Shown here: in pieces, positions 1 through 64,000 of the stretch
How the letters are laid out: each line of letters starts with the position of its first letter
Position numbering within the stretch: position 1 is the first letter of the stretch
Source: Eledone cirrhosa
Taxonomy: Eukaryota
Direction of reading: 5' to 3'
DNA: 64,000 bases
Assembly (NCBI GenBank): GCA_964016885.1
Contig: OZ024750.1
Location: forward strand, 42,780,001 to 42,844,000
Program-made: the position numbers and the translations under genes
Notes under the pieces: generated by a model
The model's database searches: none
Told to the model about the DNA's origin: nothing
Seen by the model: the letters and a program-made list of their open reading frames with translations, nothing else

Positions 1-3000
1 TCATCATTGTCACTGTCACCACCACAGTTGTCATCATCATTGTCACTGTCACCACCACAGTTGTCATCATCATTGTCACTGTCAGCACCACAGTTGTCAT
101 CATCATTGTCATTGTCACCAACACAGTTGTCACCATCATTGTCATTGTCACCACCACAGTTGTCATCATCATTGTCTTTGTCACCACCACAGTTGTCATC
201 ATCATTGTCATTGTCATCACCACAGTTGTCATCATCATTGTCACTGTCACCACCACAGTTGTCATCATCATTGTCACTGTCACCACCACAGTTGTCATCA
301 TCATTGTCACTGTCACCACCACAGTTGTCATCATCATTGTCACCACCATAGCTGTCATCATCATTGTCTTTGTCACCACCACAGTTGTCAACATTATTGT
401 CATTGTCACCACCACAGTTGTCATCATCATTGTCATTGTCACCACCACAGTTGTCATCATCATTGTCACTGTCACCACCACAGTTGTCATCATCATTGTC
501 AGTGTCATCACCACAGTTGTCATCATCATTGTCACTGTCACCACCACAGTTGTCATCATCATTGTCATTGTCACCACCACAGTTGTCATCATCATTGTCA
601 TTGTCACCACCACAGTTGTCATCGTCATTGTCATTGTCATCACCACAGTTGTCATCATCATTGTCACTGTCACCACCACAGTTGTCATCATCATTTTCAT
701 TGTCACCACCACAGTTGTCATCGTCATTGTCATTGTCATCACCACAGTTTTCATCATCATTGTCACTGTCACCACCACAGTTGTCATCATCATTGTCATT
801 GTCATCACCACAGTTGTCATCATCATTGTCATTGTCACCACCACAGTTGTCATCATCATTGTCATTGTCATCACCACAGTTGTCATCATCATTGTCACTG
901 TCACCACCACAGTTGTCATCATCATTGTCATTGTCATCACCACAGTTGTCATCATCATTGTCATTGTCACCACCACAGTTGTCATCGTCATTGTCATTGT
1001 CACCACCACAGTTGTCATCATCATTGTCATTGTCATCACCACAGTTGTCATCATCATTGTCACTGTCACCAACACAGTTGTCACCATCATTGTCATTGTC
1101 ACCACCACAGCTGTCATCATCATTGTCATTGTCACCACCACAGTTGTCATCGTCATTGTCATTGTCATCACCACAGTTGTCATCATCATTGTCATTGTCA
1201 CCACCACAGTTGTCACCATCATTGTCATTGTCACCACCACAGTTGTCACCACCACAGCTGTCATCATCATTGTCATTGTCACCACCACAGTTGTCATCAT
1301 CATTGTCACTGTCACCACCACAGTTGTCATCATCATTGTTATTGTCACCACCACAGTTGTCATCATCATCTTCACTGTCACTACCACAGTTGTCATCATC
1401 ATTGTCATTGTCACTACCACAGTTGTCATCATCATTGTCATTGTCACCAACACAGTTGTCATCATCATTGTCATTGTCACCACCACAGTTGTCATCATCA
1501 TTGTCATTGTCACCACCACAGTTGTCATCTCTGTTGTCACTGTCACCACCACAGTTGTCATCATCATTGTCATTGTCACCACCACAGTTGTCATCTCTGT
1601 TGTCACTGTCACCACCACAGTTGTCATCATCATTGTCATTGTCACCACCACAGTTGTCATCATCATTGTCATTGTCACTACCACAGTTGTCATCATCATT
1701 GTCATTGTCACCACCACAGTTGTCATCATCGTTGTCATTGTCAACACCACAGTTGTCATCATCATTGTCACTGTCACCAACACAGTTGTCATCATCATTG
1801 TCATTGTCACCACCACAGTTGTCATCTTTGTTGTCACTGTCACCACCACAGTTGTCATCATCATTGTCATTGTCACCACCACAGTTGTCATCATCATTGT
1901 CATTGTCACTACCACAGTTGTCATCATCATCATCATTGTCACCACCACAGTTGTCATCATCATTGTCACTGTAACCACCACAGTTGTCACCATCATTGTC
2001 ACTGTCACCACCACAGTTGTCATCATCATTGTCACTGTCAACACCACAGTTGTCATCATCATTGTCATTGTCATCACCACAGTTGTCATCATCATTGTCA
2101 TTGTCACCACCACAGTTGTCATCATCATTGTCACTGTCACCACCACAGTTGTCATCATCATTGTCATTGTCACCACCACAGTTGTCATCATCATTGTAAT
2201 TGTCACCACCACAGTTGTCATCATCATTGTCACTGTCACCAACACAGTTGTCATCATCATTGTCATTGTCACCACCACAGTTGTCATCATCATTGTCACT
2301 GTCACACCACAGTTGTCATCATCATTGTCATTGTCACCACCACAGTTGTCATCATCATTGTAATTGTCACCACCACAGTTGTCATCATCATTGTCATTGT
2401 CACCACCACAGTTGTCATCATCATTGTCACTGTCACCACCACAGTTGTCATCACTGTTGTCATTGTCATCACCACAGTTGTCATCATCATTGTCACTGTC
2501 ACCACCACAGTTGTCACCACCACAGTTGTCATCATCATCTTCACTGTCACCACCACAGTTGTCATCATCATTGTCCCTGTCACCACCACAGTTGTCATCA
2601 TCATTGTCATTGTCACCACCACAGTTGTCATCATCATTGTCATTGTCACCACCACAGTTGTCATCATCATTGTCACTGTCACCACCACAGTTGTCATCAT
2701 CATTGTCACTGTCACCACCACAGTTGTCATCATCATTGTCATTGTCATCACCACAGTTGTCATCATCATTGTCACTGTCACCACCACAGTTGTCATCTCT
2801 GTTGTCACTGTCACAACCACAGTTGTCATCATCATTGTCACTGTCACCACCACAGTTGTCATCATCATTGTCACTGTCACCACCACAGTTGTCATCACTG
2901 TTGTCATTGTCATCACCACAGTTGTCATCATCATTGTCACTGTCACCACCACAGTTGTCATCATCATTGTCACTGTCACCACCACAGTTGTCATCATCAT

Positions 3001-6000
3001 TGTCACTGTCACCAACACAGTTGTCATCATCATTGTCACTGTCACCACCACAGTTGTCATCACTGTTGTCATTGTCATCACCACAGATGTCATCATCATT
3101 GTCACTGTCACCACCACAGTTGTCATCATCATTGTCACTGTCACCACCACAGTTGTCACCATCATTGTCATTGTCACCACCACAGTTGTCATCATCATTG
3201 TCATTGTCACCACCACAGTTGTCATCATCATTGTCATTGTCATCACCACAGTTGTCATCATCATTGTCATTGTCATCACCACAGTTGTCATCATCATTGT
3301 CATTGTCACCACCACAGTTGTCACCACCACAGTTGTCATCATCATTGTCACTGTCACCACCACAGTTGTCATCATCATTGTCATTGTCACCACCACAGTT
3401 GTCATCGTCATTGTCATTGTCACCACCACAGTTGTCATCATCATTGTCACTGTCACCACCACAGTTGTCATCATCATTGTCATTGTCATCACCACAGTTG
3501 TCATCATCATTGTCATTGTCACCACCACAGTTGTCATCATCATTGTCACTGTCACCACCACAGTTGTCATCATCATTGTCATTGTCACCACCACAGTTGT
3601 CATCATCATTGTCACTGTCACCACCACAGTTGTCATCATCATTGTCACTGTCACCACCACAGTTGTCATCATCATTGTCATTGTCATCACCACAGTTGTC
3701 ATCATCATTGTCATTGTCATCACCACAGTTGTCATCATCATTGTCATTGTCATCACCACAGTTGTCATCATCATTGTCACTGTCATCACCACAGTTGTCA
3801 TCATCATTGTCATTGTCACCACCACAGTTGTCACCGTCATTGTCATTGTCACCACCACAGATGTCACCACCACAGCTGTCATCATCATTGTCATTGTCAC
3901 CACCACAGCTGTCATCATCATTGTCACTGTCACCACCACAGTTGTCATCGTCATTGTCATTGTCATCACCACAGTTGTCATCATCATTGTCATTGTCACC
4001 ACCACAGTTGTCATCGTCATTGTCACTGTCACCACCACAGTTGTCATCATCATTGTAATTGTCACCACCACAGTTGTCATCATCATTGTCACTGTCACCA
4101 CCACAGTTGTCATCATCATTGTCACTGTCACCACCACAGTTGTCATCATCATTGTCATTGTCACCACCACAGTTGTCATCATCATTGTCATTGTCACCAC
4201 CACAGTTGTCATCATCATTATCACTGTCACCACCACAGTTGTCATCATCATTGTCATTGTCACCACCACAGTTGTCATCATCATTGTCATTGTCACCACC
4301 ACAGTTGTCATCATCATTGTCACTGTCACCACCACAGTTGTCATCATCATTGTCATTGTCACCACCACAGTTGTCATCGTCATTGTCATTGTCACCACCA
4401 CAGTTGTCATCATCATCATTGTCATTGTCATCACCACAGTTGTCATCATCATTGTCATTGTCACCACCACAGTTGTCACCATCATTGTCACTGTCACCAC
4501 CACAGTTGTCATCATCATTGTCACTGTCACCACCACAGTTGTCATCATCATTGTCATTGTCACCACCACAGTTGTCATCATCATTGTCACTGTCACCACC
4601 ACAGTTGTCATCATCATTGTCACTGTCACCACCACAGTTGTCATCATCATTGTCATTGTCACCATCACAGTTGTCATCATCATTGTCATTGTCACCACCA
4701 CAGTTGTCATCGTCATTGTCACTGTCACCACCACAGTTGTCATCATCATTTTCACTGTCACCACCACAGTTGTCATCATCATTGTAATTGTCACCACCAC
4801 AGTTGTCATCGTCATTGTCACTGTCACCACCACAGTTGTCATCATCATTGTAATTGTCACCACCACAGTTGTCATCGTCATTGTCACTGTCACCACCACA
4901 GTTGTCATCATCATTGTCATTGTCACCACCACAGTTGTCATCTCTGTTGTCACTGTCACCACCACAGTTGTCATCATCATTGTCACTGTCACCACCACAG
5001 TTGTCATCATCATTGTCATTGTCACCACCACAGTTGTCATCATCATTGTCACTGTCACCACCACAGTTGTCATCATCATTGTCATTGTCACCACCACAGT
5101 TGTCATCATCATTGTAATTGTCACCACCAGAGTTGTCATCATCATTGTCATTGTCACCACCACAGTTGTCATCATCATTGTAATTGTCACCACCACAGTT
5201 GTCATCATCATTGTCACTGTCACCACCACAGTTGTCATCATCATTGTCATTGTCACCAACACAGTTGTCATCATCATTGTCAGTCACCACCACAGTTGTC
5301 ATCATCATTGTCATTGTCACCAACACAGTTGTCATCATCATTGTCAGTCACCACCACAGTTGTCATCATCATTGTCATTGTCACCAACACAGTTGTCATA
5401 ATCATTGTCAGTCACTACCACAGTTGTCATCATCATTGTCATTGTCACCACCACAGTTGTCATCATCATTGTCAGTCACCACCACAGTTGTCATCATCAT
5501 TGTCATTGTCACCACCACAGTTGTCATCATCATTGTCACTGTCACCACCACAGTTGTCATCATCATTGTCACTGTCACCACCACAGTTGTCATCATCATT
5601 GTCACTGTCACCACCACAGTTGTCATCATCATTGTCATTGTCACCACCACAGTTGTCATCATCATTGACAGTGTCACCACCACAGTTGTCATCATCATTG
5701 TCATTGTCACCACCACAGTTGTCATCATCATCTTCACTGTCACCACCACAGTTGTCATCATCATTGTCCCTGTCACCACCACAGTTGTCATCATCATTGT
5801 CATTGTCACCACCACAGTTGTCATCATCATTGTCATTGTCACCACCACAGTTGTCATCATCATTGTCACTGTCACCACCACAGTTGTCATCATCATTGTC
5901 ACTGTCACCACCACAGTTGTCATCATCATTGTCATTGTCATCACCACAGTTGTCATCATCATTGTCACTGTCACCACCACAGTTGTCATCCCTGTTGTCA

Positions 6001-9000
6001 CTGTCACAACCACAGTTGTCATCATCATTGTCACTGTCACCACCACAGTTGTCATCATCATTGTCACTGTCACCACCACAGTTGTCATCACTGTTGTCAT
6101 TGTCATCACCACAGTTGTCATCATCATTGTCACTGTCACCACCACAGTTGTCATCATCATTGTCACTGTCACCACCACAGTTGTCATCATCATTGTCATT
6201 GTCACCACCACAGTTGTCATCATCATTGTCACTGTCACCACCACAGTTGTCATCACTGTTGTCATTGTCATCACCACAGTTGTCATCATCATTGTCACTG
6301 TCACCACCACAGTTGTCATCATCATTGTCACTGTCACCACCACAGTTGTCATCGTCATTGTCATTGTCACCACCACAGTTGTCATCATCATTGTCACTGT
6401 CACCACCACAGTTGTCATCATCATTGTCATTGTCATCACCACAGTTGTCATCATCATTGTCATTGTCACCACCACAGTTGTCATCATCATTGTCACTGTC
6501 ACCACCACAGATGTCATCATCATTGTAATTGTCACCACCACAGTTGTCATCGTCATTGTCACTGTCACCACCACAGTTGTCATCATCATCTTCACTGTCA
6601 CCACCACAGTTGTCATCATCATTGTCATTGTCACCACCACAGTTGTCATCGTCATTGTCATTGTCACCACCACAGTTGTCATCATCATTGTCACTGTCAC
6701 CACCACAGTTGTCATCATCATTGTCACTGTCACCACCAGAGTTGTCATCATCATTGTCATTGTCATCACCACAGTTGTCATCATCATTGTCATTGTCATC
6801 ACCACAGTTGTCATCATCATTGTCATTGTCATCACCACAGTTGTCATCATCATTGTCACTGTCATCACCACAGTTGTCATCATCATTGTCATTGTCACCA
6901 CCACAGTTGTCACCATCATTGTCATTGTCACCACCACAGTTGTCACCACCACAGCTGTCATCATCATTGTCATTGTCACCACCACAGCTGTCATCATCAT
7001 TGTCATTGTCACCACCACAGTTGTCATCGTCATTGTCATTGTCATCACCACAGTTGTCATCATCATTGTCATTGTCACCACCACAGTTGTCATCGTCATT
7101 GTCACTGTCACCACCACAGTTGTCATCATCATTGTAATTGTCACCACCACAGTTGTCATCATCATTGTCACCACCACAGTTGTCATCATCATTGTCATTG
7201 TCATCACCACAGTTGTCATCATCATTGTCATTGTCACCACCACAGTTGTCATCATCATTGTCACTGTCACCACCACAGTTGTCATCATCATTGTCATTGT
7301 CACCACCACAGTTGTCATCATCATTGTCATTGTCACCACCACAGTTGTCATCATCATTGTCACTGTCACCACCACAGTTGTCATCATCATTGTCATTGTC
7401 ACCACCACAGTTGTCATCATCATTGTCATTGTCACCACCACAGTTGTCATCATCATTGTCACTGTCACCACCACAGTTGTCATCATCATTGTCATTGTCA
7501 CCACCACAGTTGTCATCGTCATTGTCATTGTCACCACCACAGTTGTCATCATCATTGTCACTGTCACCACCACAGTTGTCATCATCATTGTCATTGTCAT
7601 CACCACAGTTGTCATCATCATTGTCATTGTCACCACCACAGTTGTCACCATCATTGTCACTGTCACCACCACAGTTGTCATCATCATTGTCACTGTCACC
7701 ACCACAGTTGTCATCATCATTGTCATTGTGACCACCACAGTTGTCATCTCTGTTGTCACTGTCACCACCACAGTTGTCATCATCATTGTCACTGTCACCA
7801 CCACAGTTGTCATCATCATTGTCACTGTCACCACCACAGTTGTCATCATCATTGTCACTGTCACCACCACAGTTGTCATCATCATTGTCACTGTCACCAC
7901 CACAGTTGTCATCATCATTGTAATTGTCACCACCACAGTTGTCATCGTCATTGTCACTGTCACCACCACAGTTGTCATCATCATTGTAATTGTCACCACC
8001 ACAGTTGTCATCGTCATTGTCACTGTCACCACCACAGTTGTCATCATCATTGTCATTGTCACCACCACAGTTGTCATCTCTGTTGTCACTGTCACCACCA
8101 CAGTTGTCATCATCATTGTCACTGTCACCACCACAGTTGTCATCATCATTGTCACTGTCACCACCACAGTTGTCATCATCATTGTCACTGTCACCACCAC
8201 AGTTGTCATCATCATTGTCATTGTCACCACCACAGTTGTCATCGTCATTGTCACTGTCACCACCACAGTTGTCATCATCATTGTCACTGTCACCACCACA
8301 GTTGTCATCATCATTGTCATTGTCACCACCACAGTTGTCATCATCATTGTCACTGTCACCACCACAGTTGTCATCGTCATTGTCACTGTCACCACCACAG
8401 TTGTCATCGTCATTGTCACTGTCACCACCACAGTTGTCATCATCATTGTCACTGTCACCACCACAGTTGTCATCGTCATTGTCACTGTCACCACCACAGT
8501 TGTCATCATCATTGTCACTGTCACCACCACAGTTGTCATCGTCATTGTCACTGTCACCACCACAGTTGTCATCATCATTGTCATTGTCACCAACACAGTT
8601 GTCATCATCATTGTCATTGTCACCACCACAGTTGTCATCATCATTGTCATTGTCATCACCACAGTTGTCATCATCATTGTCACTGTCACCACAACAGTTG
8701 TCATCATCATTGTCATTGTCATCACCACAGTTGTCATCATCATTGTCATTGTCACCACCACAGTTGTCACCATCATTGTCATTGTCACCACCACAGTTGT
8801 CACCATCATTGTCATTGTCACCACCACAGTTGTCACCATCATTGTCATTGTCACCACCACAGTTGTCATCATCATTGTCATTTTCAACACCACAGTTGTC
8901 ATCATCATTGTCATTGTCACCACCACAGTTGTCACCATCATTGTCATTGTCATCACCACAGTTGTCATCATCATTGTCACTGTCACCACCACAGTTGTCA

Positions 9001-9653
9001 TCATCATTGTCACTGTCACCACCACAGATGTCATCATCATTGTCATTGTCACCACCACAGTTGTCATCATCATTGTCATTGTCATCACCACAGTTGTCAT
9101 CATCATTGTCATTGTCACGACCACAGTTATCACCATCATTGTCATTGTCACCACCACAGTTGTCATCGTCATTGTCACCACCACAGTTGTCATCATCATT
9201 GTCATTGTCATCACCACAGTTGTCATCATCATTGTCACTGTCACCACCACAGTTGTCATCATCATTGTCATTGTCATCACCACAGTTGTCATCATCATTG
9301 TCATTGTCACCACCACAGTTGTCACCATCATTGTCATTGTCACCACCACAGCTGTCATCATCATTGTCATTGTCACCACCACAGTTGTCATCGTCATTGT
9401 CATTGTCATCACCACAGTTGTCATCATCATTGTCATTGTCATCACAACAGTTGTCATCATCATTGTCATTGTCATCACCACAGTTGTCATCATCATTGTC
9501 ATTGTCACCACCACAGTTGTCATCATCATTGTCATTGTCATCACCACAGTTGTCATCATCATTGTCATTGTCATCACCACAGTTGTCATCATCATTGTCA
9601 GTCACCAACACAGTTGTCATCATCATTGTCATTGTCACCACCACAGTTGTCAT
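1..9653. repeat. 33-bp tandem satellite array, left part (continues beyond window start)
   Basis: Continuous head-to-tail copies of GTTGTCATCATCATTGTCA(T/C)TGTCACCACCACA with point variants and occasional 15-, 27-, 31- and 36-bp units; interrupted mid-monomer at 9653. Confidence 0.99.
9650..9653 (+). other. Target site duplication TCAT, left copy
   Basis: Left flank ends GTTG-TCAT; right flank begins TCAT-CATCATTGTC; an intact monomer has only one TCAT at this position. Confidence 0.85.
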
Positions 9654-10019
9654 TGTAGCGGTTGTCTCCCTTGTTTTGATTGGGATCTAGACGGGAGGTG
9701 GAACCCTTTCTGCGACTTCCGGTCAGAGCCCTATAAAACTAACAACTTTAGGCTTCCTCTCTCTTTTTGCCTTTTCGGCACCAGGTCAAGAGTCTTCTCA
9801 TTTGGCTCTGCCATTAATTTGGCCAACAGGCGCCTGGCCTTAGCCAGGCGCCCTCTGCCAGCCGCGTTTGCCTGGCAATCAAAACGGTAACTACTAACTT
9901 TGTTTCATTCTAACATCTATCTTTGACATGTCAAGTATTCTATCTACCGTTAATTAAATATTATATACACAAACATTGTCTCGTTTTGTTACATTCATAC
10001 ACCCAGTATCCTCGCTATA
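9654..10019 (+). repeat. 5' LTR (LTR-A), 366 bp
   Basis: Direct repeat of 12121-12485; terminal inverted repeat TGTAGCG...CGCTATA (6/7 match); contains TATAAAA (9732-9738) and ATTAAA (9953-9958). Confidence 0.93.
9715..9738 (+). promoter_or_regulatory. Putative LTR core promoter: ETS-like ACTTCCGG plus TATA box
   Basis: ACTTCCGGTCA (9715-9725) then TATAAAA (9732-9738); the same arrangement occurs in LTR-B (11442-11452, then GATAAAA). Confidence 0.55.
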
Positions 10020-10020
10020 T

Positions 10021-10052
10021 TGGTAACCCTGACGTGATACGAACACGCAGCC
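10021..10052 (+). promoter_or_regulatory. Primer binding site 1, complementary to tRNA-Trp 3' end, extended to about 32 nt
   Basis: TGGTAACCCTGACGTGATACGAACACGCAGCC versus the recalled reverse complement of metazoan tRNA-Trp(CCA), TGGTGACCCCGACGTGATTCGAACACGCAGCC; begins 1 nt after the LTR end. Confidence 0.88.
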
Positions 10053-10089
10053 GTTCATCGCTATAAGGGTCACCCCCCAAAAAAGAAAA

Positions 10090-10358
10090 AAATAGCACAT
10101 CTGGTTTTGTGAGTAACATTACGAATACACAGCAAATTTAGCGACAAACTATGAAAATACTCAAGGACACGCACACACGCACATGTGGAATTCGCACAGA
10201 CATACTTTTTCTCTCACGCATCAATTAACTGTCGCATTTCACCAATATATATATATATGTTTCTCGTTTCTTACAACGAACACTTTCAAAACAAAAAAAA
10301 CATTTCACGATATATATATATGTTTCTCGTTTCTTACAACGAACTCTTTCAAAACACA
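10090..10358 (+). repeat. Internal block X, copy 1 (~270 bp, post-PBS leader)
   Basis: Direct repeat of 11783-12052 at offset 1693; contains a ~66-bp tandem duplication starting at 10235 and 10301 with (AT)n and A-runs. Confidence 0.95.
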
Positions 10359-10932
10359 CAAAAAAAAAAAAGAAATTTGATATTCTTTAAAAAACATTTC
10401 AACAGGAACATTTATTTTCGATGAACCATTGCCTTTTGTTCATCGTTTTCTTCATCGTTCAAGTTTTTTGTTTTTTTCCAAAGTTCACACCTATAATTAT
10501 GCTGATTGAAGCCTTTCTTTTTCATCATTGTTACTTTCAAAATTGCACTATCATTTTCTCGCGCGTTAGAAATATTTTTTTTCAACCTTGTATTGTCACG
10601 TGTAGGCAGCATAAATTCTCGATTCACTGAGATGTCTCTACTCACAGACAGCCGCACGCCAGAGATAGCATTTCTCCCCCAAGGATTCTTCAGCCTTAAG
10701 CTATATTCTTCTATTTGCCGGTTTATAAATTTACAATGTAAATTTACCGTTGATAACCGCGCATTTAGTAAGAATGCTTATTTCTCTGGTCGCTGGCCTC
10801 TGGACCCTTCCAGATCAACGCATTCTCAACATCGACCATCAACTTCGGCTGCTATTTCTAGCACTTTGCGCAACTCATTTTTTCTGAAAAATTTTTTGTC
10901 TACTGTGAATTTAAACACCGAATACGCTCACT

Positions 10933-11024
10933 CAGCAGCAACACCAACAGCAATATAACAGCAACAGCAATATAACAGCAACAGCAATACAGCAGCAACA
11001 GCAACAGCAATACAGCAACTCAGC
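10933..11024. repeat. CAG/CAA-rich simple repeat inside the element
   Basis: Imperfect copies of AACAGCAACAGCAATA(T/C) and CAGCAA. Confidence 0.85.
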
Positions 11025-11315
11025 TTCACCAACAACCAAAGCCAGAGAATTTATTTTTGCAGCACTCTTCCTGTGAGAAAATCCATTTGGATGTTGGAAA
11101 TTTCACGATATACCACAGAAAAAAAAACCACCTGCATTCATTCTCTGGAACACACTTTCTTTCCTGCTGTCATGTGATTGCACACCTGTGAACTATATTT
11201 TGTACATTTGAACTTTTGACTTTTCTTACTTCCATTACTCTGTACCATATTTTTCATGCCTCTTACATGGTCGCCATCTTACTCCATGCATGCTTCTTTC
11301 GATTTTTTATGTTTT

Positions 11316-11335
11316 AAAAATCTGGCGGGGGATAC
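11316..11335 (+). promoter_or_regulatory. PPT-like tract 1, preceding the internal LTR-B
   Basis: AAAAATCTGGCGGGGGATAC directly followed by TGTAG; parallels AAAATTCTGGCGGGAGGTTA|TGTAG before the 3' LTR, and both are preceded by TTTCGATTTTT. Confidence 0.8.
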
Positions 11336-11763
11336 TGTAGTAAGAGTTGCCTCCCCTGCCACGACAATCGAATCGCTGTTCTCTAGACAGGAAGTAGGTG
11401 GAGTTGCTTCCCTTTGGGATTGACCAAACTCCCTAGTGGTCACTTCCGGTCAACAGAGATAAAAGGAGCGATTAACCGCGAAATCTCTCTCTCGCCTCCT
11501 GATTCCTGAAGTGGTAACATCTTCGACCATAGCTGGTGATTCTTTCTGGACGACCCTTTCGTTACCAGCACAATCCAGCTCACCAGCCTGAGATGAGAGC
11601 GCCAAGACATTTTCTACCAACTTCACAATGGTATTATTGCCATCGGGTAACAACCCTTTACCTTATACACCTTTGACTTCTATGAAGTAAAACTTTATCA
11701 CACACACCAGTACTCTTTGTCTTTTATATTATGTTGCATGTGCACCGATATCTATTTCCTAAA
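11336..11763 (+). repeat. Internal divergent LTR (LTR-B), ~428 bp
   Basis: Starts TGTAG right after a PPT-like tract and ends (CCTAAA, degenerate) just before a perfect PBS. Shares colinear motifs with LTR-A: GTTG.CTCCC.TG, TCTAGAC, AGGTGGA, ACTTCCGGTCA followed by a TATA-like ATAAAA. Right boundary approximate. Confidence 0.8.
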
Positions 11764-11764
11764 G

Positions 11765-11782
11765 TGGTGACCCCGACGTGAT
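11765..11782 (+). promoter_or_regulatory. Primer binding site 2, perfect 18-nt tRNA-Trp PBS
   Basis: TGGTGACCCCGACGTGAT, the canonical complement of the 18 3'-terminal nucleotides of tRNA-Trp including CCA. Confidence 0.93.
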
Positions 11783-12052
11783 AAATGGCACATCTGGTTT
11801 TGTGAGTAACATTACGAATACACAGCAAATTTAGCGACAAACTATGAAAATACTCAAGGACACGCACACACGCACATGTGGAATTCGCACAGACATACTT
11901 TTTCTCTCACGCATCAATTAACTGTCGCATTTCACCAATATATATATATATGTTTCTCGTTTCTTACAACGAACACTTTCAAAACAAAAAAAAACATTTC
12001 ACGATATATATATATGTTTCTCGTTTCTTACAACGAACTCTTTCAAAACACA
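11783..12052 (+). repeat. Internal block X, copy 2
   Basis: Matches 10090-10358 except for one substitution near the start (AAATAG/AAATGG) and an A8 vs A9 run. Confidence 0.95.
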
Positions 12053-12100
12053 ACATTCTCGCCAACTTGCTACATATTTTCATTTCGATTTTTATACACT

Positions 12101-12120
12101 AAAATTCTGGCGGGAGGTTA
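12101..12120 (+). promoter_or_regulatory. PPT-like tract 2, preceding the 3' LTR
   Basis: AAAATTCTGGCGGGAGGTTA abutting TGTAGCG. Confidence 0.82.
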
Positions 12121-12485
12121 TGTAGCGGTTGTCTCCCTTGTTTTGATTGGGATCTAGACGGGAGGTGGAACCCTTTCTGCGAATTCCGGTCAGAGCCCTA
12201 TAAAACTAACAACTTTAAGCTTCCTCTCTCTTTTTGCCTTTTCGGCACCAGGTCAAGAGTCTTCTCATTTGGCTCTGCCATTAATTTGGCAGAGGGCGCC
12301 TGGCCTTAGCCAGGCGCCCTCTGCCAGCCGCGTTTGCCTGGCAAACAAAACGGTAACTACTAACTTTGTTTCATTCTAACATCTATCTTTGACATGTCAA
12401 GTATTCTATCTACCGTTAATTAAGTATTATATACACAAACATTGTCTCGTTTTGTTACATTCATACACCCAGTATCCTCGCTATA
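12121..12485 (+). repeat. 3' LTR (LTR-A), 365 bp
   Basis: By manual alignment differs from the 5' LTR at 4 single substitutions plus one clustered change (CAACA vs AGAG). Confidence 0.93.
12287..12326. other. Perfect 18-bp GC-rich inverted repeat with 4-nt loop in the 3' LTR
   Basis: TGGCAGAGGGCGCCTGGC-CTTA-GCCAGGCGCCCTCTGCCA; only the inner 10 bp pair perfectly in the 5' LTR (9820-9860). Confidence 0.92.
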
Positions 12486-12489
12486 TCAT
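12486..12489 (+). other. Target site duplication TCAT, right copy
   Basis: Matches 9650-9653. Offsets to the empty paralogous site at 15881 (6231 and 3395) differ by 2836 = 2832 + 4. Confidence 0.85.
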
Positions 12490-15400
12490 CATCATTGTCA
12501 CTGTCACCAACACAGTTGTCATCATCATTGTCACTGTCACCACCACAGTTGTCATCATCATTGTCATTGTCACTACCACAGTTGTCATCATCATTGTCAT
12601 TGTCACCACCACAGTTGTCACCAACACAGTTGTCATCATCATTGTCAGTCACCACCACAGCTGTCACCATCACAGTTGTCATCATCATTGTCACTGTCAC
12701 CACCACAGTTGTCATCATCATTGTCACTGTCACCATCACAGTTGTCATCATCATTGTCACTGTCACCACCACAGTTGTCATCATCATTGTCATTGTCACC
12801 ACCACAGTTGTCATCATCATTGTCATTGTCACCACCACAGTTGTCATCATCATTGTCATTGTCACCACAACAGTTGTCATCATCATTGTCAGTCACCACC
12901 ACAGCTGTCATCATCATTGTCATTGTCACCACCACAGTTGTCATCATCATTGTCACTGTCACCACCACAGTTGTCATCATCATTGTCATTGTCACCACCA
13001 CAGTTGTCATCATCATTGTCATTGTCACCACCACAGTTGTCATCATCATTGTCATTGTCACCACCACAGTTGTCATCATCATTGTCACTGTCACCACCAC
13101 AGTTGTCATCATCATTGTCATTGTCACCACCACAGTTGTCACCACCACAGTTGTCATCATCATTGTCATTGTCACCACCACAGTTGTCATCATCATTGTC
13201 AGTCACCACCACAGCTGTCATCGTCATTGTCATTGTCACCACCACAGTTGTCATCATCATTGTCACTGTCACCACCACAGTTGTCATCATCATTGTCACT
13301 GTCACCACCACAGTTGTCATCATCATTGTCATTGTCACCACCACAGTTGTCATCATCATTGTCAGTCACCACCACAGCTGTCATCATCATTGTCATTGTC
13401 ACCACCACAGTTGTCATCATCATTGTCACTGTCACCACCACAGTTGTCATCATCATTGTCACTGTCACCACCACAGTTGTCATCATCATTGTCATTGTCA
13501 TCACCACAGTTGTCATCATCATTGTCATTGTCACCACCACAGTTGTCATCATCATTGTCACTGTCACCACCACAGTTGTCATCATCATTGTCATTGTCAC
13601 CACCACAGTTGTCATCATCATTGTCATTGTCACCACCACAGTTGTCATCATCATTGTCACTGTCACCACCACAGTTGTCATCATCATTGTCATTGTCACC
13701 ACCACAGTTGTCATCATCATTGTCATTGTCACCACCACAGTTGTCATCATCATTGTCACTGTCACCACCACAGTTGTCATCATCATTGTCATTGTCACCA
13801 CCACAGTTGTCATCGTCATTGTCATTGTCACCACCACAGTTGTCATCATCATTGTCACTGTCACCACCACAGTTGTCATCATCATTGTCATTGTCATCAC
13901 CACAGTTGTCATCATCATTGTCATTGTCACCACCACAGTTGTCACCATCATTGTCACTGTCACCACCACAGTTGTCATCATCATTGTCACTGTCACCACC
14001 ACAGTTGTCATCATCATTGTCATTGTCACCACCACAGTTGTCATCATCATTGTCACTGTCACCACCACAGTTGTCATCATCATTGTCACTGTCACCACCA
14101 CAGTTGTCATCATCATTGTCATTGTCACCACCACAGTTGTCATCATCATTGTCATTGTCACCACCACAGTTGTCATCGTCATTGTCACTGTCACCACCAC
14201 AGTTGTCATCATCATTGTCACTGTCACCACCACAGTTGTCATCATCATTGTAATTGTCACCACCACAGTTGTCATCGTCATTGTCACTGTCACCACCACA
14301 GTTGTCATCATCATTGTAATTGTCACCACCACAGTTGTCATCGTCATTGTCACTGTCACCACCACAGTTGTCATCATCATTGTCATTGTCACCACCACAG
14401 TTTTCATCTCTGTTGTCACTGTCACCACCACAGTTGTCATCATCATTGTCACTGTCACCACCACAGTTGTCATCATCATTGTCACTGTCACCACCACAGT
14501 TGTCATCATCATTGTCATTGTCACCACCACAGTTGTCATCGTCATTGTCACTGTCACCACCACAGTTGTCATCATCATTGTCACTGTCACCACCACAGTT
14601 GTCATCATCATTGTCACTGTCACCACCACAGTTGTCATCGTCATTGTCACTGTCACCACCACAGTTGTCATCGTCATTGTCACTGTCACCACCACAGTTG
14701 TCATCATCATTGTCACTGTCACCACCACAGTTGTCATCGTCATTGTCACTGTCACCACCACAGTTGTCATCATCATTGTCACTGTCACCACCACAGTTGT
14801 CATCGTCATTGTCACTGTCACCACCACAGTTGTCATCATCATTGTCATTGTCACCAACACAGTTGTCATCATCATTGTCATTGTCAACACCACAGTTGTC
14901 ATCATCATTGTCATTGTCATCACCACAGTTGTCATCATCATTGTCACTGTCACCACAACAGTTGTCATCATCATTGTCATTGTCATCACCACAGTTGTCA
15001 TCATCATTGTCATTGTCACCACCACAGTTGTCACCATCATTGTCATTGTCACCACCACAGTTGTCACCATCATTGTCATTGTCACCACCACAGTTGTCAC
15101 CATCATTGTCATTGTCACCACCACAGTTGTCACCATCATTGTCATTGTCACCACCACAGTTGTCATCATCATTGTCATTGTCACCACCACAGTTGTCACC
15201 ATCATTGTCATTGTCATCACCACAGTTGTCATCATCATTGTCACTGTCACCACCACAGTTGTCATCATCATTGTCACTGTCACCACCACAGTTGTCATCA
15301 TCATTGTCATTGTCACCACCACAGTTGTCATCATCATTGTCATCACAACAGTTGTCATCATCATTGTCATTGTCACCACCACAGTTGTCACCATCATTGT

Positions 15401-18400
15401 CATTGTCACCACCACAGTTGTCATCGTCATTGTCATTGTCATCACCACAGTTGTCATCATCATTGTCACTGTCACCACCACAGTTGTCATCATCATTGTC
15501 ATTGTCATCACCACAGTTGTCATCATCATTGTCATTGTCACCACCACAGTTGTCACCATCATTGTCATTGTCACCACCACAGCTGTCATCATCATTGTCA
15601 TTGTCACCACCACAGTTGTCATCGTCATTGTCATTGTCATCACCACAGTTGTCATCATCATTGTCATTGTCATCACAACAGTTGTCATCATCATTGTCAT
15701 TGTCATCACCACAGTTGTCATCATCATTGTCATTGTCACCACCACAGTTGTCATCATCATTGTCATTGTCATCACCACAGTTGTCATCATCATTGTCATT
15801 GTCATCACCACAGTTGTCATCATCATTGTCAGTCACCAACACAGTTGTCATCATCATTGTCATTGTCACCACCACAGTTGTCATCATCATTGTCACTGTC
15901 ACCAACACAGTTGTCATCATCATTGTCACTGTCACCACCACAGTTGTCATCATCATTGTCATTGTCACTACCACAGTTGTCATCATCATTGTCATTGTCA
16001 CCACCACAGTTGTCACCAACACAGTTGTCATCATCATTGTCAGTCACCACCACAGCTGTCACCATCACAGTTGTCATCATCATTGTCACTGTCACCACCA
16101 CAGTTGTCATCATCATTGTCACTGTCACCATCACAGTTGTCATCATCATTGTCACTGTCACCACCACAGTTGTCATCATCATTGTCATTGTCACCACCAC
16201 AGTTGTCATCATCATTGTCATTGTCACCACCACAGTTGTCATCATCATTGTCATTGTCACCACCACAGTTGTCATCATCATTGTCATTGTCACCACCACA
16301 GTTGTCACCAACACAGTTGTCATCATCATTGTCAGTCACCACCACAGCTGTCACCATCACAGTTGTCATCATCATTGTCACTGTCACCACCACAGTTGTC
16401 ATCATCATTGTCACTGTCACCACCACAGTTGTCATCATCATTGTCACTGTCACCACCACAGTTGTCATCATCATTGTCATTGTCACCACCACAGTTGTCA
16501 TCATCATTGTCATTGTCACCACCACAGTTGTCATCATCATTGTCATTGTCACCACCACAGTTGTCATCATCATTGTCACTGTCACCACCACTGTTGTCAC
16601 CACCACAGTTGTCATCATCATTGTCATTGTCACCACCACAGTTGTCATCATCATTGTCATTGTCACCACCACTGTTGTCACCACCACAGTTGTCATCATC
16701 ATTGTCATTGTCACCACCACAGTTGTCATCATCATTGTCAGTCACCACCACAGCTGTCATCATCATTGTCATTGTCACCACCACAGTTGTCATCATCATT
16801 GTCACTGTCACCATCACAGTTGTCATCATCATTGTCATTGTCACCACCACAGTTGTCATCATCATTGTCATTGTCACCACCACAGTTGTCATCATCATTG
16901 CCACTGTCACCACCACAGTTGTCATCATCATTGTCACTGTCACCACCACAGTTGTCATCATCATTGTCAGTGTCACCATCACAGTTGTCATCATCATTGT
17001 CATTGTCACCACCACAGTTGTCATCATCATTGTCATTGTCACCACCACAGTTGTCATCATCATTGTCACTGTCACCACCACAGTTGTCATCATCATTGTC
17101 ACTGTCACCATCACAGTTGTCATCATCATTGTCATTGTCACCACCACAGTTGTCATCATCATTGTCACTGTCACCACCACAGTTGTCATCATCATTGTCA
17201 TTGTCACCACCACAGTTGTCATCATCATTGTCATTGTCACCACCACAGTTGTCATCATCATTGTCATTGTCACCACCACAGTTGTCATCATCATTGTCAT
17301 TGTCATCACCACAGTTGTCATCATCATTGTCACTGTCACCACCACAGTTGTCATCATCATTGTCATTGTCACCACCACAGTTGTCATCATCATTGTCATT
17401 GTCACCACCACAGTCGTCATCATCATTGTCATTGTCACCACCACAGTTGTCATCATCATTGCCATTGTCACCACCACAGTTGTCATCATCATTGTCATTG
17501 TCACCACCACAGTTGTCATCTCTGTTGTCACTGTCACCACCACAGTTGTCATCATCATTGTCACTGTCACCAACACAGTTGTCATCATCATTGTCATTGT
17601 CACCACCACAGTTGTCATCTCTGTTGTCACTGTCACCACCACAGTTGTCATCATCATTGTCATTGTCACCACCACAGTTGTCATCATCATTATCACTGTC
17701 ACCACCACAGTTGTCATCATCATTGTTATTGTCACCACCGCAGTTGTCACCATCATTGTCATTGTCACCACCACAGTTGTCATCATCATTGTCATTGTCA
17801 CCAACACAGTTGTCATCATCATTGTCATTGTCATCACCACAGTTGTCATCATCATTGTCACTGTCACCACCACAGTTGTCATCATCATTGTCATTGTCAC
17901 CACCACAGTTGTCATCATCATTGTCATTGTCACCACCACAGTTGTCATCTCTGTTGTCACTGTCACCACCACAGTTGTCATCATCATTGTCATTGTCACC
18001 ACCACAGTTGTCATCATCATTATCACTGTAACCACCACAGTTGTCATCATCATTGTCATTGTCACCAACACAGTTGTCACCATCATTGTCATTGTCACCA
18101 CCACAGTTGTCATCATCATTGTCATTGTCACCAACACAGTTGTCATCATCATTGTCATTGTCATCACCACAGTTGTCATCATCATTGTCACTGGCACCAC
18201 CACAGTTGTCATCATCATTGTCATTGTCACCACCACAGTTGTCATCATCATTGTCATTGTCACCACCACAGTTGTCATCATCATTGTCATTGTCACCAAC
18301 ACAGTTGTCACCATCATTGTCATTGTCACCACCACAGTTGTCATCATCATTGTCATTGTCACCAACACAGTTGTCATCATCATTGTCATTGTCATCACCA

Positions 18401-21400
18401 CAGTTGTCATCATCATTGTCACTGGCACCACCACAGTTGTCATCATCATTGTCATTGTCACCACCACAGTTGTCATCATCATTGTCATTGTCACCACCAC
18501 AGTTGTCATCATCATTGTCATTGTCACCAACACAGTTGTCATCATCATTGTCATTGTCATCACCACAGTTGTCATCATCATTGTCACTGGCACCACCACA
18601 GTTGTCATCATCATTGTCATTGTCACCACCACAGTTGTCATCGTCATTGTCATTGTCACCACCACAGTTGTCATCACTGTTGTCATTGTCACCACCACAG
18701 TTGTCATCATCATTGTCATTGTCACCACCACGGTTGTCATCACTGTTGTCATTGTCACCACCACAGTTGTCATCGTCATTGTCATTGTCACCACCACAGT
18801 TGTCATCACTGTTGTCATTGTCACCACCACAGTTGTCATCATCATCGTCATTGTCACCACCACAATTGTCATCACTGTTGTCATTGTCACCACCACAGTT
18901 GTCATCATCATTGTCATTGTCATCACCACAGTTGTCACCACCACAGTTGTCATCATCATCGTCATTGTCACCACCACAGTTGTCATCATCATTGTCATTG
19001 TCACCAACACAGTTGTCATCACTGTTGTCATTGTCACCACCACAGTTGTCATCATCATTGTCATTGTCACCACCACAGTTGTCATCATCATTGTCACTGT
19101 CACCACCACAGTTGTCATCATCATTGTCACTGTCACCACCACAGTTGTCATCTCTGTTGTCACTGTCACCACCACAGTTGTCATCACCACAGTTGTCATC
19201 ATCATCGTCATTGTCACCAACACAGTTGTCATCACTGTTGTCATTGTCACCACCACAGTTGTCACCATCATTGTCACTGTCACCAACACAGTTGTCATCA
19301 TCATTGTCATTGTCACCACCACAGCTGTCATCATCATTGTCATTGTCACCACCACAGTTGTCATCATCATTGTCACTGTCACCACCACAGTTGTCATCAT
19401 CATTGTCACTGTCACCACCACAGTTGTCATCTCTGTTGTCACTGTCATCACCACAGTTGTCATCATCATTGTCATTGTCACCACCACAGTTGTCATCATC
19501 ATCGTCATTGTCACCAACACAGTTGTCACCATCATTGTCATTGTCACCACCACAGTTGTCACCACCACAGTTGTCATCATCATCGTCATTGTCACCACCA
19601 CAGTTGTCATCATCATCGTCATTGTCACCACCACAGTTGTCATCATCATTGTCATTGTCACCACCACAGTTGTCATGATCATTGTCATTGTCACCACCAC
19701 AGTTGTCATCATCATCGTCATTGTCACCACCACAGTTGTCATCATCATTGTCATTGTCACCACCACAGTTGTCATCATCATTGTCACTGTCACCACCACA
19801 GTTGTCATCATCATTGTCACTGTCACCACCACAGTTGTCATCATCATTGTCACTGTCACCACCACAGTTGTCATCATCATCATCATTGTCACCACCACAG
19901 TTGTCATCATCATTGTCATTGTCACCACCACAGTTGTCATGATCATTGTCATTGTCATCACCACAGTTGTCATCATCATTGTCATTGTCACCACCACAGT
20001 TGTCATCATCATTGTCACTGTCATCACCACAGTTGTCATCATCATTGTCACTGTCACCACCACAGTTGTCATCATCATTGTCATTGTCACCACCACAGTT
20101 GTCATCATCATTGTCATTGTCACCACCACAGTTGTCATCATCATTGTCACTGTCACCACCACAGTTGTCATCATCATTGTCACTGTCACCACCACAGTTG
20201 TCATCATCATTGTCATTGTCACCACCACAGTTGTCACCATCATTGTCATTGTCACCACCACAGTTGTCATCATCATCGTCATTGTCACCACCACAGTTGT
20301 CATCATCATTGTCACTGTCACCACCACAGTTGTCACCACCACAGTTGTCATCACTTTTGTCATTGTCACCACCACAGTTGTCATCATCATTGTCATTGTC
20401 ACCAACACAGTTGTCATCATCATCGTCATTGTCACCACCACAGTTGTCATCATCATTGTCATTGTCACCAACACGGTTGTCATCATCATTGTCATTGTCA
20501 CCACCACAGTTGTCACCACCACAGTTGTCATCATCATTGTCATTGTCATCACCACAGTTGTCATCATCATTGTCATTGTCACCAACACGGTTGTCATCAT
20601 CATTGTCATTGTCACCACCACAGTTGTCATCATCATTGTCATTGTCACCACCACAGTTATCATCATCATTGTCATTGTCACCACCACAGTTGTCATCATC
20701 ATTGTCACTGTCAGCACCACAGTTGTCATCATCATTGTCATTGTCAGCACCACAGTTGTCATCATCATTGTCATTGTCACCACCACAGTTGTCATCATCA
20801 TTGTCATTGTCACCACCACAGTTGTCATCATCATTGTCATTGTCACCACCACAGTTGTCATCATCATTATCATTGTCACCACCACAGTTGTCATCATCAT
20901 TGTCACTGTCACCACCACAGTTGTCATCATCATTGTCATTGTCACCACCACAGTTGTCATCATCATTGTCATTGTCACCACCACAGTTGTCATCATCATT
21001 GTCATTGTCACCACCACAGTTGTCATCATCATTGTCATTGTCACCACCACAGTTGTCATCATCATTGTCATTGTCACCAACACAGTTGTCATCATCATTG
21101 TCACTGTCACCACCACAGTTGTCATCATCATTGTCATTGTCACCACCACAGTTGTCATCATCATTGTCACTGTCACCACCACAGTTGTCATCATCATTGT
21201 CACTGTCACCAGCACAGTTGTCATCATCATTGTCACTGTCACCACCACAGTTGTCATCATCATCGTCATTGTCACCACCACAGTTGTCATCATCATCGTC
21301 ATTGTCACCACCACAGTTGTCATGATCATTGTCATTGTCATCACCACAGTTGTCATCATCATTGTCATTGTCACCACCACAGTTGTCATCATCATTGTCA

Positions 21401-24400
21401 CTGTCATCACCACAGTTGTCATCATCATTGTCACTGTCACCACCACAGTTGTCATCATCATTGTCATTGTCACCACCACAGTTGTCATCATCATTGTCAT
21501 TGTCACCACCACAGTTGTCATCATCATTGTCATTGTCACCACCACAGTTGTCATCATCATTGTCACTGTCACCACCACAGTTGTCATCATCATTGTCATT
21601 GTCACCACCACAGTTGTCACCATCATTGTCATTGTCACCACCACAGTTGTCATCATCATCGTCATTGTCACCACCACAGTTGTCATCATCATTGTCACTG
21701 TCACCACCACAGTTGTCACCACCACAGTTGTCATCACTTTTGTCATTGTCACCACCACAGTTGTCATCATCATTGTCATTGTCACCAACACAGTTGTCAT
21801 CATCATTGTCACTGTCACCACCACAGTTGTCATCATCATCGTCATTGTCACCACCACAGTTGTCATCATCATTGTCATTGTCACCAACACAGTTGTCATC
21901 ATCATTGTCATTGTCACCACCACAGTTGTCACCACCACAGTTGTCATCATCATTGTCATTGTCATCACCACAGTTGTCATCATCATTGTCATTGTCACCA
22001 ACACAGTTGTCATCATCATTGTCATTGTCACCACCACAGTTGTCATCATCATTGTCATTGTCACCACCACAGTTATCATCATCATTGTCATTGTCACCAC
22101 CACAGTTGTCATCATCATTGTCACTGTCAGCACCACAGTTGTCATCATCATTGTCATTGTCACCACCACAGTTGTCATCATCATTGTCATTGTCACCACC
22201 ACAGTTGTCATCATCATTGTCATTGTCACCACCACAGTTGTCATCATCATTGTCATTGTCACCACCACAGTTGTCATCATCATTGTCATTGTCACCACCA
22301 CAGTTGTCATCATCATTGTCACTGTCACCACCACAGTTGTCATCATCATTGTCATTGTCACCACCACAGTTGTCATCATCATTGTCATTGTCACCACCAC
22401 AGTTGTCATCATCATTGTCATTGTCACCACCACAGTTGTCATCATCATTGTCATTTTCACCAACACAGTTGTCATCATCATTGTCACTGTCACCACCACA
22501 GTTATCATCGTCATTGTCACCACCACAGTTGTCATCATCATTGTCATTGTCACCACCACAGTTGTCATCATCATTGTCATTGTCACCACCACAGTTGTCA
22601 TCATCATTGTCATTGTCACCACCACAGTTGTCATCATCATTGTCATTGTCACCACCACAGTTGTCATCATCATTGTCATTGTCACCAACACAGTTGTCAT
22701 CATCATTGTCATTGTCACCACCACAGTTGTCATCATCATTGTCATTGTCACCACCACAGTTGTCATCATCATTGTCATTGTCACCACCACAGTTGTCATC
22801 ATCATTGTCATTGTCACCAACACAGTTGTCATCATCATTGTCATTGTCACCACCACAGTTGTCATCATCATTGTCATTGTCACCACCACAGTTGTCATCA
22901 TCATTGTCATTGTCACCAACACAGTTGTCATCATCATTGTCACTGTCACCACCACAGTTATCATCGTCATTGTCACCACCACAGTTGTCATCTTCATTGT
23001 CACTGTCACCACCACAGTTGTCATCATCATTGTCATTGTCACCACCACAGTTGTCATCATCATTGTCATTGTCATCACCACAGTTGTCATCATCATTGTC
23101 ACTGTCTCCAACAGAGTTGTCATCATCATTGTCACTGTCACCAACACAGTTGTCATCATCATTGTCACTGTCACCACCACAGTTGTCATCATCATTGTCA
23201 TTGTCACCACCACAGTTGTCATCATCATTGTCATTGTCATCACCACAGTTGTCATCATCATTGTCACTGTCACCACCACAGTTGTCATCATCATTGTCAT
23301 TGTCACCACCACAGTTGTCATCATCATTGTCATTGTCACCACCACAGTTGTCATCATCATTGTCATTGTCACCACCACAGTTGTCATCATCATTGTCATT
23401 GTCACCACCACAGTTGTCATCATCATTGTCATTGTCACCACCACAGTTGTCATCATCATTGTCATTGTCACCACCACAGTTGTCATCATCATTATCACTG
23501 TCACCACCACAGTTGTCATCATCATTGTCATTGTCACCACCACAGTTGTCATCATCATTGTCACTGTCATCACCACAGTTGTCATCATCATTGTCACTGT
23601 CACCACCACAGTTGTCCTCATCATTGTCATTGTCATCACCACAGTTGTCATCATCATTGTCATTGTCACCACCACAGTTGTCACCATCATTGTCATTGTC
23701 ACCACCACAGTTGTCATCATCATTGTCATTGTCACCACCACAGTTGTCATCATCATTTTCATTGTCATCACCACAGTTGTCATCATCATTGTCACTGTCA
23801 CCACCACAGTTGTCATCATCATTGTCATTGTCACCACCACAGTTGTCACCATCATTGTCATTGTCACCACCACAGCTGTCATCATCATTGTCATTGTCAC
23901 CACCACAGTTGTCATCGTCATTGTCATTGTCATCACCACAGTTGTCATCATCATTGTCATTGTCATCACCACAGTTGTCATCATCATTGTCATTGTCATC
24001 ACCACAGTTGTCATCATCATTGTCATTGTCACCACCACAGTTGTCACCATCATTGTCATTGTCACCACGACAGTTGTCACCACCACAGCTGTCATCATCA
24101 TTGTCATTGTCACCACCACAGCTGTCATCATCATTGTCATTGTCACCACCACAGTTGTCATCATCATTGTCATTGTCACTACCACAGTTGTCATCATCAT
24201 CTTCACTGTCAGCACCACAGTTGTCATCATCATTGTCATTGTCACTACCACAGTTGTCATCATCATTTTCATTGTCACCACCACAGTTGTCATCTTCATT
24301 GTCACTGTCACCACCACAGTTGTTATCATCATTGTCATTGTCACCACCACAGTTGTCATCATCATTGTCATTGTCATCACCACAGTTGTCATCATCATTG

Positions 24401-27400
24401 TCACTGTCACCAACACAGTTGTCATCATCATTGTCATTGTCATCACCACAGTTGTCATCATCATTGTCACTGTCACCACCACAGTTGTCATCATCATTGT
24501 CATTGTCACCACCACAGTTGTCATCATCATTGTCATTGTCACCACCACAGTTGTCATCATCATTGTCATTGTCACCACCACAGTTGTCATCATCATTGTC
24601 ATTGTCACCACCACAGTTGTCATCATCATTGTCATTGTCACCACCACAGTTGTCATCATCATTATCACTGTCACCACCACAGTTGTCATCATCATTGTCA
24701 TTGTCACCACCACAGTTGTCATCATCATTGTCACTGTCATCACCACAGTTGTCATCATCATTGTCACTGTCACCACCACAGTTGTCATCATCATTGTCAT
24801 TGTCAACACCACAGTTGTCATCATCATTGTCACCACCACAGCTGTCATCATCATTGTCATTGTCACCACCACAGTTGTCACCATCATTGTCGCTGTCACC
24901 ACCACAGTTGTCATCATCATTGTCATTGTCACCACCACAGTTGTCATCATCATTGTCACTGTCACCACCACAGTTGTCATCATCATTGTCACTGTCACCA
25001 CCACAGTTGTCATCATCATTGTCATTGTCATCACCACAGTTGTCATCATCATTGTCACTGTCACCACCACAGTTGTCATCATCATTGTCATTTTCACCAC
25101 CACAGTTGTCATCATCATAGTCACCACCACAGCTGTCATCATCATTGTCATTGTCACCACCACAGTTGTCATCATCATTGTCACTGTCACCACCACAGTT
25201 GTCATCATCATTGTCATTGTCATCACCACAGTTGTCATCATCATTGTCACTGTCACCACCACAGTTGTCATCATCATTGTCATTGTCACCACCACAGTTG
25301 TCATCATCATTGTCATTGTCATCACCACAGTTATCATCATCATTGTCATTGTCACCACCACAGTTGTCATCATCATTGTCATTGTCACCACCACAGTTGT
25401 CATCTCTGTTGTCACTGTCACCACCACAGTTGTCACCATCATTGTCATTGTCACCACGACAGTTGTCACCACCACAGCTGTCATCATCATTGTCATTGTC
25501 ACCACCACAGCTGTCATCATCATTGTCATTGTCACCACCACAGTTGTCATCATCATTGTCATTGTCACTACCACAGTTGTCATCATCATCTTCACTGTCA
25601 GCACCACAGTTGTCATCATCATTGTCATTGTCACTACCACAGTTGTCATCATCATTGTCATTGTCACCACCACAGTTGTCATCATCATTGTCACTGTCAC
25701 CACCACAGTTGTCATCATCATTGTCATTGTCACCACAACAGTTGTCATCATCATTGTCACTGTCACCAACACAGTTGTCATCATCATTGTCACTGTCACC
25801 AACAAAGTTGTCATCATCATTGTCACTGTCACCACCACAGTTGTCATCATCATTGTCATTGTCACCACCACAGTTGTCATCATCATTGTCATTGTCATCA
25901 CCACAGTTGTCATCATCATTGTCATTGTCACCACCACAGTTGTCATCATCATTGTCACTGTCACCAGCACAGTTGTCATCATCATCATCATTGTCACCAA
26001 CACAGTTGTCATCATCATCGTCATTGTCACCACCACAGTTGTCATCATCATTGTCATTATCACCACCACAGTTGTCATCATCATCGTCATTGTCACCACC
26101 ACAGTTGTCATCATCATTGTCTTGGTCACCACCACAGTTGTCATCATCATTGTCATTGTCACCACCACAGTTGTTATCATCATCGTCATTGTCACCACCA
26201 CAGTTGTCATCATCATTGTCTTTGTCACCACCACAGTTGTCATCATCATCGTCATTGTCACCACCACAGTTGTCATCATCATTGTCATTGTCACCACCAC
26301 AGTTGTCATCATCATTGTCACTGTCACCACCACAGTTGTCACCATCACAGTTGTCATCATCATTGTCACTGTCACCACCACAGTTGTCACCATCACAGTT
26401 GTCATCATCATTGTCATTGTCACCACCACAGTTGTCATCATCATTGTCATTGTCTCCACCACAGTTGTCATCATCATCGTCATTGTCACCACCACAGTTG
26501 TCATCATCATTGTCATTGTCACCACCACAGTTGTCATCATCATTGTCTTTGTCACCACCACAGTTGTCATCATCATTGTCATTGTCACCACCACAGTTGT
26601 CATCATCATTGTCTTTGTCACCACCACAGTTGTCATCATCTTTGTCATTGTCTCCACCACAGTTGTCATCATCATCGTCATTGTCACCACCACAGTTGTC
26701 ATCATCATTGTCATTGTCACCACCACAGTTCTCATCATCATTGTCATTGTCACCACCACAGTTGTCATCATCATCGTCATTGTCACCACCACAGTTGTCA
26801 TCATCATTGTCACTGTCACCACCACAGTTGTCATCATCATCATCATTGTCACCACCACAGTTGTCATCATCATTGTCATTGTCACCACCACAGTTGTCAT
26901 CATCATCGTCATTGTCACCACCACAGTTGTCATCATCATTGTCACGGTCACCACCACAGTTGCATCATCATCATCATTGTCACCACCACAGTTGTCATCA
27001 TCATTGTCATTGTCACCACCACAGTTGTCATCATCATCGTCATTGTCACCACCATAGTTGTCATCATCATTGTCACTGTCACCACCACAGTTGTCATCAT
27101 CATTGTCATTGTCACCACCACAGTTGTCATCATCATTGTCATTGTCACCACCACAATTGTCATCATCATTGTCACTGTCACCACCACAGTTGTCATCATC
27201 ATTGTCATTGTCACCACCACAGTTGTCATCATCATTGTCATTGTCACCACCACAGTTGTCATCATCATCGTCATTGTCACCACCACAGTTGTCATCATCA
27301 TTGTCATTGTCACCACCACAGTTGTCATCATCATTGTCATTGTCACCACCACAGTTGTCACCATCATTGTCATTGTCACCACCACAGCTGTCATCATCAT

Positions 27401-28999
27401 TGTCATTGTCACCACCACAGTTGTCATCGTCATTGTCATTGTCATCACCACAGTTGTCATCATCATTGTCATTGTTATCACCACAGTTGTCATCATAATT
27501 GTCATTGTCATCACCACAGTTGTCATCATCATTGTCATTGTCACCACCACAGTTGTCACCATCATTGTCATTGTCACCACGACAGTTGTCACCACCACAG
27601 CTGTCATCATCATTGTCATTGTCACCACCACAGCTGTCATCATCATTGTCATTGTCACCACCACAGTTGTCATCATCATTGTCATTGTCACTACCACAGT
27701 TGTCATCATCATCTTCACTGTCAGCACCACAGTTGTCATCATCATTGTCATTGTCACTACCACAGTTGTCATCATCATTGTCATTGTCACCACCACAGTT
27801 GTCATCATCATTGTCATTGTCACCACCACAGTTGTCATCATCATTGTCATTGTCACCACCACAGTTGTCATCATCATTGTCATTGTCATCACCACAGTTG
27901 TCATCATCATTGTCACTGTCACCAACACAGTTGTCATCATCATTGTCACTGTCACCAACACAGTTGTCATCATCATTGTCACTGTCACCACCACAGTTGT
28001 CATCATCATTGTCATTGTCACCACCACAGTTGTCATCATCATTGTCATTGTCATCACCACAGTTGTCATCATCATTTTCATTGTCACCACCACAGTTGTC
28101 ATCATCATTGTCACTGTCACCAGCACAGTTGTCATCATCATCATCATTGTCACCAACACAGTTGTCATCATCATCGTCATTGTCACCACCACAGTTGTCA
28201 TCATCATTGTCATTATCACCACCACAGTTGTCATCATCATCGTCATTGTCACCACCACAGTTGTCATCATCATTGTCTTTGTCACCACCACAGTTGTCAT
28301 CATCATTGTCATTGTCACCACCACAGTTGTCATCATCATCGTCATTGTCACCACCACAGTTGTCATCATCATTGTCTTTGTCACCACCACAGTTGTCATC
28401 ATCATCGTCATTGTCACCACCACAGTTGTCATCATCATTGTCATTGTCACCACCACAGTTGTCATCATCATTGTCTTTGTCACCACCACAGCTGTCATCA
28501 TCATTGTCACTGTCATCACCACAGTTGTCATCATCATTGTCACTGTCACCACCACAGTTGTCATCATCATTGTCATTGTCACCACCACAGTTGTCATCAT
28601 CATTGTCATTGTCATCACCACAGTTGTCATCATCATTGTCACTGTCACCACCACAGTTGTCATCATCATTGTCATTGTCATCACCACAGTTGTCATCATC
28701 ATTGTCATTGTCACCACCACAGTTGTCACCATCATTGTCATTGTCACCACCACAGTTGTCATCATCATTGTCATTGTCACCACCACAGTTGCCATCATCA
28801 TTTTCATTGTCATCACCACAGTTGTCATCTTCATTGTCACTGTCACCACCACAGGTGTCATCATCATTGTCATTGTCACCACCACAGTTGTCACCATCAT
28901 TGTCATTGTCACCACCACAGCTGTCATCATCATTGTCATTGTCACCACCACAGTTGTCATCGTCATTGTCATTGTCATCACCACAGTTGTCATCATCAT

Positions 29000-31900
29000 T
29001 GTCATTGTCATCACCACAGTTGTCATCATCATTGTCATTGTCATCACCACAGTTGTCATCATCATTGTCATTGTCACCACCACAGTTGTCACCATCATTG
29101 TCATTGTCACCACGACAGTTGTCACCACCACAGCTGTCATCATCATTGTCATTGTCACCACCACAGCTGTCATCATCATTGTCATTGTCACCACCACAGT
29201 TGTCATCATCATTGTCATTGTCACTACCACAGTTGTCATCATCATCTTCACTGTCAGCACCACAGTTGTCATCAGCATTGTCATTGTCACTACCATAGTT
29301 GTCATCATCATTGTCATTGTCAACACCACAGTTGTCATCTTCATTGTCACTGTCACCACCACAGTTGTCATCATCATTGTCATTGTCACCACCACAGTTG
29401 TCATCATCATTGTCATTGTCATCACCACAGTTGTCATCATCATTGTCACTGTCACCAACAGAGTTGTCATCATCATTGTCACTGTCACCAACACAGTTGT
29501 CATCATCATTGTCACTGTCACCACCACAGTTGTCATCATCATTGTCATTGTCACCACCACAGTTGTCATCATCATTGTCATTGTCATCACCACAGTTGTC
29601 ATCATCATTGTCACTGTCACCACCACAGTTGTCATCATCATTGTCATTGTCACCACCACAGTTGTCATCATCATTGTCATTGTCACCACCACAGTTGTCA
29701 TCATCATTGTCATTGTCACCACCACAGTTGTCATCATCATTGTCATTGTCACCACCACAGTTGTCATCATCATTGTCATTGTCACCACCACAGTTGTCAT
29801 CATCATTGTCATTGTCACCACCACAGTTGTCATCATCATTATCACTGTCACCACCACAGTTGTCATCATCATTGTCATTGTCACCACCACAGTTGTCATC
29901 ATCATTGTCACTGTCATCACCACAGTTGTCATCATCATTGTCACTGTCACCACCACAGTTGTCCTCATCATTGTCATTGTCATCACCACAGTTGTCATCA
30001 TCATTGTCATTGTCACCACCACAGTTGTCACCATCATTGTCATTGTCACCACCACAGTTGTCATCATCATTGTCATTGTCACCACCACAGTTGTCATCAT
30101 CATTTTCATTGTCATCACCACAGTTGTCATCATCATTGTCACTGTCACCACCACAGTTGTCATCATCATTGTCATTGTCACCACCACAGTTGTCACCATC
30201 ATTGTCATTGTCACCACCACAGCTGTCATCGTCATTGTCATTGTCATCACCACAGTTGTCATCATCATTGTCATTGTCATCACCACAGTTGTCATCATCA
30301 TTGTCATTGTCATCACCACAGTTGTCATCATCATTGTCATTGTCACCACCACAGTTGTCACCATCATTGTCATTGTCACCACGACAGTTGTCACCACCAC
30401 AGCTGTCATCATCATTGTCATTGTCACCACCACAGCTGTCATCATCATTGTCATTGTCACCACCACAGTTGTCATCATCATTGTCATTGTCACTACCACA
30501 GTTGTCATCATCATCTTCACTGTCAGCACCACAGTTGTCATCATCATTGTCATTGTCACTACCACAGTTGTCATCATCATTTTCATTGTCACCACCACAG
30601 TTGTCATCTTCATTGTCACTGTCACCACCACAGTTGTTATCATCATTGTCATTGTCACCACCACAGTTGTCATCATCATTGTCATTGTCATCACCACAGT
30701 TGTCATCATCATTGTCACTGTCACCAACACAGTTGTCATCATCATTGTCATTGTCATCACCACAGTTGTCATCATCATTGTCACTGTCACCACCACAGTT
30801 GTCATCATCATTGTCATTGTCACCACCACAGTTGTCATCATCATTGTCATTGTCACCACCACAGTTGTCATCATCATTGTCATTGTCACCACCACAGTTG
30901 TCATCATCATTGTCATTGTCACCACCACAGTTGTCATCATCATTGTCATTGTCACCACCACAGTTGTCATCATCATTATCACTGTCACCACCGCAGTTGT
31001 CATCATCATTGTCATTGTCACCACCACAGTTGTCATCATCATTGTCACTGTCATCACCACAGTTGTCATCATCATTGTCACTGTCACCACCACAGTTGTC
31101 ATCATCATTGTCATTGTCAACACCACAGTTGTCATCATCATTGTCACCACCACAGCTGTCATCATCATTGTCATTGTCACCACCACAGTTGTCACCATCA
31201 TTGTCACTGTCACCACCACAGTTGTCATCATCATTATCATTGTCACCACCACAGTTGTCATCATCATTGTCACTGTCACCACCACAGTTGTCATCATCAT
31301 TGTCACTGTCACCACCACAGTTGTCATCATCATTGTCATTGTCATCACCACAGTTGTCATCATCATTGTCACTGTCACCACCACAGTTGTCATCATCATT
31401 GTCATTGTCACCACCACAGTTGTCATCATCATAGTCACCACCACAGCTGTCATCATCATTGTCATTGTCACCACCACAGTTGTCATCATCATTGTCACTG
31501 TCACCACCACAGTTGTCATCATCATTGTCACTGTCACCACCACAGTTGTCATCATCATTGTCACTGTCACCACCACAGTTGTCATCATCATTGTCACTGT
31601 CACCACCACAGTTGTCATCATCATTGTCATTGTCATCACCACAGTTGTCATCATCATTGTCACTGTCACCACCACAGTTGTCATCATCATTGTCATTGTC
31701 ACCACCACAGTTGTCATCATCATTGTCATTGTCATCACCACAGTTATCATCATCATTGTCATTGTCACCACCACAGTTGTCATCATCATTGTCATTGTCA
31801 CCACCACAGTTGTCATCTCTGTTGTCACTGTCACCACCACAGTTGTCACCATCATTGTCATTGTCACCACGACAGTTGTCATCATTATTGTCATTGTCAC

Positions 31901-34790
31901 CACCACAGTTGTCATCATCATTGTCATTGTCATCACCACAGTTGTCATCATCATTGTCATTGTCATCACCACAGTTGTCATCATCATTGTCATTGTCACC
32001 ACCACAGTTGTCACCATCATTGTCATTGTCACCACGACAGTTGTCACCACCACAGCTGTCATCATCATTGTCATTGTCACCACCACAGCTGTCATCATCA
32101 TTGTCATTGTCACCACCACAGTTGTCATCATCATTGTCATTGTCACTACCACAGTTGTCATCATCATCTTCACTGTCAGCACCACAGTTGTCATCAGCAT
32201 TGTCATTGTCACTACCATAGTTGTCATCATCATTGTCATTGTCAACACCACAGTTGTCATCTTCATTGTCACTGTCACCACCACAGTTGTCATCATCATT
32301 GTCATTGTCACCACCACAGTTGTCATCATCATTGTCATTGTCATCACCACAGTTGTCATCATCATTGTCACTGTCACCAACAGAGTTGTCATCATCATTG
32401 TCACTGTCACCAACACAGTTGTCATCATCATTGTCACTGTCACCACCACAGTTGTCATCATCATTGTCATTGTCACCACCACAGTTGTCATCATCATTGT
32501 CATTGTCATCACCACAGTTGTCATCATCATTGTCACTGTCACCACCACAGTTGTCATCATCATTGTCATTGTCACCACCACAGTTGTCATCATCATTGTC
32601 ATTGTCACCACCACAGTTGTCATCATCATTGTCATTGTCACCACCACAGTTGTCATCATCATTGTCATTGTCACCACCACAGTTGTCATCATCATTGTCA
32701 TTGTCACCACCACAGTTGTCATCATCATTATCACTGTCACCACCACAGTTGTCATCATCATTGTCATTGTCACCACCACAGTTGTCATCATCATTGTCAC
32801 TGTCATCACCACAGTTGTCATCATCATTGTCACTGTCACCACCACAGTTGTCCTCATCATTGTCATTGTCATCACCACAGTTGTCATCATCATTGTCATT
32901 GTCACCACCACAGTTGTCACCATCATTGTCATTGTCACCACCACAGTTGTCATCATCATTGTCATTGTCACCACCACAGTTGTCATCATCATTTTCATTG
33001 TCATCACCACAGTTGTCATCATCATTGTCACTGTCACCACCACAGTTGTCATCATCATTGTCATTGTCACCACCACAGTTGTCACCATCATTGTCATTGT
33101 CACCACCACAGCTGTCATCGTCATTGTCATTGTCATCACCACAGTTGTCATCATCATTGTCATTGTCATCACCACAGTTGTCATCATCATTGTCATTGTC
33201 ATCACCACAGTTGTCATCATCATTGTCATTGTCACCACCACAGTTGTCACCATCATTGTCATTGTCACCACGACAGTTGTCACCACCACAGCTGTCATCA
33301 TCATTGTCATTGTCACCACCACAGCTGTCATCATCATTGTCATTGTCACCACCACAGTTGTCATCATCATTGTCATTGTCACTACCACAGTTGTCATCAT
33401 CATCTTCACTGTCAGCACCACAGTTGTCATCATCATTGTCATTGTCACTACCACAGTTGTCATCATCATTTTCATTGTCACCACCACAGTTGTCATCTTC
33501 ATTGTCACTGTCACCACCACAGTTGTTATCATCATTGTCATTGTCACCACCACAGTTGTCATCATCATTGTCATTGTCATCACCACAGTTGTCATCATCA
33601 TTGTCACTGTCACCAACACAGTTGTCATCATCATTGTCATTGTCATCACCACAGTTGTCATCATCATTGTCACTGTCACCACCACAGTTGTCATCATCAT
33701 TGTCATTGTCACCACCACAGTTGTCATCATCATTGTCATTGTCACCACCACAGTTGTCATCATCATTGTCATTGTCACCACCACAGTTGTCATCATCATT
33801 GTCATTGTCACCACCACAGTTGTCATCATCATTGTCATTGTCACCACCACAGTTGTCATCATCATTATCACTGTCACCACCGCAGTTGTCATCATCATTG
33901 TCATTGTCACCACCACAGTTGTCATCATCATTGTCACTGTCATCACCACAGTTGTCATCATCATTGTCACTGTCACCACCACAGTTGTCATCATCATTGT
34001 CATTGTCAACACCACAGTTGTCATCATCATTGTCACCACCACAGCTGTCATCATCATTGTCATTGTCACCACCACAGTTGTCACCATCATTGTCACTGTC
34101 ACCACCACAGTTGTCATCATCATTATCATTGTCACCACCACAGTTGTCATCATCATTGTCACTGTCACCACCACAGTTGTCATCATCATTGTCACTGTCA
34201 CCACCACAGTTGTCATCATCATTGTCATTGTCATCACCACAGTTGTCATCATCATTGTCACTGTCACCACCACAGTTGTCATCATCATTGTCATTGTCAC
34301 CACCACAGTTGTCATCATCATAGTCACCACCACAGCTGTCATCATCATTGTCATTGTCACCACCACAGTTGTCATCATCATTGTCACTGTCACCACCACA
34401 GTTGTCATCATCATTGTCACTGTCACCACCACAGTTGTCATCATCATTGTCACTGTCACCACCACAGTTGTCATCATCATTGTCACTGTCACCACCACAG
34501 TTGTCATCATCATTGTCATTGTCATCACCACAGTTGTCATCATCATTGTCACTGTCACCACCACAGTTGTCATCATCATTGTCATTGTCACCACCACAGT
34601 TGTCATCATCATTGTCATTGTCATCACCACAGTTATCATCATCATTGTCATTGTCACCACCACAGTTGTCATCATCATTGTCATTGTCACCACCACAGTT
34701 GTCATCTCTGTTGTCACTGTCACCACCACAGTTGTCACCATCATTGTCATTGTCACCACGACAGTTGTCATCATTATTGTCATTGTCACC
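29000..34790. repeat. ~2.9-kb tandem higher-order duplication within the satellite (boundaries approximate)
   Basis: Rare variants recur in the same order at offsets 2922 (29299/32221) and 2889 (31459/34348), i.e. one monomer less. Confidence 0.85.
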
Positions 34791-37700
34791 ACCACAGTTG
34801 TCATCATCATTGTCATTGTCACTACCACAGTTGTCATCATCATCTTCACTGTCAGCACCACAGTTGTCATCATCATTGTCATTGTCACTACCACAGTTGT
34901 CATCATCATTGTCATTGTCACCACCACAGTTGTCATCATCATTGTCACTGTCACCACCACAGTTGTCATCATCATTGTCATTGTCACCACCACAGTTGTC
35001 ATCATCATTGTCACTGTCACCAACACAGTTGTCATCATCATTGTCACTGTCACCAACAAAGTTGTCATCATCAATGTCACTGTCACCACCACAGTTGTCA
35101 TCATCATTGTCATTGTCACCACCACAGTTGTCATCATCATTGTCATTGTCATCACCACAGTTGTCATCATCATTGTCATTGTCACCACCACAGTTGTCAT
35201 CATCATTGTCACTGTCACCAGCACAGTTGTCATCATCATCATCATTGTCACCAACACAGTTGTCATCATCATCGTCATTGTCACCACCACAGTTGTCATC
35301 ATCATTGTCATTATCACCACCACAGTTGTCATCATCATCGTCATTGTCACCACCACAGTTGTCATCATCATTGTCTTTGTCACCACCACAGTTGTCATCA
35401 TCATTGTCATTGTCACCACCACAGTTGTTATCATCATCGTCATTGTCACCACCACAGTTGTCATCATCATTGTCTTTGTCACCACCACAGTTGTCATCAT
35501 CATCGTCATTGTCACCACCACAGTTGTCATCATCATTGTCATTGTCACCACCACAGTTGTCATCATCATTGTCACTGTCACCACCACAGTTGTCACCATC
35601 ACAGTTGTCATCATCATTGTCTTTGTCACCACCACAGTTGTCATCATCATTGTCATTGTCTCCACCACAGTTGTCATCATCATCGTCATTGTCACCACCA
35701 CAGTTGTCATCATCATTGTCATTGTCACCACCACAGTTGTCATCATCATTGTCTTTGTCACCACCACAGTTGTCATCATCATTGTCATTGTCACCACCAC
35801 AGTTGTCATCATCATTGTCTTTGTCACCACCACAGTTGTCATCATCTTTGTCATTGTCTCCACCACAGTTGTCATCATCATCGTCATTGTCACCACCACA
35901 GTTGTCATCATCATTGTCATTGTCACCACCACAGTTGTCATCATCATTGTCATTGTCACCACCACAGTTGTCATCATCATCGTCATTGTCACCACCACAG
36001 TTGTCATCATCATTGTCACTGTCACCACCACAGTTGTCATCATCATCATCATTGTCACCACCACAGTTGTCATCATCATTGTCATTGTCACCACCACAGT
36101 TGTCATCATCATCGTCATTGTCACCACCACAGTTGTCATCATCATCGTCATTGTCACCACCACAGTTGTCATCATCATTGTCACTGTCACCACCACAGTT
36201 GCATCATCATCATCATTGTCACCACCACAGTTGTCATCATCATTGTCATTGTCACCACCACAGTTGTCATCATCATCGTCATTGTCACCACCATAGTTGT
36301 CATCATCATTGTCACTGTCACCACCACAGTTGTCATCATCATTGTCATTGTCACCACCACAGTTGTCATCATCATTGTCATTGTCACCACCACAATTGTC
36401 ATCATCATTGTCACTGTCACCACCACAGTTGTCATCATCATTGTCATTGTCACCACCACAGTTGTCATCATCATTGTCATTGTCACCACCACAGTTGTCA
36501 TCATCATCGTCATTGTCACCACCACAGTTGTCATCATCATTGTCATTGTCACCACCACAGTTGTCATCATCATCGTCATTGTCACCACCACAGTTGTCAT
36601 CATCAATGTCATTGTCACCACCACAGTTGTCACCATCATTGTCATTGTCACCACCACAGTTGTCATCATCATTGTCACTGTCACCATCACAGTTGTCATC
36701 ATCATTGTCACTGTCACCACCACAGTTGTCATCATCATTGTCATTGTCACCACCACAGTTGTCATCATCATTGTCACTGTCACCACCACAGTTGTCATCA
36801 TCATTGTCATTGTCATCACCACAGTTGTCATCATCATTGTCACTGTCATCACCACAGTTGTCATCATCATTGTCACTGTCACCACCACAGCTGTCATCAT
36901 CATTGTCACTGTCATCACCACAGTTGTCATCATCATTGTCACTGTCACCACCACAGTTGTCATCATCATTGTCATTGTCACCACCACAGTTGTCATCATC
37001 ATTGTCATTGTCACCACCACAGTTGTCATCATCATTGTCATTGTCACCACCACAGTTGTCATCATCATTTTCATTGTCATCACCACAGTTGTCATCATCA
37101 TTGTCACTGTCACCACCACAGTTGTCATCATCATTGTCATTGTCACCACCACAGTTGTCACCATCATTGTCATTGTCACCACCACAGCTGTCATCATCAT
37201 TGTCATTGTCACCACCACAGTTGTCATCGTCATTGTCATTGTCATCACCACAGTTGTCATCATCATTGTCATTGTCATCACCACAGTTGTCATCATCATC
37301 GTCATTGTCATCACCACAGTTGTCATCATCATTGTCATTGTCACCACCACAGTTGTCACCATCATTGTCATTGTCACCACGACAGTTGTCACCACCACAG
37401 CTGTCATCATCATTGTCATTGTCACCACCACAGCTGTCATCATCATTGTCATTGTCACCACCACAGTTGTCATCATCATTGTCATTGTCACTACCACAGT
37501 TGTCATCATCATCTTCACTGTCAGCACCACAGTTGTCATCAGCATTGTCATTGTCACTACCACAGTTGTCATCATCATTGTCATTGTCACCACCACAGTT
37601 GTCATCTTCATTGTCACTGTCACCACCACAGTTGTCATCATCATTGTCATTGTCACCACCACAGTTGTCATCATCATTGTCATTGTCATCACCACAGTTG

Positions 37701-40700
37701 TCATCATCATTGTCACTGTCACCAACACAGTTGTCATCATCATTGTCACTGTCACCAACACAGTTGTCATCATCATTGTCACTGTCACCACCACAGTTGT
37801 CATCATCATTGTCATTGTCACCACCACAGTTGTCATCATCATTGTCATTGTCATCACCACAGTTGTCATCATCATTGTCACTGTCACCACCACAGTTGTC
37901 ATCATCATTGTCATTGTCACCACCACAGTTGTCATCATCATTGTCATTGTCACCACCACAGTTGTCATCATCATTGTCATTGTCACCACCACAGTTGTCA
38001 TCATCATTGTCATTGTCACCACCACAGTTGTCATCATCATTGTCATTGTCACCACCACAGTTGTCATCATCATTGTCATTGTCACCACCACAGTTGTCAT
38101 CATCATTATCACTGTCACCACCACAGTTGTCATCATCATTGTCATTGTCACCACCACAGTTGTCATCATCATTGTCACTGTCATCACCACAGTTGTCATC
38201 GTCATTGTCACTGTCACCACCACAGTTGTCATCATCATTGTCATTGTCAACACCACAGTTGTCATCATCATTGTCACCACCACAGCTGTCATCATCATTG
38301 TCATTGACACCACCACAGTTGTCACCATCATTGTCACTGTCACCACCACAGTTGTCATCATCATTGTCATTGTCACCACCACAGATGTCATCATCATTGT
38401 CACTGTCACCACCACAGTTGTCATCATCATTGTCACTGTCACCACCACAGTTGTCATCATCATTGTCATTGTCACCACCACAGTTGTCATCATCATTGTC
38501 ATTGTCATCACCACAGTTGTCATCATCATTGTCACTGTCACCACCACAGTTGTCATCATCATTGTCATTGTCACCACCACAGTTGTCATCATCATTGTCA
38601 CCACCACAGCTGTCATCATCATTGTCATTGTCACCACCACAGTTGTCATCATCATTGTCACTGTCACCACCACAGTTGTCATCATCATTGTCACTGTCAC
38701 CACCACAGTTGTCATCATCATTGTCACTGTCACCACCACAGTTGTCATCATCATTGTCACTGTCACCACCACAGTTGTCATCATCCTTGTCATTGTCATC
38801 ACCACAGTTGTCATCATCATTGTCACTGTCACCACCACAGTTGTCATCATCATTGTCATTGTCACCACCACAGTTGTCATCATCATTGTCACTGTCACCA
38901 ACACAGTTGTCATCATCATTGTCATTGTCACCACCACAGTTGTCATCATCATTATCATTGTCACCACCACAGTTGTCATCATCATTGTCACTGTCACCAC
39001 CACAGTTGTCATCATCATTGTCATTGTCACCACCACAGTTGTCACCATCATTGTCATTTTCACCAACACAGTTGTCATCATCATTGTCATTGTCATCACC
39101 ACAGTTGTCATCATCATTGTCATTGTCATCACCACAGTTGTCACCACCACAGTTGTCACCATAATTGTCATTGTCACCACCACAGTTGTCACCACCACAG
39201 TTGTCATCATCATTGTCACTGTCACCATCACAGTTGTCATCATCATTGTCATTGTCACCACCACAGTTGTCATCATCATTGTCACTGTCATCACCACAGT
39301 TGTCATCATCATTGTCATTGTCACCACCACAGTTGTTATCATCATTGTCACTGTCACCACCACAGTTGTCATCATCATTGTCATTGTCATCACCACAGTT
39401 GTCATCATCATTGTCATTGTCACCACCACAGTTGTCATCATCATTGTCATTGTCACCACCACAGTTGTCATCATCATTGTCATTGTCATCACCACAGTTG
39501 TCATCATCATTGTCATTGTCACCACCACAGTTGTCATCATCATTGCCATTGTCACCACCACAGTTGTCATCATCATTGTCATTGTCACCACCACAGTTGT
39601 CATCATCATTGTCACTGTCATCACCACAGTTGTCATCATCATTGTCATTGTCACCACCACAGTTGTCATCATGATTGTCACTGTCACCACCACAGTTGTC
39701 ATCATCATCGTCATTGTCACCACCACAGTTGTCATCATCATCGTCATTGTCACCACCACAGTTGTCATCATCATTGTCACTGTCACCAACACAGTTGTCA
39801 TCATCATCGTCATTGTCACCACCACAGTTGTCATCATCATTGTCATTGTCACCACCACAGTTGTAATCATCATCGTCATTGTCACCACCACAGTTGTCAT
39901 CATCATTGTTATTGTCACCACCACAGTTGTCATCTTCATTGTCATTGTCACCACCACAGTTGTAATCATCATCGTCATTGTCACCACCACAGTTGTCATC
40001 ATCATTGTCATTGTCACCACCACAGTTGTAATCATCATCGTCATTGTCACCACCACAGTTGTCATCATCATTGTTATTGTCATCACCACAGTTGTCATCA
40101 TCATTGTCATTGTCACCACCACAGTTGTCATCATCATTGTCATTGTCACAACCACAGTTGTCATCATCATTGTCACTGTCACCACCACAGTTGTCATCAT
40201 CATTGTCATTGTTACCACCACAGTTGTCATCATCATTGTTATTGTCACCACCACAGTTGTCATCATCATTGTCACTACCACAGTTGTCATCATCATCGTC
40301 ATTGTCACCACCACAGTTGTCATCATCATCGTCATTGTCACCACCACAGTTGTCATCATCATTGTCACTGTCACCAACACAGTTGTCATCATCATCGTCA
40401 CTGTCACCACCACAGTTGTCATCATCATCGTCACTGTCACCATCACAGTTGTCATCATCATTGTCATTGTCACCACCACAGTTGTCATCATCATTGTCAC
40501 TGTCACCACCACAGTTGTCATCATCATTGTCATTGTCACCACCACAGTTGTCATCATCATCGTCACTGTCACCATCACAGTTGTCATCATCATTGTCACT
40601 GTCACCACCACAGTTGTCATCATCATTGTCACTGTCACCACCACAGTTGTCATCATCATTGTCATTGTCACCACCACAGTTGTCATCATCATTGTCACTG

Positions 40701-43700
40701 TCACCACCACAGTTGTCATCATCATTGTCATTGTCACCACCACAGTTGTCATCATCATCGTCACTGTCACCATCACAGTTGTCATCATCATTGTCACTGT
40801 CACCACCACAGTTGTCATCATCATTGTCATTGTCACCACCACAGTTGTCATCATCATTGTTATTGTCACCACCACAGTTGTCATCATCATTGTCATTGTC
40901 ACCACCACAGTTGTCATCATCATTGTCATTGTCACCACCACAGTTGTCATCATCATTGTCACTGTCACCACCACAGTTGTCATCATCATTGTCATTGTCA
41001 CCACCACAGTTGTCATCATCATTGTTATTGTCACCACCACAGTTGTCATCATCATCGTCATTGTCACCACCACAGTTGTCATCATCATCGTCATTGTCAC
41101 CACCACAGTTGTCATCATCATTGTCACTGTCACCAACACAGTAGTCATCATCATCGTCATTGTCACCACCACAGTTGTCATCATCATTGTCATTGTCACC
41201 ACCACAGTTGTCATCATCATTGTCGCTGTCACCACCACAGTTGTCATCATCATTGTCATTGTCACCACCACAGTTGTCATCATCATTGTTATTGTCACCA
41301 CCACAGTTGTCATCATACTTGTCATTGTCATCACCACAGTTGTCATCATCATTGTCATTGTCACCACCACAGTTGTCATCATCATTGTCATTGTCACCAC
41401 CACAGTTGTCATCATCATTGTTATTGTCACCACCTCAGTTGTCATCATCATTGTCACTGTCACCACCACAGTTGTCATCATCATCGTCATTGTCACCACC
41501 ACAGTTGTCATCATCATCGTCATTGTCACCACCACAGTTGTCATCATCATTGTCACTGTCACCAACACAGTTGTCATCATCATCGTCATTGTCACCACCA
41601 CAGTTGTCATCATCATTGTCATTGTCACCACCACAGTTGTCATCATCATTGTCGCTGTCACCACCACGGTTGTCATCATCATTGTCATTGTCACCACCAC
41701 AGTTGTCATCATCATTGTTATTGTCACCACCACAGTTGTCATCATCATTGTCATTGTCATCACCACAGTTGTCATCATCATTGTCATTGTCACCACCACA
41801 GTTGTCATCATCATTTTCACTGTCACCACCACAGTTGTCATCATCATTGTCAATGTCACCACCACAGTTGTCACCATCACAGTTGTCATCATCATTGTCA
41901 TTGTCACCACCACAGTTGTCACCATCACAGTTGTCATCATCATTGTCATTGTCACCACCACAGTTGTCACCATCACAGTTGTCATCATCATTGTCATTGT
42001 CACCACCACAGTTGTCACCATCACAGTTGTCATCATCATTGTCATTGTCACCACCACAGTTGTCACCATCACAGTTGTCATCATCATTGTCATTGTCACC
42101 ACCACAGTTGTCACCATCACAGTTGTCATCATCATTGTCATTGTCACCACCACAGTTGTCACCATCACAGTTGTCACCATCACAGTTGTCATCATCATTG
42201 TCATTGTCACCACCACAGTTGTCACCATCACAGTTGTCATCATCATTGTCACTGTCACCACCACAGTTGTCATCATCATTGTCATTGTCAACACCACAGT
42301 TGTCATCATCATTGTCACCACCACAGCTGTCATCATCATTGTCATTGTCACCACCACAGTTGTCACCATCATTGTCACTGTCACCACCACAGTTGTCATC
42401 ATCATTATCATTGTCACCACCACAGTTGTCATCATCATTGTCACTGTCACCACCACAGTTGTCATCATCATTGTCACTGTCACCACCACAGTTGTCATCA
42501 TCATTGTCATTGTCATCACCACAGTTGTCATCATCATTGTCACTGTCACCACCACAGTTGTCATCATCATTGTCATTGTCACCACCACAGTTGTCATCAT
42601 CATAGTCACCACCACAGCTGTCATCATCATTGTCATTGTCACCACCACAGTTGTCATCATCATTGTCACTGTCACCACCACAGTTGTCATCATCATTGTC
42701 ACTGTCACCACCACAGTTGTCATCATCATTGTCACTGTCACCACCACAGTTGTCATCATCATTGTCACTGTCACCACCACAGTTGTCATCATCATTGTCA
42801 TTGTCATCACCACAGTTGTCATCATCATTGTCACTGTCAGCACCACAGTTGTCATCATCATTGTCATTGTCACCACCACAGTTGTCATCATCATTGTCAT
42901 TGTCATCACCACAGTTATCATCATCATTGTCATTGTCACCACCACAGTTGTCATCATCATTGTCATTGTCACCACCACAGTTGTCATCTCTGTTGTCACT
43001 GTCACCACCACAGTTGTCACCATCATTGTCATTGTCACCACGACAGTTGTCATCATTATTGTCATTGTCACCACCACAGTTGTCATCATCATTGTCATTG
43101 TCACTACCACAGTTGTCATCATCATCTTCACTGTCAGCACCACAGTTGTCATCATCATTGTCATTGTCACTACCACAGTTGTCATCATCATTGTCATTGT
43201 CACCACCACAGTTGTCATCATCATTGTCACTGTCACCACCACAGTTGTCATCATCATTGTCATTGTCACCACCACAGTTGTCATCATCATTGTCACTGTC
43301 ACCAACACAGTTGTCATCATCATTGTCACTGTCACCAACAAAGTTGTCATCATCATTGTCACTGTCACCACCACAGTTGTCATCATCATTGTCATTGTCA
43401 CCACCACAGTTGTCATCATCATTGTCATTGTCATCACCACAGTTGTCATCATCATTGTCATTGTCACCACCACAGTTGTCATCATCATTGTCACTGTCAC
43501 CAGCACAGTTGTCATCATCATCATCATTGTCACCAACACAGTTGTCATCATCATCGTCATTGTCACCACCACAGTTGTCATCATCATTGTCATTATCACC
43601 ACCACAGTTGTCATCATCATCGTCATTGTCACCACCACAGTTGTCATCATCATTGTCTTTGTCACCACCACAGTTGTCATCATCATTGTCATTGTCACCA

Positions 43701-46700
43701 CCACAGTTGTTATCATCATCGTCATTGTCACCACCACAGTTGTCATCATCATTGTCTTTGTCACCACCACAGTTGTCATCATCATCGTCATTGTCACCAC
43801 CACAGTTGTCATCATCATTGTCATTGTCACCACCACAGTTGTCATCATCATTGTCACTGTCACCACCACAGTTGTCACCATCACAGTTGTCATCATCATT
43901 GTCACTGTCACCACCACAGTTGTCACCATCACAGTTGTCATCATCATTGTCTTTGTCACCACCACAGTTGTCATCATCATTGTCATTGTCTCCACCACAG
44001 TTGTCATCATCATCGTCATTGTCACCACCACAGTTGTCATCATCATTGTCATTGTCACCACCACAGTTGTCATCATCATTGTCTTTGTCACCACCACAGT
44101 TGTCATCATCATTGTCATTGTCACCACCACAGTTGTCATCATCATTGTCTTTGTCACCACCACAGTTGTCATCATCTTTGTCATTGTCTCCACCACAGTT
44201 GTCATCATCATCGTCATTGTCACCACCACAGTTGTCATCATCATTGTCATTGTCACCACCACAGTTGTCATCATCATTGTCATTGTCACCACCACAGTTG
44301 TCATCATCATCGTCATTGTCACCACCACAGTTGTCATCATCATTGTCACTGTCACCACCACAGTTGTCATCATCATCATCATTGTCACCACCACAGTTGT
44401 CATCATCATTGTCATTGTCACCACCACAGTTGTCATCATCATCGTCATTGTCACCACCACAGTTGTCATCATCATCGTCATTGTCACCACCACAGTTGTC
44501 ATCATCATTGTCACTGTCACCACCACAGTTGCATCATCATCATCATTGTCACCACCACAGTTGTCATCATCATTGTCATTGTCACCACCACAGTTGTCAT
44601 CATCATCGTCATTGTCACCACCATAGTTGTCATCATCATTGTCACTGTCACCACCACAGTTGTCATCATCATTGTCATTGTCACCACCACAGTTGTCATC
44701 ATCATTGTCATTGTCACCACCACAATTGTCATCATCATTGTCACTGTCACCACCACAGTTGTCATCATCATTGTCATTGTCACCACCACAGTTGTCATCA
44801 TCATTGTCATTGTCACCACCACAGTTGTCATCATCATCGTCATTGTCACCACCACAGTTGTCATCATCATTGTCATTGTCACCACCACAGTTGTCATCAT
44901 CATCGTCATTGTCACCACCACAGTTGTCATCATCAATGTCATTGTCACCACCACAGTTGTCACCATCATTGTCATTGTCACCACCACAGTTGTCATCATC
45001 ATTGTCACTGTCACCATCACAGTTGTCATCATCATTGTCACTGTCACCACCACAGTTGTCATCATCATTGTCATTGTCACCACCACAGTTGTCATCATCA
45101 TTGTCACTGTCACCACCACAGTTGTCATCATCATTGTCATTGTCATCACCACAGTTGTCATCATCATTGTCACTGTCATCACCACAGTTGTCATCATCAT
45201 TGTCACTGTCACCACCACAGCTGTCATCATCATTGTCACTGTCATCACCACAGTTGTCATCATCATTGTCACTGTCACCACCACAGTTGTCATCATCATT
45301 GTCATTGTCACCACCACAGTTGTCATCATCATTGTCATTGTCACCACCACAGTTGTCATCATCATTGTCATTGTCACCACCACAGTTGTCATCATCATTT
45401 TCATTGTCATCACCACAGTTGTCATCATCATTGTCACTGTCACCACCACAGTTGTCATCATCATTGTCATTGTCACCACCACAGTTGTCACCATCATTGT
45501 CATTGTCACCACCACAGCTGTCATCATCATTGTCATTGTCACCACCACAGTTGTCATCGTCATTGTCATTGTCATCACCACAGTTGTCATCATCATTGTC
45601 ATTGTCATCACCACAGTTGTCATCATCATCGTCATTGTCATCACCACAGTTGTCATCATCATTGTCATTGTCACCACCACAGTTGTCACCATCATTGTCA
45701 TTGTCACCACGACAGTTGTCACCACCACAGCTGTCATCATCATTGTCATTGTCACCACCACAGCTGTCATCATCATTGTCATTGTCACCACCACAGTTGT
45801 CATCATCATTGTCATTGTCACTACCACAGTTGTCATCATCATCTTCACTGTCAGCACCACAGTTGTCATCAGCATTGTCATTGTCACTACCACAGTTGTC
45901 ATCATCATTGTCATTGTCACCACCACAGTTGTCATCTTCATTGTCACTGTCACCACCACAGTTGTCATCATCATTGTCATTGTCACCACCACAGTTGTCA
46001 TCATCATTGTCATTGTCATCACCACAGTTGTCATCATCATTGTCACTGTCACCAACACAGTTGTCATCATCATTGTCACTGTCACCAACACAGTTGTCAT
46101 CATCATTGTCACTGTCACCACCACAGTTGTCATCATCATTGTCATTGTCACCACCACAGTTGTCATCATCATTGTCATTGTCATCACCACAGTTGTCATC
46201 ATCATTGTCACTGTCACCACCACAGTTGTCATCATCATTGTCATTGTCACCACCACAGTTGTCATCATCATTGTCATTGTCACCACCACAGTTGTCATCA
46301 TCATTGTCATTGTCACCACCACAGTTGTCATCATCATTGTCATTGTCACCACCACAGTTGTCATCATCATTGTCATTGTCACCACCACAGTTGTCATCAT
46401 CATTGTCATTGTCACCACCACAGTTGTCATCATCATTATCACTGTCACCACCACAGTTGTCATCATCATTGTCATTGTCACCACCACAGTTGTCATCATC
46501 ATTGTCACTGTCATCACCACAGTTGTCATCGTCATTGTCACTGTCACCACCACAGTTGTCATCATCATTGTCATTGTCAACACCACAGTTGTCATCATCA
46601 TTGTCACCACCACAGCTGTCATCATCATTGTCATTGACACCACCACAGTTGTCACCATCATTGTCACTGTCACCACCACAGTTGTCATCATCATTGTCAT

Positions 46701-49700
46701 TGTCACCACCACAGATGTCATCATCATTGTCACTGTCACCACCACAGTTGTCATCATCATTGTCACTGTCACCACCACAGTTGTCATCATCATTGTCATT
46801 GTCACCACCACAGTTGTCATCATCATTGTCATTGTCATCACCACAGTTGTCATCATCATTGTCACTGTCACCACCACAGTTGTCATCATCATTGTCATTG
46901 TCACCACCACAGTTGTCATCATCATTGTCACCACCACAGCTGTCATCATCATTGTCATTGTCACCACCACAGTTGTCATCATCATTGTCACTGTCACCAC
47001 CACAGTTGTCATCATCATTGTCACTGTCACCACCACAGTTGTCATCATCATTGTCACTGTCACCACCACAGTTGTCATCATCATTGTCACTGTCACCACC
47101 ACAGTTGTCATCATCCTTGTCATTGTCATCACCACAGTTGTCATCATCATTGTCACTGTCACCACCACAGTTGTCATCATCATTGTCATTGTCACCACCA
47201 CAGTTGTCATCATCATTGTCACTGTCACCAACACAGTTGTCATCATCATTGTCATTGTCACCACCACAGTTGTCATCATCATTATCATTGTCACCACCAC
47301 AGTTGTCATCATCATTGTCACTGTCACCACCACAGTTGTCATCATCATTGTCATTGTCACCACCACAGTTGTCACCATCATTGTCATTTTCACCAACACA
47401 GTTGTCATCATCATTGTCATTGTCATCACCAGAGTTGTCATCATCATTGTCATTGTCATCACCACAGTTGTCACCACCACAGTTGTCACCATAATTGTCA
47501 TTGTCACCACCACAGTTGTCACCACCACAGTTGTCATCATCATTGTCACTGTCACCATCACAGTTGTCATCATCATTGTCATTGTCACCACCACAGTTGT
47601 CATCATCATTGTCACTGTCATCACCACAGTTGTCATCATCATTGTCATTGTCACCACCACAGTTGTTATCATCATTGTCACTGTCACCACCACAGTTGTC
47701 ATCATCATTGTCATTGTCATCACCACAGTTGTCATCATCATTGTCATTGTCACCACCACAGTTGTCATCATCATTGTCATTGTCACCACCACAGTTGTCA
47801 TCATCATTGTCATTGTCATCACCACAGTTGTCATCATCATTGTCATTGTCACCACCACAGTTGTCATCATCATTGCCATTGTCACCACCACAGTTGTCAT
47901 CATCATTGTCATTGTCACCACCACAGTTGTCATCATCATTGTCACTGTCATCACCACAGTTGTCATCATCATTGTCATTGTCACCACCACAGTTGTCATC
48001 ATGATTGTCACTGTCACCACCACAGTTGTCATCATCATCGTCATTGTCACCACCACAGTTGTCATCATCATCGTCATTGTCACCACCACAGTTGTCATCA
48101 TCATTGTCACTGTCACCAACACAGTTGTCATCATCATCGTCATTGTCACCACCACAGTTGTCATCATCATTGTCATTGTCACCACCACAGTTGTAATCAT
48201 CATCGTCATTGTCACCACCACAGTTGTCATCATCATTGTTATTGTCACCACCACAGTTGTCATCTTCATTGTCATTGTCACCACCACAGTTGTAATCATC
48301 ATCGTCATTGTCACCACCACAGTTGTCATCATCATTGTCATTGTCACCACCACAGTTGTAATCATCATCGTCATTGTCACCACCACAGTTGTCATCATCA
48401 TTGTTATTGTCATCACCACAGTTGTCATCATCATTGTCATTGTCACCACCACAGTTGTCATCATCATTGTCATTGTCACCACCACAGTTGTCATCATCAT
48501 TGTCACTGTCACCACCACAGTTGTCATCATCATTGTCATTGTTACCACCACAGTTGTCATCATCATTGTTATTGTCACCACCACAGTTGTCATCATCATT
48601 GTCACTACCACAGTTGTCATCATCATCGTCATTGTCACCACCACAGTTGTCATCATCATCGTCATTGTCACCACCACAGTTGTCATCATCATTGTCACTG
48701 TCACCAACACAGTTGTCATCATCATCGTCATTGTCACCACCACAGTTGTCATCATCATCGTCACTGTCACCATCACAGTTGTCATCATCATTGTCACTGT
48801 CACCACCACAGTTGTCATCATCATTGTCATTGTCACCACCACAGTTGTCATCATCATTGTTATTGTCACCACCACAGTTGTCATCATCATTGTCATTGTC
48901 ACCACCACAGTTGTCATCATCATTGTCATTGTCACCACCACAGTTGTCATCATCATTGTCACTGTCACCACCACAGTTGTCATCATCATTGTCATTGTCA
49001 CCACCACAGTTGTCATCATCATTGTTATTGTCACCACCACAGTTGTCATCATCATCGTCATTGTCACCACCACAGTTGTCATCATCATCGTCATTGTCAC
49101 CACCACAGTTGTCATCATCATTGTCACTGTCACCAACACAGTAGTCATCATCATCGTCATTGTCACCACCACAGTTGTCATCATCATTGTCATTGTCACC
49201 ACCACAGTTGTCATCATCATTGTCGCTGTCACCACCACAGTTGTCATCATCATTGTCATTGTCACCACCACAGTTGTCATCATCATTGTTATTGTCACCA
49301 CCACAGTTGTCATCATACTTGTCATTGTCATCACCACAGTTGTCATCATCATTGTCATTGTCACCACCACAGTTGTCATCATCATTGTCATTGTCACCAC
49401 CACAGTTGTCATCATCATTGTTATTGTCACCACCTCAGTTGTCATCATCATTGTCACTGTCACCACCACAGTTGTCATCATCATCGTCATTGTCACCACC
49501 ACAGTTGTCATCATCATCGTCATTGTCACCACCACAGTTGTCATCATCATTGTCACTGTCACCAACACAGTTGTCATCATCATCGTCATTGTCACCACCA
49601 CAGTTGTCATCATCATTGTCATTGTCACCACCACAGTTGTCATCATCATTGTCGCTGTCACCACCACGGTTGTCATCATCATTGTCATTGTCACCACCAC

Positions 49701-50240
49701 AGTTGTCATCATCATTGTTATTGTCACCACCACAGTTGTCATCATCATTGTCATTGTCATCACCACAGTTGTCATCATCATTGTCATTGTCACCACCACA
49801 GTTGTCATCATCATTTTCACTGTCACCACCACAGTTGTCATCATCATTGTCAATGTCACCACCACAGTTGTCACCATCACAGTTGTCATCATCATTGTCA
49901 TTGTCACCACCACAGTTGTCACCATCACAGTTGTCATCATCATTGTCATTGTCACCACCACAGTTGTCACCATCACAGTTGTCATCATCATTGTCATTGT
50001 CACCACCACAGTTGTCACCATCACAGTTGTCATCATCATTGTCATTGTCACCACCACAGTTGTCACCATCACAGTTGTCATCATCATTGTCATTGTCACC
50101 ACCACAGTTGTCACCATCACAGTTGTCATCATCATTGTCATTGTCACCACCACAGTTGTCACCATCACAGTTGTCACCATCACAGTTGTCATCATCATTG
50201 TCATTGTCACCACCACAGTTGTCACCATCACAGTTGTCAT
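33960..50240. repeat. ~8.3-kb tandem higher-order duplication within the satellite (boundaries approximate)
   Basis: Diagnostic variants recur at offsets 8282 (34348/42630), 8330 (36297/44627, 39165/47495, 40044/48374) and 8000 (41160/49160), consistent with a +48 bp and a -330 bp (10 monomer) indel between copies. Confidence 0.9.
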
Positions 50241-53200
50241 CATCATTGTCATTGTCACCACCACAGTTGTCACCATCACAGTTGTCACCATCACAGTTGT
50301 CATCATCATTGTCATTGTCACCACCACAGTTGTCATCTCTGTTGTCACTGTCACCACCACAGTTGTCATCATCATTGTCACTGTCACCAACACAGTTGTC
50401 ATCATCATTGTCATTGTCACCACCACAGTTGTCATCATCATTGTCATTGTCACCACCACAGTTGTCATCATCATTGTCACTGTCACCACCACAGTTGTCA
50501 TCATCATTGTCATTGTCACCACCACAGTTGTCACCATCATTGTCATTGTCACCAACACAGTTGTCATCATCATTGTCATTGTCATCACCACAGTTGTCAT
50601 CATCATTGTCATTGTCACCACCACAGTTGTCATCATCATTGTCATTGTCACCAACACAGTTGTCATCATCATTGTCATTGTCATCACCACAATTGTCATC
50701 ATCATTGTCACTGTCACCACCACAGTTGTCATCATCATTGTCATTGTCACCAACAGAGTTGTCATCTCTGTTGTCACTGTCACCACCACAGTTGTCATCA
50801 TCATTGTCACTGTCACCACCACAGTTGTCATCATCATCGTCATTGTCACCACCACTGTTGTCATCACTGTTGTCATTGTCACCACCACAGTTGTCATCAT
50901 CATTGTCATTGTCATCACCACAGTTGTCACCACCACAGTTGTCACCATCATTGTCATTGTCACCACCACAGTTGTCACCACCACAGTTGTCATCATCATT
51001 GTCACTGTCACCACGACAGTTGTCATCATCATTGTCATTGTCATCACCACAGTTGTCATCATCATTGTCATTGTCACCACCACAGTTGTCATCATCATTG
51101 TCACTGTCACCATCACAGTTGTCATCATCATTGTCATTGTCACCACCACAGTTGTCGTCATCATTGTCATTGTCACCACCACAGTTGTCATCATCATTGT
51201 CACTGTCATCACCACAGTTGTCATCATCATTGTCATTGTCATCACCACAGTTGTCATCATCATTGTCATTGTCACCACCACAGTTGTCATCATCATTGTC
51301 ACTGTCACCACCACAGTTGTCATCATCATTGTCATTGTCATCACCACAGTTGTCATCATCATTGTCATTGTCACCACCACAGTTGTCATCATCATTGTCA
51401 TTGTCACCACCACAGTTGTCATCATCATTGTCATTGTCATCACCACAGTTGTCATCATCATTGTCATTGTCACCACCACAGTTGTCATCATCATTGCCAT
51501 TGTCACCACCACAGTTGTCATCATCATTGTCATTGTCACCACCACAGTTGTCATCATCATTGTCACTGTCATCACCACAGTTGTCATCATCATTGTCATT
51601 GTCACCACCACAGTTGTCATCATCATTGTCACTGTCACCACCACAGTTGTCATCATCATCGTCATTGTCACCACCACAGTTGTCATCATCATTGTCATTG
51701 TCACCACCACAGTTGTCATCATCATCGTCATTGTCACCACCACAGTTGTCATCATCATTGTCATTGTCACCAACACAGTTGTCATCATCATCGTCATTGT
51801 CACCACCACAGTTGTCATCATCATTGTCATTGTCACCACCACAGTTGTCATCATCATCGTCATTGTCACCACCACAGTTGTCATCATCATTGTCATTGTC
51901 ACCACCACAGTTGTCATCATCATTGTTATTGTCACCACCACAGTTGTCATCATCATTGTCATTGTCACCACCACAGTTGTCATCATCATTGTTATTGTCA
52001 CCACCACAGTTGTCATCATCATTGTCATTGTCACCACCACAGTTGTCATCATCATTGTCATTGTCACCACCACAGTTGTCATCATCATTGTCACTGTCAC
52101 CACCACAGTTGTCATCATCATTGTCATTGTCACCACCACAGTTGTCATCATCATTGTTATTGTCACCACCACAGTTGTCATCATCATTGTCACTGTCACC
52201 ACCACAGTTGTCATCATCATCGTCATTGTCACCACCACAGTTGTCATCATCATCGTCATTGTCACCACCACAGTTGTCATCATCATTGTCACTGTCACCA
52301 ACACAGTTGTCATCATCATCGTCATTGTCACCACCACAGTTGTCATCATCATTGTTATTGTCACCACCACAGTTGTCATCATCATTGTCATTGTCACCAC
52401 CACAGTTGTCATCATCATTGTTATTGTCACCACCACAGTTGTCATCATCATTGTCATTGTCACCACCACAGTTGTCATCATCATTGTCATTGTCACCACC
52501 ACAGTTGTCATCATCATTGTCACTGTCACCATCACAGTTGTCATCATCATTGTCACTGTCACCACCACAGTTGTCATCATCATTGTCATTGTCACCACCA
52601 CAGTTGTCATCATCATTGTCATTGTCACCACCACAGTTGTCATCATCATTGTCATTGTCACCACCACAGTTGTCATCATCATTGTCACTGTCACCACCAC
52701 AGTTGTCATCATCATTGTCATTGTCACCACCACAGTTGTCATCATCATTGTTATTGTCACCACCACAGTTGTCATCATCATCGTCATTGTCACCACCACA
52801 GTTGTCATCATCATCGTCATTGTCACCACCACAGTTGTCATCATCATTGTCACTGTCACCAACACAGTTGTCATCATCATCGTCATTGTCACCACCACAG
52901 TTGTCATCATCATTGTCATTGTCACCACCACAGTTGTCATCATCATTGTCGCTGTCACCACCACAGTTGTCATCATCATTGTCATTGTCACCACCACAGT
53001 TGTCATCATCATTGTTATTGTCACCACCATAGTTGTCATCATCATTGTCATTGTGATCACCACAGTTGTTATCATCATTGTCATTGTCACCACCACAGTT
53101 GTCATCATCATTTTCACTGTCACCACCACAGTTGTCATCATCATTGTCACTGTCACCACCACAGTTGTCACCATCACAGTTGTCATCATCATTGTCATTG

Positions 53201-56200
53201 TCACCACCACAGTTGTCACCATCACAGTTGTCATCATCATTGTCATTGTCACCACCACAGTTGTCACCATCACAGTTGTCATCATCATTGTCATTGTCAC
53301 CACCACAGTTGTCATCATCATTGTCATTGTCACCACCACAGTTGTCATCATCATTGTCACTGTCACCACCACAGTTGTCATCATCATTGTCATTGTCACC
53401 ACCACAGTTGTCATCATCATTGTTATTGTCACCACCACAGTTGTCATCATCATCGTCATTGTCACCACCACAGTTGTCATCATCATCGTCATTGTCACCA
53501 CCACAGTTGTCATCATCATTGTCACTGTCACCAACACAGTTGTCATCATCATCGTCATTGTCACCACCACAGTTGTCATCATCATTGTCATTGTCACCAC
53601 CACAGTTGTCATCATCATTGTCGCTGTCACCACCACAGTTGTCATCATCATTGTCATTGTCACCACCACAGTTGTCATCATCATTGTTATTGTCACCACC
53701 ATAGTTGTCATCATCATTGTCATTGTCATCACCACAGTTGTTATCATCATTGTCATTGTCACCACCACAGTTGTCATCATCATTTTCACTGTCACCACCA
53801 CAGTTGTCATCATCATTGTCACTGTCACCACCACAGTTGTCACCATCACAGTTGTCATCATCATTGTCATTGTCACCACCACATTTGTCACCATCACAGT
53901 TGTCATCATCATTGTCATTGTCACCACCACAGTTGTCACCATCACAGTTGTCATCATCATTGTCATTGTCACCACCACAGTTGTCACAATCACAGTTGTC
54001 ATCATCATTGTCATTGTCACCACCACAGTTGTCACCATCACAGTTGTCATCATCATTGTCACTGTCACCACCACAGTTGTCATCATCATTGTCATTGTCA
54101 CCACCACAGTTGTCATCATCATTGTTATTGTCACCACCACAGTTGTCATCATCATTGTCACTGTCACCACCACAGTTGTCATCATCATCGTCATTGTCAC
54201 CACCACAGTTGTCATCATCATCGTCATTGTCACCACCACAGTTGTCATCATCATTGTCACTGTCACCAACACAGTTGTCATCATCATCGTCATTGTCACC
54301 ACCACAGTTGTCATCATCATTGTCATTGTCACCACCACAGTTGTCATCATCATTGTCGCTGTCACCACCACAGTTGTCATCATCATTGTCATTGTCACCA
54401 CCACAGTTGTCATCATCATTGTCATTGTCACCACCACAGTTGTCATCATCATTGTCACTGTCACCACCACAGTTGTCATCATCATTGTCATTGTCACCAC
54501 CACAGTTGTCATCATCATTGTTATTGTCACCACCACAGTTGTCATCATCATCGTCATTGTCACCACCACAGTTGTCATCATCATCGTCATTGTCACCACC
54601 ACAGTTGTCATCATCATTGTCACTGTCACCAACACAGTTGTCATCATCATCGTCATTGTCACCACCACAGTTGTCATCATCATTGTCATTGTCACCACCA
54701 CAGTTGTCATCATCATTGTCGCTGTCACCACCACAGTTGTCATCATCATTGTCATTGTCACCACCACAGTTGTCATCATCATTGTTATTGTCACCACCAT
54801 AGTTGTCATCATCATTGTCATTGTCATCACCACAGTTGTTATCATCATTGTCATTGTCACCACCACAGTTGTCATCATCATTTTCACTGTCACCACCACA
54901 GTTGTCATCATCATTGTCATTGTCACCACCACAGTTGTCACCATCACAGTTGTCATCATCATTGTCATTGTCACCACCACAGTTGTCACAATCACAGTTG
55001 TCATCATCATTGTCATTGTCACCACCACAGTTGTCACCATCACAGTTGTCATCATCATTGTCACTGTCACCACCACAGTTGTCATCATCATTGTCATTGT
55101 CACCACCACAGTTGTCATCATCATTGTTATTGTCACCACCACAGTTGTCATCATCATTGTTACTGTCACCACCCCAGTTGTCATCATCATCGTCATTGTC
55201 ACCACCACAGTTGTCATCATCATCGTCATTGTCACCACCACAGTTGTCATCATCATTGTCATTGTCACCACCACAGTTGTCATCATCATTGTCACTGTCA
55301 CCACCACAGTTGTCATCATCATTGTCATTGTCACCACCACAGTTGTCATCATCATTGTTATTGTCACCACCACAGTTGTCATCATCATCGTCATTGTCAC
55401 CACCACAGTTGTCATCATCATCGTCATTGTCACCACCACAGTTGTCATCATCATTGTCACTGTCACCAACACAGTTGTCATCATCATCGTCATTGTCACC
55501 ACCACAGTTGTCATCATCATTGTCATTGTCACCACCACAGTTGTCATCATCATTGTCGCTGTCACCACCACAGTTGTCATCATCATTGTCATTGTCACCA
55601 CCACAGTTGTCATCATCATTGTTATTGTCACCACCATAGTTGTCATCATCATTGTCATTGTGATCACCACAGTTGTTATCATCATTGTCATTGTCACCAC
55701 CACAGTTGTCATCATCATTTTCACTGTCACCACCACAGTTGTCATCATCATTGTCACTGTCACCACCACAGTTGTCACCATCACAGTTGTCATCATCATT
55801 GTCATTGTCACCACCACAGTTGTCACCATCACAGTTGTCATCATCATTGTCATTGTCACCACCACAGTTGTCACCATCACAGTTGTCATCATCATTGTCA
55901 TTGTCACCACCACAGTTGTCATCATCATTGTCATTGTCACCACCACAGTTGTCATCATCATTGTCACTGTCACCACCACAGTTGTCATCATCATTGTCAT
56001 TGTCACCACCACAGTTGTCATCATCATTGTTATTGTCACCACCACAGTTGTCATCATCATCGTCATTGTCACCACCACAGTTGTCATCATCATCGTCATT
56101 GTCACCACCACAGTTGTCATCATCATTGTCACTGTCACCAACACAGTTGTCATCATCATCGTCATTGTCACCACCACAGTTGTCATCATCATTGTCATTG

Positions 56201-59200
56201 TCACCACCACAGTTGTCATCATCATTGTCGCTGTCACCACCACAGTTGTCATCATCATTGTCATTGTCACCACCACAGTTGTCATCATCATTGTTATTGT
56301 CACCACCATAGTTGTCATCATCATTGTCATTGTCATCACCACAGTTGTTATCATCATTGTCATTGTCACCACCACAGTTGTCATCATCATTTTCACTGTC
56401 ACCACCACAGTTGTCATCATCATTGTCATTGTCACCACCACAGTTGTCACCATCACAGTTGTCATCATCATTGTCATTGTCACCACCACAGTTGTCACAA
56501 TCACAGTTGTCATCATCATTGTCATTGTCACCACCACAGTTGTCACCATCACAGTTGTCATCATCATTGTCACTGTCACCACCACAGTTGTCATCATCAT
56601 TGTCATTGTCACCACCACAGTTGTCATCATCATTGTTATTGTCACCACCACAGTTGTCATCATCATTGTTACTGTCACCACCCCAGTTGTCATCATCATC
56701 GTCATTGTCACCACCACAGTTGTCATCATCATCGTCATTGTCACCACCACAGTTGTCATCATCATTGTCACTGTCACCAACACAGTTGTCATCATCATCG
56801 TCATTGTCACCACCACAGTTGTCATCATCATTGTCATTGTCACCACCACAGTTGTCATCATCATTGTCGCTGTCACCACCACAGTTGTCATCATCATTGT
56901 CATTGTCACCACCACAGTTGTCATCATAATTGTTATTGTCACCACCACAGTTGTCATCATCATTGTCATTGTCATCACCACAGTTGTCATCATCATTGTC
57001 ATTGTCACCACCACAGTTGTCATCATCATTTTCACTGTCACCACCACAGTTGTCATCATCATTGTCACTGTCACCACCACAGTTGTCACCATCACAGTTG
57101 TCATCATCATTGTCATTGTCACCACCACAGTTGTCACCATCACAGTTGTCATCATCATTGTCATTGTCACCACCACAGTTGTCACCATCACAGTTGTCAT
57201 CATCATTGTCATTGTCACCACCACAGTTGTCACCATCACAGTTGTCATCATCATTGTCATTGTCACCACCACAGTTGTCACCATCACAGTTGTCATCATC
57301 ATTGTCATTGTCACCACGACAGTTGTCACCATCACAGTTGTCATCATCATTGTCATTGTCACCACCACAGTTGTCACCATCCCGGTTGTCACCATCACAG
57401 TTGTCATCATCATTGTCATTGTCACCACCACAGTTGTCACCATCACAGTTGTCATCATCATTGTCATTGTCACCACCACAATTGTCACCATCACAGTTGT
57501 CATCATCATTGTCATTGTCACCACCACAGTTGTCACCATCACAGTTGTCACCATCACAGTTGTCATCATCATTGTCATTGTCACCACCACAGTTGTCACC
57601 ATCACAGTTGTCACCATCACAGTTGTCACCATCACAGTTGTCATCATCACAGTTGTCATCATCATTGTCATTGTCACCATCACAGTTGTCACCATCACAG
57701 TTGTCATCATCATTGTTATTGTCACCACCACAGTTGTCATCATCATTGTCATTGTCACCACCACAGTTGTCATCATCATTGTCATTGTCACCACCACAGT
57801 TGTCATCATCATTGTCACTGTCACCACCACAGTTGTCATCATCATCGTCATTGTCACCACCACAGTTGTCATCATCATCGTCATTGTCACCACCACAGTT
57901 GTCATCATCATTGTCACTGTCACCAACACAGTTGTCATCATCATCGTCATTGTCACCACCACAGTTGTCATCATCATTGTCATTGTCACCACCACAGTTG
58001 TCATCATCATTGTCACTGTCACCACCACAGTTGTCATCATCATTGTCATTGTCACCACCACAGTTGTCATCATCATTGTTATTGTCACCACCACAGTTGT
58101 CATCATCATTGTCATTGTCATCACCACAGTTGTCATCATCATTGTCATTGTCACCACCACAGTTGTCATCATCATTGTCATTGTCACCACCACAGTTGTC
58201 ATCATCATTGTCGCTGTCACCACCACAGTTGTCATCATCATTGTCATTGTCACCACCACAGTTGTCATCATCATTGTTATTGTCACCACCATAGTTGTCA
58301 TCATCATTGTCATTGTCATCACCACAGTTGTTATCATCATTGTCATTGTCACCACCACAGTTGTCATCATCATTTTCACTGTCACCACCACAGTTGTCAT
58401 CATCATTGTCACTGTCACCACCACAGTTGTCACCATCACAGTTGTCATCATCATTGTCATTGTCACCACCACAGTTGTCACCATCACAGTTGTCATCATC
58501 ATTGTCATTGTCACCACCACAGTTGTCACCATCACAGTTGTCATCATCATTGTCATTGTCACCACCACAGTTGTCACAATCACAGTTGTCATCATCATTG
58601 TCATTGTCACCACCACAGTTGTCACCATCACAGTTGTCATCATCATTGTCACTGTCACCACCACAGTTGTCATCATCATTGTCATTGTCACCACCACAGT
58701 TGTCATCATCATTGTTATTGTCACCACCACAGTTGTCATCATCATTGTCACTGTCACCATCACAGTTGTCATCATCATTGTCACTGTCACCACCACAGTT
58801 GTCATCATCATCGTCATTGTCACCACCACAGTTGTCATCATCATCGTCATTGTCACCACCACAGTTGTCATCATCATTGTCGCTGTCACCACCACAGTTG
58901 TCATCATCATTGTCATTGTCACCACCACAGTTCTCATCATCATTGTCGCTGTCACCACCACAGTTGTCATCATCATTGTCATTGTCACCACCACAGTTGT
59001 CATCATCATCGTCATTGTCACCACCACAGTTGTCATCATCATTGTTATTGTCACCACCACAGTTGTCATCATCATTGTCATTGTCACCACCACAGTTGTC
59101 ATCATCATTGTTATTGTCACCACCACAGTTGTCATCATCATTGTCATTGTCACCACCACAGTTGTCATCATCATTGTCATTGTCACCACCACAGTTGTCA

Positions 59201-62200
59201 TCATCATTGTTATTGTCACCACCACAGTTGTCATCATCATTGTCACTGTCACCACCACAGTTGTCATCATCATCGTCATTGTCACCACCACAGTTGTCAT
59301 CATCATCGTCATTGTCACCACCACAGTTGTCATCATCATTGTCACTGTCACCAACACAGTTGTCATCATCATCGTCATTGTCACCACCACAGTTGTCATC
59401 ATCATCGTCACTGTCACCATCACAGTTGTCATCATCATTGTCACTGTCACCACCACAGTTGTCATCATCATTGTCATTGTCACCACCACAGTTGTCATCA
59501 TCATTGTTATTGTCACCACCACAGTTGTCATCATCATTGTCATTGTCACCACCACAGTTGTCATCATCATTGTCATTGTCACCACCACAGTTGTCATCAT
59601 CATTGTCACTGTCACCACCACAGTTGTCATCATCATTGTCATTGTCACCACCACAGTTGTCATCATCATTGTTATTGTCACCACCACAGTTGTCATCATC
59701 ATCGTCATTGTCACCACCACAGTTGTCATCATCATCGTCATTGTCACCACCACAGTTGTCATCATCATTGTCACTGTCACCAACACAGTTGTCATCATCA
59801 TCGTCATTGTCACCACCACAGTTGTCATCATCATTGTCATTGTCACCACCACAGTTGTCATCATCATTGTCGCTGTCACCACCACAGTTGTCATCATCAT
59901 TGTCATTGTCACCACCACAGTTGTCATCATCATTGTTATTGTCACCACCATAGTTGTCATCATCATTGTCATTGTCATCACCACAGTTGTTATCATCATT
60001 GTCATTGTCACCACCACAGTTGTCATCATCATTTTCACTGTCACCACCACAGTTGTCATCATCATTGTCACTGTCACCACCACAGTTGTCACCATCACAG
60101 TTGTCATCATCATTGTCATTGTCACCACCACATTTGTCACCATCACAGTTGTCATCATCATTGTCATTGTCACCACCACAGTTGTCACCATCACAGTTGT
60201 CATCATCATTGTCATTGTCACCACCACAGTTGTCACAATCACAGTTGTCATCATCATTGTCATTGTCACCACCACAGTTGTCACCATCACAGTTGTCATC
60301 ATCATTGTCACTGTCACCACCACAGTTGTCATCATCATTGTCATTGTCACCACCACAGTTGTCATCATCATTGTTATTGTCACCACCACAGTTGTCATCA
60401 TCATTGTCACTGTCACCACCACAGTTGTCATCATCATCGTCATTGTCACCACCACAGTTGTCATCATCATCGTCATTGTCACCACCACAGTTGTCATCAT
60501 CATTGTCACTGTCACCAACACAGTTGTCATCATCATCGTCATTGTCACCACCACAGTTGTCATCATCATTGTCATTGTCACCACCACAGTTGTCATCATC
60601 ATTGTCGCTGTCACCACCACAGTTGTCATCATCATTGTCATTGTCACCACCACAGTTGTCATCATCATTGTCATTGTCACCACCACAGTTGTCATCATCA
60701 TTGTCACTGTCACCACCACAGTTGTCATCATCATTGTCATTGTCACCACCACAGTTGTCATCATCATTGTTATTGTCACCACCACAGTTGTCATCATCAT
60801 CGTCATTGTCACCACCACAGTTGTCATCATCATCGTCATTGTCACCACCACAGTTGTCATCATCATTGTCACTGTCACCAACACAGTTGTCATCATCATC
60901 GTCATTGTCACCACCACAGTTGTCATCATCATTGTCATTGTCACCACCACAGTTGTCATCATCATTGTCGCTGTCACCACCACAGTTGTCATCATCATTG
61001 TCATTGTCACCACCACAGTTGTCATCATCATTGTTATTGTCACCACCATAGTTGTCATCATCATTGTCATTGTCATCACCACAGTTGTTATCATCATTGT
61101 CATTGTCACCACCACAGTTGTCATCATCATTTTCACTGTCACCACCACAGTTGTCATCATCATTGTCACTGTCACCACCACAGTTGTCACCATCACAGTT
61201 GTCATCATCATTGTCATTGTCACCACCACAGTTGTCACCATCACAGTTGTCATCATCATTGTCATTGTCACCACCACAGTTGTCACCATCACAGTTGTCA
61301 TCATCATTGTCATTGTCACCACCACAGTTGTCACAATCACAGTTGTCATCATCATTGTCATTGTCACCACCACAGTTGTCACCATCACAGTTGTCATCAT
61401 CATTGTCACTGTCACCACCACAGTTGTCATCATCATTGTCATTGTCACCACCACAGTTGTCATCATCATTGTTATTGTCACCACCACAGTTGTCATCATC
61501 ATTGTTACTGTCACCACCACAGTTGTCATCATCATCGTCATTGTCACCACCACAGTTGTCATCATCATCGTCATTGTCACCACCACAGTTGTCATCATTA
61601 TTGTCACTGTCACCAACACAGTTGTCATCATCATCGTCATTGTCACCACCACAGTTGTCATCATCATTGTCATTGTCACCACCACAGTTGTCATCATCAT
61701 TGTCGCTGTCACCACCACAGTTGTCATCATCATTGTCATTGTCACCACCACAGTTGTCATCATAATTGTTATTGTCACCACCACAGTTGTCATCATCATT
61801 GTCATTGTCATCACCACAGTTGTCATCATCATTGTCATTGTCACCACCACAGTTGTCATCATCATTTTCACTGTCACCACCACAGTTGTCATCATCATTG
61901 TCACTGTCACCACCACAGTTGTCACCATCACAGTTGTCATCATCATTGTCATTGTCACCACCACAGTTGTCATCATCATCGTCATTGTCACCACCACAGT
62001 TGCCATCATCATCGTCATTGTCACCACCACAGTTGTCATCATCATTGTCACTGTCACCATCACAGTTGTCATCATCATTGTCATTGTCACCACCACAGTT
62101 GTCACCATCACAGTTGTCATCATCATTGTCATTGTCACCACCACAGTTGTCACCATCACAGTTGTCATCATCATTGTCATTGTCACCACCACAGTTGTCA

Positions 62201-64000
62201 CCATCACAGTTGTCATCATCATTGTCATTGTCACCACGACAGTTGTCACCATCACAGTTGTCATCATCATTGTCATTGTCACCACCACAGTTGTCACCAT
62301 CCCGGTTGTCACCATCACAGTTGTCATCATCATTGTCATTGTCACCACCACAGTTGTCACCATCACAGTTGTCATCATCATTGTCATTGTCACCACCACA
62401 ATTGTCACCATCACAGTTGTCATCATCATTGTCATTGTCACCACCACAGTTGTCACCATCACAGTTGTCACCATCACAGTTGTCATCATCATTGTCATTG
62501 TCACCACCACAGTTGTCACCATCACAGTTGTCACCATCACAGTTGTCACCATCACAGTTGTCATCATCACAGTTGTCATCATCATTGTCATTGTCACCAT
62601 CACAGTTGTCACCATCACAGTTGTCATCATCATTGTTATTGTCACCACCACAGTTGTCATCATCATTGTCATTGTCACCACCACAGTTGTCATCATCATT
62701 GTCATTGTCACCACCACAGTTGTCATCATCATTGTCACTGTCACCACCACAGTTGTCATCATCATCGTCATTGTCACCACCACAGTTGTCATCATCATTG
62801 TTATTGTCACCACCACAGTTGTCATCATCATTGTCACTGTCACCACCACAGTTGTCATCATCATCGTCATTGTCACCACCACAGTTGTCATCATCATCGT
62901 CATTGTCACCACCACAGTTGTCATCATCATTGTCACTGTCACCAACACAGTTGTCATCATCATCGTCATTGTCACCACCACAGTTGTCATCATCATTGTC
63001 ATTGTCACCACCACAGTTGTTATCATCATTGTCACTGTCACCACCACAGTTGTCATCATCATTGTCATTGTCACCACCACAGTTGTCATCATCATTGTTA
63101 TTGTCACCACCACAGTTGTCATCATCATTGTCATTGTCATCACCACAGTTGTCATCATCATTGTCATTGTCACCACCACAGTTGTCATCATCATTTTCAC
63201 TGTCACCACCACAGTTGTCATCATCATTGTCACTGTCACCACCACAGTTGTCACCATCACAGTTGTCATCATCATTGTCATTGTCACCACCACAGTTGTC
63301 ACCATCACAGTTGTCATCATCATTGTCATTGTCACCACCACAGTTGTCACCATCACAGTTGTCATCATCATTGTCATTGTCACCACCACAGTTGTCAACA
63401 TCACAGTTGTCATCATCATTGTCATTGTCACCACCACAGTTGTCACCATCACAGTTGTCATCATCATTGTCATTGTCACCACGACAGTTGTCACCATCAC
63501 AGTTGTCACCATCACAGTTGTCACCATCACAGTTGTCACCATCACAGTTGTCATCATCACAGTTGTCATCATCATTGTCATTGTCACCACCACAGTTGTC
63601 ACCATCACAGTTGTCACCATCACAGTTGTCATCATCATTGTCATTGTCACCACCACAGTTGTCACCATCACAGTTGTCACCATCACAGTTGTCACCATCA
63701 CAGTTGTCATCATCACAGTTGTCATCATCATTGTCATTGTCACCACCACAGTTGTCACCATCACAGTTGTCACCATCACAGTTGTCATCATCATTGTCAT
63801 TGTCACCACCACAGTTGTCACCATCACAGTTGTCACCATCACAGTTGTCACCATCACAGTTGTCATCATCATCGTCATTGTCACCACCACAGTTGTCATC
63901 ATCATTGTCATTGTCACCACCACAGTTGTCATCATCATTGTCACTGTCACCACCACAGTTGTCATCATCATTGTCATTGTCACCACCACAGTTGTCATCA

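Follow-up and report, generated by a model that had tools for sequence, protein, structure and literature searches.

The question raised by this locus is how a single retrotransposon insertion came to carry three LTRs of two different kinds. The window, which is the whole stretch of 64,000 nucleotides of Eledone cirrhosa DNA analysed here, is an array of ~1900 copies of a 33-bp satellite (1-64000), and a window-wide scan showed that its sole interruption, and the only large non-satellite insert within these 64 kb, is a 2.8-kb LTR retrotransposon without coding capacity at 9654-12485. On the plus strand, to which all feature coordinates refer, the order of its parts is LTR-A, PBS, X, ~0.95 kb of other inner DNA, PPT, LTR-B, PBS, X, PPT and LTR-A; two PBSs, each 3' of an LTR, and two PPTs, each 5' of an LTR, are thus present. 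This A-B-A order with two PBS/PPT cassettes was the core of the original prediction, and both the order and the coordinates held on re-analysis. The prediction of a single target duplication (TSD) enclosing all three LTRs was also borne out. The sequence TCAT is found at 9650-9653 and again at 12486-12489, and deletion in silico of the element and of one TCAT produced a 28-mer that is present 329 times in the satellite of the window, so that TCAT is a real duplication and not satellite background. Terminal direct repeats and a TSD, which mark a non-autonomous LTR retrotransposon, were therefore both found.

The outer repeats are LTR-A1 (366 bp, 9654-10019, TGTAG...CTATA), which has a TATA-like box at 9732 and a GC hairpin near 9820-9860 and is high-copy in public sequencing runs, and LTR-A2 (365 bp, 12121-12485), which has perfect 18-bp hairpin arms at 12287-12326. 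Their alignment showed 359 identities in 367 columns, with five mismatches and three gap columns (98% alike), and they are closer to each other than either is to the distantly similar middle repeat, LTR-B (428 bp, 11336-11763, TGTAG...CTAAA). The LTRs end in TA (CTATA in both copies of A) and in AA (B), and the TG...CA form was not found in these copies. The flanks of LTR-B differ, ATAC on the left and GTGG on the right, and it has no TSD of its own.

Global alignment of LTR-A with LTR-B scored above 300 of 300 dinucleotide shuffles in all four scoring schemes (z 4.6-6.4), while three unrelated stretches of the element, used as controls, gave z values of 1.9, -0.6 and -0.2. Local alignment was significant in only one of the four schemes, and the BLAST match was limited to the first bases. 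The original prediction was that LTR-B shared just short motifs with LTR-A, but the two repeats are collinear and the likeness is not confined to motifs. Because of this global collinearity, and because a contig of run X4 follows B as far as 11418 and continues in A at 12191, LTR-A and LTR-B are, as judged from sequence, collinear homologues. Since their PPT tails are homologous as well, the PBSs are of the same type, X and U are the same and one contig is intermediate between the two repeats, they are sister subfamilies of one family.

Both PBSs start one base 3' of their LTR. The A-type PBS (10021-10038) differs at 2 of 18 bases from the second one, a B-type PBS of putative tRNA-Trp type (11765-11782). 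The B-type 18-mer, which we take to be the tRNA-Trp primer site, adjoins an LTR region in nine IMG/VR contigs, and the one contig examined was retroviral by Pfam. Sequence comparison and public-run contigs delimited a 51-bp A-type spacer between PBS and X (10039-10089) that is missing from unit 2; its depth is high at 10059 in run X1, and a contig of run X4 (10011-10157) covers the LTR end, the PBS, the spacer and X. The A-type 3' tail (12050-12120, purine-rich tract 12109-12117) was delimited by public-run contigs and alignment, and the B-type 3' tail (11217-11335, purine-rich tract 11324-11332) by the divergence of the family behind 11216 and by the presence of the tail-B-to-LTR-B joint elsewhere. 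The two tails are homologous (z 7.8), and both PPTs are short and contain one C each. Unit 1 has an A-type 5' end and a B-type 3' end, and unit 2 the opposite. Since neither tail is separated from its own LTR, and both PBS regions follow an LTR of their own type, the switch points are placed in the inner sequence.

Block X1 (10090-10358), a conserved 5' inner block with a 63-bp duplication, was delimited by sequence comparison and public-run contigs. Comparison with its second copy, block X2 (11783-12052), showed 268 identities, one mismatch (at the fifth base) and one poly-A length difference. Block X1 showed zero differing letters in a 144-base contig of run X4 and in a 164-base contig of organism B. 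It is followed by U (10359-11216), which is non-coding, contains a CAA/CAG microsatellite (10936-11019) and has a contig depth of 3936 at 11121 in run X1. The inner segment of ~1 kb had been described as unique, which is true only within the window: it is high-copy in public runs and forms the usual interior of a non-autonomous family of ~2 kb that is itself abundant.

Tail-A was preceded by U-like letters in three of three contig runs (loose ends before 12050 in runs X1 and X4, and record 24 of run X5), which shows that full A-X-U-A elements exist. Since tail-A is normally preceded by inner sequence, unit 2 is a deletion form that has lost ~0.9 kb of U and is joined at a 3-base microhomology, ACA (12050-12052); it is not a separate short design. 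Among the public-run matches listed, neither this X2-to-tail-A joint in another copy nor a contig spanning the whole element was found.

Every part of the element was multi-copy in public runs. Contigs of run X1 matched LTR-B at a depth of 502 (0 differing letters in 150) and of 335 (1 in 197). The tail-B-to-LTR-B joint was found in another sample (run X4, record 13), in a copy diverged by 6% (14 differing letters in 252), and also in organism B (run X5, record 23), while in the RAD reads of another sample the B variants dominated, 379 of 412 being different at 11375. Because the joint recurs in this way and the RAD reads hold such variants, LTR-B belongs to a family of several variants and is not peculiar to this element. 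Most family members diverge from the window behind 11216, and several LTR/PPT modules were seen on one inner sequence. The depths of tail-A (3310) and tail-B (668) in run X1 add up to 3977, as compared with 3936 for U; the ratio of LTR-A to tail-A was 2.0-2.3, as expected for a terminal repeat, and that of LTR-B to tail-B went from 1.1 (window-identical alleles) to 1.6 (all copies aligned), where 2 is expected if B is always terminal, all of these ratios being rough since summed contig depth is not copy number. The bases of the window at 9697, 9714 and 9765 are common to both outer LTRs and are in the minority among aligned copies. Other copies have either base at 9751/12218, and 16 of 28 reads of run X10 on A1 show the base of A2. 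The depth of run X10 was 4.2 over 11672-11769 and 0.02 in the preceding bin.

The longest stop-free inner frame is 150 aa, and none of 10 inner frames reached the Pfam cut-off (best E 0.011), in agreement with the proposal that the element is non-coding. Rfam returned three weak matches (E 0.2-0.7), all far under their gathering scores. A tRNA- or 5S-derived LTR sequence was sought as well: no Rfam match came near gathering, ARAGORN was empty, and no B box was found on either strand of A1 or B. These results speak against small-RNA-derived LTRs of the Helenus/Ajax/Cassandra type. A retrozyme was rejected on the basis of no Rfam hammerhead match and no hammerhead core motif on the plus strand. 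No match to a 22-base stretch of X was found in viral or metagenome contigs, and none to a gapped motif common to LTR-A and LTR-B in metagenome contigs; an autonomous helper was thus not found. A single isolated match of the X stretch in a Bacillus genome has unlike flanks and was taken as chance.

The structure corresponds to an A element combined with a single circuit of a B element through exchange within shared inner DNA. It had been proposed that two related non-coding parasites were fused in the shared X; the element is indeed a recombinant with the exchange in shared inner sequence, but the partners are sister subfamilies of one family and not two unrelated families. We tentatively favour, at slightly less than an even chance, a single insertion in one 4-bp target duplication of a non-coding element whose middle LTR came from a related subfamily, and which likely formed once or rarely by RT switching between co-packaged A and B RNAs in their common inner sequence. 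Such template switching is the likeliest cause, and the integration of a one-LTR B circle yields the same product.

The parents would be A-PBS-X-U-tailA-A and B-PBS-X-U-tailB-B, of ~2 kb each, and may have been mobilised by an unseen Gypsy helper. The minus strand would begin on the A RNA, copying U3-A and tail-A, and would switch to the B RNA where X ends, via the ACA microhomology, or via homology if the A parent was already deleted. X, PBS-B and the U5-R of B would then be copied, and an ordinary R-to-R jump on the B RNA would rebuild one complete LTR-B. The copying of tail-B and U would be followed by a homology-driven return to the A RNA for X, the spacer and PBS-A, and the A-ended product would be inserted by integrase, generating the TSD.

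Template switching is favoured by the one TSD around the whole, by outer LTRs that are 98% alike and have minority bases in common, and by the absence of the deletion joint elsewhere among the public-run matches listed; TSD-flanked three-LTR products of this process have precedent (PMC1950507). Against it, a B-ended element with its own TSD was not seen and we infer the B-I-B parents, and the LTR-B/tail-B ratio, being under 2, fits many internal or tandem B copies. The five mismatches and three gaps between A1 and A2, with the alternative bases at 9751/12218, are not explained by one round of reverse transcription alone. Blocks X1 and X2 also differ less than the outer LTRs predict, with 1 mismatch compared to 3.7 expected, a difference that is not significant (P 0.12). 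The public-run listing left out 543 loose ends and 1900 pieces, so that the lack of the deletion joint in it carries no weight as evidence.

The low LTR-B/tail-B ratio (1.1-1.6, while that of LTR-A/tail-A is 2.0-2.3) also suits a possible, though rather unlikely, explanation in which A-B-A is a propagating family: a recombinant founder would have been transcribed from A1 through LTR-B to A2 and re-inserted as a unit, placing many B copies inside A-ended elements. The LTR-B of the window is almost letter-identical to multi-copy contigs of run X1 (1 difference in 347), and the depth pattern of run X10 may reflect about five mates that start at the AATT site at 11828 and extend leftwards across PBS-B into LTR-B. 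In maize, three-LTR TRIMs are reported to have moved as units (bioRxiv 10.1101/010850), and the same is proposed for pear (PMC4079214), in the accessible portions of these sources. However, tandem B arrays would likewise reduce the ratio, U-bearing copies roughly account for the depth of tail-A without a large class of deleted units, and no contig across the X2-to-tail-A joint is among the matches listed. The copying of the whole element should also be impeded, both by the need to read through an internal LTR and by an internal PBS that matches better. The element could then, with the same modest likelihood, be a three-LTR family that propagates itself, carrying the diverged sister LTR-B, with its own PPT and a better-matched PBS, as a passenger inside A-ended elements, which would give two priming sites and two promoters, and acting as a standing intermediate for swaps of LTR modules on a single conserved inner sequence. 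The element might also, as originally suggested, use two helpers or release two sub-elements.

We consider it less probable still that an A element inserted first and that a one-LTR B circle later recombined with it by a single crossover in X or U that duplicated X; the deletion would have been present in the A parent or have arisen later. An A element and one B circle, less ~0.9 kb, add up exactly to the product, and blocks X1 and X2 are without substitution over the 264 bases past the type-marking fifth base. LTR-B also differs less from the contigs of its family (1 in 347) than the two outer repeats do from each other (A1 and A2, 5 in 364), which weakly suggests a more recent origin for the B part; the test does not reach significance, however (P ~0.12), and X shows conservation throughout the family and in organism B in any case. 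Moreover, the germ-line crossover that this route requires would have to take place inside a satellite, with homology limited to a few hundred bases, and our literature search found no direct retrotransposon precedent.

That LTR-B is a nested solo LTR, or the A-B-A arrangement an assembly error, is very improbable: no contig or read spanning the element is among the matches listed and runs X1-X3 contain only 0.55-0.57 of its sampled words (a partial share because contigs drop rare variants; runs of organisms C-F, with shares of 0.05-0.09, were left out of the comparison), but LTR-B has no TSD, lies exactly between a PPT tail and a PBS and has a tail joint that recurs in other samples, as befits the real LTR in a functional position first proposed, while a solo insertion is not expected to duplicate X and the correct TSD is common to both ends of the element.

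If the element arose only once, it preserves a clean record of how two diverged subfamilies of a non-autonomous retrotransposon recombined, and would show co-packaging of A and B RNAs, or DNA recombination, through a conserved inner block. This is a route by which a single inner sequence gains new LTR/PPT modules; Du et al. reportedly described in 2010 LTR swapping between autonomous and non-autonomous partners. If A-B-A has spread, it is a retroelement that stably carries two different LTRs, of which we found no description, and read-through and primer-site choice become directly testable.

The closest known systems are the complex LTR insertions of Triticeae, rice and maize that Sabot and Schulman (2007) attributed to template switching (PMC1950507). 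Like A-B-A, these have the order LTR-inner-LTR-inner-LTR, one flanking TSD, near-identical outer LTRs and two co-packaged RNAs as their proposed origin. In those insertions, however, the switch occurs between the R regions of close relatives and gives like or U3/U5-chimeric LTRs (PMC1950507), whereas here the switches are in the inner sequence, the middle LTR is strongly diverged, the element is non-coding and the host is an animal. In the available portions of Zeng and Sun, complex three-LTR elements of rice are explained by pre-integration recombination, 45 of 63 having TSDs (bioRxiv 10.1101/452573); their outer LTRs may be non-identical, as here, but LTRs of the same family recombine within the LTR, unlike in A-B-A.

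Tandem-array TRIMs and multi-LTR Cassandra are also non-coding, with an internal LTR between PPT and PBS, and L3I2 is the commonest tandem-array TRIM form in the sections of these reports available (bioRxiv 10.1101/010850, PMC4079214, biv-TRIM PMC6934838). As far as these sections go, TRIMs are under ~1 kb with a single, repeated LTR type, whereas the inferred unit of A-B-A is ~2 kb (~1.1 kb for the deleted unit) with LTRs of 366 and 428 bp, and its middle LTR is a distant homologue. The 4-bp TSD is shared with the CsRn1 lineage of Ty3/Gypsy, and the putative tRNA-Trp-type PBS would be so too, by the features given in the accessible part of PMC3630058, but A-B-A has no gag, RT or integrase whose CHCC or GPY motifs or RT phylogeny could place it, and its LTRs end in TA/AA. 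Recombination between subfamilies, and the swapping of LTRs between autonomous elements and their non-autonomous partners, for which heterodimer packaging is proposed, likewise place different LTR/PPT modules on one inner sequence; the swap products in the available part of that account have two LTRs, whereas A-B-A keeps both LTR types in one element (PMC6894440). In the literature searched, no three-LTR element combining a flanking TSD with a strongly diverged middle LTR was found (Repbase, Dfam, subscription papers and supplements lay outside the search). Three-LTR insertions with a TSD are already known, and A-B-A is a variant of these with a diverged middle LTR.

The element at positions 9654-12485 of the window is a hybrid between two subfamilies, sisters within one abundant family of non-autonomous LTR elements. 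The A-B-A anatomy of the original prediction was borne out, the LTRs, PBSs, copies of block X and TCAT ends all being recovered. The outer LTRs, LTR-A1 (9654-10019) and LTR-A2 (12121-12485), both on the plus strand, agree at 359 positions and are separated by 5 mismatches and 3 gap columns. All the gaps, and one of the mismatches, fall within a GC-rich hairpin (9815-9875 and 12280-12341), the arms of which pair perfectly over 18 bp in A2 and are shorter in A1. As RNA, this hairpin reaches -44 kcal/mol in A2 versus -29 in A1; its left arm holds the gap cluster, which has the look of a quasi-palindrome change. The middle LTR, LTR-B (11336-11763, plus strand), starts with TGTAG as LTR-A does and lies between a purine-rich tract and a PBS that begins one base after it. 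The LTRs end in CTATA in A (10015-10019 and 12481-12485) and CTAAA in B (11759-11763), neither being CTACA, and the TSD around the insertion is clean despite these ends.

The two copies of X differ at a single base near the start and, by one base, in the length of a poly-A run, and the outer PBS-A (10021-10038) differs from the inner PBS-B at 2 of 18 bases. Because of these two mismatches, the inner PBS is likely to fit the primer tRNA better than the outer, A-type one. The PBS-B 18-mer, which we take to be a tRNA-Trp site, was found in 9 IMG/VR contigs, one of them shown to be retroviral. The type of PBS and the length of the TSD together make an animal host likely. A 51-bp spacer follows PBS-A and is absent from unit 2 (the stretch with PBS-B, the second X and tail-A, the PPT-bearing tail preceding LTR-A2). 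No frame longer than 150 codons was present inside the element, and none of its 10 tested frames reached the Pfam cut-off. X contains a 63-bp duplication (10225-10358), one copy of which is missing from 3 reads of run X10, and the inner sequence U (10359-11216) contains a CAA/CAG microsatellite (10936-11019) of variable length.

Sequence comparison indicated that LTR-A and LTR-B are relatives. Their global alignment exceeded 300 of 300 shuffles in all four scoring schemes (z 4.6-6.4), while three other stretches of the element gave z of 1.9, -0.6 and -0.2 in the same test; the local alignment was significant in one of four schemes. The U3 words common to both stand in the same order, and the 71 bases preceding LTR-B are homologous to those preceding LTR-A2 (z 7.8, 0 of 500 shuffles as good). 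A contig of run X4, B-like to 11418 and A-like from 12191 after 28 other letters, reads as an LTR intermediate between A and B.

A 33-bp satellite, in about 1900 copies, fills the 64-kb window as one array of flat composition; its single large non-satellite insert is 9654-12485, with TCAT at both ends. The reconstructed empty site occurs as a 28-mer 329 times in this array, and the empty form (joint 9649 to 12486) also occurs in one contig and two reads of public runs, these being examples of the satellite as a whole rather than of this particular site. Several frames of the unit lack a stop, so that the satellite (1-9653 and 12486-64000) carries stop-free frames of thousands of codons, translated as His/Cys, Val/Ile/Thr and Asp/Asn/Gly repeats, which are probably non-coding. 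Long blocks of unit variants seem to repeat, which suggests higher-order duplication.

Evidence from outside the window came from one search of public runs and from four runs aligned to 9614-12525 at 80% likeness: X1 and X4 (organism A), X5 (organism B) and the RAD run X10 (another organism A sample). Among the matches listed, part of the element was present in nine runs from five studies, X1, X4 and X5 being three of them. LTR-A, spacer, X and U were all deep in run X1 (a single contig had a depth of 3936 at 11121), and LTR-B was shallower, with contigs of depth 502 and 335 (346 of 347 letters as in the window). The majority of copies diverge from the window behind 11216, and its last 120 bases before LTR-B are therefore a minority, B-type tail (tail-B). 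An X4 contig covers the joint of tail-B and LTR-B (11267-11519, with 14 other letters), as does sequence of organism B at 11307-11418 (9 other letters); the joint is also present in X10 reads starting at the SphI site 11288, where 379 of 412 reads show a B variant. Tail-A, at 12050, was preceded by letters unlike X in runs X1, X4 and X5, and these resembled the end of U in two loose ends among the matches listed. Ordinary members are therefore LTR-PBS-X-U-tail-LTR, about 2 kb long; their modules are A-type, B-type or others. Unit 2 of the window skips about 0.9 kb, X meeting tail-A directly at the microhomology ACA. Other inner deletions in the family run from 10396 to 10520 (run X1) and from 10410 to 11225 (8 X10 reads).

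The family has further modules: behind 11216, U is continued by three or more different tails, one of them in 6457 RAD reads, and an X4 contig matches LTR-A to 9886 and then has 255 other letters. In organism B, X at 10111-10276 is letter-identical save for 2 gaps, and the pieces of LTR-A and U match at 98%; this likeness points either to a young family common to close relatives or to a strongly conserved block, e.g. a packaging signal. A lone stretch of 22 bases in a Bacillus genome (L010 5001-5022) is identical to part of X but has unlike flanks, and was taken as chance. The depth on the right satellite flank was about 17,700 in run X1 and 13 in X4 (88 million contig letters) versus hundreds on the element, a pattern by which X4 might resemble an RNA library.

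Unit 1 (the stretch with PBS-A, the first X, U and tail-B) has an A-type start (U5-A, PBS-A, spacer) and a B-type end (tail-B, U3-B), and unit 2 has a B-type start and an A-type end; the whole element is one A element plus one full B-element circuit, minus U once. It could have formed by template switching: an A/B RNA pair would be reverse-transcribed with two crossings within the inner sequence, one normal R-to-R jump on the B RNA would rebuild the whole internal LTR-B, and integrase would meet A ends, leaving a single TSD. Tentatively, and with slightly less than even confidence, we regard the element as a one-off or rare product of this route. LTR-A1 and A2 have common minority bases at 9697, 9714 and 9765. 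Their difference at 9751/12218, with both bases found in other copies (that of A2 at 9751 in 16 of 28 X10 reads aligned on A1), argues against their having arisen cleanly in one round of reverse transcription.

That A-B-A is a propagated family appears less likely. The position-level depths of tail-A and tail-B in run X1 (3310 + 668) match that of U (3936), and the ratio of LTR-A to tail-A was 2.0-2.3, the value of a terminal repeat. That of LTR-B to tail-B stayed below 2, at 1.1 when alleles identical to the window are counted and 1.6 when all aligned ones are, as internal or tandem B copies would produce; summed contig depth, however, is not a copy number, some sums being raised by overlaps and others divided among variants. 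Neither the joint of X to tail-A in another copy nor LTR-B continuing into unrelated flanks was found among the matches listed for the four runs, and none of these spans the whole element.

Later integration of B, by a single crossover of a one-LTR B circle with a resident A element, is less probable still. It would give the identical product, so that one locus cannot separate it from template switching, and the X mismatches (1 versus 3.7 expected, P 0.12) weakly hint at a younger B part. An artefact or a nested solo LTR is very improbable; LTR-B has no TSD of its own, as had been claimed.

Our literature search, which did not extend to Repbase, Dfam, the majority of subscription papers or any supplements, found no element whose middle LTR is strongly diverged; family descriptions in those sources may bear on novelty. 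The accessible text of PMC3630058 gives a tRNA-Trp PBS and a 4-bp TSD as CsRn1 features, to which the accessible text of PMC3587641 adds nothing. A Helenus/Ajax-type element, as outlined in the available part of PMC10886601, was ruled out by Rfam and B-box tests of the element. TSD-flanked three-LTR insertions made by template switching are known from Triticeae, rice and maize (PMC1950507). In the accessible portions of other reports, 45 of 63 rice complexes had TSDs (bioRxiv 10.1101/452573), three-LTR TRIMs were common in pear and maize (PMC4079214, bioRxiv 10.1101/010850), tandem TRIMs occurred in bivalves (PMC6934838), and co-packaged RNAs were reviewed as a route for recombination of more distant subfamilies (PMC6894440). 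As far as that text describes them, template-switch complexes, rice three-LTR elements and TRIMs have all three LTRs from one family, whereas the middle LTR is diverged here. The element falls outside the criteria for TRIMs; it works like the known template-switch complexes of Triticeae, rice and maize, yet departs from their R-region criterion.

Follow-up and report, generated by a model that had tools for sequence, protein, structure and literature searches.

A primer-binding site that runs past tRNA position 58: probable read-through copies of tRNA-Trp behind LTR ends

The stretch of DNA analysed here, 64,000 nucleotides long and referred to as the window, contains an LTR retrotransposon whose primer-binding site (PBS) continues beyond the usual 18-nt stop and copies tRNA-Trp back to residue G45. 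The extended site is common to a whole family of elements, and about 50 other independent tRNA-Trp overcopies, each bearing the complement of the CCA end, lie behind LTR ends in the same genome. We hold with considerable confidence that such sites arise by read-through, plus-strand synthesis having passed A58 and copied the mature primer tRNA into the element. The base facing A58 in the window is an A, and we lean, with distinctly less assurance, towards an error of reverse transcriptase (RT) opposite A58 as its cause; the A goes back to a single founder event (n = 1).

The extended site and the host tRNA-Trp genes

Site positions (n) are counted from the tRNA's 3′ terminus, n being 77 minus the tRNA position. 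The genome searched was a 3.0 Gb assembly, with host tRNA-Trp genes called by ARAGORN. PBS1 (window positions 10021-10038, forward strand, as for all features of the element below) begins one base past the LTR end and corresponds to n1-18, the complement of the tRNA-Trp 3′ end including CCA, with mismatches at n5 and n10. It is followed by n19 (10039), which faces tRNA A58 and is A where T is expected, and by 13 nt (10040-10052, n20-32) that match the reverse complement of the host tRNA-Trp(CCA) genes from G57 back to G45, covering the T-loop, the 5′ strand of the T-stem and the variable loop. These 13 bases are an exact match to the G57 isodecoder; over the 32 nt, the site departs from host tRNA-Trp only at n5, n10 and n19. 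Given the element's base composition, 13 matches in a set position would arise by chance with a probability of 5e-9, which excludes coincidence. The first-pass annotation of this DNA had described complementarity running about 14 nt past the 18-nt stop, through the T-loop and T-stem, and had advised aligning the site to host tRNA-Trp genes. The alignment bore this out, with the mismatched n19 and 13 matching bases carrying the site past 18 nt and through n32. The mismatches at positions 5 and 10 are present as described; the annotation took them for drift that hinted at coincidence, a view that did not hold up, as they are instead fixed traits of the family that have repeatedly been restored from the tRNA (see below).

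That T is the expected base at n19 was confirmed by 52 distinct host tRNA-Trp gene copies, in which position 58 is A in 49, T in two and G in one (the gene census being incomplete, with 40 of 154 candidates scored). Both T58 copies (L190 and L191) were called tRNA-Trp by ARAGORN. A host gene with T at 58 had been named in the annotation as evidence against its reading. Taken literally, two of the 52 copies are such genes, and neither is an exact template for n20-32, from which each differs at one base (L190 at n28, L191 at n20). Tandem arrays of tRNA-Trp genes occur at G000:C4:277.40-277.45 Mb and C4:353.39-353.49 Mb; they comprise G57 and A57 isodecoders and decayed copies, two of which have T58.

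The element carrying the site

The window consists of a 33-bp satellite with a single LTR element inserted at 9654-12485 (2832 bp; typical family copies measure about 2.1 kb). The left 4-bp target-site duplication (TSD) lies within the satellite at 9650-9653, and the same four bases recur at 12486-12489. The 5′ LTR (9654-10019), of the non-autonomous family E1, is 97.8% identical to the 3′ LTR (12121-12485), which follows a polypurine tract (PPT, 12108-12120) and directly precedes the right TSD. Behind the tRNA copy come a 5-nt linker (10053-10057) that is not in common with the present LTR end, a duplicate of the last 8 bases of the LTR with a 2-nt spacer (10058-10067; 10 of 10 bases in the older subfamily, L001 and L065) and a decayed second PBS (10068-10077), the first 11 nt of which are intact in the older subfamily.

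The segment 10696-11783 is 93.6-99% identical to the 3′ untranslated region (UTR), LTR and PBS of a 6-kb autonomous CsRn1-type family (L383-L385), the likely helper. Within it, 10696-11335 corresponds to the 3′ UTR and PPT, at the same level of identity; 11336-11763 (LTR_B) is the LTR of the helper family and is missing from the typical copies L003 and L005. Next comes PBS2 (11765-11782), a perfect 18-mer ending at exactly the normal stop, as the annotation had noted, and joined to a repeated E1 leader (11783-12053). Since 11218-12049 is missing from typical family copies, the window copy is a chimera and PBS2 is the helper's. The make-up of this chimera (10696-12053), in which the helper's 3′ UTR, PPT, LTR and 18-nt PBS are joined to a second leader of the element's own, points to co-packaging with the helper.

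In the helper family, gag contains a CHCC motif, pol has a GPY tail and the TSDs are 4 bp long. The CHCC motif (C-x2-H-x9-C-x3-C) was read by eye in ORFs of L383 and L152, as was the GPY motif in the pol of L383; the ORFs of L152 follow the order PR-RT-RH-IN in Pfam matches, the one to integrase scoring below its cut-off. The window element has no gag, a Pfam scan found no protein-coding match in it, the ORF at 10506-10958 included, and ARAGORN found no tRNA in the 64-kb window. The available part of PMC3630058 lists a tRNA-Trp PBS, a CHCC gag motif, a GPY integrase tail and a 4-bp TSD for the CsRn1 lineage. All four are found in the helper family, and the tRNA-Trp PBS and 4-bp TSD in the window element, which differs from the lineage in being protein-less; an over-long PBS is not mentioned in that part of the source. 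Judged from its sequence features, the window element is classed as a non-autonomous CsRn1-type Gypsy LTR element. It is non-coding, with two LTRs, a PBS and a PPT, as in TRIMs; at 2832 bp, or about 2.1 kb for typical copies, it exceeds the length of <1000 bp that the available text of PMC10886601 sets for that class.

One capture inherited by the family

All 30 family loci carry the extension with A at n19. Genome-wide, 477 sites fit the exact family pattern, with n19 being A in 471, G in six, and T or C in none, and A is found in both the old and the young subfamily, the LTRs of which are about 70-81% alike. The extension was captured once and then inherited. A separate event in each copy was rejected as the source of the A, which is common to 471 of the 477 sites; the extension is not peculiar to the window copy.

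In 71 of the 477 sites the PBS matches the tRNA perfectly, and these copies are scattered among two-mismatch copies in a 68-row LTR tree (many branches of which are weakly supported). Scattered restoration of a perfect PBS indicates that PBS1 is the working primer site and that its first 18 nt are re-templated from the tRNA, and the persistence of A at n19 indicates that the normal stop works and that the extension is carried along in the RNA. No T at n19 was found among the 71 tRNA-perfect sites. Isodecoder-type bases at n20 or n30 are present in 5 of 72 tRNA-perfect sites versus 1 of 407 others (p = 4e-4), a difference confounded by subfamily age and by a tandem array: the four n30 cases all belong to the older subfamily, and 13 of the 71 perfect sites form one array. 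Frequent rewriting could not be shown for this family, T19 being absent and the n20/n30 excess confounded; rewriting past n18 is rare or invisible here. The tandem array (G000:C14:21370160-21464553) holds thirteen family sites, mostly 4-6 kb apart.

Parallel captures in the same genome

Counting by hand gave 51 distinct capture junctions of at least 30 nt, with at least 15 types of LTR end; captures of equal length that belong to a single LTR family (L035, L038, L060) could be of common descent. Every capture has the CCA complement, placed directly after an LTR-like end; none of the 52 tRNA-Trp gene copies has it. Thirty tRNA-like loci comprised 13 tRNA genes, four window-family copies and 13 unrelated LTR ends, behind each of which lie 32-49 nt of tRNA-Trp complement with CCA. 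Perfect 18-mers number 410 genome-wide, and ten of the first 30 were extended: four belong to the window family, four to a pol-bearing family and two are one-offs. The pol-bearing family has inherited a 32-mer with T at n19, one of its four copies having an extra base. No pol-like match was found upstream of any capture, over up to 1450 bases. Downstream, the sequence jumps into pol, is inverted or is host DNA, a disorder of the kind that aberrant second-strand transfer would leave.

Several observations concern individual groups of captures. L085, L086, L210 and others contain tandem repeats of a 46-47-nt unit made up of PBS, extension and LTR-end duplicate. In L264-L275, all of one LTR family, the sequence after the PBS differs at all 12 sites bar one duplicated pair and n19 is mostly wrong in the captures; the RT of this family is possibly a particularly leaky one. 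A scan of metagenome contigs gave six hits, one tRNA gene and five captures of 37-50 nt behind putative LTR-like ends; L337 has A at n40, and L340 has C at n19. L336 and L340 resemble each other in their LTR-like ends and share a 50-nt capture, with T at n19 in L336 and C in L340; they likely represent another propagating lineage in another organism.

Errors and end points of the overruns

Errors were counted in an unbiased set, obtained with a 37-nt query in which any three mismatches were allowed and n19 was treated like other positions. The 52 matches included 42 non-gene sites, made up of 35 events plus six members of one family. Read-through past A58 is usually error-free, n19 being the correct T in 30 of the 35 events. 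The remaining five have G (two), A (two) or C (one). Transversions are over-represented at n19 (4/35, versus 7/980 at n4-32; p = 3e-4), as are mismatches of all kinds (5/35 versus 28/910; p = 0.006), and T positions other than n19 were changed in 0 of 105 cases. Both T-to-A events (L169 and L171) are also consistent with the T58 gene copy L191 as template; when they are left out, p for the transversion excess becomes about 0.03, worked out by hand. G at n19 was seen in four events overall versus none of the 52 gene copies.

A second position that is often wrong is n40, corresponding to G37: among captures of at least 47 nt it is wrong in 4 of 10, compared with 2 errors in 130 cells at neighbouring positions (counts entered by hand; p = 2e-4), and L059 skips n38-42 altogether. 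The end points of 36 events in the unbiased set fall into two groups, 24 at n37-42 (mode n39; the lower edge of this peak is set by the 37-nt query) and eight at n48-52, with none at n43-47 and none beyond n52. G26 of the tRNA, which is methylated in animals, is n51. The available part of PMC7200024 (Table 1) places m1G37 on human and bovine tRNA-Trp, and m1A58 is present on primer tRNAs including tRNA-Trp (PMC13191261, section 10). Overruns end, or carry errors, at tRNA positions that are likely methylated in the host, to judge from human and bovine tRNA. The end-point clusters could alternatively stem from tRNA halves cleaved at the anticodon or from an anticodon hairpin of the cDNA. Two other changes recur: A at n30 (tRNA U47) is found in many captures, although just 4 of the 52 gene copies now present have it, and captures repeatedly show C-to-T at n28 outside CpG. 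They may reflect a lost isodecoder or another RT signature.

Junctions and a route of rescue

In five captures (L036, L150, L184, L162 and L071) the sequence jumps back into the element's own LTR end, with 2-4 nt of microhomology to the end of the tRNA copy. Jump-back copies share 8-24 nt with the LTR end, and at least 9 nt were shared in only 1 of 72 control cross-pairs. The overlap was present in five of nine one-off captures picked by eye and absent from the other four. Most captures outside the jump-back cases run into deletions, inversions or host DNA. Snap-back junctions were found at the anticodon stem (L169) and into the own LTR or PBS (L032 and L181); they require a single-stranded DNA copy of the tRNA. 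In L162 and L210 the 4-bp TSD adjoins the duplicated LTR end, which suggests that integrase likely used that end. L210 carries the unit of PBS, extension and LTR-end duplicate on its 3′ LTR as well, followed by the TSD.

The window family combines the jump-back anatomy with a second PBS, by which the end would become transferable again. No jump-back microhomology was found in the window family today, a 5-nt linker being present; the LTR bases concerned are hypervariable. We infer the following course. In the founder, plus-strand synthesis would have copied 32 nt of the mature tRNA, leaving an overlong 3′ end without a pairing partner on the minus strand. Synthesis, primed anew close to the LTR end, would have copied the LTR end and the PBS again and so gained a usable end for second-strand transfer, giving the order LTR, PBS with 14 extra nt, linker, LTR-end duplicate and second PBS. 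Later copies would be primed at PBS1 and stop normally at 18 nt, so that the extension rides along in the RNA.

The annotation's proposal that RT had read through the primer tRNA is well supported by the roughly 50 independent CCA-bearing captures, by the variety of their end points, by the snap-back and jump-back junctions and by the excess of errors at A58 and G37. Its further claim, that the A is a product of misincorporation during read-through, is likely but less secure: errors at n19 are indeed enriched, but the A represents one founder event and 30 of 35 captures have T.

A second family and possible reuse of long sites

Three lineages in the genome have spread with a long site. One of these, referred to as the second family, has 51 junction matches, and 29 of 30 loci contain an 11-nt PBS followed by a decayed copy out to n40, the decay of the 40-nt site being at n12-30. 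A tRNA-matching 40-mer is present at seven sites genome-wide, and 18-nt repair only is seen at two. In a 32-row LTR tree (built without the long branches L323, L328, L330 and L334, the identical L318, and L343), five of the seven tRNA-matching sites are basal, whereas L129 and L138 nest among decayed copies. Flank identity to the nearest decayed relatives is 98.5% for L129, which lies inside a 96/98 clade, and 96.5% for L138. An AU test gave p = 1e-6, a result that is partly trivial since the basal pristine copies are paraphyletic; the argument for rewriting therefore rests on the nesting of L129 and L138. On the simplest reading, the tRNA appears to have served twice as template for rewriting the decayed 40-nt site past A58, with T at n19 both times. 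L342, a recombinant in which one clade's LTR is combined with a site of the decayed type, shows that recombination occurs, so recombination with an older copy could mimic rewriting.

Alternative explanations

An origin from a fragment of a tRNA gene or a tRNA-derived SINE, or from chance, deserves next to no credence and was rejected. Gene arrays with decayed copies do exist, but captures have the CCA complement that gene copies lack (0/52), and their first base corresponds precisely to the tRNA 3′ end and lies one or two bases past the LTR end; the chance value was given above. Three competing accounts concern the A at n19. It would be rather improbable, in our estimate, for read-through to be real and the A to be a later point mutation of the founder lineage. 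This lineage is old, as the divergence of the subfamily LTRs attests, it also fixed the changes at n5 and n10, and the site of a sister family drifted from T to A at neighbouring positions. However, no change has been fixed in n20-32, other T positions are unchanged in captures, n19 is specifically enriched in errors and both subfamilies have the A. Even less probable is faithful copying of a U58 tRNA-Trp that lacked m1A58 and therefore let RT pass. An A58U primer impairs the stop in HIV-1 (PMC13191261, section 10), two of the 52 gene copies have T58, and six captures with A19 and T20 match L191. Yet both T58 copies differ from the window in n20-32, and G at n19 (four events) has no gene template. 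Moreover, captures with A19 and T20 are confined to one LTR family (6/7 versus 0/11 elsewhere, p = 4e-4), a pattern more in keeping with an effect of the enzyme or family than with a common tRNA pool. We regard as very improbable that the A is the element's own post-PBS base, brought in by template switching or heteroduplex repair with the tRNA resuming at n20. The helper family does have A after its PBS, and L184 has G19 like its plain relatives; but L036, L140, L135, L165, L166, L172, L147 and L173 have T where their plain relatives have C, G or A, all four bases occur at n19 within one LTR family, and two in-register switches would be needed. An RT error opposite A58 is the account that we prefer.

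A different matter is whether selection later retained the extension as a site for extended primer annealing or for over-extension, which is compatible with an origin by read-through and which we consider somewhat unlikely. The first-pass annotation had offered an extended annealing site as the other explanation; this failed as an origin of the sequence and survives as a possible later use. Among 27 window-family copies chosen on n1-12 only (three of the 30 rows, the rearranged copies L277, L297 and L292, were left out), columns with shared variants number 0 of 13 at n20-32 versus 103 of 475 in the flanks. This greater quiet, equalled by 13 of 451 flank windows, speaks for selection but is not significant (p = 0.08). 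The spread of three lineages with a long site is a further point in favour, as is the second family, where long rewrites (two nested copies) are as frequent as 18-nt repairs (two copies). Against selection, the helper family works with a plain 18-mer, the second family's site has decayed, T19 is absent from the tRNA-perfect sites of the window family, and an RNA hairpin over PBS1 was not found beyond what shuffled sequences gave (z -1.64). The extension of the window family is best described as an inherited passenger, present-day function being at most suggested.

Relation to known systems

Retroviral plus-strand strong stop at m1A58, with minor read-through products, is described in the available parts of PMC13191261 (section 10) and PMC8599865. 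The primer geometry is the same here, with the stop one base before A58, and the retroviral read-through products likewise end at the next bulky modification, position 37. According to the same parts, these products come from in vitro work or from TRMT6-mutant cells, and the long ones, it is stated, neither complete transfer nor integrate; in contrast, about 50 are integrated in the germ line here and three founded lineages. These excerpts also describe a primer over-extension sequence in lentiviruses and spumaviruses, which resembles the present sites in placing tRNA-complementary bases directly behind the PBS and which allows transfer of a plus strand that has been over-extended. This sequence, a few bases long, goes no further than about position 54-55, whereas the window extension passes these T-loop stops and runs to G45, and others to G37 or beyond; the 14-32 extra bases here are themselves captured tRNA copies, in Gypsy elements.

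Inheritance of PBS sequence from primer tRNA in endogenous retroviruses (ERVs), as presented in the available part of PMC7472051, parallels the window family: in both, the most frequent PBS carries two mismatches, and perfect ones turn up again on scattered branches. Ty3/Gypsy elements, and likewise Ty1, are said in the parts available of PMC7472051 and PMC5371799 not to inherit tRNA sequence; the CsRn1-type Gypsy elements here do inherit it, beyond 18 nt. The m1A signature of tRNA-seq, arrest plus context-dependent misincorporation (PMC4787781, available part), is matched in captures by a site-specific excess of mismatches and stops; there it is a laboratory product, and here the likely equivalent would have been produced in vivo by the RTs of the elements and become fixed in DNA. 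Helenus TRIMs, as described in the available text of PMC10886601, are also non-autonomous LTR elements with tRNA-derived sequence and, in animals, a 4-bp TSD. Their tRNA sequence is promoter-like, lies inside the LTR and is unrelated to the PBS, whereas the tRNA copy here is antisense, CCA-bearing and continuous with the PBS. No precedent was found in the available parts of PMC3832253, PMC12471100 and PMC10886601, nor any report of integrated long primer overcopies in a literature search that was thin on older and subscription papers.

The m1A58 stop, minor read-through products, the short over-extension sequence, PBS reversion in ERVs and the m1A misincorporation signature are known already. 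In the retroviral literature consulted, long read-through past m1A58 counts as a dead end, and Gypsy elements are taken not to inherit tRNA sequence. This genome presents integrated overruns in numbers, a rescue route and lineages founded on overruns. The places where RT halts on its primer in vivo and the bases that it inserts, hitherto addressed in vitro or with mutant cells, become countable on any assembly, and overcopies offer a means of inferring tRNA modifications and past isodecoders from DNA alone. If the reading of errors and end points is true, the genome would hold a fossil record of tRNA modification. A broader picture, which we put forward tentatively and think may well prove wrong, is that the RTs of CsRn1-type Gypsy elements pass A58 at a rate that matters, that their overruns are rescued by jump-back to the LTR end, that some overruns become landing pads of 30-50 nt, kept and periodically rewritten from the tRNA, and that animal genomes therefore hold a datable in vivo map of tRNA-Trp modification (A58, G37, G26) with errors specific to RT families.

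Other features of the element and the window

L372 is a helper/E1 chimera of the reciprocal kind to that in the window. L359, L374 and L377 share one junction, at which the helper LTR and PBS stand head-to-head with the reverse complement of the window family's extended PBS and LTR. The decayed second site of the window family is complementary to PBS n2-8. The segment 10000-10012 (LTR bases -20 to -8 before the PBS) is hypervariable among near-identical copies, with 4.2 parsimony changes per column versus about 1 in the flanks, and may owe this to error-prone early minus-strand synthesis. The 33-bp satellite, which has sub-repeats of 15 and 18 nt, occupies 1-9653 and 12486-64000 and gives rise to long spurious ORFs.
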